Below are positions 1 through 64,000 of a stretch of DNA of 64,000 bases, in pieces (the first letter of the stretch is position 1; each line of letters starts with the position of its first letter). The notes beneath the pieces were generated by a model that searched no databases, was not told where the DNA came from, and was given only the letters and a program-made list of their open reading frames with translations. Made by a program: the position numbers and the translations under genes. Source of the stretch: Rhynchobatus australiae (lineage: Eukaryota); the NCBI GenBank assembly GCA_034780895.1, contig JAUZTB010000001.1, forward strand, positions 92,416,100 through 92,480,099, given 5' to 3'.

Positions 1-2789
1 TAATGGGAGGTGAAGATTGAGTTGCACAGATGAATAGCTGCAAAAACCTTAGGGCGAATGAAACTCAGATCCACTACGATGGGAAACGCAAGACTATGCT
101 CCCCTCTTATCTGGGGGGAACACGCAGTTTGCTTAAGCTTCACAAATGAAGGAAACCAAAAGGTCTGACGGAAGAAACTTAGACAGATCCTTGGATTTAA
201 TTTCACTGGGGAAAATTTCACTTTAGGTAGAGGTCACAATGACAGCCATCTCATAAATCAATAGCTGTAGACAAATATTTGCAGTAAATTAGAAATGCAT
301 ACATCTTCAGACTCACACAATTAAATTCCATGACGCTGACTGCAGTTTTCTGCTTTGATCAGATAAAAATAGTGCTGCAGCATCCAAAAGACAGAATGTG
401 CTTGTTCATATTCATTTGCTGGAACCAACAATTGCAGCATCTGCCATTCACTGGCTAAACAAAGCCTGCATCACATTACTGGTACATCATTGTAATAACT
501 AGATAATTACCTGGACACATTTATTCTATAACCACTGCAGAGAGCTGAAGGAAACCCAGAGGGCCACAGAAAGTCTGAAACAACGGAGGTTTTAATCTGA
601 AATACATACACCAGATGGGATAGTGCCAGAACTATCAAAAAACTAAAATCACTGAAGACTTGGTGATTCATAATTAAGGAAGTAGTCTAGACAGTACAGA
701 TCTGGTAGAGGGCGAGAAAAAGCTAAAATATAATTATTTGAACAAGTTACTGGATGTGTCGACTAATTAGCTCAAATAACAAGAACCACCGAGTCCTATT
801 CGGTCATCCCAGCAATACTGGACCAGACCTTTGCTCAGTAAGGATCTCTGCAGGCTACTTCAAAATTAAAACAAAAAACCAATGGGCTATTAAGAAATAA
901 TATTTTCCATTTCTGCCCCCTGAAAAGGTACCAATTCTTTTCCCCAGCTTGGGGCAATGGAGTCAAGCTCACTGCACATCTTTCCCTTTAGGTACATTTA
1001 CCAGCCAGGAGCACTGTACTTCAGCCACACACTAGGCCCCATTGTTTGCACTGTTTCAGCAGTGCCTCAGCTGTGTAATATCAGAAGCCAGCTTCCTGAT
1101 AGGCACCAGTGCATTTACTTAAACCAGACGTACTCTGGGAGCTGGACTGGAGCCAGTAACGACATATTTTGATGCATACCTTCATCTCAGCCAATCACGG
1201 CAAGATAAATCAGCCCACTAAGGCAAAAATCCATTCATTTATGTTTATATTCTGATAGGCAGACAGCCTGGTGAAACTCAATACCGAAGCTGTTCTTATT
1301 GTCTTAAGTCTAAATTCCTCCCTTTTTTGAGATATTTTTCCAGCCCTGCGTTTTATAAAGTCTTTCCGATCACACTATTTCCCACGTCCCAACACAAAGA
1401 AATTTCTGACGTTGCTCCAGGCTGGAACCCCGAGACCAACCGGGTACACATGCAATCTTAGGGCAGTGATTAAACATGATTCAGTGGCCACCTTGTTGGG
1501 CTTGAAGCCTGCAGGTGAGTCCCTGCGCCCCCCCAGCCCAGTCTAACTGGAGTTATTCTCAGCCAATGTGCGAAGGATCCCCTAGCAACTGAGTTTGACT
1601 GTTCCAACACTACATGGCCAGCTGTAGGTTGAGACAGCAGCTCACCATTACTGCTGAAGGACAAGATACAGAAACAAGAGTAGGCTAATCAGCCCCTCAT
1701 TTACATGCAGATCATCTCCCTCTGATGGGAAGGGGGGAGAAACCTATCAGACTATTTTAAGACTTCTCATAAATGATCCATGATCTAGCTTGCTAACCCA
1801 TCTTACCAGATTCTTTTATTTAAAATCTCAAATGACTAGCCAATTTCCAATCCAATTCCCACTCCTTTGATTTTTTGGTTGATTCTTGTATTGAGTATAG
1901 CTCCTTTATGGTCACTATTTTCCAACTATTCTCCTACTTTCCCATGTTATCTTTTATTATTTCATTTCCTAGATAGTAAACAAAACTTGTACAGGATAAG
2001 CAGAATGATTTGGGAAAACACCAGGGGCCAATTTAGAAAAAAGGCATGTATGGAAATGCAGAAAACTGTCAAAACTGGAGACCAATACGCTTTGCTTCTT
2101 TTGGAAGGACACGGATATAAAAGCAAACACTGTTTATTGCCCCCACCCCCCAGTAATCACACAAGTTATTCATTGGAACCTACTGTGGAATAGTTGCAGC
2201 CAAAAATTACCGGCTCCTTGTTCTCATTAACCTGTTTGCCATAATGGGTCACATTCACACCTCTGAATGTGTTACATAGGCTTCACCCACAAAACATCCT
2301 GTGTTTCCACTTAAAATATGTTCTGTATCAGTTATCTGACAGTAATGCAATACAAATCAACATTCTCTAACAATTCTGTGCTGTCAAATATTTATGAGGC
2401 TCTTTTTAAAATGAGCAAGCCATATACAAGCAATTTATCTTTAAAATAAACCTGCTGCAGCAGGGTGGTGGTGAAGCTATATGTGGCTCCTAGCCCACCA
2501 GGTTTCGAACCATGACCCTGAAGAGTCTGCAAATTCACCCTCCATCATGAATGTTTAGAAGCCTATCAATGATCACAGAGAATTGTACCATTGCTTTTCC
2601 TCTTCCCTTATCTCAACAGAGCACTTTGATCCAGTCTGGGGAGAAAGCATATTAACAACACTCCTAGTCCATCACTGGACAAGTTATCACCAAAAATACT
2701 TAGTTCCACAGATGGCAATGCTTTCATATTTCCCGTTTAGTTACTAACATCTTTTTTCCTGTATCCACTATTAAACTGTGACATCGATG

Positions 2790-3332
2790 GTTTTGGCAAT
2801 CTTACTATTGTTCTTAAATTGAAAAAGTGACTACATGTCAAAGTTATTTTGTTGGCCGTGAAGTACTTTGGGAAAGGCAAGTACTTTGTATTTTTCCTCC
2901 TGAATTCCCTTTCTACCTTACAAGTGAACGTTACCTCTGTCACATAGGTAGAGACCTTCTCAACTACAATATTCATTTTCTCCTCAGAGGATCTTTGCTC
3001 CAACCCCATGAAAATGAAGCCACCTATGTTCTACAGTTTACTATTTTTCTATAAAACACTCCAATATCCTGTAGATTAGAGCTCTTCCTGCAATGTGTTC
3101 GAAGTGACCACACAATCACCTTCCCCTTCTTATGAAAAAGAATGTAGAAATGCCAATGTTATCAGACTTCAGATTCTGTTCTCCAATAGTCCACCAAATT
3201 ATGAAGTTATTTTTGGTTGTCCACAATTTGGACCTTTTTCTACCTCTTTGGTTCCAACAAGAAGCAAACTTCTGTATATTTCCCCACTGTCCTTCCTGCC
3301 CTTGGCAAGTGGGAAGCAACCTAATGCTCAGT
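2790..3332 (+). repeat. Diverged local duplication, copy 1
   Basis: Collinear with 5815-6578. Shared anchors include gggaaaggcaagtacttt, cctcctgaattccctttctacc, acaagtgaac, cagtttactattttt, ccaatatcctg, attatgaagtt and aacaagaagcaa. Confidence 0.85.
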
Positions 3333-3639
3333 TCTCAGATCTAGCTGCTTTGGTTCCAGATCTATGAAATCCCCACGACCACAATTTCTGCAATTCAGTT
3401 CCTCAACTCTGACTTAGTCTTCACAGTACTGCTACTTGTGGTTGTCCACCTCGGAGGTGGAGTTGTAAGAAATACTGAGCCCTCCTAAGTATCCCTGCAT
3501 CACCGTCTCCTCTTCCCAGTACAGTGGACGGTCCCCACTTCCATTCCTCTTCATCTCATCCTGTCTGTGGGATGACTACCTCACTGAATTCATAGGAATA
3601 CACAGATGAACAGGAGCACACACCAAACATCATCCATAG

Positions 3640-4527
3640 ACTCTCAGATGGCGATGAGTAGGCTTACAGGGGTGAGATAGTTTGGTTGGTTGAGTGGTGT
3701 TGCAACAAGAACTTCGGCAAGACCAAGGATTGTGGACTTCAGGAAAGGGAAGTCAGGAGAACACACACCAGTCTTCATTGAGGGGTCAGCGGTGGAAAGG
3801 GTGAGCAACTCAAGTTCCTGGGAAACAACATCTCAGAGGATCCATCCTGGGCCCAACACATTGATGTAATCACAAAGAAGGCATTACTTTATTAGGAGTT
3901 TGAGGAGATTTGGCATATCACCAAAAGCTCTTACAAATTTCTATAGATGTACAGTGGAGAGCATTCTGACTGGTTGCATCACTGCCTGGTATGGAGGCTC
4001 CAATGTNNNNNNNNNNNNNNNNNNNNNNNNNNNNNNNNNNNNNNNNNNNNNNNNNNNNNNNNNNNNNNNNNNNNNNNNNNNNNNNNNNNNNNNNNNNNNN
4101 NNNNNNCACTGCCTGGTATGGAGGCTCCAATGCACAGGATCACAAGAGGCTGCAGAGGGTTGTAGACTCAGCCAGCTCCATCATTGGCACAACCCTCCCT
4201 GCCATCAAGAACATCTTCAAATGATGGTGCCTCAAGAAGGCAGCGCCCAATATTAAGGACCCTCACTATCTGGAACATGCTCTTTTCACATTAGTACCAT
4301 CAGGGAGGAGGTACAGGAGCCTGAAGACCCACACTTAATGAGTTAGGAACAGCTTCTTCCCCTCCACTGTCAGATTTCTGACTGATCCACGAATACTACC
4401 ACATTATTCCTTTTTTTCACACTATTTATTTTTGTATTTTGTAGACTATGTCTCTGCACTGTGCTGCTGCGGCAAAACAACAAATTTCACATCTTATGTC
4501 AGTGATGATAAATCAGATTCTGATTCT
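3640..4527 (+). mobile_element. Rex1/Babar-type non-LTR retrotransposon, 5'-truncated and decayed
   Basis: Remnant KTK..VDFRK; ORF ...LTNFYRCTVESILTGCITAWYGGSNAQDHKRLQRVV... typical of the Rex1 RT C-terminal region; 3' end gataaatcagattctgattct. Confidence 0.85.
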
Positions 4528-4574
4528 AAATTCAATGTTAATCCGTGTTAAACACACTAAAGAATAAACAATGT

Positions 4575-4900
4575 TTTCAGCAGGAGGTGGCCACTCGACC
4601 CCTTCACCTCAACCTGCAACTGCAACTCAATAAGATCACGGCTGATCTGTCTGTAACTGCAACTCCATATCCTCGCCTCCCTCTGGTAAAAATTCCCCCG
4701 AATAATCAAGTATCCATCTGTCTCAACCTTGAAAATATTCAAAGATTCTGCTTCCACCATTCTTTGAGGAATTTCAAAGACTCGTGATAATCTGAAAGAA
4801 AAAAAATTGCCTTACATCTGTTTTAAATGGGCAAGTTCTAGATTGTGCCAGAAGAAACATCCTCACCATAACCACTTGCAAAGGTGCCTCAGGATCTTGA
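4575..4900 (-). mobile_element. CR1 LINE 3' fragment
   Basis: Minus-strand VEAESLNIFKVETDGYL resembles the CR1 ORF2 C-terminus; CR1-type 3' UTR (aataagatcacggctgatct). Confidence 0.65.
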
Positions 4901-5199
4901 ATGCTTCAGTCAGGAAGGATTCTCAACCAGGAGCCTTTCAGCTCCAAGTACACGAGAAGAAACCAAGGGCTGGTGACAAATTCTGCATACATCAGATACA
5001 TGAAACAGCCAGACATCATGTTCCACAGATTTCATTGATCATAACCTGCATCATCTTCTCCACAACCTGCTTAAAACCATTCAAGGTCTCAAAATGAACT
5101 GAAACACACTCAAAGGTTCTCCATAAATGTCAGCTGGCTGGGTTACCAGCATTTTTGCCTCAGAGTTGGTAAGTTTCATATTTTTGTCACACTCCAGCA

Positions 5200-5525
5200 C
5201 AAAAATTCATAAAAAAACTCTGGTGCTGCACCACTGAAGATGCCATTTCTTGGGATAAAATGTTGAACCAAGACCCTGTCTGCTCGGCCATGCCTGTTCT
5301 CTTGGGTGGTTGTGAAAGATGCCATAGTGCTATTTTGAAAAGAAGAGATATCTCGCATGATACAACCAACACTTAACATCTGGGGTCGTCATCATGTTGC
5401 TCTTTGCGAGCACTTGTTACATGCAAATTGCCCACTGCATTTCCAAAAATCCTTCTTATCAATGGTTGAAAGGATGTTGGAATGTTCTGACAAGGAAGGT
5501 GCGATATAAAAGCAAAGACTTCTGT
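5200..5525 (+). mobile_element. DeuSINE (SacSINE1/AmnSINE1-like), decayed
   Basis: Deu-domain-like gtgctgcac...gatgcc...aaccaagaccctgtctgctc...aaagatgccatagtgctattttgaa..gaagag, and tail gaaggtgcgatataaaagcaaagacttct. Confidence 0.7.
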
Positions 5526-5814
5526 TCCTTGTTCTGTTATCTTGCAAATAACTGCATTTTTAATAGATGGAAGGGTGGCACAGCAAGTGGTGGTGGAATC
5601 TAACTGATATCTGAGCCACATAACTTGTTGGGAAAANNNNNNNNNNNNNNNNNNNNNNNNNNNNNNNNNNNNNNNNNNNNNNNNNNNNNNNNNNNNNNNN
5701 NNNNNNNNNNNNNNNNNNNNNNNNNNNNNNNNNNNNTGGGAAAAGACTAGGAGCAAAGCTCTCTAATCCTGACCATTCTAGCAATCCACCTGATCCTCAC
5801 ACCATTCGTTCCAG

Positions 5815-6578
5815 TAATTTTATCATTGCTCCTAAATTAAAAAAGTGATTACACGTCAACGCTGTTTCATTGGTGGTTTAGTACTCTGGGAAAGGCAAGT
5901 ACTTTATATTTCTCCTCCTCCTGAATTCCCTTTCTACCTCACAAGTGAACCGTTTCTCCAGCACGTCAGTCCTTCCCCACTACAACACTTAATTTGAAGA
6001 AAAACATGATGATGCTGGAGAAACTCAGCCGGCCAGGCAGCATCCATGGAGAAAAGCAGGGAGTCGACACTTCAGGTCAGGACCTTTCTTCAGGTCCTGA
6101 AGGGTCCTGACCCAAAGCATTGACTGCCTGCCTTTCTCCATGGATGCTGCCTGGCCTGCTGAGTTCTTCCAGCAACGTGTCTTTCACGTAAAGTCCAGCA
6201 TGTGCAGTCCTTTCTTTCTCTTGCGACACTTACTTTCCCCATTGAGGACCTTGGCCTCAATCCTGTGCAAATAAAGCCCCCATATTCTGCAGTTTACTAT
6301 TTTTTGATAAAACCCCCAATATCCTGCAAGTTAGAGCCCGTCCTTAAATGTGTTCTAAACAACCACACATCCACCTCCCCCATCTCAAATAAAGAATGCC
6401 AATGTTACTAGCTTTCAGGTTCAGTTCTTTAACAGACCACCACATTATGAAGTTCTTTTGGTAGACCTCAGTTTGGGATCTTTCTCCCTCTTTGATTCTA
6501 ACAAGAAGCAAGCTTCTGGATATTTCTGCACAGACTGTCATTAACCTTGGCAACAGGAAAGCAACCCACTGCTCAATA
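5815..6578 (+). repeat. Diverged local duplication, copy 2 (interrupted by a fold-back element)
   Basis: Same anchors in the same order as 2790-3332, plus an extra ~235-bp insert at ~5992-6225. Confidence 0.85.
5992..6225. mobile_element. Palindromic fold-back element (Penelope-terminus-like)
   Basis: Inverted arms tgctggagaaactcagccggccaggcagcatccatggagaaa / tttctccatggatgctgcctggcctgctgagttcttccagca around centre ~6095; absent from the paralogous copy near 2970. Confidence 0.8.
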
Positions 6579-8209
6579 CTATGGGTGCCCTGACACAGCC
6601 AAATAGCAAGACAAAACTTTAAATGAAGACTTACTCTTCATCAGTAGCGACATATGCAGAGGAAGGTAACTCCCACCCAAGTAACTGTCCCCTAGAACAA
6701 ACCAGTAATTTCAGGAGAACTGAAAGTAAACCTGTGGGGGTGATATAATTATTGATGTAGTGCAACAGGAGACTGAATTACAGCAGAGCTAACGTTCCTA
6801 TTCAACTGAATTTTCTATTTTAAACATACAGCAATTCAAATAAAAAAGGACGAAAAACTGTGATGTGCAACATTAAAAGAGGATACTCCTTAAGCATTGC
6901 TCAACTGCAAATTTCCAGAGGAAGAACTTACATCCGAGACAAATAGCAGATTCTTTAAAGCAGATCAGTTTTGGAAAACTTCATCCTAAAACCTATCCCG
7001 GACCTACTGCATTCACTTTATGGAGTGAAGGCAAAGTCTTGAGGGCAACCATAAAAGTAATTACTGCCTCCTGGGTGGAAGAGTAATAACCTTATATTAG
7101 CACTTTATGAACAAGCCATCAGTTGAAAAGTCATCAAGTAGCCTTGTGAATTAGACATTGCGCCAGTTATGCATTAACGTAATCGGGGCCAGAGATATTT
7201 CAGCTGCAATGCATTAGCTCAACACTCAGGGCTTCAGACTATCACTCAGAAGAACACTGCTCACCATTCCACATGGCTACATGTGGATAGTTCCTTCTTA
7301 AAAAAAACATTGTTAAGATCCAAATCCGAGGTCTAATTCAATCCCTTGTGTTTACAATAGAATAAACACCAATTTCTTGGCAGATGTTCATCTGGGGCCA
7401 TTTAGTCCGGACAAACTGCTGCCAACTATTCAGGGAAACATGTGACTTACTAGTGAAGGTCTTTAATTATCAAGTGGGATTTCTATTCACAACTATGATT
7501 AAATTCTGACAATTATCAAATTGGAATAATTAACGTTTCATTGTGCTCCCTTAGTTTGATAAGGCTACTTCTCCATAGATGTAGCTGGAAGCAATGCAGA
7601 CAGTTCAGCATATGGTAGTGAGTTAGGGCATAGAATCCCCTGCCTTCAACACTATGCCACTCTCAAACTCACAGCCATAAACCCCTCCTTAAAACAACCC
7701 TCCCACCTGCTGTCCTGGCAAACTTCCATTCCTTTTCCACGTCTCTCTCTCTGCAATAAAGGGAAAGGACATAGTTTTAGCGAGCCAAAAATGATTAGTG
7801 AGAGAGATCGGGTGCAGCAACCATTTCATTTATTCTCCAGGACTCTCCCACAGACCATGATGTAACCCCTTGCACGATCCTCCATCATTGTTCAGCTCTG
7901 AGAGACCATTTAACATTGGCCAGAGAATGTCCAGAAAAGGGGAAAGAGAGAAAGAGCACAAGAACGAAGAGGGCATGAAAAAATAAAAAGGGAGAGGGGG
8001 AGGGGGAGGGGGAGAAACCCTGATAACTGTAAATGTTTGAACAAGCGATAATTGACATGAGGCACATCAATAATCCTCTTGTTCTTTCCCAAGTACACCA
8101 ATTTACAGAGAAAGAAAATCCTAGAATGAAGTTTGAGACCAAAGTTTTGGACCTTTCTTGGATACTCCAAGGATACATTGAGGTTCAAGCTGATGCAAAC
8201 CACCTCCAC

Positions 8210-8525
8210 TTGATCGTCAAAAGTGCTATCAAGTGGTACTTACCAATAACCTGGTTGCTGATATAGAGTTTGGGTTTCACCAGGACCCATTAGCTCCAGA
8301 TCTCATCGCAGCCTTGGACCAGAGAGGAACCATAGAGCTGAACTCCAGAGATGAGGCAAGAGCAACTGCCTTGGACATCAAGGCTGCATTTGACTGACTC
8401 AAGCAGAAAAGACCTCCAACAGGAATTGATGCGAAGCTACTTGAGGGAAATCCCTCCATGATAGTGAAGTGATACTTTGCACTGATGAAGGATGCTCTGG
8501 TTGTTGAAGGCAAATCGTCACAGGC
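8210..8525 (+). mobile_element. LINE (CR1-group) reverse transcriptase fragment
   Basis: Frame from 8269 reads FGFHQDPLAPDLIAALDQRGTIELNSRDEARATALDIKAAFD*, containing the (Q)FGF and D..AFD motifs of non-LTR RT. Confidence 0.8.
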
Positions 8526-8679
8526 AGAGTAGCTGACATTAGACTGAGCTGCAAACTATAATTACAGATATAAGCAAGGTGCAGAGCTCAATCACTGTCC
8601 GATAAACATGACATGGCAAAATTGGAAAGAGAAGAAGATTGCAAATATCAGTGAAAGAGACTGCAGGGAGAGAATAAGA

Positions 8680-9150
8680 AAAAGAAGCTGGAGTCACCCA
8701 TTCAACCCCTTGTGCCTGCTCAACGATTCAATATGATCAAGACCAATCTTTTACTCAGAAACACTTTCCAACATTCCTCGACTCCCTGAATGCCTAAAAA
8801 AACTACTGCTCTCTTTCTTGAATATACTTAGCACTTGGGAATTCCATAGATCCACCACTCTCTCAATGAAGAATTTTTTTTCTTATATCTATAGTGAATG
8901 GCTGACTACTTATTCTGAGACTGTGACTCTGGTTCTAGACAGCCCAAACAGGGTCATCATCAACTCTGCATCTACCCTGCAAAACCCCTAAAGAATTTTG
9001 TACCTTCCAATGAGATTGCCTTTCATTCTTCTAAACTCCGTACAGGCTCAAGTCCGCTTAATCTCTGCTTGTACAACAAATACACCATCCCAGGTATCAG
9101 TCTGGTGGATCTTCATTACATTCTCTCTAATGCAAGTTACCCTTCCTTTG
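8680..9150 (-). mobile_element. CR1 LINE 3' fragment
   Basis: Reverse complement of CR1 3' features (attcaatatgatca, tccaccactctctcaatgaagaa, ctctggttctagac, cattcttctaaactcc). Confidence 0.65.
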
Positions 9151-11050
9151 CAAGATGTCATGGGGATGTTAGCTCAACCTTTGTACTTGCAGAAAAGCCT
9201 AAAAAAGTAGACTAACAAACAGGCAAAAAATTAGAATAATATTACCTGGAAATTAAAACATAATGGGGAAATTTGATTGGAGCTTCAAGTATTAAAGGAG
9301 AAATTGATAGGGGAGATGGAGTAAAACTATTTCCAGTCATTAGGTTGTCTAAGAATGCCAGGGAGGGCTTTCAGATATGAAATTTGAAAATATTTCTAGA
9401 CTGATATAGAAATTTGAAACTCTTCTGCAAATGCTTTGTTGAAAATTGAACAAAAGTTGTTTACATCTGAGATTGACAGATATTTATTAACCAAAGGATA
9501 TTAATGGGGGAGAGGGAGATATACATAGAATTAGTTCACAAATTAACCAACGAGATCCTGGTTGTACAAGGTTATATTGTCTATACCTACTTCTATGAAG
9601 AAATTGCTCCACAGATGTGCAATAGTTCTAAACTGAAAAAAACTGTTGGGCATCTTCTTTGGGGGAATTACAAGGAGACAAAATGGCAAATTCACACTAA
9701 GATGCAAAAAGAGTTCTCAACGGAATCTATCAACACACAAGCGTCCCGAGATTTATTATTTTTTACATTACAGAATTTACACAGTTTGCGGAATAGGAAA
9801 ACAAAGAGTATCCAAGCACAGTGAACCACATTTTGATGTCAAATGTGAATGGGTTGAAAAGGAAGCATTTATTTACCTTTTCTCTCCCTCCCTGCACCCC
9901 CCCCCCCAAAACAGACAGACACAGCAGCTAATTAACACACTTCCTTGCAGTTTAAGAGAAGTAAAACTGTGCAGTTAAAAAAAATGCATATTGCTCAGAA
10001 CCTGGTGCAAGGCACAATAGGTTATTCCATGAAGAGAATGTGTTAGTGAAGGGTGGCAAAAGAATCAAATACATTTAATTAACAAGTAGACAATACAAGA
10101 ATTGACAATAAGGGCACTGAGCTTTGATCCTCAAAAAATTCAGCTAGACTGAGTCGAAGAGCATCTTCCAAACAGACCCTGCATAAAAGAACTGCTGCAA
10201 CAGCAACCTTACAGTCATGAATATAACAGACATGCTATTAGAAGCTCAATGTTCAGGCACTGGCTGCACTGAAGCAGAAAGTAGTTTAATTATACAAACA
10301 CAATATATTTATTTATTTTACAGAATATATGAAAATCCCAGCATTTGCAGCTTGACTTTACTCAAGGGAGTCTTCCGAGACCAAAGTTTTAAGGAAATTT
10401 GACAGTTCTGCCGACACGGAATATCAACAGGCTTGCGCACAATTTAAGGTTTTGCAGTATTTATGTATGTTTGGACAGTGTTTACACACATTCAGTCTTA
10501 ATTCACAAGGAAGTTCTGCACCAATTGTAAAGAATAAGACGGAGGATTTACGTGCACACATGCAACACTAATGCAATCAAGGGCCCACTCACAGTAGCTA
10601 GACCTTTCAGTAAGTGCACAAGAAGCAACCAAGGGAATTCAAACTTAATGTACGCTGCACTCATATTAAAAAGCAAGCTCAATGTTACTACAAGCACGTC
10701 TTTGTGCAAGAGGCAGAAGAGGTAACAGAGTACAGACTGCAAACATTACGCCCGTATGAATAGTTCTATTCCACAAGAGAGGAAGGAGTTGCATTGAGAA
10801 AGAGGGTGGGGTAAGAAACAAAGACTAAGCTTTTGACTTGCCCAATTAAGTGATCAATCAATGGATATAAGCTGACAATTGGCTGGCAGCACAAGAGTGA
10901 TGTCAAGGATCACTGGGAGGTAACTATGAACCAGTTTTTCTTTTAAAATGTGGCTCTACATAATTATGACAAGCAAATTAGCCAGGCACAATTGAACCAG
11001 TCGATATTAAACTCTGACGCATTGTCCCCATTTAGAAGCAGATACTACGC

Positions 11051-11208
11051 AATGTTTAAGAGACATTTAGACAAGCATGTGAACAGGCAGGGAATAGTGG
11101 GATATGGACCATATGCAGGCAGATGGGATTAGGTAGACTGGCATTATGGTCAGCACAGACAATGGTGGACTGAAGGGCCTGTTCCTGTGCTGTACTGTTC
11201 TGTGTTCC
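11051..11208 (+). mobile_element. CR1 LINE 3' end
   Basis: FKRHLDKHVNRQGIVGYGPYAGRWD* followed by gggcctgttcctgtgctgtactgttctgtgttc tail. Confidence 0.8.
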
Positions 11209-12254
11209 ATTTGTTGTGAGCATCGGATTTGTGCCGAGGTCAACCATCAATGACAGATTGTTGGTGCAGAAAGTATTTAATTTTCAGTTGTAGAAAACCT
11301 AAAACAAATAGCAATCTTTAGTTTAAAGGCAGAGCTTACAAAACTGCATTAAAACTTATACTGATTCATTCTCAATCCCAACAAGAGTACCAAGCTGTAT
11401 CTGAAGTAGAAAGCACCAAAACAGATCACATTTTCATTTCCATAATGCTGACAATCAAAGATGAATGAACACCATAATTCACTTGTATCAAAGTGAATAG
11501 AACACAAAATTGATACCCAAAACATTGTTCTGACAGTCATACGTACTTATTTCAAGCTAACTAACTAAAAACCACATAGGTGACCCAAATGAATTCTGTT
11601 CCAAATCTCACTCTCGTTGGACCACACCTTCTACGTCGTACATCACAAAATCAAATTGGAAGCACCTCCGCAGAAAAAAATGCTCTCAAAATTTGCAGTG
11701 AATTCAATCCAAATCCACTGTCTGAATCTTACATTCCAAAAGGGGAAATATTTCTTCCTTGTGGCAAAAATTACAATGAGCTACACACTCTAACCATGTT
11801 AATGTAAGGAGTTGGAATTGTTTGGGCAAAGAACCACCAAGGGAGTAAAGAACGCAGTGAACAAAGACAGTCACTGTAGCACATAGATCTTCTGATTGGT
11901 CCTCTAAACTACTTTGTTTTCCCCGCTGCTCACTCTCTCTGCCTGATCGCCACCTGAAGAAAGATGCATTGTTCAAGCATTGCAAAACACAATCAACAGA
12001 TTTTCCAGAACTGTTTGTTGCTTCTCTTCCCATCAGAGAATTTTCCCCAATTACTTTCTCCTGATATTACATCACCACCTCTGGAAGAGCAAACAGCTTC
12101 CACATTTCCCTCCTGTCACAAGGGGCCTGGGTCAGCTTGGCTCAGTCCTGCCAGCATCCATTTGTGGCTGCTCACTCCGATGATTTCTCCCCTCAAAACC
12201 CAGGACCTAACCCGAGCCCCTGTAACTGATGTTAAAAGTAAGGATAACAGCAGG

Positions 12255-12620
12255 GCATAGTGGGTGGCACAGAGGTGGAGCTATTAAAGCTATGGCCTCA
12301 AGTTCCTGCAAACCTGGGTTCCGTCCCCATCTCTGGAGGTGTCTGTGTAGAGTTTGCATGTTATCCCTGTGGTCCCATGGATAAATTAACTGGACACTAT
12401 AAATTGCCTCTAGAACGAAGGCGAGGGGTAAAACCTGGGGGGGAGATGCAGGGAGAATAGGTTACGNNNNNNNNNNAGACCTGATTCTGAGTTGGGATTT
12501 GTAGAGCATTTGGGAGAGAATAGGTTACGGGGGGGAACATTAGTGAGGGAAATGAAACTGCTCTGAGAGTCGACATAGACTTGACGGGCTGATATAACCT
12601 ACTACCTCAAGGAAATATAG
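12255..12620 (+). mobile_element. tRNA-derived V-SINE (HE1-like), decayed, spans a gap
   Basis: ggtggcacag head, gtctgtgtagagtttgcatgtt, taaattgcctcta core. Confidence 0.65.
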
Positions 12621-14399
12621 TAATCCATAACTTCCTTTGAACACAGCAAGGAATGGGGCAGCGTGGAGAGGATTTGAAAATCACCTTTCTACATCTTGAT
12701 TAAGAAGTGCCAATCTGCCTTTGAAACACAGGTCATCACTCTCACACACACAAAGCACATGCATGTCCCACTATTGGCCAAGATCAGCGCTAACCTTGGA
12801 CTCTGAAAATAAGCAGATGGCCGCTCCATGACATTTCCTACTTGAAAAGAAAAGGGGAGCATGAGCACATTTACCTTAAAAGGTAAAGCTTTCACATCTT
12901 ATGGATTCTACAGAAAAACAAACAAATGAAAGAACATTTTATTAGTTGCAGATAGCTTACAGTAGGTTGTCACTGATTTAAGATTGTGTATATAGTAGGA
13001 AGCCTAAGACAAGTACACAAATAAATAAAACCAATCCTGGCCAGCTTAATGCCATCTTGGATACGTCGGGGAAGTATGGGATATGATGAATTCAAATGCA
13101 TCTTTCCATTTGGCTCCTTGTTCTTCAAAGAGAGGCAGCTTTGAGTTAGCATCTCTGCTGATAAAGTGTCTATTCATACAAGCACTTCATGTGACGGAAG
13201 GTGGAGCAACGCAGCAAAAGAAAGAACATTCAGCGCAGATTCTCAGAGCCTTGTAGTCCTGTCACAGAGTGTCCACTTTAATTTTGCCCATCCCAAACTT
13301 GCACTGTCCTCTGGACCACTAAAGTCCTTTCAGTGTGTGCAAGTCCAATCAACAAGCATTACTATTCACCACATGAAGCATCATCACTGAACTTGCTCGA
13401 CCTTTTTTTCCCCAATATGAACATTTGTTCACTGGATATGCACAGCACTGGCAATGCAGCATATTACACGTTTTTTATTGTCACTGAAGAGGATAACCAT
13501 ATGGGTGGGTGAAGAGTCGCATGCAGGCCAAACTGCGCAAGGACAACAGACTTGCTTCCCTGAATAACGTTAACTTGTCAGGACCGATTCTCCAAATTAC
13601 AACAGAAACCAAAGCGCAACTAATTTTCCTTTGCATAACCCAGAGGCCCGTGATCCAAAGTAACTGAACTGCCCATTTCTTAGCATAGAGCAGATCAAAC
13701 CAGAACCTGCCAAAGGCTGGATACAAAAACCTATTGACCCACACAATCGATCACAATCAGCCACTCAACCATTAGGCCAATGAGCCACACTTGTAGAAAC
13801 TGCAATGAGTCACAGTGAAGACGACATTAAGATTCCTGAGCCCTTGATAGAAACGTGAAGGAGAATTGTTTTGGTAAACACCTCCGTTACACTCTAACAA
13901 GTGGAATGCAACTACTGGGATGTTATTTCTACATCTGGCTCACCCAACCAATCTAGATAATGACAGCTGTGTCAATGTTCCACCTGAACAAAATGGAAGC
14001 TGGCAAGGACTTGAGGTTTCCTGCTGCTAAAGGCAGCTTAGCCACAAGTCTCACACTGAATATCTGCGTCTTCCTGAATGTTTCTCACATACTGGCATCA
14101 TCTAATTATACGAAGGGCCTGTACTGTGCTGTAGTGTTCTATGTTCTATAACTAGCCAAAAAGCATTTGAACAAGGGTGATCCTCGTCTGGAAACTTGCC
14201 AGACAATTGTGGGGGAGCACAACCAGAATGCTCTGCACCACAACATTGACTCTTGAGCACAATGCCGCTGAATACTTGTCGACTGAAGTGCGAGGCTTTT
14301 CACGTCATGCACAGGGTTGCACTTTGAACAAGACAGACGTTCCTGTTTTCTTACAGAGCAAGTCTTGTGCTGTTTCAATTCGATTATTCTAAATAACAG

Positions 14400-14680
14400 C
14401 AGCACTGCAGTTTGAGCTGCTGCCTCACAGCTTCAGTGACCTGGGTAAAACCCCGACCTGCAGTTTCCTCCCATATTTCAAAGATGTGCTGGTTGGTAGG
14501 TTAATTGCTCAATGTAAATTCCCCTGATGCAGGTGGGAGAACAGGGTGGAATTGAACCGGGGGGTGGGTGGGTGGGAAGGAAGAGAATAGATTACAAATG
14601 GAGAAATGGAATTGCCCTACACAGCCAGCACAACCTTGGTAGAGCAACTGGGCTTCATATCCCAAGGAAATATGAAATAG
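14400..14680 (+). mobile_element. V-SINE (HE1-like), internally deleted
   Basis: gagctgctgcctcacagc head; tttcctcccatatttcaaagatgtgctggttggtaggttaattg...taaattcccc. Confidence 0.6.
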
Positions 14681-16516
14681 CTTTGAGATCAGAATGCAGC
14701 TTTACTACTTATGGAAGACACTTCAAATTCATGCCCAAAAATGCTCATATTTACCATAAAAATAGTTCTGGAAACAGGCAAAGAAGTGCCTTCAATTTCA
14801 GTTTAAATAAACAGCTTGAATATTTAAATATACGGTCCCAATTCTGATCTGTTCTAATCTGGTTACAACACATGATCAGACAGTAGACTCAAGTTCCATA
14901 ATTGGGAATAAGCATGCTCTGCATTTTCATAAGTATGTAGCAATTGTTAAAAATACCATGTTCCAAATATTAATCACACCAGGAATATTTCCAGTGTACA
15001 GCAGACCACATCCAACACCAACATATGCAATGGCTAAGCTCACTGCTCATTTTAAAGAAAAGAAAGTGATGTTTAAAATTCTATAACTAACAGATTTCAA
15101 GCCTGATGTATTCCAAACAAAGCATTCACAAGACAAATAGAGGCTAAAATAAATCATTAGCAATAATCTGGAGAAAATAAATAAGATTTTATAAAGGTCT
15201 TTGGCAATGTTTCACCTGTCTGATTGTTTCCTGTTTAAATGAAGACTGCCAAACAAGGGAGCACACAACCAAATCATCAATAATGAGGATCAAATATAGA
15301 TGTTACATATTATACCATCAGATCATGCCAAAATGATTCTGAGCAGTTCACATAATGAATTACTTCTGGAGTGCTGGGACTTTTGCTACATTGGCAATGA
15401 AAGCAATGCTGCACAAACATCATAAGACCTGAAACTCTGAAGGGATACAGAGAGTTACAATCCTGCGTACTATGTGACAATTCAATACATTTCCTCAAAT
15501 GGTACCATGGGATCTACCACAAACCACATGTATGGGCAATAACAAAGTGAATATCCTTATACTTCCAGGATTCTTTGCTGATAGGAAGCATAGTCTCTAA
15601 GACATTGGGTTGAACCTTACTGGTAAAAGGCAACAATTCCAAGGGGAAGTCCATGAATTCAAGGATGACTTATTTCCACTACGGTTCTGTGTGTGTTGAG
15701 ACAACCGAGGAGGCCAATGGATGGACCCACGGACTTTGTCACAGTAGGTACCTGATGGGAATGGTGTGGTGGGTAGGTTGTGAGGTGGTGTGCTCTTTCC
15801 ACTGTTCACGTTGAGCTTGTATTTATTCTGTATATTTACCAGCATTTAGCCCTACAAATACAAGGAAGTTTCAGACTCCAAACACCAAGTCATGAACTTG
15901 CTAACTGATTCCAATATGCGAATACCATCTGCTGCTGTACGATACGTGGAGCAGAAAGCAAACTTGCTGCAATCTTCTGCTACTTAATACTGGGGAATCT
16001 GTTCATAGATCCTGCACTAGGCTGGAAATGGCACAAAGCTCATCAGTTCTTTTGTTCAATGGAGATTCCAGAGCCACAAGGAAGACTAATGAAAGTCACC
16101 TCTTTGTATCTGTTTTTTAAAAAAAATTATCTGCGTTTGCGGTAAAACTTTACTAATTACTGAAAAATGTTTAATGAGATATTTTCAATTTTAAAAATTA
16201 ATAATGTCTTTTATTTGTAATGGTGATCAAATGCTTTTCAAAGTCATGGACACAGAGTCATTCCAAAAGCTTAACGGCTTTGACACATGGTAAAGGTGGG
16301 GGTGTGTCCATCTGTCAAAGATTTTCTTGGGTTTGACCTAATGGAGGCAATAAGGAATCCAAAAGACAAGTGTTGGCGGTGGGCCTACCCAGCAAGATCT
16401 GGGCAATTATTTCTTGCTACATCATGACAATGATGTAAACCATAAAGTATTAGTAGTTCATCCATGATCTCAACTGCAAGGAATATACGGCTTGTAATAT
16501 CACAAAGGCACATCAG

Positions 16517-16850
16517 GGGGCACAGTGAGTAGAGCCACTGGTTGACAGCTCCAGTGACCCAGGTTCAATTTTGACCTCAGGTGCTGCCTGCGTGGAGCTT
16601 GCATGTTCTCTGTGACTGTGTGGGTTTTCTCTGGCACTCCGGTTTCCTCCCACGTGCCAACGATGTGCAGGTTGGTGGGCTAAATGAGCACTAAATTGCC
16701 CCTAATGTGTAGGGGGAAGTAGAATCTGGAGGGGATGAAATGCGAGGAGAATAAAAAGGAATTAGTGTGGGGTTGGTGCAAACGGGTGCTTGATGGTCAG
16801 CAAGGACCTCGTGGGTTGAGGGGCCTATTTCCATTCTGTATGACTCTATG
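16517..16850 (+). mobile_element. Full-length V-SINE (HE1-like) with CR1-derived tail
   Basis: tRNA-like head with B-box (ggttcaattt), V-domain gtgggttttctctggcactccggtttcctcccac, tail gggcctatttccattctgtatgactctatg shared with CR1 3' ends in this window. Confidence 0.85.
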
Positions 16851-17809
16851 GCAAAGCAAAAATTTTTAAAACAATTCAGAGTTGGGGCCTGTCTTATTCT
16901 ATAAGAGTAACTGCTTCCCACTGCTGTATATTGGGACAGAACACTCCTACTATATCTGTGTTTATTCAGGCTTATTAACCAGGTTGTAGCTTGACAAATA
17001 ATTTGCCCTTCATCCAATCATTGCATTCATCACGAATTGTTACTCACTATTCACAGTCCTTCCAGTGCTTAATTGTTGCATTTTATCAATATGCAGTGTA
17101 TCTAAAATGAGTCAGACATACAGAAAATGAACACAGCTTCCGCAGAACAGATTTTATCAAACTCTGGTCTTAAGAAAGGCAATGGCACGTTCTTTCCATT
17201 AAACACAGGGCATTAGCAAATGCTTTCTTTTGCAAATACTCCACACCCATGTCCCGTATTATCAGAACTGTACAAGAATGTTTTTTAAAAAAACATGACA
17301 CAGAATAGGGCATAATTCATTATGCTAATAAAATTCAGCCAGAACAAAGCTGTAATAGAACTGTGTTCAAAATTCCTTATAAACCCACTGGCTGTCAGCC
17401 CCACTCTGTACCAAAAAACCCATTGGTGCTCATTCTGACCAAAAGCAGATAAACTAAAAAAATGTGGTTTTAAAATGACCTTTTGCGCTTCCTTATCATC
17501 TATCATGGCTCTGCATATGTGGAGTCAAAACTAAATGTAATAGTTAAGTGAAGTGAGATTAGTGGCCAGGAAATGACTAAACCATAATGAACATATAAAA
17601 TCCAAATGTTGCAGAATGTGTAAATTTTGTATTATTTATTGTTATTGCAAATTAGGAAGCAGGGATATAAATGTGGAGTACAAGTTTCTTGAGAAATGCA
17701 GGCAGGAGGAGAGCAAAGATATTCTGGCACCACAGCATCCTCATTGGCTCACACAATAAGCTCAAATAAACACTCAATTGTAAACAATGTCACAAAAAAA
17801 ATCACAGTA

Positions 17810-18850
17810 GCCACTTAACCCACAGCATCTGTGTCGGCTCTTTTAATGAGCCACCTCATTGCAAAAGTCCAATGCTGCTGTTTCCCCTTGGTCTCACAAT
17901 TTATTCCTTTACAAATTATGTATTAAATACTATTATGGAAGTCAATTTTCCTTCCACTGACCTTTCCGTTAATTCTTTCCAAATTGCAACAATTGATGCA
18001 TAAAAGAAATTCTAATCACCTCCTGTTATTTAAAGATAACTGTCAAAAAACAGTGACCTCTGGTAATTTTAAAAATGGAAGAGTTTCTCTCCATTAACTC
18101 TTCTAAACCGCTTCTTGATTCTTAACATCTCTGTTAAATTACCCCTGAATTTTCTCAGCACTGAAACTTCCTCAGATTCCATAGAATCAAAGACTCTCAA
18201 CCAGAATGGGATTCCAGGAAAGCTTCTCTGCACCCTCTCCCATGTGGCTCCCAGAACTCAATGCAATACTCCAGCTGAGGTCTAACCATGGAGCAACAAA
18301 CAAATCTGCTGGAGGAATTGAATGGATCAGGCAGCATCTATGGGAGGAAAGAAATCGTTGACGTTTTGGGTCAAAACCTTGCATCGTGAGTCCTGATGCA
18401 GGGTTTAGACCCAAATCGTCGACAATTTCTTTTCTCTCACAGATGCTGCTTGACCTGCTGAGTTCCTCCAGCAGGTTGGTTCTTGCTCCAGATCCCAGCA
18501 CCTACAGTCTCTCACTTCTCTGAGGTCTAACTACACTTCACAACGGTTCGCCATACCTGCCCTGTTTTTGTATTCGGTACCCAAAAGGATACCATATGCC
18601 CTTTGTTTTAAAATATCAGTAACAGTCTGATCAAGTTACCCTGCCATCTTCAAAGGATTTTTTCTGCACGAACCTCAGTTTGCTCTGCCTCTATACCTCT
18701 TTAAAATTGCACAATGAGATTTATATTGCCTCTCCTCATTCAGCCTTTCATTACCAATACTTCAGTAAATTAAATTTTATCTGCACGTGTCGACACACTT
18801 CAGTTGTTCATGAGCCCTTCAAGATTCTCACTGTCCACTGTGTTTATTAC
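17810..18850 (-). mobile_element. Old CR1 LINE fragment interrupted by a fold-back element
   Basis: Reverse complement CR1 motifs (cttctctgcaccctctcc, ccagaactcaatgcaatactccagctgaggtctaac, taaattttatctgcac). Confidence 0.6.
18287..18519. mobile_element. Palindromic fold-back element with 12-bp flanking direct repeat
   Basis: Inverted arms of roughly 95 bp (ctgctggaggaa...caggcagcatct...gacgttttgggtc / gacccaaatcgtc...agatgctgc...ttcctccagcag); CTGAGGTCTAAC at 18275-18286 and 18520-18531. Confidence 0.85.
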
Positions 18851-18949
18851 ATTTCCAAGCTTTTGAAATGATACCTATTTGCATCCAATGTATCATTACG
18901 TAAAGATTGACAACAGGAAATAAATTGACAAAAGTTGCATGTAAATGAG

Positions 18950-19252
18950 CAGGCACTGTAGTATAGCAGTTAGTGCAATGTTATTACAGCGCCAGCAACC
19001 CAGGTTCAATTCCGGCCACTGTCTGTAAGGAGTTTGTACATTCTCCCCACGTCTGTGTGGGTTTCCTCCGGGTGCTCCGGTTTCCTCCCACATCCCAAAG
19101 ACGTACGGGTTAGGAGGTTGAAAACATGTAATGCTGGTGCCAGAAGCGTGGCGACACTTGTGTAGCGTCCTGGGGGCAGCCCGCAAAAGATGAATTTCAC
19201 TGTGTGTTTCGATGTACGTTGGACTAATAAACATATCTCATCTTATCTTATC
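18950..19252 (+). mobile_element. V-SINE with a non-CR1 tail ending in (ATCTT)n
   Basis: tRNA head with ggttcaattcc B-box; clean V-domain gtgggtttcctccgggtgctccggtttcctcccacatcccaaagacgt; tail tttcactgtgtgtttcgatgtac...aataaa...atcttatcttatc. Confidence 0.85.
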
Positions 19253-20889
19253 AAATATGTTGGTGTCAATCTTCTATATGGTACAAAACAAGTGAAAAGA
19301 CAGATCTTCAGATGATGGCCTCCTACGTTGTATGGAAATGCAGAAATATAGCCAGGAGTAAAATGCCCAGGATGTGCAGATGTATTTAATTCTCATCTTA
19401 AAATCATGCACTTTTCCATTACAAATTCCTCTGTTTTACCTATGCAAGTTACCAGCATTATAATTCCATTTCCCACTAGTGGATTAATTGCATTGAGAGT
19501 GTTATTACAAGTGACCAATTAACACGGCTGCCTCCATAATAAATTTAGACATTAGAATTTTGTAAAAGAAAACTATGAAAAGCAAGGTCTGTATGCTGTT
19601 GCCTTTATACACACATTTCATACAATAGAGACGGTCAAATGTAAATTTAATCTTCCTGCACCAAAGGCAGTTCATATCTCAAGCTAAAATGCTTCTGGTG
19701 TGCTGAATCAGGAGAAGTTTTCTTCAAACTTTAGTTTACATTGGTGGTTAACTGCATGCAGTACTCTGGGGAAAGCCATTAAACATCAGGGAGGATTTAA
19801 CAGAGATCACAAGGTGCCATATCCATGCACAATTAACAACTTGCCCACATAAGACAAGACTATTTCCAGTACACAGCTTGCCAATTGCTTCATTTGCCTT
19901 GAAAGCAGCAGCACACAAGACAATCTTTTAATGTCAATTTTATGTGGGTATTTATTATTGAAGTAGCAGCAACAACTAGTCAAGCGATGCAGTCATACTC
20001 TGGCCTATTCTAAATTATAATCAATAAAAGCTCTAACCAGTGCAAAAGATTAGACATCCAAACCTGATTGATTACAAATTGAGCACAGTGCTTTCAGCAG
20101 TGCAGGACAACTTTTTTGTCTATAATAATATTGGGACTATTCATCCAAGTGGAGGCAGGAGGCTAACAGAGGACAAATTACCCGGCACAGTTAACAGAGG
20201 AGCTCAGTGAATAGTGGTTTCCGTATGTTTTAAGATAGCAGTGTGTTAAATACATGGAGACCTCACTAAGGGGAAAGTCCTTCATTAGGTGGGACAGGGA
20301 GATTTCTTACGGAGGGAGTCAGTAGTCCTACATAACTCACATTAAATGAGTACTTCATATTGTGGCTTGGAAAAGACGTCAAAAACTTGAACAGCAGACG
20401 ACCATTTTGGCAGCCTTCACTCCGACAATATTGCCCTGAGATTTGTTGAAATAGGGGAAGCCAAAGTCACATACAAAGTCAGCTTTGTAACCGAGTGCCA
20501 CATACCACAACACTTAGCTGCCAGGAAAAGAGGTCTGTGTTCCTTTAGTGTAATTTCAAGGGGCACTGTTGTTTCAGTGCTTGAAGTTCTCTCCACCCAC
20601 TTGTGACGGCAATGCAGCCTGTTTAATAAATTAACTAAATGGTGTATTTGAATAAGGCACATTAGGTTTTAAAACCAGGTGATTATATTTCAGATAATCA
20701 TATCCAAACCTCTCAACCCAAAAAGCTGCAACAGCCTTGCAGCCCTGGAGCCTGATATTCCAAGGCAGTTCATTATTTTGCCCTGGGCAACAAGAAAAAG
20801 AAAACAAGCAAAGAAAAATATTATTTCGCAAGAGTTGAAATTAATTTCGTAAAATGAAAGATGGAATCGCAAGAGATATTGGCCGATTA

Positions 20890-21232
20890 GGGTGGCATGA
20901 TGACAGGGCAGTTGGCAGTGCTTCCTTACAGGTGCAGGGACTCAAGTTCAATCCTGACCCCTGGTGCTGCCTGTGTGGAGTTTGCAGGTTTTGCCTTTAA
21001 CTATATAGGTTCCCTCAGATGCCCTGGTTTCTTCCCACATCCCAAAGATGTGCTGGTTGGTTGGTTAGTTAGTTAATTGGCTGCTGTAAGGTTAGGTGGA
21101 TAGTAGGAGAGCTGGAGTTGATGGGCATGTGAAAGAGAACAGGTTAATATGTGGGAGATTGGGACTGTTCTGAGAGAGAGCTGGCATTGACTCAATGGGT
21201 TGAAAGGCCTCCTTCAATGTTATGAGAAATAT
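20890..21232 (+). mobile_element. V-SINE (HE1-like)
   Basis: gggtggca head, gttcaatcctgacc B-box, tgtgtggagtttgca, ggtttcttcccacatcccaaagatgtg. Confidence 0.75.
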
Positions 21233-23917
21233 GAATTGTAAAATGCTGTAGGATTATGCACTATAAGCAGAAACATTAAAAGGCTGTGGGATGGTAAAGG
21301 ACACTTGCATCAAGGAAGTCACGGTTGTGGAGTTCCTCAAGATGCTCCTTTCAGTGGAAACTGACCATCTCTCTGTCCTTCTAAACTCTTCTGCTTTATG
21401 AGCTGGGTGGCCATAGATGGTCTTGACGCCAATGAAGAAACCACACGTCATGATTATCACAGAGTTATTGGATTTCCTGCACTGTTTCTACCACCATTTA
21501 TCCTTCAGTTAAAGGTGTTTTTTGAACCAGAGCCTTCAGGTGCCTGTAGAGTTCTTTCCTTTGCCTTGAGATGTAGTAGAGCTTCCAATCCAGGAGCACC
21601 TTTTGTTTCTGGTTAATTACCTCCGGGATCCTCTCGTCATCAAACCAGGTGTTTTCTAGTACAGAAGCCAAGTGTCGTTTCCTAGGTACTAATTAGGGTG
21701 GATTTCATGACGGACATCAGGACAGTCCAGATGTTGTGAATACTATGGGATTCCTGATGGTCAGGGATTGTTCAGAAGGCTGCAACTCACTTTTAACAAA
21801 CCTCCTGCTGGAGTGCAGATAGGCAATCAGAAACAAGAGGACTCTAACTTCAGACATCCAGCCACAGTATGCAGAGGATGATCTGTGTACAGCAGCTCAA
21901 TGACAGAGGCTCAGCACCAAGGCAATGTTAATATGTTTATTGAAGCATAATGCACCTTACATTAAACATCCAGAGAACAAAGATCCTCTATCAATCATCC
22001 CCCATAGCATCACCCTCAGAGCACATTGTTTGCCTGCCAGATTCCAGTAACCCGAAACAGACACTCTATTCCTAGCTCTGCCATCACAAGAGATAACCGG
22101 ACAGAGGATATGATTCAGGATGGTTTCAAAGCCTCCTTGAAAGTATAACATCCTTGCCAATTTATAGATTACGAGTGACCACGGGAAGCAACAAGGAGCA
22201 CACAGGATGGCGTTGAGACTTCCACTCTTTGTTGGGCACATGCAAATACATAGCATCCCAAACTACCCATCTGCCCATCCCATCAGACACCTCCTTCCTC
22301 ATACACAGGAGAGTCTGCATGTTCCAGATCGGCCTCATTTCAGAACAACAGAGCTAATTCGAAGCAAGTCGTTTTCAAACTCAAGGGACTGTCTAAGACA
22401 ACTAAAAACAGTGTGAAAACCTTTATTTTGCATTCTGATTTCTGTTAACCAACGCAGCACTCCTCTGTGCTGCACAACTTCATCTTGGTTGCGCAGAAAG
22501 GTGGCCATCCTTATCCCATCCATTATTTTTGCAGAGCTATCAAAAACAAGTACTCAGAATTGTCACTGACAATGATAAATGCCTCCACCAGAGCTCAGAT
22601 GACTCTATGCCTTGAGCTGCATTCTAGCTAGCTCACTACTCGTCTAATCTTTCACATTTCAGTTTACCACCTTGTAACTCAGCAGCTTTTCTTTGTCCCT
22701 TGATCCCAACATGTGCTAAGTTATTAATCACACTTTGATGTACAATATAATGAATGAGTTTACAGTCCATTGGGAAATTTGTGGGATTCATTCCCCATCG
22801 TTTCTCAAAATTAAAATTGTGAACACATGCAAAACACATCTTTCAATTTATCTTCAACCAGATACATTTATTTGGAAAGACAACCAACACCATTTCAAAA
22901 AATTTGCAGGAGAGTGCTGCAGCAAATTCATTCACCCTTCCCCCTACACTTTGGTTGCACATCATGAGCAGTACATAGACACATTAGGCATAAAAATGTC
23001 TCACAATGGCTCCCAAAAGCATGATCTCCATTTCAAAAGAAGAACGCATGATATGTTTGGCTTAACACAAAGATATCACTTTAACTGGTGAGCCACACAC
23101 ATACAGTTTCTCTACTGAATATTATCCAACCATTATGTCTCAGTTGCATGCTTACCAAATGCTGATGGCTCCATGGCTGGATTGCTTGCACACACTAAAT
23201 GGTCATTGTTCATCTGATTTCAATGTTATTGAAACACAAACAAGCTTCATCTAAGCCCAAACCCATCCTGAAATACAGAAGACACTATCGCCATTCTTTG
23301 GGAACAAAATGTTAATAATAGTGAGATGGAGGGAAGAGAATAGGCAAGGCAGCTGGTAAAAAAGTAGCTCTTCCGATAATACAGTAATTTAGTATATCAG
23401 AAATGATGATGCTCTACATGTTGGAGATAACAAAACCCTGCAAATACTGAACCCAAAAGAAAAAAAATTTAAGAAACAAGTCTTTCAGAAACTGTAATAT
23501 TTCAGGATGAAATCTTCATAAGAATTCAGAATATGTAAAATATTAACCTGTTTCCTCTTCAAATGAGTCTCTTATGAATATCAAATATATTCCCTTTAAA
23601 ATTTCAGAGCAGCTTTCTTGAAGGGGGTGGGGGCACTAGGCTGTTCAATGGCCATGCCCTCAACAATAACATGCATGGCTTCATTAACGCTCTCATTTGT
23701 CTCAAGTTAATGGAGATCCATGGGCAGCCCCTGTTAGAAATCAGCCCAATTGAATGAAGCTCTATTTTCACTCCTCAACAGTTAACTAATAATTAAATTC
23801 CACCCACTGCACTAGGCATCATATTCAAACAGTTCTCCCTGACAACAGGACACATCTCGATAATATTTCAGGAAACATAACTGAGTAGAAGTGGCAACGA
23901 TGGAATTACTTGGGAAC

Positions 23918-24480
23918 ACAGGTGCAGGAAGCCATTCAACTCCTCAATCCTGTTACGCAATTTAATGAGACCATGGCTGACTCTATAAATCCATCCACCA
24001 TTTCCTCATACTTATTAATACCTTTTGTTGGTTAAAAAAATTCCAGACTTAACCAACTGCCATTTCCAAACTGCTGCCACCTGCGTTTGTAAATATTTCC
24101 AAATTACAACTGAAAGGCTTAGCTCTAATATTTAGACTAAACTCCCCAGTCCTCGATTCTAAAACATTGTTTCTATTTATTTACTCTATTAGTTCTGTTT
24201 TAATAGACTTCGAATAAATCATCCCTTAACCTTCTAAATTTCAGAGCGTACAAACCTTGTTCATGCAATCTCCACAGGCAATTTAACCTAAAACTCCATT
24301 ATCTGTTTGCACTTTCTTCAAGGCTAAAACATCCAAGTATTGTTGGTTGAACTATGGTTGAACTAGGACTATAGATATTTTTTATTCCTTTTCTAGTTAT
24401 AAAGGTTAGCATACTATTAGCCATTTTGATTATTTTCTGTATTTGTCTGTCATATTTGAATCATCAGTGAACATGGACTT
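23918..24480 (-). mobile_element. Old CR1 LINE 3' fragment
   Basis: aggaagccattcaac, tttaatgagaccatggctga, cccttaaccttctaaatt as in other minus-strand CR1 remnants. Confidence 0.55.
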
Positions 24481-24788
24481 CCAAGTTTGACTGGATTGCT
24501 AAACTTTATTTAAACTTTACTATTTTTTTTAAAAAAACTTTAGCACACTGCTCCGTCACTGTTACATTTATCTGCAATGAATTCCACTGGCCGCCCTTTG
24601 CCTGATTGCTTAATCCATTAAAAGCTTTGTAATTTTATACTTCCATCCATACAATCCTGCCTAACTCCCAGCATCACCAAATGTGAACATACAACCTTCT
24701 TCTCCATCAGCTAAGTTGGTCATGCATATGGTGAATAGTAGATCTGAGACTGGCCTTTGCACCTCACATTCTGCCACTGATAGTACCT

Positions 24789-25923
24789 GACTTTAGCAAG
24801 GCATTTGACAAGATCCCACATGGTAGGTCTGGAAGGTTATATCACATGGGATCCAGATGAGCTAGCCAATTGAATACAAAATTGGCCTGGTAGAAAGAGT
24901 CAGAGAGGGTGGTAATACAGGGTTGTTTTTCAGATTGGAGGTCTGTGACCAGTGGTGTGCTGCAGGGATCAATGCTGGGTCCACTGTTGTTTGTCAGCTA
25001 TATTAATGAATTGAATGAGAACACGGATGGCATGATTAGTAAGTTTATGGATGACACCAAAATTGGTGGTGCAGTGGACAGTGAAGAAGGTTATCTAAGA
25101 TTACAACAGGTTCAAGATGAACTGGAAAAGTGGGCAAAGGAATGGCAGATAGAATTTAACTCAGACAGGTGATGCATTTTGGGAAGGTAAACCAGGGTAG
25201 GACATACACAATGAATGGCAGGGCCCTGGAGAGTGTTGTAGAACAGAGACACCTAGGAGTACAAGTACGTAGTTCCCTGAAAGTGGCAACACAGGTAGAC
25301 AGGGTGGCTTGCCTTCACCAGTCAGGGCACTGAGTACAAGAGTTGGGAAGTCATGTTACAGTTGTACAAGATGTTGGTGAAACCACACGTGAAGTATTAT
25401 GTGCAGTTCTGGGTGCCATACAATAGAAAGGATGTGATTAAGCTAGAGAGAGCACAGAAGGAATTCACAAGGATGCTGCCAGGATTGGAGGATTTGAGTT
25501 TATAAGGCAAGACTGGATAGGCTGGAACAGTTTTCCCTGGAGCAAAGGAGGCTGAGGGGTGACCTTACAGAGGTTTATAAAATCATGAGTGGTCTAGATA
25601 AGGTGGATGATTATAGTCCTTTTTCCAGAGTAGGGAGTCTAAAACTGGAAGGCACAGGTTTAAGGTGAGAATTAAAGGGGCACTCGAGGGTCAAGTTTTA
25701 CCACACAGAGAGTGGTGGGTATATGGAATAAACTGCCAGAGGACGTGGTAGAGACAGGTACAACATTTAAAAGACATTTGGACTGGTACATAGATAGGAA
25801 AGGTTTAGAGGGATATGAGCCAAATGCAAGCAAATGCGACTAGCTCAGGTAGGCAGCTTGGGTGACGTGGTCAAGGAGTCAAAGGGCCTGTTTCCAATGC
25901 TGTGTAACTTTGACTCTATGACT
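24789..25923 (+). mobile_element. CR1 LINE, 5'-truncated ORF2 (RT to 3' UTR), frameshifted
   Basis: DFSKAFDKIPHG at 24789; WRSVTSGVLQGSMLGPLLFVSYINE...SKFMDDTKIGG (RT core); C-terminal FKRHLDWY; gactctatgact tail. Confidence 0.95.
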
Positions 25924-27242
25924 ACTTCAATCCTCTACAAAATCTTCACTGCAATTCATTAGACATTAAGCTAACCCCTCAATATTCTGACTGTTTGCTC
26001 TGGCATTCTGAATAATTTCAAAGCACTGAGTCATTCGGTCCATATTATACATTCTAGTAATTTCCAGACAACAAATATTAAAGCTGATTAATTGGTCTAT
26101 AATTCACCAGTATCCCTCACTCAACTTTCAGAAATATAGCTGTGACAAGCACAATTTTCCAATTTAAAGGGTGGTTACCAAACTTTGCGAGATAACAGTA
26201 AAGACATCTGCAATATCTGTACCCATTTGGTTTAGATCCCTGAAACAGAAATCATGTGACCCTGAAGACTTTTCATTTTTTTCATGCCAGCTTTGTTGTT
26301 ATTTTGCATATGCTGGTGCGTCTTTATTCCTGCTAAAAGCTTCAGAAGATCTGAGATATTGTTCTTTTTTTCTATAATAAATACTGAGAAAAATTAATCA
26401 ACATGTCCACCATTTTCTTATTTTGATTTTAGAGTATTAATTCTTCTTAATATTTCCATTCAACACCTATCCACCCTTTTTTTTTTACCCAAAATAATTG
26501 TAACTTTTCGGTTGACTTTTTGAAATTCTTTTCAATCTTCCACTTTTGTAAGTCTCTTGTTAAGTTACCAAGATCCGAGCTGGTTTCTGCATTTTTGTGC
26601 GCTTCCCCCCCCCCCCACTTAGTTTTGTTCATTCATGGTATTTTTTGGGCAAGTGGAGACCTTGGCCCTTATGGGTATCAGCACTGCATTCTTTTTTGAA
26701 CACCTCTCACTGATTGGTGGTGTTTTACTCATGAACAGATTTGCCCCATTTCTACTTCATCTCAAACTCAACCTTATCCAAATCAGTGGATGTTTTATGT
26801 TTCTCCCCTTCAAAACAATGTTAAGTTTGATCACTTCTGGAATTTACATGAAGCCCTACAGAAAATGAGCAAACTCAGAAGTTTGGAGAATGGGAAGCAA
26901 GGATGGATTAGGGTGGCATTCCCATACAAAGCTGAAGAGGTTGTTGAAGGATAGGTGGAGGGAGAAAACCAGAAGCATTCCAGGTCCAGCGAACTGGAAA
27001 TGTTGGAATCTGGAGCAACACAAAGTGCTGGAGGAACTCTACAGATTAAGTGCTGGTAAATGGGAGCAGTGTAGACAGGTACTCAATGGACGGCATAGAC
27101 GTGATGGGCTGAAGGACCCGTTTTTGTGCTGTATTAGTAAGGAATATTCCTCCTGACAAAGTCCTTTCCACATCCTACTGCCGAGGACATCCTCTGCATT
27201 TCTGGCCTAATACATGCCCTGCCTAGCTCACCTCTTTTTGAG

Positions 27243-27905
27243 TCAGATTCGTACAGGATGGAAACGGACCCTTCCACCTGTCTGGTCCATGCTGGCCAAG
27301 ACAGCCATCTAAACTAGCCCCATTTACCCGCATTTGGCCCATATCCCTCTAAACCTTTCCTATCCACGTACCTGTCTAAGTGTCTTTTAAATGTTGCTAA
27401 TGTACCTGCCCCAACCACTTCCTCTGCTAAGTCTCTTGTGTTCCTTTAAATATTTCTTAAGTGTTGTTAGAGTACCTGCCTCCTTTCCCCACCTCAGGCA
27501 GCATGTTCTAAACTGCAAACACCACTGGGTGAACAAACTCATCTGCAGATCCCCTCCAAATCTCCCACTCCTTACCCTATACCCATGCCCTCTAGTTTTC
27601 AGACATCTGTGTTATAGGGTAAAGTTTCCTACACTCCAGCCTACCTATGCCTCTCACAATTTTGTACAGCTCAGTCAGATGCCCCCTCAGCCTCCTCTTC
27701 TCCACAGAAAGCAAGCCCTACCTATCTTTCCTCATGACTGAAACATACCATCGCAGTGAATCCTCTCTACGTGCCCTCCAGTGCAATCATAAATGCACAC
27801 AGTACTCCAGCTGTGGCCCAACTAATAAGTTTTATAAAGTCGTACCATAACCTTTTTGCTATTTAATTGCTATGACCTAAGTTAATGAAAGGTAAGTATC
27901 CCGTA
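27243..27905 (-). mobile_element. Two nested or adjacent CR1 3' fragments
   Basis: catttggcccatatccctctaaacctttcctatcc...tgtcttttaaatgttg is the reverse complement of the 3' end at 25760-25840; the gtacctgcc segment occurs twice. Confidence 0.75.
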
Positions 27906-28394
27906 TGACTGTTCTGTTGCTAACATACAGGTAGTGAAGGGTAAAAGGGTGTCAGATAAAAGGAAAATCTAAGTAAGAGATAGATTTTTTTAAATCAATA
28001 TGCAGTTATCAAGGAACTTTGGGCAGGCCAAGTTGAAATATGAGAAGCTCAGGCATGTGTGGGTAAAGCTAAAAAAAAATGTAGAAGGGGAGCATTAAAA
28101 ATACGAAGAGAGATTTTTCAACACTCTCTCACACTTTGCCTTCAAAGCAGAAGATCACCTACCAGAAGATTCCCTCCACCCAGCTGCAAGATGGATCTTT
28201 CATAGCCTCATACAGAGCATTAATGCCTACAAGGGTTTTATATTCTCCAGTTTTTAGCTGGAAGGTTCATTTGAATGGAGGGTGCTGGCCAGGCCTTCTT
28301 ACTGCGACAACAAACTACCAGTCTTAGTGCAATTATTTTAGGTGGTGCTTGGCATATTCATTCGATGGAATCCACATGGAGATGAGTGAGCGAG

Positions 28395-29000
28395 GCAGGG
28401 TTGTCAACCTGTAACCTTAACTCTGTTTCTCTTCCCACAGATGCAGGCTAACCTGCTGAGCATTCTAGTATTTTTTTTTACTTTTTTTTCCTCTAACATC
28501 TACAGTTTTTTCTAAATTTGGATTTTCAGAGGAACTACACAGTTGTGAAGTATGTCCTGGTCAGATACCTAGAGGAAGAAGATATTAGATGGTTCAGGTG
28601 CAGGGCAAGAGTCTGAGAAGGAGAGAGTAGAAAGCAAAAAGTGGGAGATGAAGGAGGGGTGGAGAACACAGAAGGAGCAATAAAATGCTAAGAGTCATTG
28701 ACAGATAAAATTTAAGATGGAAGATAAAACAAAGTACTCATTTCCGAGGGAGATACTTCCAAAAGCTCTGCTATTGGCAGCACATAACACAGACAAAAAA
28801 AGCAGAATATGCTTCCAATCTCACCCTATTAGACCCTTTGCCTACCCATCTCTCTCCCACGTTCTCTGCTACTGAAAACTAACTTGTTTTCTCTCTTCTC
28901 AGTGGTGCCAAAGGTCTGCGATCTGAAAAACTAACAGTTCTTCTTTCTACAAATGCTGCCTGACCTACTGAATGTTTCCGGCATTTTCTGTTTTTAATAC
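28395..29000. mobile_element. Partial copies of the fold-back element family
   Basis: cacagatgcaggctaacctgctgagcattcta (~28437) and aaatgctgcctgacctactgaatgtttccggcattttctg (~28951). Confidence 0.6.
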
Positions 29001-29559
29001 TCATTTCCAATAATTTCTATATTGGTTTCAATTTTTAAACTCAATTTCAGTGCACGGAACAGTATCAGCATTTATAACACACTCTTTGCTTACCTCAGAA
29101 ATTTACAAAGAGATCTCAAGTTAAGTTTCTGAAATATTTTTGTATTCCAGTGAAGTCACTGCATCAGCTTCATCAGTGCACAAGTGACAGACAGCTCTAC
29201 CTCTTAAGCATCTCATTTCATCCCTCTAATGTCTCTCTGCTGTCAGACTACTCATCTAACACCCTGCCTTAAGCAATCAATATAATGCAATGTCTGTTGG
29301 TTCTGTTTGTGTCACTGTTGCAAAGGCGAATAACGGAAGTAGAATCATCAATAGAACATCTTTTATTGAAGGCAAGAACTCTGAACTAAACAGAGGCTTG
29401 TACAACAATCTATTGAGATCATACCAGGTGATCCACTCAGTTCTTAAAAAGTACATTGAAATACATTACATTCACTTCACCACACAGTGGTAAATATTAC
29501 TTCTGTACCCTTATAACCAGCTCCTTACAATAACTACAATCTATTAAAAAGCCTTCTAA

Positions 29560-29860
29560 CCCAAAATCACTCCACCATGAAACTTGCCTTGTTATTTATC
29601 CACATCAGCCCACCTCCTTTTCAATCTCAGCCCATCTATTACAAAATCCTCATTCAGACCTTAGTGACCTCCAAACAATATTTCTCCAGTGATCTCCCGG
29701 CCAATTTCACACCTTTTCTTGCCCTCATTGTACTTAAAGTTCTGTTGCCCATACTCCAAGTTATACCTGCCCATTATGAACTTCTAATGGCTTATCTTCT
29801 CCAACATATCAATTCTAATATTCTTATACTTGTATTCTTATATTTATATTCTTAAATTCC
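29560..29860 (+). mobile_element. L2 LINE ORF2 C-terminal remnant
   Basis: KILIQTLVTSKQYFSSDLPA resembles the L2 motif TLIHAFVTSRLDYCNSLLAG; heavily decayed. Confidence 0.5.
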
Positions 29861-30099
29861 CCATTTACTTTGGCATTCCTTTTCCTTATTTGATGTGCCC
29901 TTGGACAATTCCATATTAAAAAAACCCTGTAAATTTAACCTGTTACTTCTCTGCAAAAAAAAATGCTTTTTGTTTTACACTGCGCCAGCTTCAACCACTC
30001 ACACCCCCCTTGGTAAAACAAGAAAAAAAACAAACTTTGACATATCAGAAATTGATTGGAAGCAAGACTTCTTCAACCCTGGAAAACTAGCTAAAAAAA

Positions 30100-30355
30100 A
30101 GAGTGACAGAGTGATTAAAGGGACAATCACGAGGCCAGAATCAGAAAATTAATACATCCTGGAAGGTTCGAGGGGCAGCAGAAACTAAAGGAGACAGTGG
30201 GAAGCAAGGTCACACAGATATCTGAAAATATGAGTGAGGATTTGAAAGTTGGGGCACTGTCCAAATGGCAGCCACTGTGGGTCAGCAGGCGCTGACTGGG
30301 AGTGTTCTGGACTTGGTGTCATTCACTACATCAGCAGCAGCATTTCAAGATGACC
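30100..30355 (-). mobile_element. L2 LINE remnant
   Basis: Purine-rich text (gatatctgaaaatatgagtgaggatttgaaagttgg...gcagcagcatttcaagatgacct) typical of antisense L2 3' regions. Confidence 0.45.
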
Positions 30356-32384
30356 TCCTTTCCATCACCCACCCAAGGTTCGCATTTATTGCAGTGCTGA
30401 GAGAGCCCTAGGTTGCCAGAGGCACCAACTTTCTGTTGACAACTTAAGCCAAAAGCCAGTCCGTCCCTACAGTGGATGGAAAGATCCTGTGCCACTATTT
30501 CCAGACATCCTCTCAAAGCGATTCTACTGGTGGCCTGGTAACACTTTACACTCTAAGACTGGTCATTCACCTCAATACAGTCAGCAAGCCCCTGCTCTGC
30601 ACCAACTGCCTGCTGCGTTCAGCAACAAATAAAAAGCAAGCCACTGGCCACGCTGTATCTTGGGCCATCTTGAGGATGTGAAAGGCTCTCTATAAAAGCA
30701 CGCCTTCCTTTGAGCACAGCATCAAGTTCACAATACCCTCTGGAAGCAAACAGTACAATTCTTACGCAGTTGCCACCAGGCAAAGTGAACATAGTTAACA
30801 CTGAAGAACAGCCTAGGGACAAGGTGAGGCAATATTAGAGGGCCAAGCTGCTATTCGGGTACCTCTACTTTTCTCTAGGTTTTTGCACCTAATTGGCCTG
30901 GGCACGAATTTTGTAGGTTACCCAAATGTGAACCGGGACAGAATGCTAATCAGTAATTTTCTGGATCTTTGGCTGGGTGAGGAAGTTTCTGTGTGCGTTT
31001 CTCCCCTCCCTTCCTTAATTGTCTCTTCCCAGAACTGTGCAGTATTTCTCATCACAAAAGGTCAAACACCCAGTGTGTTCAGAGTCCAAAACAATCCAGG
31101 CTGTACTGTAAAAGAAGCCAAGCGAACCTCCCTCCTTGCCTGGGTAGGAAGAAAGTTAAATGGACACACTCTTGGCTTTAAGCTAGCCCAGTCAGTTAAG
31201 GATAGGATAGATAGCACAACGAGTACAGACTTGCATCCCACTAACACCAGCTCACTGTAAAAACTTTCACAAAACCAGGATCTTTTCCAAAAATGCAGAG
31301 CATTGAAGCATTCAGATTAAGATAGGCACAAAGCAGTTCTACTGCAAATAAAACATGGGCCTCTTAATACACAAGGACAACAGAACTGTGTATTTTTCCT
31401 TACCCCAAACCCAATAAGAGTGAAGTGTCTTCCCTGCACACTGCCAGCTGCTCGAATGTTGGTTAAATCTTGCCTGTACCGTTAAGGCTAAATGTTACTG
31501 GGCAGAGAACAAACCAGATTTTTGGATATTAAAGGAATCAAGGGATATGGGGTTAGTGCATGAAAATGTCTCCATGATACAAGACCAGCAATTATGAATG
31601 TAACAGAAATAAGGGGCTGAATGACCAATTCCTGGTCCTATTTCTCAGGTTCTTTTGTTCCTCCAGAAGTACCCATATTTAAACTCCTGTGCCTGGTCCC
31701 TTTAAAACATACTTGAAGGCCAGCTGGAGTTTAAAAGCCATTGCTCGGGTTATAGGAGGAGAATGCCATCTCAAGCAAGGGGTCAGATTGGTAAATTTGG
31801 CACCTCACAACGTATTAGGCAAAGATCAAACTAAGATCTTAAAATATTATCCATACCATGACCTGGAATCACTCAGTGTGCAGCTCTAGCCAACTGAATC
31901 CCAGTTGGGCAAGCATTGTAATTCTAATGTTGGAACAGCTCTTCTGATACAAAGAATTTTACTTCGTTTAAGGGCACACAAATAAATGTGTATTTAATGG
32001 TAATCTTGCAAATCATCTGGTCGTCAGTGGTCAGCTGGTCCTGGCAAGCAGTTTTGAAAGCCTAGCCAGTGCTATCCTCAACTCTAATGTCAATATATTT
32101 TAAGAGCTACTAAAAAGCGAGAAGCGACAGGTTAAGCATTCTTGTTGGTCTCACCATTCCAAAGTCAAAGATACTACCAAATTTATGCAACCTTACTGTC
32201 ATTCTGTCTCAAAACTACCAATATAGAACAGGCACTGAATTGGACACCTTCTAGGATGATGCAACTCTACCCACTTTCTTCCGTTGTCCATACTTTACTG
32301 CATCTCAGTCTCACAGATACAAATGTATTATATGACAGACATAAAACATCACAGAGCTTAGATTATCTCATAATGACACAGAAG

Positions 32385-32650
32385 GCAGTCATTTTGCACA
32401 TCAGATCTGTACCACCTAGAATTCCATTCTTTCTCCCCATGCCCTTGTACCCCCTGCAATTTATTCTCTCTCACAGTTCTATCGAATTCCTTTTGGTTCT
32501 TTCTGCCATTAATAAGAGGGCAATTTACAGTAGCTTACAGTAAATTAACCTACCAACCCACACACCTTTGGCACGTGGGAGGATGTTAGAGCACCCAGAG
32601 AAAACCCAGTCACAGAGAAAAGAGGCAAACTCTGTACAGACAGTACCCAA
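32385..32650 (-). mobile_element. V-SINE fragment
   Basis: gggcaatttacagt...aattaacctaccaaccc...gtgggagga...gagcacccagagaaaaccca...gcaaactctgtacagac is the reverse complement of the V-SINE core. Confidence 0.75.
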
Positions 32651-33129
32651 NNNNNNNNNNNNNNNNNNNNNNNNNNNNNNNNNNNNNNNNNNNNNNNNNN
32701 NNNNNNNNNNNNNNNNNNNNNNNAGATGAACATCTCAAAAAAAACCCCACAAATAATGCATCCATCCTGCTCCCTCAACATAAATCATGGATACGTTTGC
32801 ATTGAGCAAGTATGATTGTGTGCATCTAAAATAAATGAGGAAAAGAGAAAGTCATTCACTTATATAATGATTAAATTGGCAGCTCTGAATGCACACATAA
32901 TCACTTCAGCATAATTGGCACCGATTCAAAAATGGAGCAGATTTTACCAGGAGCTGTCAGGAACATGTACAATTTGGGCTGGAGTGGAAAAAAGGGCAGA
33001 GGATCCACAACAAACATCAAACAGACTACAATCACTGGTGTCTGCTCTTTAAACAAAGCTGGGCAGCACTGTGTTGTGCAGATGATACAGCACGACTTCA
33101 GGGGGATATGTACAGGCTAAAAGAGAGGG

Positions 33130-33900
33130 TGAGGACAAAGTAGATGGAATCTAATATGGAAAAAAAGTGAGGTCATCCACTTGAGGGGGGGGGGGGGGGG
33201 AAAAAAAAAAAATCGAAAAGCAGAGTATTTTTTCGGAAAAAATAAAAGTATTGGTGTTCAGAGAGACCTGGGTGTTTTTCGTATAATAATTGCAATTTAA
33301 TGCACAGGCACAATAAGTAATTAAGGAAGGAGCAAAGGGGCAGAAATATAAAAGGAATATTTTATGCAGATAAATTTTCTCCACCCAAGAATAGACATGT
33401 GATGGAGGAAATCCAATGAAGCACCAGACTGATACCAGTGATGAAGGAACGCCGTTTGTCCATGAGGAGAAATTAAGCCAATTGGGCCAAAACTATCTTA
33501 AATTCAGAAGACTGAAAGGAGACAGCACTGAAAAATGGAAAATTCTTCCAGGGTTGACAGGTTAGAATCAGAAATTATGTTTACCTTGGCTAAGGTAGCT
33601 AAAACCAATGGTACGAATTGCAAAATAAGGGGCCAGTCATTTCGGACAGATATGAAGAAATTTCCTAACCCAGAGGGTAGTAATCTTTGGAATTCTCCAC
33701 CCAAGAAGGCCAGGGAGACTCAGTCGTTAAGTATATGCAAGAAAGAGATAAATACATCTTTGAATATTAAGGAAATCAAGGAATAAGGAGTTATTTCAGA
33801 TAATTGTTGCCGAGGTGAATGATGAGGCATCATCATACTGAATGGCAGACAGGATTGAGGGGCCAGATAGCCTACTCCCGCTCCTACTAGTTATGTTCCT
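33130..33900 (+). mobile_element. Old CR1 LINE 3' half
   Basis: gtgaggtcatccact (EVIH) remnant; KIRGQSFRTDMKK...NLWNSPP...KKEINTSL; ttatgttc tail. Confidence 0.7.
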
Positions 33901-34304
33901 CCCAAAGTTCTCATATCTAGATTTCTGCACCCAACCTTGGGAGATGTACATCCTTAGTGTATCAATTCCTGGAGTAGTTCTTCATTTACACCAAAGTCTA
34001 CTGCAGCTCAGTCAAACCTGCAAGATTCGAGCTTTGGGACTCAGACCCATTCAAGAGCTGTAATAATGGCCCAGGGTATACTTGACGCCCAAAATGATTA
34101 AGACAGTGAATTGCTCATTTCATCAAATATATGAAAATTATCTTAGCAGTGCCCTGAAATTTATCATTGACAGGACTGAGTGTTTTAATTAATTACCTCA
34201 GCAACTCCAGAGACGTGCCAAGAACAACCCTGTAAACTTACCAGCCTTCCAATCATCACTTTCATTACACTGTACGTACTGCAACGTTCATCAGCTTTGA
34301 GTCT

Positions 34305-34920
34305 GAGAGAGACAGCACAGAAACAGGCCCTTCAGCCCACCAAGTCCATGCTGACAATCAAGCACCCACTTACACTAATCCTACCTAACCCAGTTTATTC
34401 TCTTAACGTTCCTGGCAACTCCCCCTGGATTCCACCACTCAGCTGGACTCTACAGGCTGAAACTCTCTGGTCCAGTAACTCCTATGGTCCAACACGTTTT
34501 GAATCCGACGCCATTAGTTTGCAGAATGGGCACCAGGGTGGCTGTATTAGCAGCGCCATGCTACCAAGTCTGTTTATATCTGTAGCCGAAATTTATTTTC
34601 NNNNNNNNNNAGTACAAATGAAAGTACAGTACAGCTTTTTAGTTCCAAGCTTCAAATTATATTTCATGAAACAATAGAAGATATCAATAGTCTTATTTTC
34701 TATTTTAAGCTTTATTCTACTTTTTACTGGCATAGCAATAAACATACATCGTGACCTGGGAGGCCTAGGGATTAGGCAGATGTTTATGTGGGACGGGGGG
34801 GCCTTGGATTCCTCAGGACAATTTCTGTGATCTGGCATTAGTCCAGTCCCAAGGGTGCCAGACAAGAGAGTTTCAACTGTACAGGCAACTTACAGTGGTC
34901 AGTTAACCTACTAACCCGCA
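34305..34920 (-). mobile_element. V-SINE 3' portion, split by a DNA transposon
   Basis: aaacaggcccttcagccc...aagcacccacttacactaatcc (34321-34381) resumes after the insert as ggcaacttacagtgg...ttaacctactaacccgca (34884-34920). Confidence 0.7.
34453..34879. mobile_element. Non-autonomous Tc1/mariner-superfamily (pogo/Tigger-like) MITE
   Basis: TA|CAGGCTGAAACTCTCTGGTCC ... AGACAAGAGAGTTTCAACTG|TA: imperfect ~21-bp terminal inverted repeats starting CAG, with TA on both sides (34451-52, 34880-81). Confidence 0.8.
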
Positions 34921-35599
34921 GAGAACATAGAATGCCACCTGGGAAAGGGAAAAGAAGTAGCACTTTGAAAAAACTGCGGACTGTACACAAACATCAGGCC
35001 TCATTCTGTTCCTCACTAACAGGCCATTTGTATGTGAAATAAAATAAACAGAAAATGACATAACTGGCAATACTCAGTATATTAGGCAGCACCAATGGAG
35101 AGAGGACCAGGGTTAACGGCTGAAATGTTTAATCTATTTCTACCTTCAATCATGCTGGAGATGTGCGGTGTTCCAGAAGCTCATGCAAACCAAGATGTGA
35201 AATCTAAACAGTCGAGGCAGCAGAAGGGTCGGGGCCAATTAAAGAGAAAAGCCAAAGACAAGTATGGTGACTTGTGATCGACTCTGAGTCACAAAGCTCA
35301 AGTCCTGCGGCTTTGACTGACTCAGAATAAACTTCAGCTTGAATGAAGGACCATTCCAAGAATCAGCGCACTAAGGATGTACACCTTCCAGGGATATGTG
35401 CAGGTATTTAAACGTCCCTCCAAAAGTGCTCAACTAAGACAGGGAAGTGGGAAAAAAACCATTAAGGCCCCTCAATCTGTTCCAACATTCAATAAGGTCA
35501 TGGCTAACCTTTTACCTCAGTGCCTTTTGCTCCGTATGCAATGATTTCCTCTGCAGTATTTATTAACACAAATATGTTACCAATATTTTGAGGAGATGA

Positions 35600-35720
35600 A
35601 TATCGATTGGATGGGTTTGGAGGGATATGGTCCAGGTAGATGGAACCAGGTAGAAGATCAGGTTGGCATGAAGTAGATGGACTGAAGGGCCTGTTTCTGT
35701 GCTCTAGTACTCTATGATTT
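35600..35720 (+). mobile_element. CR1 3' tail
   Basis: gagggatatgg...gaagggcctgtttctgtgctctagtactctatga. Confidence 0.7.
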
Positions 35721-36344
35721 CAATCCATATATGGCAGATGACATAAATAATGGAGATAGGTTTGAAGGGAGAGTAGGAAAATAAAATTTAAAAATGATAA
35801 ACAAGTTTATCATTTGTTTAAAGTGACTAACACTGCACTATGATGTTTAGCTCATTGTTTCAGTGTGTGTAAAACACATTGTCCCACATTTGCTAGTTCT
35901 CTGTATGCTGGCAGAGTGCACTGCTCTGCACTAACAAGCTCACATCTTTGGAGAGGGTGATTAAAATACATTCTCCTCCACAAGCTGTTGCTGGAGGAGA
36001 AACAACAAACTATTAAAAGATTTGTTGCTTGAAGACAAACATTAAAGATCATAGGGAATGAGCCAAATGATGTTGGGTTATGTAACTCATGGGAAGAAAA
36101 GACTTGATAGGCCCAGTACTGAGAAGGAGCTGGGTGAGGGAAGGAAAACATGGTGTGGCTTTCGATGAGGCCCTGCCTCATTCGAATAATCCACAGTACA
36201 TCCATTCCCTATGGGCACCAAACAGCCTGGCTGGCAGTGAGTGCAAATACAAGAAGCCAAGGGGTGTGTGCTGTTGAACCCTGGAAGCACAAAGGGTGGA
36301 AGCTCCGCAGAGCAATAGAATTGTGGAATCATCGAAAATATATG

Positions 36345-37090
36345 ACAGAAGTGATGGATTTGGGCCATCATGTCTGTGCTGATCGAAAAGATCTAACCAG
36401 CTGAATCCCATCTTCCAGCACAAGGTCCGTAGCCTTGCAGGTTAAACACACACCAAGATTCTTCCTAAAAGTGATGAGGGTTGCTACCTCTACCACCATT
36501 TCAGGCAGAGAGTTCCAGACTCCATCACATTCTTGCTGAAAAAATTTCTTTGACCAATAACTTTAAATCCATTCCCACCCGATTTTTTTTTCACCCGTCC
36601 GCTGAGGTGAATAGGTCCTTCCTTTTTAATCCAGCCCCCTTCATAACTTTATACACCTCAGTTAAATTTCTCCTCAGGGTCCACTGTTCCAAAGAAAACA
36701 ACTCCATCACATCCAGCATTTCCTCAAAGCTAAAGTTTTGCAGTCCTGGCAACAAGTCTCCTCTGCACTCTCACTAAGGCAATTGCATCCTTCCTGTAAT
36801 GCAATGATTAGAACTGTACAAGATACTCAAGCAAAGCCCTAACAAGCCATATACAATTCTAGCATATCCTCTCTGCTCTTATGTTTATTGGCTAGGCTAA
36901 GGAAACCTTATTGGCTCATCCTGCTATTTTCTTTAGGATCTGTGACATGCAAGGTCCCTGTGTTCCTCCACACCACTCAATATTTTTCCAATGAGTGTGT
37001 ATTTTGTTGTGCTTTCCAAAACGTATCGCCTCACAATTGTCAGGATTAAATTCCATTTTCGACTTTTCTGCCCAAATGAACCAGACCATC
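36345..37090 (-). mobile_element. CR1 LINE 3' fragment
   Basis: Minus strand reads YTLIGKILSGVEEHRDL (CR1 ORF2); ttcaggcagagagttccagac and attaaattccatt motifs. Confidence 0.75.
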
Positions 37091-37329
37091 CATGTCCAGA
37101 AGTTGGGAACTTCTTTATCATCCCCATTCTACATTTCAGTCTAAAATATACAGCACAAAATGCAAGTAAACTGAGTGCTGAGCCTTGTGAAACCCCATGC
37201 CACTCTCTGGAGGCAAGGGAAGTTTGGTGGGGCTCAACCTGCATACGTGCAACTGGAGGGATAAAATGAACATAGAAATGAAGAAAAATAGGAGAAGTAA
37301 GACACTCAATAGGATTGTGATTGAACCAC

Positions 37330-37690
37330 TATATCTATACGACATTCTTGCTTTCTCCCCAATGCCCCTTGATACTTTCAGTCTTCAAATCAATCTTTTT
37401 CTTTAATATATTTAACAACTTGGCCTCCAGTGCCTTATGGTCGAGAATTCCATGGGCTCACCACATTCCAAGTGAAGAAATTTTTCCTCATCTGTCCTAA
37501 ACGTCTTGCTCCATATCCTGAGACTGCGATCTCTGGTCATCGATGCCGCCAGCCTGCCTGCATCCACTCTGTTGAGCTCTGTCAGAATTTTGTACATTTC
37601 AACGAGATCTCCTCTCAATCGTCCAAACTGTAGTGAATACCGCCCTAACCAATGTCTCCTCCCGTGACAATCCCACCAGTCCAGAAACAT
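37330..37690 (-). mobile_element. CR1 LINE 3' fragment
   Basis: YSLQFGRLRGDLVEMYKILTELNRVDAGRL in the minus-strand ORF is the conserved CR1 RLRGDLIE.YKI motif. Confidence 0.8.
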
Positions 37691-38549
37691 CGAGGCTCTC
37701 AGCAGGCCATCGGGCAAGGATGGGAATGGAAGGGAAAAGGGCAGTGAGCGCATGATGCAGGCTGGGAGCAAGCTCTGAAGATTCTCTTGGCTCTGAGGGG
37801 TGTGAGAAGGTGCCACATTAGCACTTCCCACCTTGGATCTGCTACTGCCAAGGATGTAGTCCCCTCTCTACTCATTTAAAGTCATGTGCCAATGACATCA
37901 CCATCCCATGACTTCCAAATGATAAGTAAACTCTCGCCTACCTTTTACAGAGATTGATTTGATGATCTGACTGATGTTTGTTAAACTTTAAACCAGCAGA
38001 AACAGGGCACAGTTGCTCAATCCTGATAGTTTAACCTCACTCCTCACCTCCTTGTTGGGTGAAGGATTAAAATTGAGGCCACTGTGCCCAGCAGTATACG
38101 AGTTCATGGGCTTCCAATTCAATCAATCAAATAACTCCAGTTGAAACATTTGCTTTAATTTTGTCCTGCAGGCTACATGATTGCACTCTCCCTCAAGTAT
38201 CTGATGGGAATTTCAAGCCAGTGAAGATGGATAGTTATAGTGTGAGCAGGGGCTGGGATGGGGACCACAAGAGAGAGGGAAACGTCACGATTCTGAGAGC
38301 CGTTGACTGACAACCTTTCTATCGCCATTTACCAAGAACTGGTACTGTTTTGTTTGTCAATGGCAGAATCTGTCATTTGGGCAAACGGGCGCAAGTGACT
38401 AAGAACTCCAGAAATGCAGGTTGCATAGGCGACCTTCACAACCCTGAAAAAAAACTAGTATGTTTTAAATAAATCAGGTGAAACAGACAAATAATCACAA
38501 TGGCACTCCACAATGAATCTCAGCGCGTCAACTTATTTCGGACAGAAGT

Positions 38550-38727
38550 CAGAAAAACTGCAGATGTTGGAAATCTGAAATAAAAGTAAATGCCAGAAAC
38601 ACTCGGGAGGTCAGGCAGCAGCTGTGGAAAGAGAAACAGTTAACAATCCAGGTCAAAGACCCTTCATCAGAATAAAGTTCTGACAAGGGTCTTCAACCTG
38701 AAACATTGATTGTTTCCCTTTCCAGAG
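38550..38727. mobile_element. Fold-back element, partial palindrome
   Basis: ctgcagatgttggaaatctgaaataaaa...ggtcaggcagcagctgtggaaagagaaacag...gacccttcatcagaa / ttctgacaagggtc...cctgaaacattgattgtttccctttcca. Confidence 0.75.
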
Positions 38728-40729
38728 GTTGTTGTTACAAACTGGGATATGCCACCTGAAAGTTTGAAGGTTCAATGGCAGGGAACTCAATGGACACTTA
38801 ACATGGCACATTTTGGGGCTTTGGGTGCGTGGAACGAACTGTCAAAGAGTCAGCATCTGTAACAAAGAGCCACAACGCCTTCTCGCATGTTGTCAGATTT
38901 GTGAAGCTGATGCTCTGGCTCCAAGCTTAGCACCGGGTGCTTTAACATGAATGACTGAAGAAAAAGCCCTGATGCAAGAGGATAATAAAGCTCCACCCCT
39001 TTTGTTGAGTGTCCAGAGCCAAGTGGTGCACAGCACAGAACCTACAATGGACCTTGGACAGTGACAGATTGAAGGAATAACTTAAGAGTACCACACTGAG
39101 GGAACCTTACTGCTGTGAGCAAAATGAAACCTGAGGAATAACTGCAAGAAATGTGTCAGCCTCCAACACCTGCTCAAGGGAAACAAAGCTGTGCGCAGCA
39201 TTTTCTACATGCTTCGATTAAAGTTCCTTCCTTCCTAACTATATCATTGACTGCCAAGTGTGTTTTACAAGATCTGCCCTTTCAGCAGACTACTGGCACA
39301 CATGACAGATAAAAGGCACCATCCCCACTCACGTCCATTACCTCTCTACCAGTCATCCCCCTTGCACAGCAACCGGTGCTGTTAACAGTGTGAATTACTG
39401 CCCTATTCTCCTTGCTCCACTCTTTAGTGTTCTTTGCTTCCATCCAGAGCTTCTCTTGCCTTGGGTTCAGATTTCCGTTTCACTCCCGGTGCATGTAAAT
39501 GTTTAACGATGAGTCATTGCTGAACCAAACCCTTTTGTTCGGGGGTAACAGGAAGACCATCCTCATGTTGTGTTGATGGAGCTCTGAATGAATAGAACCA
39601 AGCTGGTCTGGGAAATGCTGGTTGTTTCTCGTGCTACTGCAGTAGGGTTGACATTACCGTTCTGAAATCCTACTGAGAGTTTTTTGCTTTGAAATCCACT
39701 GTCTGCTATCCATACCCCTCTGCCTTATGAACCTCTTGCCATGTAACAGATGTAGAATTAATCGCCCATGACAACAGCAGTTACATAGGTAGAAGTCTAT
39801 AAGAAGAAATTAAAAACAGAACTCTTCAACTCAGGAATTGCTGCCTGATTCTTATTAAATTCTGGTGCACTTAAAATTTCCCACTGGCATTTTTCGCAGT
39901 GGTGCTTTGAGTTGACATTTGAGAAAGGTTCAATGTTCAATCAGTAGCTTTGAGGCATGGTGGGCTTGGGGGATAGTGGGGACACATTGCAGGTAACTAC
40001 CATCCAGCGTGTTTTTTTTGGAGGAGCAAGGTTGGGGAAGTGGATGTGGTTGAGGGAGGCAGTCGTTCAGACATCATATCAGCCATGTGTCAAGCTACAT
40101 GTGAAACCACCTGTGTGAGAAATCTTTTTATGTATTCTATAGGTTTTAAATATAAATTACCCCATAACAAAAAATCCAATGTCAATTCAAACTGCACTGG
40201 AATGAGCAATGGCCCAGACTCTCTGCTAAGTACTCTGAATGGCTTATTTTGGGTTAACATCAACTACTATATTTTGGCTTGAAGTCCCAGTGCATACAAG
40301 CAAATACTGCCTTTATTTGTGCGTCACTATTATGTAAGTACAATTTTCCTACTCCAATAACCTACGATGAGCACTGAACACTTTTAAACACCCTTTCTAC
40401 CTGAAAGCCTATTGTTTAACTGGAGTACTGTCATCTTCATAGTTCTTCCTGTTGTTACCTCATCTGTGTAGGGGGCTTATCCAACTACAGAAGACATCAG
40501 TCCTCAGCTTGACACTCTCCTTACCTAATTGACACATGCCAGCACTTTTAACATGGTGAAATTGTTGATTTGCCCGTTCCCAGCACATCTTCCATTCTCA
40601 TGAGAATAGGAACAAGGACAGCTTCAAATGAAAACAACAGAGATTGGGGCTTAAGGATGGAACATCTTACTGAGGTTAACTTGGTGCAAACCCAGGTGGA
40701 TACCACTACCTGCCTATAATAAATTCATG

Positions 40730-40993
40730 CAGCAAAGTTCAAGGTGAAAGGGAGAAGGGTTAAAGGAGACCCAAGGGGTAAATTTTTCCACACAGAGTAG
40801 TTGGTATCTGGAATGAACTGCCGGAGGTGGTGGTGGAGGCAGGAACAGTAACAACATTTAAGAGATACCTGAATGAGCAAGGCATAGAGAGATACAGAAT
40901 TAATGCAGGCAAGTAGGATTGTTAGATAAGTATGATGGTCAGCATAGATGTGATGGGCTCAAGAGCCTGTTTCTATGCTGTACAACTCTATGA
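40730..40993 (+). mobile_element. CR1 LINE 3' end
   Basis: ttcaaggtgaaaggg...tggaatgaactgccggagg...acatttaagaga...gcctgtttctatgctgtacaactctatgac. Confidence 0.85.
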
Positions 40994-42159
40994 CAAAGAG
41001 TACTTTATGCAACTTTTAATACCATGTAGACTGAGAGGAGCCATNNNNNNNNNNTACCTTCTTACAGGAAAAGAAGAATTTAAGGAAAGATTTTAATGTC
41101 CATAATAGAAAATTTGCAATGAAAATACAAGAAAAAGAAAAACATTTTCAGAGAAGACAACAAGGAAAAATGAAAGAGCAACAAACAAAGTACCAAAGGA
41201 ACTCAAAAGGGTCAAGCAGTATCTGTAGATGGACGGGAATCGTTGATGTTTCGGATCACTGCCTTGAGAGGTTGGAGCAGCAAGCGAGAAAAAATACATT
41301 TACCTTCCACAATACTTCAAGACAGGACAACACCATCAGCCATGCAAATTCAAGTCTTACCCTCTCCCCTCTGCACCTGCACCCTGTCCTACAAGCAGAT
41401 TCTGTCCAAATGAACTGTTTACTTGACCAATGATCAACAGGTGTAAACTAATTACCCCAAATGCCTGTGCTCCTAAACCACAGGAAATATATTCAAATCC
41501 AACCATACCATTCAAGAATTCAAATTCTGTTTTATAAAATCCATCTGCAAAACAGTGCCATGAATAATAATGATCGCATGTTTGTCAAAGTGATGCTGAA
41601 AAAACAAAATCAGCTTGTTCAAATAATGTTGTTTGGGACACAATTTTTGATTTCCATTCAACATCCTTCAGGTAGTGGAAACCTGTCGTCGTTACCCAAT
41701 CTGATCTACAAAATGCGGAACAGTACAGTGGTTGCTAGAAATGCTAAACAGGTCAAGCAGCACCTCTGAAGAGAAAAACAGTCAATGATTTAGCAATATG
41801 ACATTTTATCAATCTGGCCAATGACTAACTCCAGTGTCACAATAATGTCTGAACACTGCACTTTTCTTATAAACTGAGAAACCCAGTCCTTTCTTCTCAT
41901 TACAGCTACTGGCAGGTAGTACATTTCAGCCCTGCAATTCAGGATTGATTTTAAAGAAAAGAGAAAGAAAATTATCATCAGAATGACACTACATTAAATA
42001 TCTGATTCTACCCCATTGCAAGCATCCTTAATCTTTCAAAAAGAAATTACACAGTGGGGTCTCTTTAAAACAGATGAAAAATGTTAGCAATGAGTCAGAG
42101 AACAGACTAACGTAATGAATCTCACCAATGCCTTCATGCTGGAACTCGACAGCCATGTA

Positions 42160-42675
42160 AAGGAATAGCAAACCACAACCATACAGTGCAATTCTGGTCA
42201 CCACACTATAGGAAGGACGTGGTAGCAATAGAGAGAGTGCAGAAGAGATTCACCAGGCTATTGCCTGGAATGAATGGATGGTTGTAGTCATAGGAAATTG
42301 TATCAGCTGGGTTCTCACTGGAAAGTCAGAGGCCCGAGGGATGGCTTATAAAATTATGAGGCGCATCGATAGGATAGAATCCTTTTTCTCCCCAGGGCAG
42401 GGGACTCTAGAACTGGAGGGCACTAGTCTTAAGGTGAGAAATTTAAAAGGAGAATCAAGGGGTAAATTTTTCACAGTGTAGTGGGAAAAAGATGCCAGAG
42501 GAAGCAGATACAATTACAATGCTTTAAAAGGCATATGGACAGGTGTAGATGGGAAAAGCATAGACGGATACAGGCCTAATGCAGGTAAATGGGATTAGCG
42601 TTGATAGGCTTCATGGTCAGCATGGATGAGATGGGCGGAAAGGGCCCATTTCTATTCTGTACAATTCTATGATTC
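42160..42675 (+). mobile_element. CR1 LINE 3' fragment
   Basis: gtgcaattctggtcaccacactataggaagga...gagagtgcagaagagattcaccagg (QFWSPHYRKD...ERVQKRFTR); aattctatgatt tail. Confidence 0.85.
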
Positions 42676-43729
42676 ACAACCATAGAGCATTTCAATGATA
42701 AACACCTGCATTTATACATTTTTGACTTTAGAAAAAGCACAGAAATACTTCACTAGGGTACAAGGAGAAAAGTAACAGAAAGCCAGATGAGCAGAGAGTC
42801 AGAATGATGTTCAAAAGCAAGAGTCACAATAGCTGGTTCAAAGAGGGAGAGAAGTTTGAGAGGCAATTCTTAAGCATCAAACCTAGGGAGTTGATGCATG
42901 ACTATCTATGGCAGTGTAAAAGAAGAGGGGTTGGGGAAGATCAGAAGAGGCTAGCATCGAAGGAAAGGAGAAGTGGGGATAGGAGGAGGTGTGGGTCGAC
43001 AAGGGTGGGATGGAAAGGGTGTCACAATCCACCACACCAATTTGTGAACAGCATCCAATGTGTGACAGTAGCCAATGTGTCAGGGCAGAGTCAGAGGTGA
43101 AGGCTTCAGTCTTCCTAACGTACAGCTGATATTCAGCTTAGCCAAGGCTAGATGTATTCTCAACCAATTTGTTTTTTTTTTGTGGAGGTGCAGAAGGGGA
43201 AAGGAGGAACAGATGAAATGCCCTCAAAAAGGAAAAGGAAATTCAGTATCTTGTATCACAAGAGCCACAAAATAATCAACCACTCTTGCTAAGCCACACT
43301 GTTATTTACAATTCCATATTGCAATCTTGGGAATTGTGTCAAAACATTTCATAGTCTCAGCTGAAGTTCAAAGTTGCTGCAATTTTTTTTGTAGTTTCCT
43401 TGAACTTGAAAGACATCTCTTCAGGAAATGCCTCCCACAAGCGAGCTGAAAATGCAATTTGCACCATCAAGTGAGTGTTTAATTGCCTGGCCGTGCTCAA
43501 TACTTCAAAAGGTCAGCAATTTTTCAATGCAATCACTTCTNNNNNNNNNNGGTGAATCTCCCAGTTCAGATGCAGCTGCACCAATCACCCATGATTATTT
43601 TTCCACAGTCTCGGGTAAACAAACAGAAAGCATCCAATTCTCACTTGATATTCTTGGAAATTGGACAGTGAAATGTTAATGCGAAAATCATGTTAAGGTA
43701 CTCACTTGCTGTGCAAAACCAAATTCAAA

Positions 43730-44010
43730 CATTTATACTGAACTTTTAAAAACATAATTCACAACAAATAAACTAACTTTGGAGGGAATGCATTGTTGTA
43801 ATTTGGACAAATACAGCAATCAACGATGGGATGAGATAAATGGGAATGGTCCTGCTTCCGAAAAAAACGTTCCCATGATATAGGGAGGACTCCCCTACTT
43901 CTCTTCATGTATTGCGATGGAGTTTGCTACATTATTGAAACAGGCAGCTTGGGCTCAGGTCTCACATCTCACCCAAAAGAAAAGAGTAGCATTCCCTCAG
44001 TACTGTATTT
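43730..44010 (-). mobile_element. DeuSINE remnant
   Basis: ggactcccctacttctcttc...ctcaggtctcacatctcacccaaaaga...gtagcattccctcagtactg resembles the reverse complement of the Deu domain. Confidence 0.5.
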
Positions 44011-44109
44011 CACTGAGAAAATAACAACACGTCCTCACATAACATCTTATAATGATGGGTTTGGGATTTCTGATACTAGTTGTCAAGGCACCGGGTTGAG
44101 AGTGATGTG

Positions 44110-44198
44110 CCAGTGATGCTGCTGCAAGTAAGTTTTTCACTGCACCTGTACAATACATGTACTTGTGCATAAGAAAATAAACTTCACTTTGACTTTGA
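44110..44198 (+). mobile_element. Rex1/Babar-like 3' tail
   Basis: gatgctgctgcaagtaagtttttcactgcac...aataaacttcactttgactttga (short-repeat tail after AATAAA). Confidence 0.55.
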
Positions 44199-45267
44199 TG
44201 TAGTCCTGGATGCTCCCAGATTTAAGCCCATTCCACTTTGCCAGCTAATCTCAATCATGGAAGCTAGAGAGCTCCTACAGATGGCCACCATGCACCCAGT
44301 TTGGAGAAGAGTAATCTCCTTTCAGTTCCTACAATGCAATCCTTCCCGCTTCCTGTCTACCAGATGAGGACAAGATTAAACTCAGCTGTGATACTCACCA
44401 CTAACTAATCAACTGTGACATTCACCATTACAGCCTGCACATGATTAGCTACTTGAGAAAGTGCCAAGTTACCAATACCTTTTGAACAATAATTAACATC
44501 TGCAGGAAAATTAGCAGAAAATGTATCCTAAATGGTCAATGATCAGTTTGTCTCTGAAAATCAGAAATCTCAATCTTAGCACCATCGAAAAATCCCCAGT
44601 GTCCTCTAAACCACTGATATTTTTTTTCAGTAATTTGAACATTTATCTGAGACAAGGTAGAATTTGCTTGAGGGGAAGTTATTTCAAACAGTATTTCATT
44701 TTAAACTCTATTTTTGTCTGTAGTTACAAGTGCGATCTGTTTTCACATTCTCAACATCTTCAGCATTCTATAATTAACAGTATCCATCCAGTTAGATGTC
44801 ACTCTCCAAAACCTATCAGCAGTCATCCTTTACTGTCTATACAGTGCTTCTTTGAGGTGAATCATGTACAGAATAAATACAAATGCAAGTGCAAGATCTT
44901 ACCATGTGGTTTACTAGGCATATGCGGCACCCACGAAGCACTGTGCAGGTCTGGAAAGCCCCAGTTTCGATCCCCTACTTGTGCTGAGTTAACTGATCTC
45001 AGAGATGACTCTGCAGTCAGGCTCAGCATCACTGGATTGGTGGGTGGAGGCGGAAAAAAGGAAAAGGGAAAAACCTGGAATTCTGTCTCGGTCTGATGTT
45101 TGCCCAGGTTTGAAACACAGAAGGCAGCCAGCATCTCTGGAGCCGCATCACAAATCACAATGTTCTGGAGAGGGGAGATAACTTTGGGGGGTGGGGGGGG
45201 GAGTACAACTGTACTTAAAGATGAGGAAAAGAACTGCCCACTATTTTACAGTCAAAGTGACAAAGTT

Positions 45268-45592
45268 GTACAGCACAGAAATAGTCATGACGGCCCACCA
45301 AATCCATGCTGACCTAAACACCTATTTACACTACTCCCATTTTATTTCTCCCCACATTCCCATCAGCTCTGGGAATTTTTTAAATCACTCACCAATGCAC
45401 CAGTCACAATTTACAGTACACGATTAACCTACCAACCTGAACATCTTTGGAACATAGGTGGTTATCAGAGCACCCAGAAGAAAGCCACATGGTCACAGGC
45501 GCAATCTCCACATGGACGGCCTCAGAAGTCAGGATTGAACCCAGATGGCAGGAGCTGAGAGGCAGCAGCTCTACTTGCGGCACCACTGTACC
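45268..45592 (-). mobile_element. Full-length V-SINE (HE1-like)
   Basis: caatttacagt...attaacctaccaacct...gagcacccagaagaaagccac...aggattgaacccag...gctgagaggcagcagctctact...caccactgtacc. Confidence 0.8.
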
Positions 45593-48184
45593 AGCCTTAG
45601 CTCCCTCACACTGCAAGTGATGCAAGCTTTGCTGGACTGAAAACCTTGCACTTGTTAGCAACAACTTTCAGATGATCAAAGAGACTGTAGTGCAGAAGCA
45701 ACCCTTTGAAATGCTGAAGTGCCCTTCCACTGACAAACGTAGAAAAACTGAAAAGGCTATGCAGTGCTGTTGCTAATGCCATTTCCTGGCACAAATTTAC
45801 AAGTTGCATCATGATTCGCAAATTGTATTTTCAGCAGCTCAATACTTTCACAATTCTAGGGGAATCCCTTCGCTTTCTAACCTTTTGAGGACAATCAATT
45901 GTACCAAGCCAACAGTTCACAAGGAATCCTGGATGAAAGATTCACTGACCCACATGTTACTGGAATCAAGGATCTCACTCAACCATGGCTGCACAATTGA
46001 GGGGGGGGGGGGAAAGATGGGAGGAANNNNNNNNNNNNNNNNNNNNNNNNNNNNNNNNNNNNNNNNNNNNNNNNNNNNNNNNNNNNNNNNNNNNNNNNNN
46101 NNNNNNNNNNNNNNNNNNNNNNNNNNTAAAGCTTGGTGTATAGCATTAACAATTTAAGTCTTTATGCGGAACTGGGATAAAACTTCAAAGCCATTCAGTC
46201 TTGTGATCTTCATTTCTCCCCCCCCCCCCCCCCCAAAAAGCTCTCGCACGCACATCAATAACTGGCACAAATTATATGATAGTATATTTATACTTCTAGA
46301 AGTTGCAATCTCCTGCATTTAAAACTGTATTTTTATTGTTTTTGCTGATATCAGGCAAGTTGACTTTAAGAGTGTTATGGTGTTAAGTTTAGCTTTTATA
46401 AGGGCTAGGAAGGAAGGGGACAGTTGGTCACAGGTCATCTGTTATCCAATGACTTCATCTGGAAAATGAGCATGTGGATGTAGGGTGACATAAGGGTAGA
46501 TTTGTTTATGTTGTTCCCTTTGTTTTGCTGGGCTTCTGATAATCTTGGTGTCATTATTTATTAGCCATCAGGTAATAATGAAGCTTCGCTGTGTTTGGAG
46601 CATTAGCCTTTGGGGAAATCAGAAAAGAGAGGAAGAAATTTTAAAGCATAAGACAATTTTTTTTCAAAATATAGACACTTGGGCTGTGTAGCTATGAGGT
46701 TTTACTGTGTTACTACATTATGTATATTGTATTTTTATTAGTTTTAATTTAAAAAGAATTGCATGTGCATAATATCAGCATACTTTACAGTTAAAAGCTG
46801 CTTTGAAAGGATGTTGAGGCAAACTGTTTTAAATATCTTTTTTATGGATACAGTTTGTATTCTCAGTGGCCACTATCGGTATTTGTATTAAACTTATAAT
46901 GATCAGTGCATAATTTTTCATCACATGCCCACTCCACCTGGGTCCAATGTAGTTGGTGCTGACAAAAGGTTTGCTTTTACAAAAGAAATGCTGGGATTTC
47001 ATGAGGTTGTGATTAATGGAGAAATATTTCAGTATGTATTAATGTTGTATTTCTGAAAAAGCAAGGAGTTACCAAGATGTAAATTGACAAAATTTTCTTC
47101 TACAGTAGAAAACTAGTAGAACAGCTACTATAAATTCATCTTTTTTTTTGTTTTGATTCCCTCTGTATCCCTGTTTTTGTCACCCATTAATTCTACGCAG
47201 ACAGTCGACACTAGTACATAGCTGGTGAATTTTCTTTTACTGTGTATCATGAAGTCTCTGAAAATGATTTGGATACAAATTAATTTTTTCCCTTATTTGT
47301 TGAAACAAGTAGCCCTTTTAGTGAAGTCTGTGGTCCCTTATTAGAGTAGCAGAAATAGGCAACTAACAATATAGAGAATTGTGGGACAAATTCGTGATCT
47401 TTTTCTATCTGCAGTTATTCACCCCAAACTATCAAGTGCTCCAGTTTCATATTATGGGATTTGTCCATGTCAAACTTAAATTCTTGCACGTGTCTGCTAC
47501 TATGGAAGAGTGCCATTAATGAACTAATTAATGGAATAATGTTTAAACAGACCTTTACCTTAAGAGAAATGTGATCATAAAGAAATAGTTACAGAAATTC
47601 AAGCTAATTCTAGGTTTGTTTGGATTTGTAAAATGTAGTCCTTGAAAGGTGGCCTTGAACAAAGTTCTCTTCACTTTCTCACATGTGAATTGAATCATAT
47701 CAGTGGAAATAACTCCAACAATAACCTCCACCTCCCCCCCCCACCCCCATAGCACCAAACATGTAACTTTTCTATATTACTGACCATAATTTGGCATTTA
47801 CAGTCAGTATAAGGTTCTAGTTTTGTGGTTGTTCCTGTATTAATGAAGTAGTACAAAGTTCTTGATGGCGTAGTTGCTGTATTGTAGTGTCTTGTGTGTA
47901 AGTTAAATGGATTTATTCTGGGGAAGCAGTATAGAACCTACCATTGATTACTGTATCCCTGGATTAGAGAGGCAAAACATTCTTACTCTGGAATTGGCAG
48001 AGACCCGTACTGGAAAGTATTTGGTTATAGACATTGGCTGCTCACAGAATCAAGCTTAGACCTAATGCCTCTCAGGATCAAAAAGCCTATCGATACTCAC
48101 ACAAAGAAGAAATGTCACTTGGATGAGAAAGTGGAACTGTATTATGGCAAATGGTATTATTACAAAAATAAATAAATTTATAGA

Positions 48185-48268
48185 TTTTTATGTCATTGCA
48201 CTGTACTGCTGCAGCAAAACAACACATTTTGCATCATACGTCAGTGATGATAAATCTGATTCTAATTC
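48185..48268 (+). mobile_element. Rex1/Babar 3' tail
   Basis: gcactgtactgctgcagcaaaacaac...gtcagtgatgataaatctgattct, nearly the same as 4455-4527. Confidence 0.75.
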
Positions 48269-48497
48269 AAATAGAGAAGGTTAGAAGGGTGGGCAGGGAA
48301 GCAAGAGAGGGAAATGACTTATTTTCAAAAACCTGAACTGAGTCTATAAATTAAAGCAGTTTCATTCCTGCTAAATAAGTAAGTTGTTTTTTTTGAGAAC
48401 TTCTAGTTAAAAATGTTGACTTCTGGCTGAATTACTAATTGCAATGAGTAGTTCCCTGACAGTAATGGTTGTCATTGCTTAATTTCATAATTAAGTT

Positions 48498-48783
48498 AGG
48501 GGTGGCACGGAGGTTAGTACTATCCCATTGACCTGGGCACAATTGTGACCTTGGGTGCTGAGTGTGTGGATTTTGCATGCTATGCTTGGGTTTCCCCTGG
48601 GTGCTCCAATTTCTTCTCAGATCTGGTTGGTTAATTGAGTACTGCAAATTTGCCCTTGTGCAAGTGGATGGCAGGAGAATTGGCTAGTGTAGGGAGAAGA
48701 GGAAGAAAAATGGGGTTAGCATTGATTGGTGCTTGATAGTTGGCATGGGCATGGTGGGCCAGAAGGCCTTTTTCTGTGACTCA
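48498..48783 (+). mobile_element. V-SINE (HE1-like), decayed
   Basis: ggggtggcacgg head; tgtgtggattttgcatg; gggtttcccctgggtgctcc; gggcatggtgggccagaaggcct tail. Confidence 0.7.
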
Positions 48784-50146
48784 ATATTTTGGAAAAGGTG
48801 TGCTATATTATTTGGGTACCTGTGCCCAAAACAATCAGCTGTTGGGAAATGGATCAATTTTTCAATGAATGTAAAAAGTTGGGTAGGCAAGTTTGGATCT
48901 TTTATAGCAATGAGTATGGCTATTAATAGATGAGGGAATTATTAAAATGGAACAGAGGTGATAGTTTTAAAGTACAATTCCTATACATTTTCTTAAAAAT
49001 GCAGTAAACATTTGACAGCAGTGTCCAGTGATACAATCTCTTTAGTTTCTGAATATGCTTGTGTTTCAATTTCATGAATTACAAACGTGAAACACCTGTA
49101 GAAATGTATTTTGTAATTAAGCCAAAGATTTTTAAAAGTACTTTTCTCAGTTGGTTTATATTTAAATGTACATATCTTTTTAAAAAAAAACTTGCTGAAG
49201 ATTTTGGGTTTCTGCAATTCCTATCACATCTTTTGAATTAATTTCCTTTTGAAACCACTTTATTCAATACAGGTAATTTATTTATTGGCCATTTCATTAG
49301 GAAGCAGGCTTGGCAAAATAGCAAACTTAGCTGTTGATTTTTTTTTTGTAATGAGCATATTGTTTGAGAACAAATACTTGGAGTTGGTAGTTAAACGTGG
49401 GTTCAAATTGCTAACTTCCTGCAATGCCAATTTTTATCTTAGCCGGGTTGGTTGGTGGGGTTTGGGGAGGTCCTAAAACCATAGAAAATTTAAGATTCAG
49501 AAGAAGGCCATTCAGCCCATTTGTCCATGCCAAGTGGTGTGGAGTTGATCAACTTGTTGCTATGTCTGTCTTAATGACCAGCTGCTAAGCTGTACTCCAG
49601 GTATAATGGGCATGGCACATCAGCATTCAATTTATCAGAAATCCTACAAAGCTGACAAAAACTAAATATTTTAAGCCAGTCATATTAGTATAGCAGGTGT
49701 TCCTCCTGCCATATTTGAATTTGGAAGGATAGGTCTTTGATTCTGCCTGATTTATTTTGGCCCTGTTCTTTGGAATTGCATATAAAGCTAAAGTAGGGCA
49801 CTTGGTCACCAGGAAGAGGAGATCAGAAGCTGTGTCATCTCAAGTAGTTGTGCATCTTCTAAAGGCCACCTGTGGAGTGGCTGTGGTTATGACCCTTGAT
49901 TTAGTTATCTTTGGAGTAATAAAGTAATTCAAGATTCAGCTAATTTCACAACAGCCCTAATTATAAATTGAATTTCTATTTTGAAGCTTTTTTCCTTTGC
50001 TGAAAGAGTAATTGACTTAATCAACTTTATTCTACTTCACCATAATCTGTGAAATTGTTGAGAACACTGAGTTGTCAGTGCAGAAAACTAGACTTTTTAA
50101 TTTTTAATGCTTTAGCCTTAACTTCTTTTCCTCCTCATTGCCACAG

Positions 50147-51358
50147 GTCAACGATCTCCAGAAACCTCGAACGGGTGAAAATTACCTTCCCCTGGGACCG
50201 TCTGTAACCCCAAATAGTAGCACCCCTTTTTCTCATGATACTGCTTATTCCAGTTGTCGCCAAGATACACCAAATTCATACAGCCAGTATACCCCGCAGT
50301 CATCCCAAAGCACACCACATACTCCACGGTTGGGAACCCCCTACTCGCAGGATTCCAGCTATTCCAGTCGGCAGAGTACACCAGCTTATTCTTACTCGCA
50401 AGAATCTGGGTACAAGTCTAGAAGACCGGAGTCTAATTATCAAGATTCCTTCAGGAGATTGGGACACCATTACTCACATAACACTGGAACATATAGAGGT
50501 CCTGAGCTTCCAGTTAACACTTACAAGTCAGCTCGCTCAGAGGGTGGATCCTATTCACATAACCCTTCGGTGAGCCAGTCTGGGACAAACTACCATTCAG
50601 CCTTTTCTCCCTACCAAAATGTGCACTCTGCCCAACCGTTGTATTCTCGTACTTTGGATCAACAACATGGTCAGGCATCCAGAGACCATGATTACAGAAG
50701 ACCTGTGCTACCATCTGATGCCTTTGGGCACAATAATGCCAATTTGGACATTGGGCCTGCAAAGGAAAAAGTGGAAGATCCAGTTCCTTTGGAGACCAGC
50801 ATCTCAAATGATCAAACGTCTGCTTCCTTCACCAAATCTCCTGAAAGGGCTGTGACTCCTGAAAGCATAATACCTGAAACAGCTAGTAGTTCAACTCAAC
50901 CAAACAGTTTGGATTCTCGTATTGAGATGCTTTTGAAGGAGCAGCGAACAAAGCTTCCTTTCTTTGACCAAGAATCTGATATCGACATCAAAATGGAGCA
51001 CAGTCCCATATCTTCCTCCTCTTCCCAACTTTCTCCATTACCACTTCCTGGGTCAAACACTCATTTGCTTCAGCGAGGTCCTACTCCATCCTCTCGCCCT
51101 TCCAGTACAGGCCTGGAGGATGTAAGTCCAACTCCTCTTCCAGACTCGGATGATGAGGATCCTATTTTTGAAACTGTTCAACAGAACCAAAGCTCAAGGT
51201 CAGCATCAGAAGCCAGTATGACACCTGTTGATCAGTCCAGTCAGATGAGTAGGTTTTCCACATCTTCGGATAGTAGGACTCCTGCAGTTAAAGCAGAGAG
51301 CTGCGAAACAAATAAAGAAGCTGTGGAACCTGTACCTGCTCCAGATGCCCTGGAAGAA
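50147..51358 (+). CDS. SETD1B: Large internal exon of histone H3K4 methyltransferase SETD1B (404 codons, phase 0-0), orphan in this window
   Basis: Uninterrupted ORF with SETD1B-type motifs SVTPNSSTPFSHDTAYSSCRQDTPNSY, TPRLGTPYSQDSSYSSRQ, SLDSRIEMLLKEQRTKL, SPISSSSSQLSPL and SSRPSSTGLEDVSPTPLPDSD. Acceptor cttcttttcctcctcattgccacag| at 50146; donor GAA|gtaagt at 51359; length 1212 = 3 x 404. Confidence 0.9.
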
Positions 51359-52154
51359 GTAAGTAAACCAATTTGTTGCCTAAGTTTGCTTTGTGTTTTA
51401 GAACAATGTATAGCTTAACAGAGATGGTGTTATGTTGTATAGGATTCCTGATTGTTTTGTGAGGTGTTTTTGAACTTAATCCTAATTTTGTTCTTTATGT
51501 TGATTTATGCCCTAAATGGAACATTTTACAGTAACTATGCTCTATATTATTGAGGATTTTCTGTTTCTCTTGTTTTCTAAATATATTTTATAGTGGCAAC
51601 TGCCTTAGCCAAAGGGAAAAGGATTTGCTAATCCTAGAAATCCTAGTCAAATGTCTTACAGCAGACATTGGCATTGCTTTTCAATGAGTTCAGTCTGTGG
51701 CATAATTTGCCTGGAGTTCTACTAAATTGCTGCCGTTCAGTTTGAAAGTGAGGGGGGGGGGGAAAGATGGGAGGAAGGATCATTGCAAGATAGAAGCCAT
51801 AGCTCTGGAAGAGAAGGCAACAAAAGGAACGAGTGAACTGACCAAAGAGGAAATATTAATTTGACATTTTACCTTCGCACTTTTACAGCATCTGAGCCCA
51901 CCTCCAGATATGCCAGTGTGAGTGACAAGATGAGAAAGGAGAAGATCAAGCCCCACTGATTAATTCGATGAACGTTTGTCCAAGACAGCTACCATCAAAG
52001 ACTTAGATCTCCACCCATCATCTTTGCATACATGGGTAATATCTCCCACTATCCATGCAAGAAAGCACCATTCTAAACTCAGGCACAGCAGCAGGTAACT
52101 GCTCAGCAAATAAAATTGTTACTGATCCAAGGCCTGTTATTCAGTCTGTGCTCA

Positions 52155-52720
52155 ACAACAACTAGTATTTATGTAGTACCTCTAATATGATCAAATGTCC
52201 CCAGGGGTAAACCGGGAGGATTACCAAACAAAAAGTCAACAAAATATGACACTGAGCAACAGAGGATAGATGATAACTTAGTCAAAGGGCATACTTGACT
52301 AATTTAAGGAGAACCTTCAAGAAGAAGGCAAAGAGATTTATGGAGGAAACTTCACAACCAACAGTGGTGGATCAATTAGAATCAGGACTGCACAGGAGGC
52401 AAGAGCTACAAGAATGCACAGATATGGAAGGCTGATAGGGCTGAGGGAAGTGGAGATGGGGGGGGGGGGGGGAAGGCCACTGGGAAATGAGAAAACTAGG
52501 TCAAGTATCAGAGAAAAAGCCAGGGTGGCCCAACATGCACAGGTGTAATGGCTGAACAAGACCCGAGACAAATTAAGATGCGGAGAGCAAAGTTTTGGGT
52601 GAGCTCAAATTCATGTGGGGTGGGAGATAATTGACCAATGGAAATAAATTGAGTCCAGAGGTAACAAAAAAATGGATTGGGAATGGTGGCCAGAAAACCG
52701 TTCATGGAGGGAACCAAAGG
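52155..52720 (-). mobile_element. L2 LINE 3' remnant
   Basis: caactagtatttatgtagtacctct (antisense of an L2/DeuSINE-type tail); gagtccagaggtaacaaaaaatggat is antisense to an IH.FVTSGL-like motif. Confidence 0.5.
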
Positions 52721-53079
52721 CAAAGGAAACAGTCCTCACCAGGTTTAGCTCTGGGTGATTTCTGGTCATCCAACATCACACGTCAGATAAACAAATTGGA
52801 GTAGTTCAGGGAGGTGTTTGTGAGATAAAAGTGAATGTCATTATCCTATTTGTTATGTTGAATACATTCTTGTGAGAAAAAAAAATCATTGAACAAAATG
52901 CTTTCATAACATGTTCGTCCCTGTAGATTGCAGAAAGAATCTCATCATGAGTTGTAAAGGTGTGCAGCAAGTGTTTTCCTAATACACTGTATAACATCTG
53001 CATTTAATAAAGACACTGATTTTCTATAGCCAGTAACTGAAAATAGCTGGTTTCTCCCACTCAGTGCAAGATACACAAG

Positions 53080-53372
53080 ACAGAGTGGTACAGCACAGAA
53101 ACAGGCCCTTTGGCCCACCATGTCCATGCTGACCTTTTTGCCCACCTACACTAATCTTATTTGCCCACATTAGGTCCACATGCTTCTACGTCTCGCCGAT
53201 TTAAGGGTCGGTTGAAATGTTTCTTAAATGTAGCGGCTGCATCTGAATCCATCATCTCCACCGGCAGCAAATTCCAGATATCCTCCATTCTCTGTGTAAA
53301 AATCTTTCCCCTCAAATACTATTTTCAACTCCTTCCTCTCACCTTCAACCTATGCCCTCTTGTTTTTGATAC
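53080..53372 (-). mobile_element. CR1 LINE 3' end
   Basis: cagcacagaaacaggccctttggcccacc...ggcagcaaattccagata...cctctcaccttcaacctatgccctct. Confidence 0.8.
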
Positions 53373-54279
53373 TGTATCCCTACTATTGGGGTATCAAAAT
53401 TCTGCTCGAGACAAAGCTGTGACTGCTCATGCTGTGTGTTCCTTCTAGATTATTACACTGCAGATGATCCTGTGTTTTGTAAAGTAATAAAGCTATATTT
53501 TATAAAACTGCAATAAAGCTGTTAGCATTTGATATCTGAAGTGTGTGGGAGGAGGAGGGGGAGGGAAGAGAGGTCCATTCTGTGATACCACATACAATTT
53601 CAGAAGAAGCAAATCAAAAGGAGAGAGCTCAAGAATTGCAAAAAACATCACAAGTGTGCAAACACAGATTTAGTTATATGATTCAACACTCCTGCTTTCA
53701 CACTTTGCACTGAACAGTACATTAAAAAAACATAGGAAGACTCTCAGATTTAACTGTTTCCAGAAAGGCAAAAAGGGGTGGAGGAGAGTGGGTGTCAAAT
53801 CATTTCTGTAAAGATGACAGATCAAAGGATAATACTGGGTCAACGAACCATGAAATCAGCAACAAAAAAGAAATCCAAAGCAGACAATCAGAAAATAACT
53901 ACCAAAGTCAATGTTATATTGAGCCATGACACTCCAAATTTTCAAAACACCCCTCATCACACCAGTAGTTTCATTCATGTAAACAACACACACAAGTTCC
54001 TGATCAGTGCAACTCATAAAATCAACATAACTCAAATGAATAAAGCTAAGGAGGGATTTTACATAAATGGACAAGAACAAACCAATATTTCAGGCGTGCT
54101 TAGATCCTAACTAGTTAGGAAACCAAAACTGTTTTTCAAAATCCAAGTGATGGATTTTCTTTTTTCCTTTCCCTCCTGAACACAGATCTGTCTTATCTTT
54201 AACTAATGCTTGAAAGAGAAGGAAACAGAATATTTTCCTAATAGGATCCCAACAGCTTATTCTCAGCAGAGACCTGGTA

Positions 54280-54592
54280 GTCACTACTGCCTTCTTGACA
54301 CTGTGACCACAAGATGCAATGCCCTGGACAACACCCCGAGAATTCTTCTAAGGGCATCTCCCAAACCCCACAAGGGGAAAGGCACAGAAATATGGAATAG
54401 CAATCGCCTATGTCCATGTCACACACCCCTCCAAGTTGGAAATAGATTGCCTTTCTTCAACCACATGGGGTTCAAATACTGTAATTTTTATAACCAACAG
54501 CACTGAGAGAGTACATTTATCACATGAACCACAACAGGAAGGCAGCAACACTTGGTGGACTGGCACCACCAGTGACATCAACATCCCATTTA
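54280..54592 (+). mobile_element. Decayed LINE 3' end (CR1-group)
   Basis: cacaagatgca, gcatctcccaaaccc, cacacaccc..ttggaaata, aacagcactgagagagtac, ccagtgacatcaacatccc; recognised by recall of elasmobranch LINE 3' ends only. Confidence 0.4.
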
Positions 54593-56480
54593 TTTAAAAA
54601 AGGGTCAAATTTTTAATCGCATGGCTTACACCATTTAGTTTTTTTTAATGCTCAGTCTTTCTCTTAATATTTCAAACCAGGGCATTCACAAACAATTTCT
54701 TAAGAAGTTAAGCTCCTTTCTTCAAACATTTCAGTCCATTCCTTAGGCCTGATAAACGAGAGAGAAGCAGGAGATTAAGAGAAAAGCCTCAGTCACCTTC
54801 ACTCAGTAACAATGACAAGAGAATTTACAATGACCACACTCTGATCTGAAGGCAAGTAGTTAAACAATGTCACTTCTTTGTCAAGTCAAAAATACTCAGA
54901 CATTTAAAATGATGTATACCTAATACAGTGAAATGACCTAATCCAAGAAACCTCTGGCCAAGACAAATCAAACACTTGCATAGAATGAGTGTTACCATTT
55001 TTGGACATGACTGTACAGTATTAACCCAACCCTCATACTTCACAAACTCTTAACAGCTCTAAAATATTTCTCAACGTTGTCTGAAAGGTATCAGAACATT
55101 TTTATAGCACCTAAATCTATTTGTCAGTTTTATTCAAAAAAGAGGAACAGTTTATTGGCTTAGATCAGGCAAAAGAGATCGTGATTTTGGGGTTGAGAAA
55201 AAAGGTGAAGCAAATAAAGGCACAGCATGTTTCGCTTTAAAACAATTGGTCCCAGGCAGTAAATTAAGAATTAACTGCTTCCTATTAGCAGGGTTCCCCT
55301 TTGACAGTTTGTCCATTCGCTGTAGTTTACAAACTCACTCGGGGAGGGGAGAGAAGATAGAGAAGTGTAGGGGACTTAAAGTAAACAGTGGTACCTAGTA
55401 CAGAAGGTATCAAATTTTTAACAAGAATTTCCCTTTGCCAAAGCACAGAGTGCTCTATTTGCTTTCTGCCTCGTATCTGACATTGAAACAGCTCGGGGTG
55501 GGGTTAGACGACTTTCCCAGTCTCAGTAACACCAGGTGAGAAGAGAGAGCGGGACGGCTTCGGCCTTTGCAAGTGCCCAGAGTTCCAAACCGCATGAACT
55601 CTGGAGGTGATTAAAATATAACGCTCAGCTTAAAATTCTTCAAGGGAGAAAGAAAGAGCGCCTCGATCCACTGCTGCAATAGCCAATGGAGAAATTAACA
55701 AGGAGAGTGGGTTCATCGAAACCTTTATTTGGTCCTAATTTAAAATGAGGAACTGGCACTTGGGAAGCCTAAAGTCAGTGGTGCAGTGTTCTGAATGCTG
55801 CCCAGCCAAGACTGGAGGAGAATGGATATCAGAATAGATATCTATGCTGGGCAGAGAGATTACCTATCTAAAGCCAGCACTATACTCAAGCCTGGCTCAC
55901 GTTACCCACTACCTTACTTTGGTAAGGGAGAAGGGAGAAATTCCTCCCTCATTAAAAACACCCTGGGTTTTTTTTGCCCCTTTAAAACTAATATCTGCCT
56001 CTGAATGCTTGCAAACCCGGGAGGATACCGGGCTCTGCATTGCTCAATTAACAGAGACTCGTCCACCGACCATCTGTTGCGTTCAGAACTTCAGCACTCC
56101 CCTCCATCAGAACCCACCTACTTTCCAGGAAGCTCCCCCAGTCCCCCTCTGATCCCGAGGCCAGAGAGGGAAAACACAATGACCCAGCAAAGAATTGGTG
56201 AAAAGAATTACGACCAACAATCTACAGCTTTCACAATTACTGTCTGCCCTTCCCAATCCCCTCCCCCCGTGAGAGTATTCATTTAAAAGGGGCGCAAAAC
56301 AAAAACCTCGCTCATATGCTGAGTTTATCTAATAATACAAAGCATCGGGTGATTAGGAAATGGCTGTCATTTAACCGAATTGATATGCAAGCAAGAAAGA
56401 TAATGCTTTGATCCTCTACGTGAATACACACAGCCGGCTGTGCAGAGATAAAAGCACCCACACAGGGCACTGTTACTTGC

Positions 56481-56591
56481 CTTTCTCTGCTGCTTTTCCC
56501 AGGCTGGATCCAATAAGAGGTCTCTGTCCCAGTCATCCTCCGGCTGCATGTAGTCATCGGGCTGCGAGTGATTTGATTCGTAATGATCCAT
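56481..56591 (-). CDS. ACTN1: Alpha-actinin-1, first coding exon (37 codons, phase 0)
   Basis: Translates [37 protein letters not shown], closely matching the ACTN1 N-terminus as I recall it (human [35 protein letters not shown]). Strong Kozak context (GAAACATGG). Homology stops exactly at QQRK, followed by AAG|GCAAGT. Confidence 0.95.
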
Positions 56592-56660
56592 GTTTCCTTT
56601 CGTGTCTTGCTACAGTCCGGATTGCAAGGTAGCACTGACAAGGGTACAAACCGCGGCACT

Positions 56661-56695
56661 CTCCTCTCCGTCTCCCTCTCCCTCTCTCTCTCTCT
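56661..56695. repeat. Imperfect (CT)n tract in the ACTN1 5' UTR region
   Basis: ctcctctccgtctccctctccctctctctctctct. Confidence 0.8.
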
Positions 56696-56900
56696 TAATG
56701 CAGCTCTCTCGGCTCCACAGTCCCACAGAAACCCAGCGCCAACCCCCGGCCGCGGAAATTCCGCCCCCTCCCGCGCCCATTGGTCGCCCCGCGCCGCCCG
56801 CGCTCACTCCCATTGCTGGAGCGCCCTGTCAGTCACTCCCGCCCATTTGCGCCGGTGGCTTGTGATGGAGGGGGTGTTGGGGGGGGTGGGGGTGGTTGCG
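56690..56900 (-). promoter_or_regulatory. ACTN1 proximal CpG-rich promoter / 5' UTR start
   Basis: Sharp rise in GC and CpG content just upstream of the ATG. GC boxes (CCGCCC 56761), CCAAT on the minus strand (ATTGG 56779-56783), Rel-like GGAAATTCC 56754-56762. No clear TATA box. Confidence 0.75.
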
Positions 56901-57289
56901 GGGAATCTCTCGCATGTGTCGGACAGTTATCATCAAACCGTGCCGGAGAAATGGTGACGTTTGTGATTTTTTTATTAATCCTTCTCAACCCAGCACGTTC
57001 AGGCAAAGTCAGAAATGCAGCAAGGAGGTAAATGTCTGATCCGATTGGAGCCGCAATTTGTTCCATGAAGCAGTGCACCCAACTCACAGTGTGGATGATG
57101 GTGACGGGTCTCAGATGCGATTCCCCTCTGTATGAACGCTGCATTTTGCGGAGCAAAAGGGAAAATACGCGGGATCACATTATACAACTAATTTATATTT
57201 GGCAAAGTTAGAATGATTGTCATAATCCTGCTCAGGTGAAAATACATAATGGCACATATCCGCACTGTGACGAATAAAATACGACAAAG

Positions 57290-58240
57290 CTGAGGTGACA
57301 AAGGAAGCTGCAAGAGGTTAACTCTGTGGGCAAAGATGTGGCAACTGGACTATAATGGAGAAGAAATGTGATTGTGCATTTTGATACAAAATGAAGTTTA
57401 TTGCACAATAGAGCAAGTGGGACATGTTTATTGTCGGGGGAATCAGTATCTGCTTGTGAACAAATTTCAGTTAACCTGCCGTCATCTCAGTAATTAGAAA
57501 ATTGTTACAAAACCGATTTCAGTGTAAGTAGGGTCTGGATCGGAACTTTAAATGTGATCCTTATGGAAGAGCCCATTGAACACACACACACATTATATAT
57601 AGATAGGAAAAGTCACAGTGTCCCCACCCTCCCCGGTCTCCATCACATCCTTGACCACCTGGGTATAAAAAGGTCCTACAACAAGGCCTTTGTGCGATTA
57701 CACCTGGGATACTAACTACAACATAGTTGTCCTTAAAGAGGAATGTGCTTGGCCTCGAGGAAGTCGTTAAAGATTCTTTGGATTAATTCCTGGGGAAGGG
57801 GGGGGGGGGGGAGATTGGGTTTTCCAGGCGCAGAAGTTAAATGGACAAGAGCTACATTCGCGGGGGTGATCTCATTGGAACACTGAATTATTCAGCTGCT
57901 TGATAACGACGCCCTGGTTGACTGATCCCCTGTTTGGAAACTGAAAAGGCTGAGACCAATAGATTTTTGAATACTCAGGCGATGCAAAGATAGTGCAGGA
58001 AATTGGTGTTGAGGCAGATTAGTCATGTTGGTGACACAATAGACTGCAGATGCTGGAATCTGGAGCAACACACAATCTGCTGGAGGAACTCTGTGGGTCT
58101 CGGGGGGGGGGGGGAAGGAGTTGTCAGCGTTTCGGGTCGAAACCATGCGCGAGCATTGTTTAGCCAAGATGGCATTGATCATTGGAGCAGGCTTGAAAGG
58201 CCAAGTGGTCCATGCCTACTTTTAGTTTTTATATTCTAAT
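57290..58240 (+). mobile_element. Highly decayed CR1 LINE with a half fold-back element inserted (~58030-58145)
   Basis: tgggcaaagatgtggcaa...aaatgtgattgtgcattttg (WAKMWQ...KC..HF); gggggtgatctcattg (RGDLI); insert ctgcagatgctggaatctggagcaacacacaatctgctggaggaactc...cgtttcgggtcga. Confidence 0.6.
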
Positions 58241-58859
58241 GTAAACATACAATTATCATCATCGTTATAACACTGAAATCATATTAACTATATGTTCCAC
58301 AAAAGGATTAACAGTTTTAGCATTGATCTAAAGCCTGTTAAATCCTTTAAAGTGATCCATGCATCAGATGGCATTGAGACGGGCAGCGTCTCCCAGAGGG
58401 AAGGTAGTTGTGACGGCGGGCTCTGATTCGGTGGATGTGGACTCGGACCTCTTACATCAAGTTGGGGAGGATACGGAGGACTCCGCGTCAACATCGAGCT
58501 TGTTGTTTGGCCTGTTTATTTCAGTCGGAGGTTATCAATAAAAATCCTAAAACCTCGCAATATTTCTTTGAGTACACGGCAGGTAGACGGACCAGAGTGA
58601 TTCGGGGCCAGGTGACTGTAGTGGGGGCGTGGAATACCCCATAACTGTGGAGATTCTATGCAATAATGTGTTTTAACATGTGAAGTGCACAGGACACTCA
58701 TTACCCAGTCAGATCGAGCCAAAGTACTCATATATTTTTTGGCACACTTCTGAAAATACAGAGGACAGGAAGACGTGACCATCGCTCAAAACGTAATCTT
58801 CAAGATCTTTTATTTCAGATAAATTGTTTCCGAGGTGGCTCAGGGAAAAGGACAAAACT

Positions 58860-59720
58860 TCCCTACACTTCGCGGCTTTGCAAACCCCGACTTGCGCCAT
58901 CAAGTCCTTTGAAAAGAAATTCACATCATCAAGAAACTGCTTTAGTGGGATTCTCCCAGTTACTAACTGCATTTGAGGGCGGGCGTGGATTTGCAAGAAA
59001 AAAAATCACATTTTTCCTTCCAAAGTCAGAAATTCTTTTCTTCTGCAGTAAACATCACGGATTAGGCAAAGACTTTCCCTCCGCCCCGCTCTCTCTCTCT
59101 CTCTCTCGCCCAGTTCACCCGGCGACCAAACACGCGCATTCCACAGATTGCTGGCAAACTTCTGACTCCGGTGGCACAGAAAATATGCAGGGCAGGACCA
59201 ATGCGGGGATCGGACGTTGCCTTACCCGGGATTTACTTTGCCATCTAAGGTAGTCTGCTTTTTCTCAACATCGGCACACACCGAGCCGAACCCACCGCCC
59301 GCCCAGAACTAGGATATATATCGCAGAAAGCTCACTACCATATAAGGACAAGAGACTGAAGGTGACGTTAAGCAGTTCCAGGATTGAGACAAGACACATT
59401 GCAAAAAGGGGAGGGGAGGGGGGACTTTAGTCCTGCCCAGAGCCACACACTGCAGCGCAGACTGGTGCTCAGCCGCACTTGTGACCAGCTATTCAAGTGC
59501 ACGGCCCCGAGAAGCCTGTTAGCGCTTGCAACCACATAGCGCAGTTTTATTTACAGTGGTCATTAAGGTCGCAGTGCGTTACAAGCCGTAAATCTTAACA
59601 GGACCGTGCAGGCAATTTTAGCCTGGGGGGGGGGGGGGGGAAATCCCCTTTTTAAATGTTAGCTGTGGCTCCCTCTCTGGGCTCAGTGGATGAAATACAC
59701 CGCCTGCTTCTGGCTTCACA
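58860..59720. promoter_or_regulatory. Second CpG-rich regulatory region ~2.5 kb upstream of ACTN1
   Basis: Elevated CpG, several GC boxes, a perfect CArG box, a one-mismatch CArG and a TATA-like palindrome; no recognisable repeats. Confidence 0.55.
59338..59347. promoter_or_regulatory. CArG box (SRF site) CCATATAAGG
   Basis: Exact CC(A/T)6GG match inside a CpG-rich block upstream of a cytoskeletal gene that is a known SRF/MRTF target in mammals. Confidence 0.65.
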
Positions 59721-59891
59721 GGGAAAGGAAGCAGTAACGTGATGTCAAATGGGTCAATAGCGGAAGCTAAAAACAAACTGCAGCTGCTGAANNNNNNNNN
59801 NNNNNNNNNNNNNNNNNNNNNNNNNNNNNNNNNNNNNNNNNNNNNNNNNNNNNNNNNNNNNNNNNNNNNNNNNNNNNNNNNNNNNNNNNNN

Positions 59892-60500
59892 CTAAAAAAA
59901 AACTGCAGCTGCTGAAAATCTGAAATAAAGACAGAAAAGGCTTGAAACACACAGGAGGTCAGGCAGCATCTGTGGAAGAGAAACAATAATATAACGGCAG
60001 CATTATTCACAGACGCTACCTGACTTGTTGAATTAGAGAGAGGCTTCACGTTTCAGGTCGCTGACCCTTCATTGCACACGCGAGCCTGAAATAAAAACTG
60101 TGTTGGGAAACGCTCGGCAGTTCAGACGGGGACTGCGGAGAGGTGTTAACATTTCAGGTCCGACGAAATATTAAGAACTGGAAGAAGCTTGACGTGCAAA
60201 GATCTTAAAGCACATGTGCGGCAGCGAGGAGGAGAGTAATAGGGGAGATGTCCGAGTGGATGGGAGATGGAATGAAGTGACGGAAGAATCGATGGTGCAC
60301 AGCAGGAGTGAGTGCAAATAGATGTGGGGGAAAAAGTGTTTGGAAATACTCAGCAGGTCAGGATGCATCAGTAGAGCTAATGTTTCAGGAACTGTTGACT
60401 CTTTCTCTCCCTACAGATGCTGCCTGACCTGCTGAGCATTTCCAGCATTTTCTTTTTTTTAAAAAAAAGATTTCCAACATCGACAGTTTTGATTTTCACA
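59892..60500. mobile_element. Cluster of fold-back element fragments
   Basis: Repeated aggtcaggcagcatctgtgg / cagatgctgcctgacctgctgagcatttccagcatt and gtttcaggtc..gacccttc motifs in both orientations. Confidence 0.7.
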
Positions 60501-60931
60501 GAAATCTACGTGGGACTGCCGATAGGTAAATGGGAACAGGGGGCGTGAAAATGTGAACTTCAAACGGAAATTCAAAGTCAGAGGCCAAAATCAATTCCCG
60601 GATCTACAGCTTCTCGTTAAACCAGTCCCTGTTTTCTGGTAGAGATTCTTCCAAAAGACTCTTCAGAGATGCTAATTTTGGCAGAATTCAGAGAAGACCA
60701 GGTGAGTTGGGAACAACATGAGATCTGTGGGGCACTGAATGACTACAGCCTCCTTTGCAAGGTCTTTGACTTTGATTTTCCTTCAAGTGGGGTTTACTGT
60801 TTCCGTCCAGCACATTGATGGGGATGTGACTAGATTAAGTGGTAGTTATGCATTCATTGGTATGAGTGAATCAGTCATCCTTGTCGTCATTCAGTCAGAC
60901 TACAAGGTTGTATGTCAGGCCTTGGGTCATG

Positions 60932-60976
60932 TCTATTGCTTATAGGGTCTTGTAATGAGACCCTATAAACAATAGA
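60932..60976. repeat. 19-bp inverted repeat (1 mismatch, 7-nt loop)
   Basis: tctattgcttatagggtct-tgtaatg-agaccctataaacaataga. Confidence 0.85.
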
Positions 60977-62119
60977 GTATCAAACAACAAGACCCTATAA
61001 TCTTAAATGAGCCAGAGTATTGATTATGACAAGGTTGTGATTGAACCATTTCATCCTGCTTTCCTGCCAGTTACTGTACACCTTCCCAGATATTTGTGTC
61101 CTCACCAACCCTGTTATTGAGCTCAGAGGCAGATAGATAGTTTGAATCAGTCCATTCCTCACACTGCCTAAGCAGAGCTTGAATGCTCACGATGTAGCAC
61201 ATTTATCTCCTGAGCAGTGGTTGGAGTTCTCTCCACAATATTCATTCACTCCAGCAGTAAAATGGGAAGTAGAATACCTCAGATTTTAACTACCCTTTGA
61301 CTACTTTCTCCCACGAAGCTTAGTCCTTGCAGAGGTACAGTTCAACCTCAATAAGGAATACTGTCCACTGTGCTCTGGGGGTACTGGCTAATTCAACATT
61401 GCAAAATAATCAAACCTCTCAACCTGACTAAATTACACCTAGATAATTTAAGAATATAATTCACTGCCTTGGTGAAGTAGTTTCAACTTCATTCAAAGCT
61501 AAGAACAGGGACAACATTCCCAACTTAGGTTATCCTAAATAGTAAGAAATCACAGATTTTAAATCAATCCTGGTTGTGGTTAGTTTCATTCTAGTACAAA
61601 TGTTTTTCTCTCTTCCCCTATATTTCATACATTTCCACAGCCAAAAACAAGGCAGCTTCATTCAATCTTCATTTCTCAGTTGTTCAGTGACAGTAAAGCT
61701 AGAGGGAAAACTAAAATACCTTGTGTGGCACCAGACTTAAAAAGGCATTCCACTGCTCGAGCTTTAAACGGGAACAAATTCATGGATATTTGGAGTTTCA
61801 ACTTTTCTTGCTGCTGATTCTTAGTTATTTTTGTTTTAAGAATGCACCATGTTTAAATCACTGGTTGTCATTTTAATCCTGTTACAACATAAAAGCAGTG
61901 TTTAAAAAAAAAGATTGTTGTACCAACCTAATTTTGATGCATTATTGAAAGTTTCTTCAGTTGCACGCTGGAGAGTAATTCTTTTTGAGTGGTGAAAGAC
62001 TCAAAATCCCTGAAATCCCAGGAACCCATAAGGGGAATATAAAGAGCCAATTCAGTCTGAAGCTTGAAACCTGGGAGGAGGCATCAGGAGTGGAAAATAT
62101 TACAAGCACGAAGGAAACA

Positions 62120-63400
62120 ACACAAGAAATAAAAGCAGTAGGTTTAATGGCCCCTCGTGCCTGCTCTGTCATTCAGTAAGATCACGGGTGATCTTTTACC
62201 TTACTGCCACTTTTCTACACTAACTATATATCCTTTGATTCCCTTAACATTCAAAAATAGTTTGATCGCCATGTTAAAGATACTCAGCAATTGAGCCACC
62301 ACTGCCNNNNNNNNNNNNNNNNNNNNNNNNNNNNNNNNNNNNNNNNNNNNNNNNNNNNNNNNNNNNNNNNNNNNNNNNNNNNNNNNNNNNNNNNNNNNNN
62401 NNNNNNCTCTTGGGTAGAGAATTCCAAAAGTACACCAGCCTTTCGGTGAAGAAATTTCTTTTCATCTCAGCCCTGAATGGCGAACTCCTTATCGAGACTG
62501 AGACTTTGGTCTAGACGCCACAACCTGGTGAAATATCAACTCCACATCTACCCTGTCAAACCTCATAAGAATTTTATATTTTTCAATGAGGTCATCTTTC
62601 ATACTTCTAAACTTAGGAGTCTTGACCCAGCATACTTAAGTCTCCTACCATTTCAGGAATCCATGTGGTGAACCTGAACTGCATTTCCTCTCTTCTTAGC
62701 TAGGTAGTCCAGACCTGGACCCAATATTCCAGATGCACTCTCAGCAGGGCCATTTATGATTGGAGCAATATGTTGTTGCTCTTGTACTCAAATTCTCTTT
62801 CAATAAAGGCCAAGATACCACTTCTTAGCTGCTTGTTATATTTGCATGTTAACTTGTAGTGATTCACATACACCAAGGGCTCTCTGAACATCAACACCTT
62901 TCAATATTTCATCATGTAAAAAATCCACCTTCCTGCTTTTTCTTTCAAAGTAAACTATTTCTTTATCCCCCAACACTACTTCAGACTCTATTTCATTTCT
63001 CTCTCAACTTACACTAGTATCGTTATGTTTATTTTGTTGTTCAAGTTATGAATAATTTATGTTAATTTAAGTTTATGTAACTTATGCTTGCCACGTTTGT
63101 AATGTACTGTGCTGCTGCTGGAAAAAGCTAATTTTTTTAAATGGCATTTATACCCTGTGTATGTATGCCTGTGACAATAAATCTGAACTTGATGTGACAT
63201 CTTTCTATTTACATCCCATCTGCCACATCCTTTTCATACACTTAGCCTATCAATATCCTCACCAAAGCCTTGCCGGTGATACAGTGCCACCTAGCTTTGT
63301 ATCATCAGCAAACTTGAGCAACTTGGTCACTTCACCCAAATCACTGATGTAGGTTGTGAACTGGGGCCCCAAGCACCAGTCACGCTGGCATCCTCCTCGT
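62120..63400 (-). mobile_element. CR1 LINE fragment, spanning a gap and interrupted at ~62980-63195 by a plus-strand Rex1-like tail
   Basis: Minus ORF KRNFFTERLVYFWNSLP; ccacctagctttgtatcatcagcaaactt is antisense KFADDTKLGG; insert ends gtgacaataaatctgaacttga. Confidence 0.8.
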
Positions 63401-63764
63401 CACAGCTTCCAACACAAAAAGGACCTGTTCATTCCCAATTCCTGTTGCCTTTGTTAAAGTTCAGATGCACCATAACAACTGGCTCCTCCTCATTTACTCT
63501 GCTTGTTACAACCTCAAAAGAACAAATCAAATATTGCTGCCAAGCATGGGNNNNNNNNNNTGATTCCTCCTGGTTACATGGATAGACTGGAGAACCTGGG
63601 GTAGTTTGCCCTCAGAGAAGACTAAGAGATGATGTTTAAAATAATGAAGGGTTTATTCTGTATGGTCCCTATGCAGAGCCTCAATGCTCTCAACACGACA
63701 AAAAATAAAGGCAGTCCTGATCCAGGCTTTGCAATAACAGCAATAAGTTTTCTCATGGAAAGAT

Positions 63765-63885
63765 GCAGCTCAGAAACAGGCCCCATTCAATCTGTGCTGA
63801 CCATTAACCATCTATTTACACCAAGTCTATATTAATCCCGCCTTGTATTCTCCCCACATTCTCATCAACTACTGCCCCCACACCC
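63765..63885 (-). mobile_element. V-SINE/CR1 tail fragment
   Basis: cagctcagaaacaggccccattca...tgctgaccatt...ctccccacattctcatcaact. Confidence 0.6.
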
Positions 63886-64000
63886 CAACCCCTGGAGTCC
63901 GCACTCAATTAAATCACCAATTTAACTGAAGAGAGGGCACTGGCACTGGTTTGCTTAAACTTACCAGTGAATTTGGAGGATTTTGGAGACGTCAGAAGTA

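Follow-up and report, generated by a model that had tools for sequence, protein, structure and literature searches.

There is, in our view, very little doubt that the 5.6-kb block found in an intron of an alpha-actinin gene is the genome's own, single copy of a SETD1B exon with its intron flanks, put there by an assembly error, and that its home is a gap of 5,666 N in the SETD1B locus on another sequence of the assembly, C57. A misjoin is supported by four observations taken together: the block occurs as a single copy, C57 has a hole that fits it in position and length, the first bases of the block overlap one border of that hole, and the actinin intron of relatives lacks the block. The preliminary description, made from the letters of the DNA, is upheld in its view that the block is foreign to the locus.

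Results

The SETD1B exon in the actinin intron

Within the window, by which we mean the whole 64-kb stretch of DNA analyzed, a stop-free exon of 404 codons with good splice sites had been described beforehand and is confirmed at 50147-51358 (+). It is 1,212 nt long, is enclosed in the sole long open frame of the region (50108-51418, +), and is bounded by a CCACAG acceptor and a GTAAGT donor, with phase 0 at either end. Its product shares 61% identity with residues 242-609 of coelacanth SETD1B over 379 aligned positions (E 1e-115), which is the best of 249 protein matches, and the gene-named entries among the 120 matches listed of the 249 are nearly all SETD1B. Vertebrate SETD1B is an H3K4 methyltransferase with RRM, N-SET, and SET domains, and the likeness to it consists of this identity together with the matching neighbor exons on C57 that are described below. 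When full-length SETD1B (1,977 aa) was used as the tblastn query, a single match was obtained in the 64-kb window, in agreement with the earlier statement that no further SETD1B exon is recognizable there, and a single match was likewise obtained in 164 kb of C1, the contig of the host gene. The exon in the window appears to be SETD1B's ordinary exon, misplaced and otherwise biologically unremarkable.

The host gene has its first coding exon on the opposite strand of the window (Table 1), and its exon 2 is found ~24 kb to the left of the window start, at C1:92,392,105, with the later exons following from there on. The SETD1B block therefore sits in actinin intron 1, which is ~80 kb long, and the antisense placement within that intron given in the preliminary description holds, with alpha-actinin exon 1 on the minus strand and the SETD1B exon on the plus strand.

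Structure and borders of the block

Table 1. Features of the block, its junctions, and the host gene, in window coordinates
Feature	Position	Strand	Remarks
Left actinin-intron contig end; repeat copy 1, 25 nt (G-run + 14 nt)	46002-46026	+	likely a duplicated contig end
100-N gap at left junction	46027-46126	.	
Block start, overlapping C57 where its 5,666-N gap begins in gene sense	46127-46178	+	96% over 52 nt
Part of SETD1B intron upstream of exon	46127-50146	+	GC 0.36, T-rich on sense strand, as SETD1B introns on C57
SETD1B coding exon (large; 404 codons; phase 0 at both ends)	50147-51358	+	coelacanth residues 242-609
Start of SETD1B intron downstream of exon	51359-51751	+	ends in TGA + G-run
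TGA + G-run, likely the misjoin point	51749-51762	+	also at actinin-side junction, 45998-46012
Repeat copy 2, 25 nt; right actinin-intron contig begins	51752-51776	+	
First coding exon of host alpha-actinin gene	56591-56487	-	matches alpha-actinins

A retrocopy was rejected, as the preliminary description had already held, because intron is retained around the single SETD1B exon (about 4.0 kb and 0.4 kb) and adjacent exons are unjoined. A perfect direct repeat of 25 nt flanks the block, both copies of which open with a G-run that is directly preceded by TGA, and the right-hand junction is without an N gap. In their base composition, the introns of the block (GC 0.36/0.34, AT skew -0.08/-0.21) resemble the SETD1B introns on C57 (GC 0.35/0.38, AT skew -0.11/-0.10) and differ from the actinin flanks (GC 0.41, AT skew +0.12/+0.14). 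Neither transposon ends nor terminal inverted repeats were found at the block borders, no A-tail was found at the block ends, and none of the 25 longest of 51 inverted pairs links the two ends, save for G/C homopolymer runs. A short dispersed repeat lies inside the block, at 48175-48270, and sequences 87-94% alike occur at at least 39 other places.

Copy number of the block

The exon region gave one match in the 2.23-Gb assembly, and a protein search of the assembly found the exon in the window alone. The 5′ part of the block gave one full-length match among 40 scored, the other 39 being short repeat hits of ~95 nt, and a second copy of the SETD1B exon in the assembly was thus not found by the exon, 5′-part, or protein searches. 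A comparison of read depth between block and flanks, which had been suggested in the preliminary description, revealed no excess: in the sequencing run X1, which may be from the source sample, the depth of the contigs listed, a rough gauge of copy number, was 6.2-9.4 in the flanks and, at 5.9-6.8, not doubled within the block.

The SETD1B locus on C57

The remaining SETD1B exons were located by a family search, with a shorter homolog, and by tblastn on the minus strand of C57, at 19.790-19.903 Mb. Residues 1-241, 630-676, 744-889, 948-1014, and 1236-1977 were recovered there by tblastn, residues 242-629 had no tblastn match on C57, and the exon peptide, when compared with 140 kb of that sequence, found no counterpart. 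Residues 677-743, 890-947, and 1015-1235 were likewise unrecovered on C57 by tblastn, which we ascribe to low complexity, divergence, or other gaps. The 140 kb examined contain 43 gaps, and the longest of them, the run of 5,666 N at C57:19,893,293-19,898,958, falls in the intron that separates residue 241 from residue 630, where the exon belongs. The top match of the block against C57 joins window 46127-46178 to C57:19,899,012-19,898,961 (minus), which is the upstream edge of that gap, in gene-sense orientation and with an E value of about 1e-17. The overlap is imperfect, and its 3 differences in 54 nt may be contig-tip errors or allelic differences. Past the 52-nt overlap and up to the G-run the block measures 5,571 nt; the gap is 95 nt longer, and the block does not reach its far edge. 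The neighboring exons on C57, of which the first ends at 19,901,147 and the second starts at 19,857,306, have a phase 0 donor upstream and a phase 0 acceptor downstream, both of which fit the 404-codon exon, and the ends of the exon peptide align with coelacanth SETD1B between these flanking exons (residues 241 and about 630). The tblastn check proposed in the preliminary description accordingly found a true SETD1B locus that is without exactly this exon and has the gap and the edge overlap in its place.

An identity as SETD1A was rejected, because the RRM match is 67% on C18231 versus 80% on C57, which points to a separate paralog on C18231. The small contigs C18231, with this second RRM match, and C193, with a second N-SET match, are probably fragmented pieces of SETD1A. 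Elsewhere in the SETD1B locus, a 40-kb stretch (C57:19,815,432-19,855,651) in which residues 890-947 are unrecovered contains many gaps, so that a second SETD1B exon may be missing or misplaced.

Duplicated ends at 100-N gaps

In 304 kb, the left and right flanks repeat each other by 12-30 nt at 7 of 38 gaps of 100 N, and the other 31 are without a duplicated end of at least 12 nt; such ends are, therefore, a common product of this assembly. If the block is taken out, the two 25-nt copies form just such a duplicated-end pair. The 25-nt repeat was accordingly not accepted as proof of an insertion with target-site duplication, because the same pattern is seen at other 100-N gaps of the assembly. 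The 100-N gap at 59792-59891 shows this pattern with no block inserted: the 17 nt to its left are found again in the right flank, at an offset of 8 nt. An open frame spans a 100-N gap at 3870-4256 (+) and is presumably similar to the terminal part of a LINE reverse transcriptase.

Independent sequencing runs

Four of 17 listed runs (X1-X4) were compared with window 44000-54000. None of the runs recorded as RNA was listed as containing the stretch, and two that may be RNA have 0.05 of its words. X1 is the closest run (0.80 of words), X2 and X4 come from two other organisms and two studies, and X3, with no piece listed at either junction, is too shallow to show them. The actinin intron is continuous without the block in two of the four runs: one contig of 1,296 nt in X2 (contig 10) covers 45346-46010 and 51773-52387 with 17 letters between, and one of 1,005 nt in X4 (contig 25) covers 45470-46012 and 51769-52165 with 22 letters between. 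The upstream intron of the block (46127-50146) is covered by contig 26 of X4 and contig 11 of X2. Contig 26 of X4 covers the 5′ end of the block and extends 1,282 nt past it in sequence that does not align to the actinin side, and contig 27 of the same run tracks the downstream intron as far as 51756, beyond which it has another 1,034 nt, again in sequence that does not align to the actinin side. Because X2 and X4 bear on the ancestral state only, on their own they leave room for a species-specific insertion. The X1 contigs listed break off within the two G-runs (at 46011 and at 51759), and X1 therefore neither backs nor contradicts the junctions of the block; no same-organism contig or read joining 46026 to 51777, or the block to C57, was found among them. 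Contig 6 of X1 (50614-51759, no differences) has at least TGA+G8 after the SETD1B intron, in X1's own contig.

Discussion

How the SETD1B block might have entered the actinin intron during assembly can be pictured as follows. Two actinin-intron contigs would first have shared a 25-nt overlap, with a placeholder gap of 100 N set between them. A gap-filling or contig-extension step might then have walked leftward from the right actinin-intron contig and passed through the G-run into an intron of SETD1B, where TGA and a G-run likewise occur, and about 5.6 kb of SETD1B sequence would subsequently have been copied into the actinin intron. The preliminary description named a scaffolding error as the likeliest cause; assembly error as such stands, but since N are missing from the right-hand junction, a chimeric extension through the G-run is a likelier course than plain scaffolding.

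Gap fillers are described, in the excerpted text of two papers, as inserting wrong-locus sequence where repeats leave the placement of reads ambiguous (PMC8848313; PMC9575681). The present case resembles these errors in that gaps are closed or overfilled from the wrong locus, whereas a slip in a G-run is not specifically described in those excerpts. Among the false gene losses of draft vertebrate assemblies, those with exons split onto other scaffolds are reported as a recognized class (PMC9516821). The losses termed “Fragmented” there share with our case an exon on another scaffold and a gene whose own locus seems to be exon-less; they differ in that their stray piece is on its own scaffold, whereas here it is inside the intron of another gene on a chromosome-scale scaffold. 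The cases in that paper were, moreover, confirmed with long-read assemblies, whereas ours draws on this assembly and on contigs of sequencing runs.

One other possibility, which we regard as highly improbable, is that the SETD1B exon was in fact duplicated into the actinin intron at the DNA level, and recently, and that the assembler merged the two copies, so that the original is hidden in the gap on C57. A species-specific duplication of the 5.6-kb block by microhomology between G-runs, with the original similarly hidden, likewise deserves scant credence. A collapsed repeat would also give one copy and one gap, but a raised depth would then be expected over the block in X1, and the depth there is not raised. 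The perfect 25-nt flanking repeat is readable as a target-site duplication, but similar duplicated ends at 7 of the 38 local 100-N gaps weaken that reading, and the block borders are without transposon ends. The right junction does lack N, as a genuine insertion would allow, but both junctions lie in G-runs and the left one is at an N gap. The differences in the overlap with C57 (3 of 54 nt) could be counted in favor of a duplication as well; a biological event of this kind, however, gives no reason for a block that is about as long as the gap, nor for one that starts at the edge of the gap.

Transposed gene fragments are known from Pack-type or Helitron capture, 3′ transduction, and segmental duplication, and the block is like them in that an exon, together with adjoining intron, sits where it does not belong and has a direct repeat on either side. 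It differs from them in that there is no second copy, depth excess, element end, or poly(A) tail, and in that the hole at the donor locus matches. The alternative offered in the preliminary description, a real DNA-level transposed fragment, is left unsupported by the same lack of a second copy, depth excess, and element ends.

Another possibility, which strikes us as scarcely credible, is a real cut-and-paste event that took the exon out of SETD1B and into the actinin intron, a loss that would be in frame because of the 0-0 phase of the exon. The symmetry of the exon would suit such an event, as would the finding of just one copy in the assembly, but the sized gap of 5,666 N would imply that DNA of that length is still at C57, the first 52 nt of the block are present at both loci, and the exon retains its open frame and intact splice sites.

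With an assembly error as the preferred explanation, the misplaced SETD1B exon almost certainly has no biological significance and is not a real feature. The error matters for annotation, since gene models from this assembly would show SETD1B minus 404 codons yet in frame, owing to the phase of the exon, and such an in-frame absence could pass for a real lineage-specific deletion in SETD1B. When orphan gene pieces are encountered beside 100-N gaps in this assembly, a matching gap elsewhere should be sought before they are read as transposition.

Some minor points concern the host gene. The paralog is presumably ACTN1, a name suggested by its N-terminus; in a synteny check of the actinin paralog, a ZFP36L-type gene was found 7.2 Mb off on the same contig, which favors the name weakly at best. 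Exon 1 seems to use a GC splice donor, AAG/GCAAGT (window 56486-56481, minus strand), judging from the letters at its end; exon 2 starts in phase 0, which fits this donor and not a GT four bases further. Two near-identical actinin exons lie 290 nt apart on the minus strand, at C1:92,333,238 and 92,332,948, and we take them to be a mutually exclusive pair, probably of the exon 8a/8b kind.
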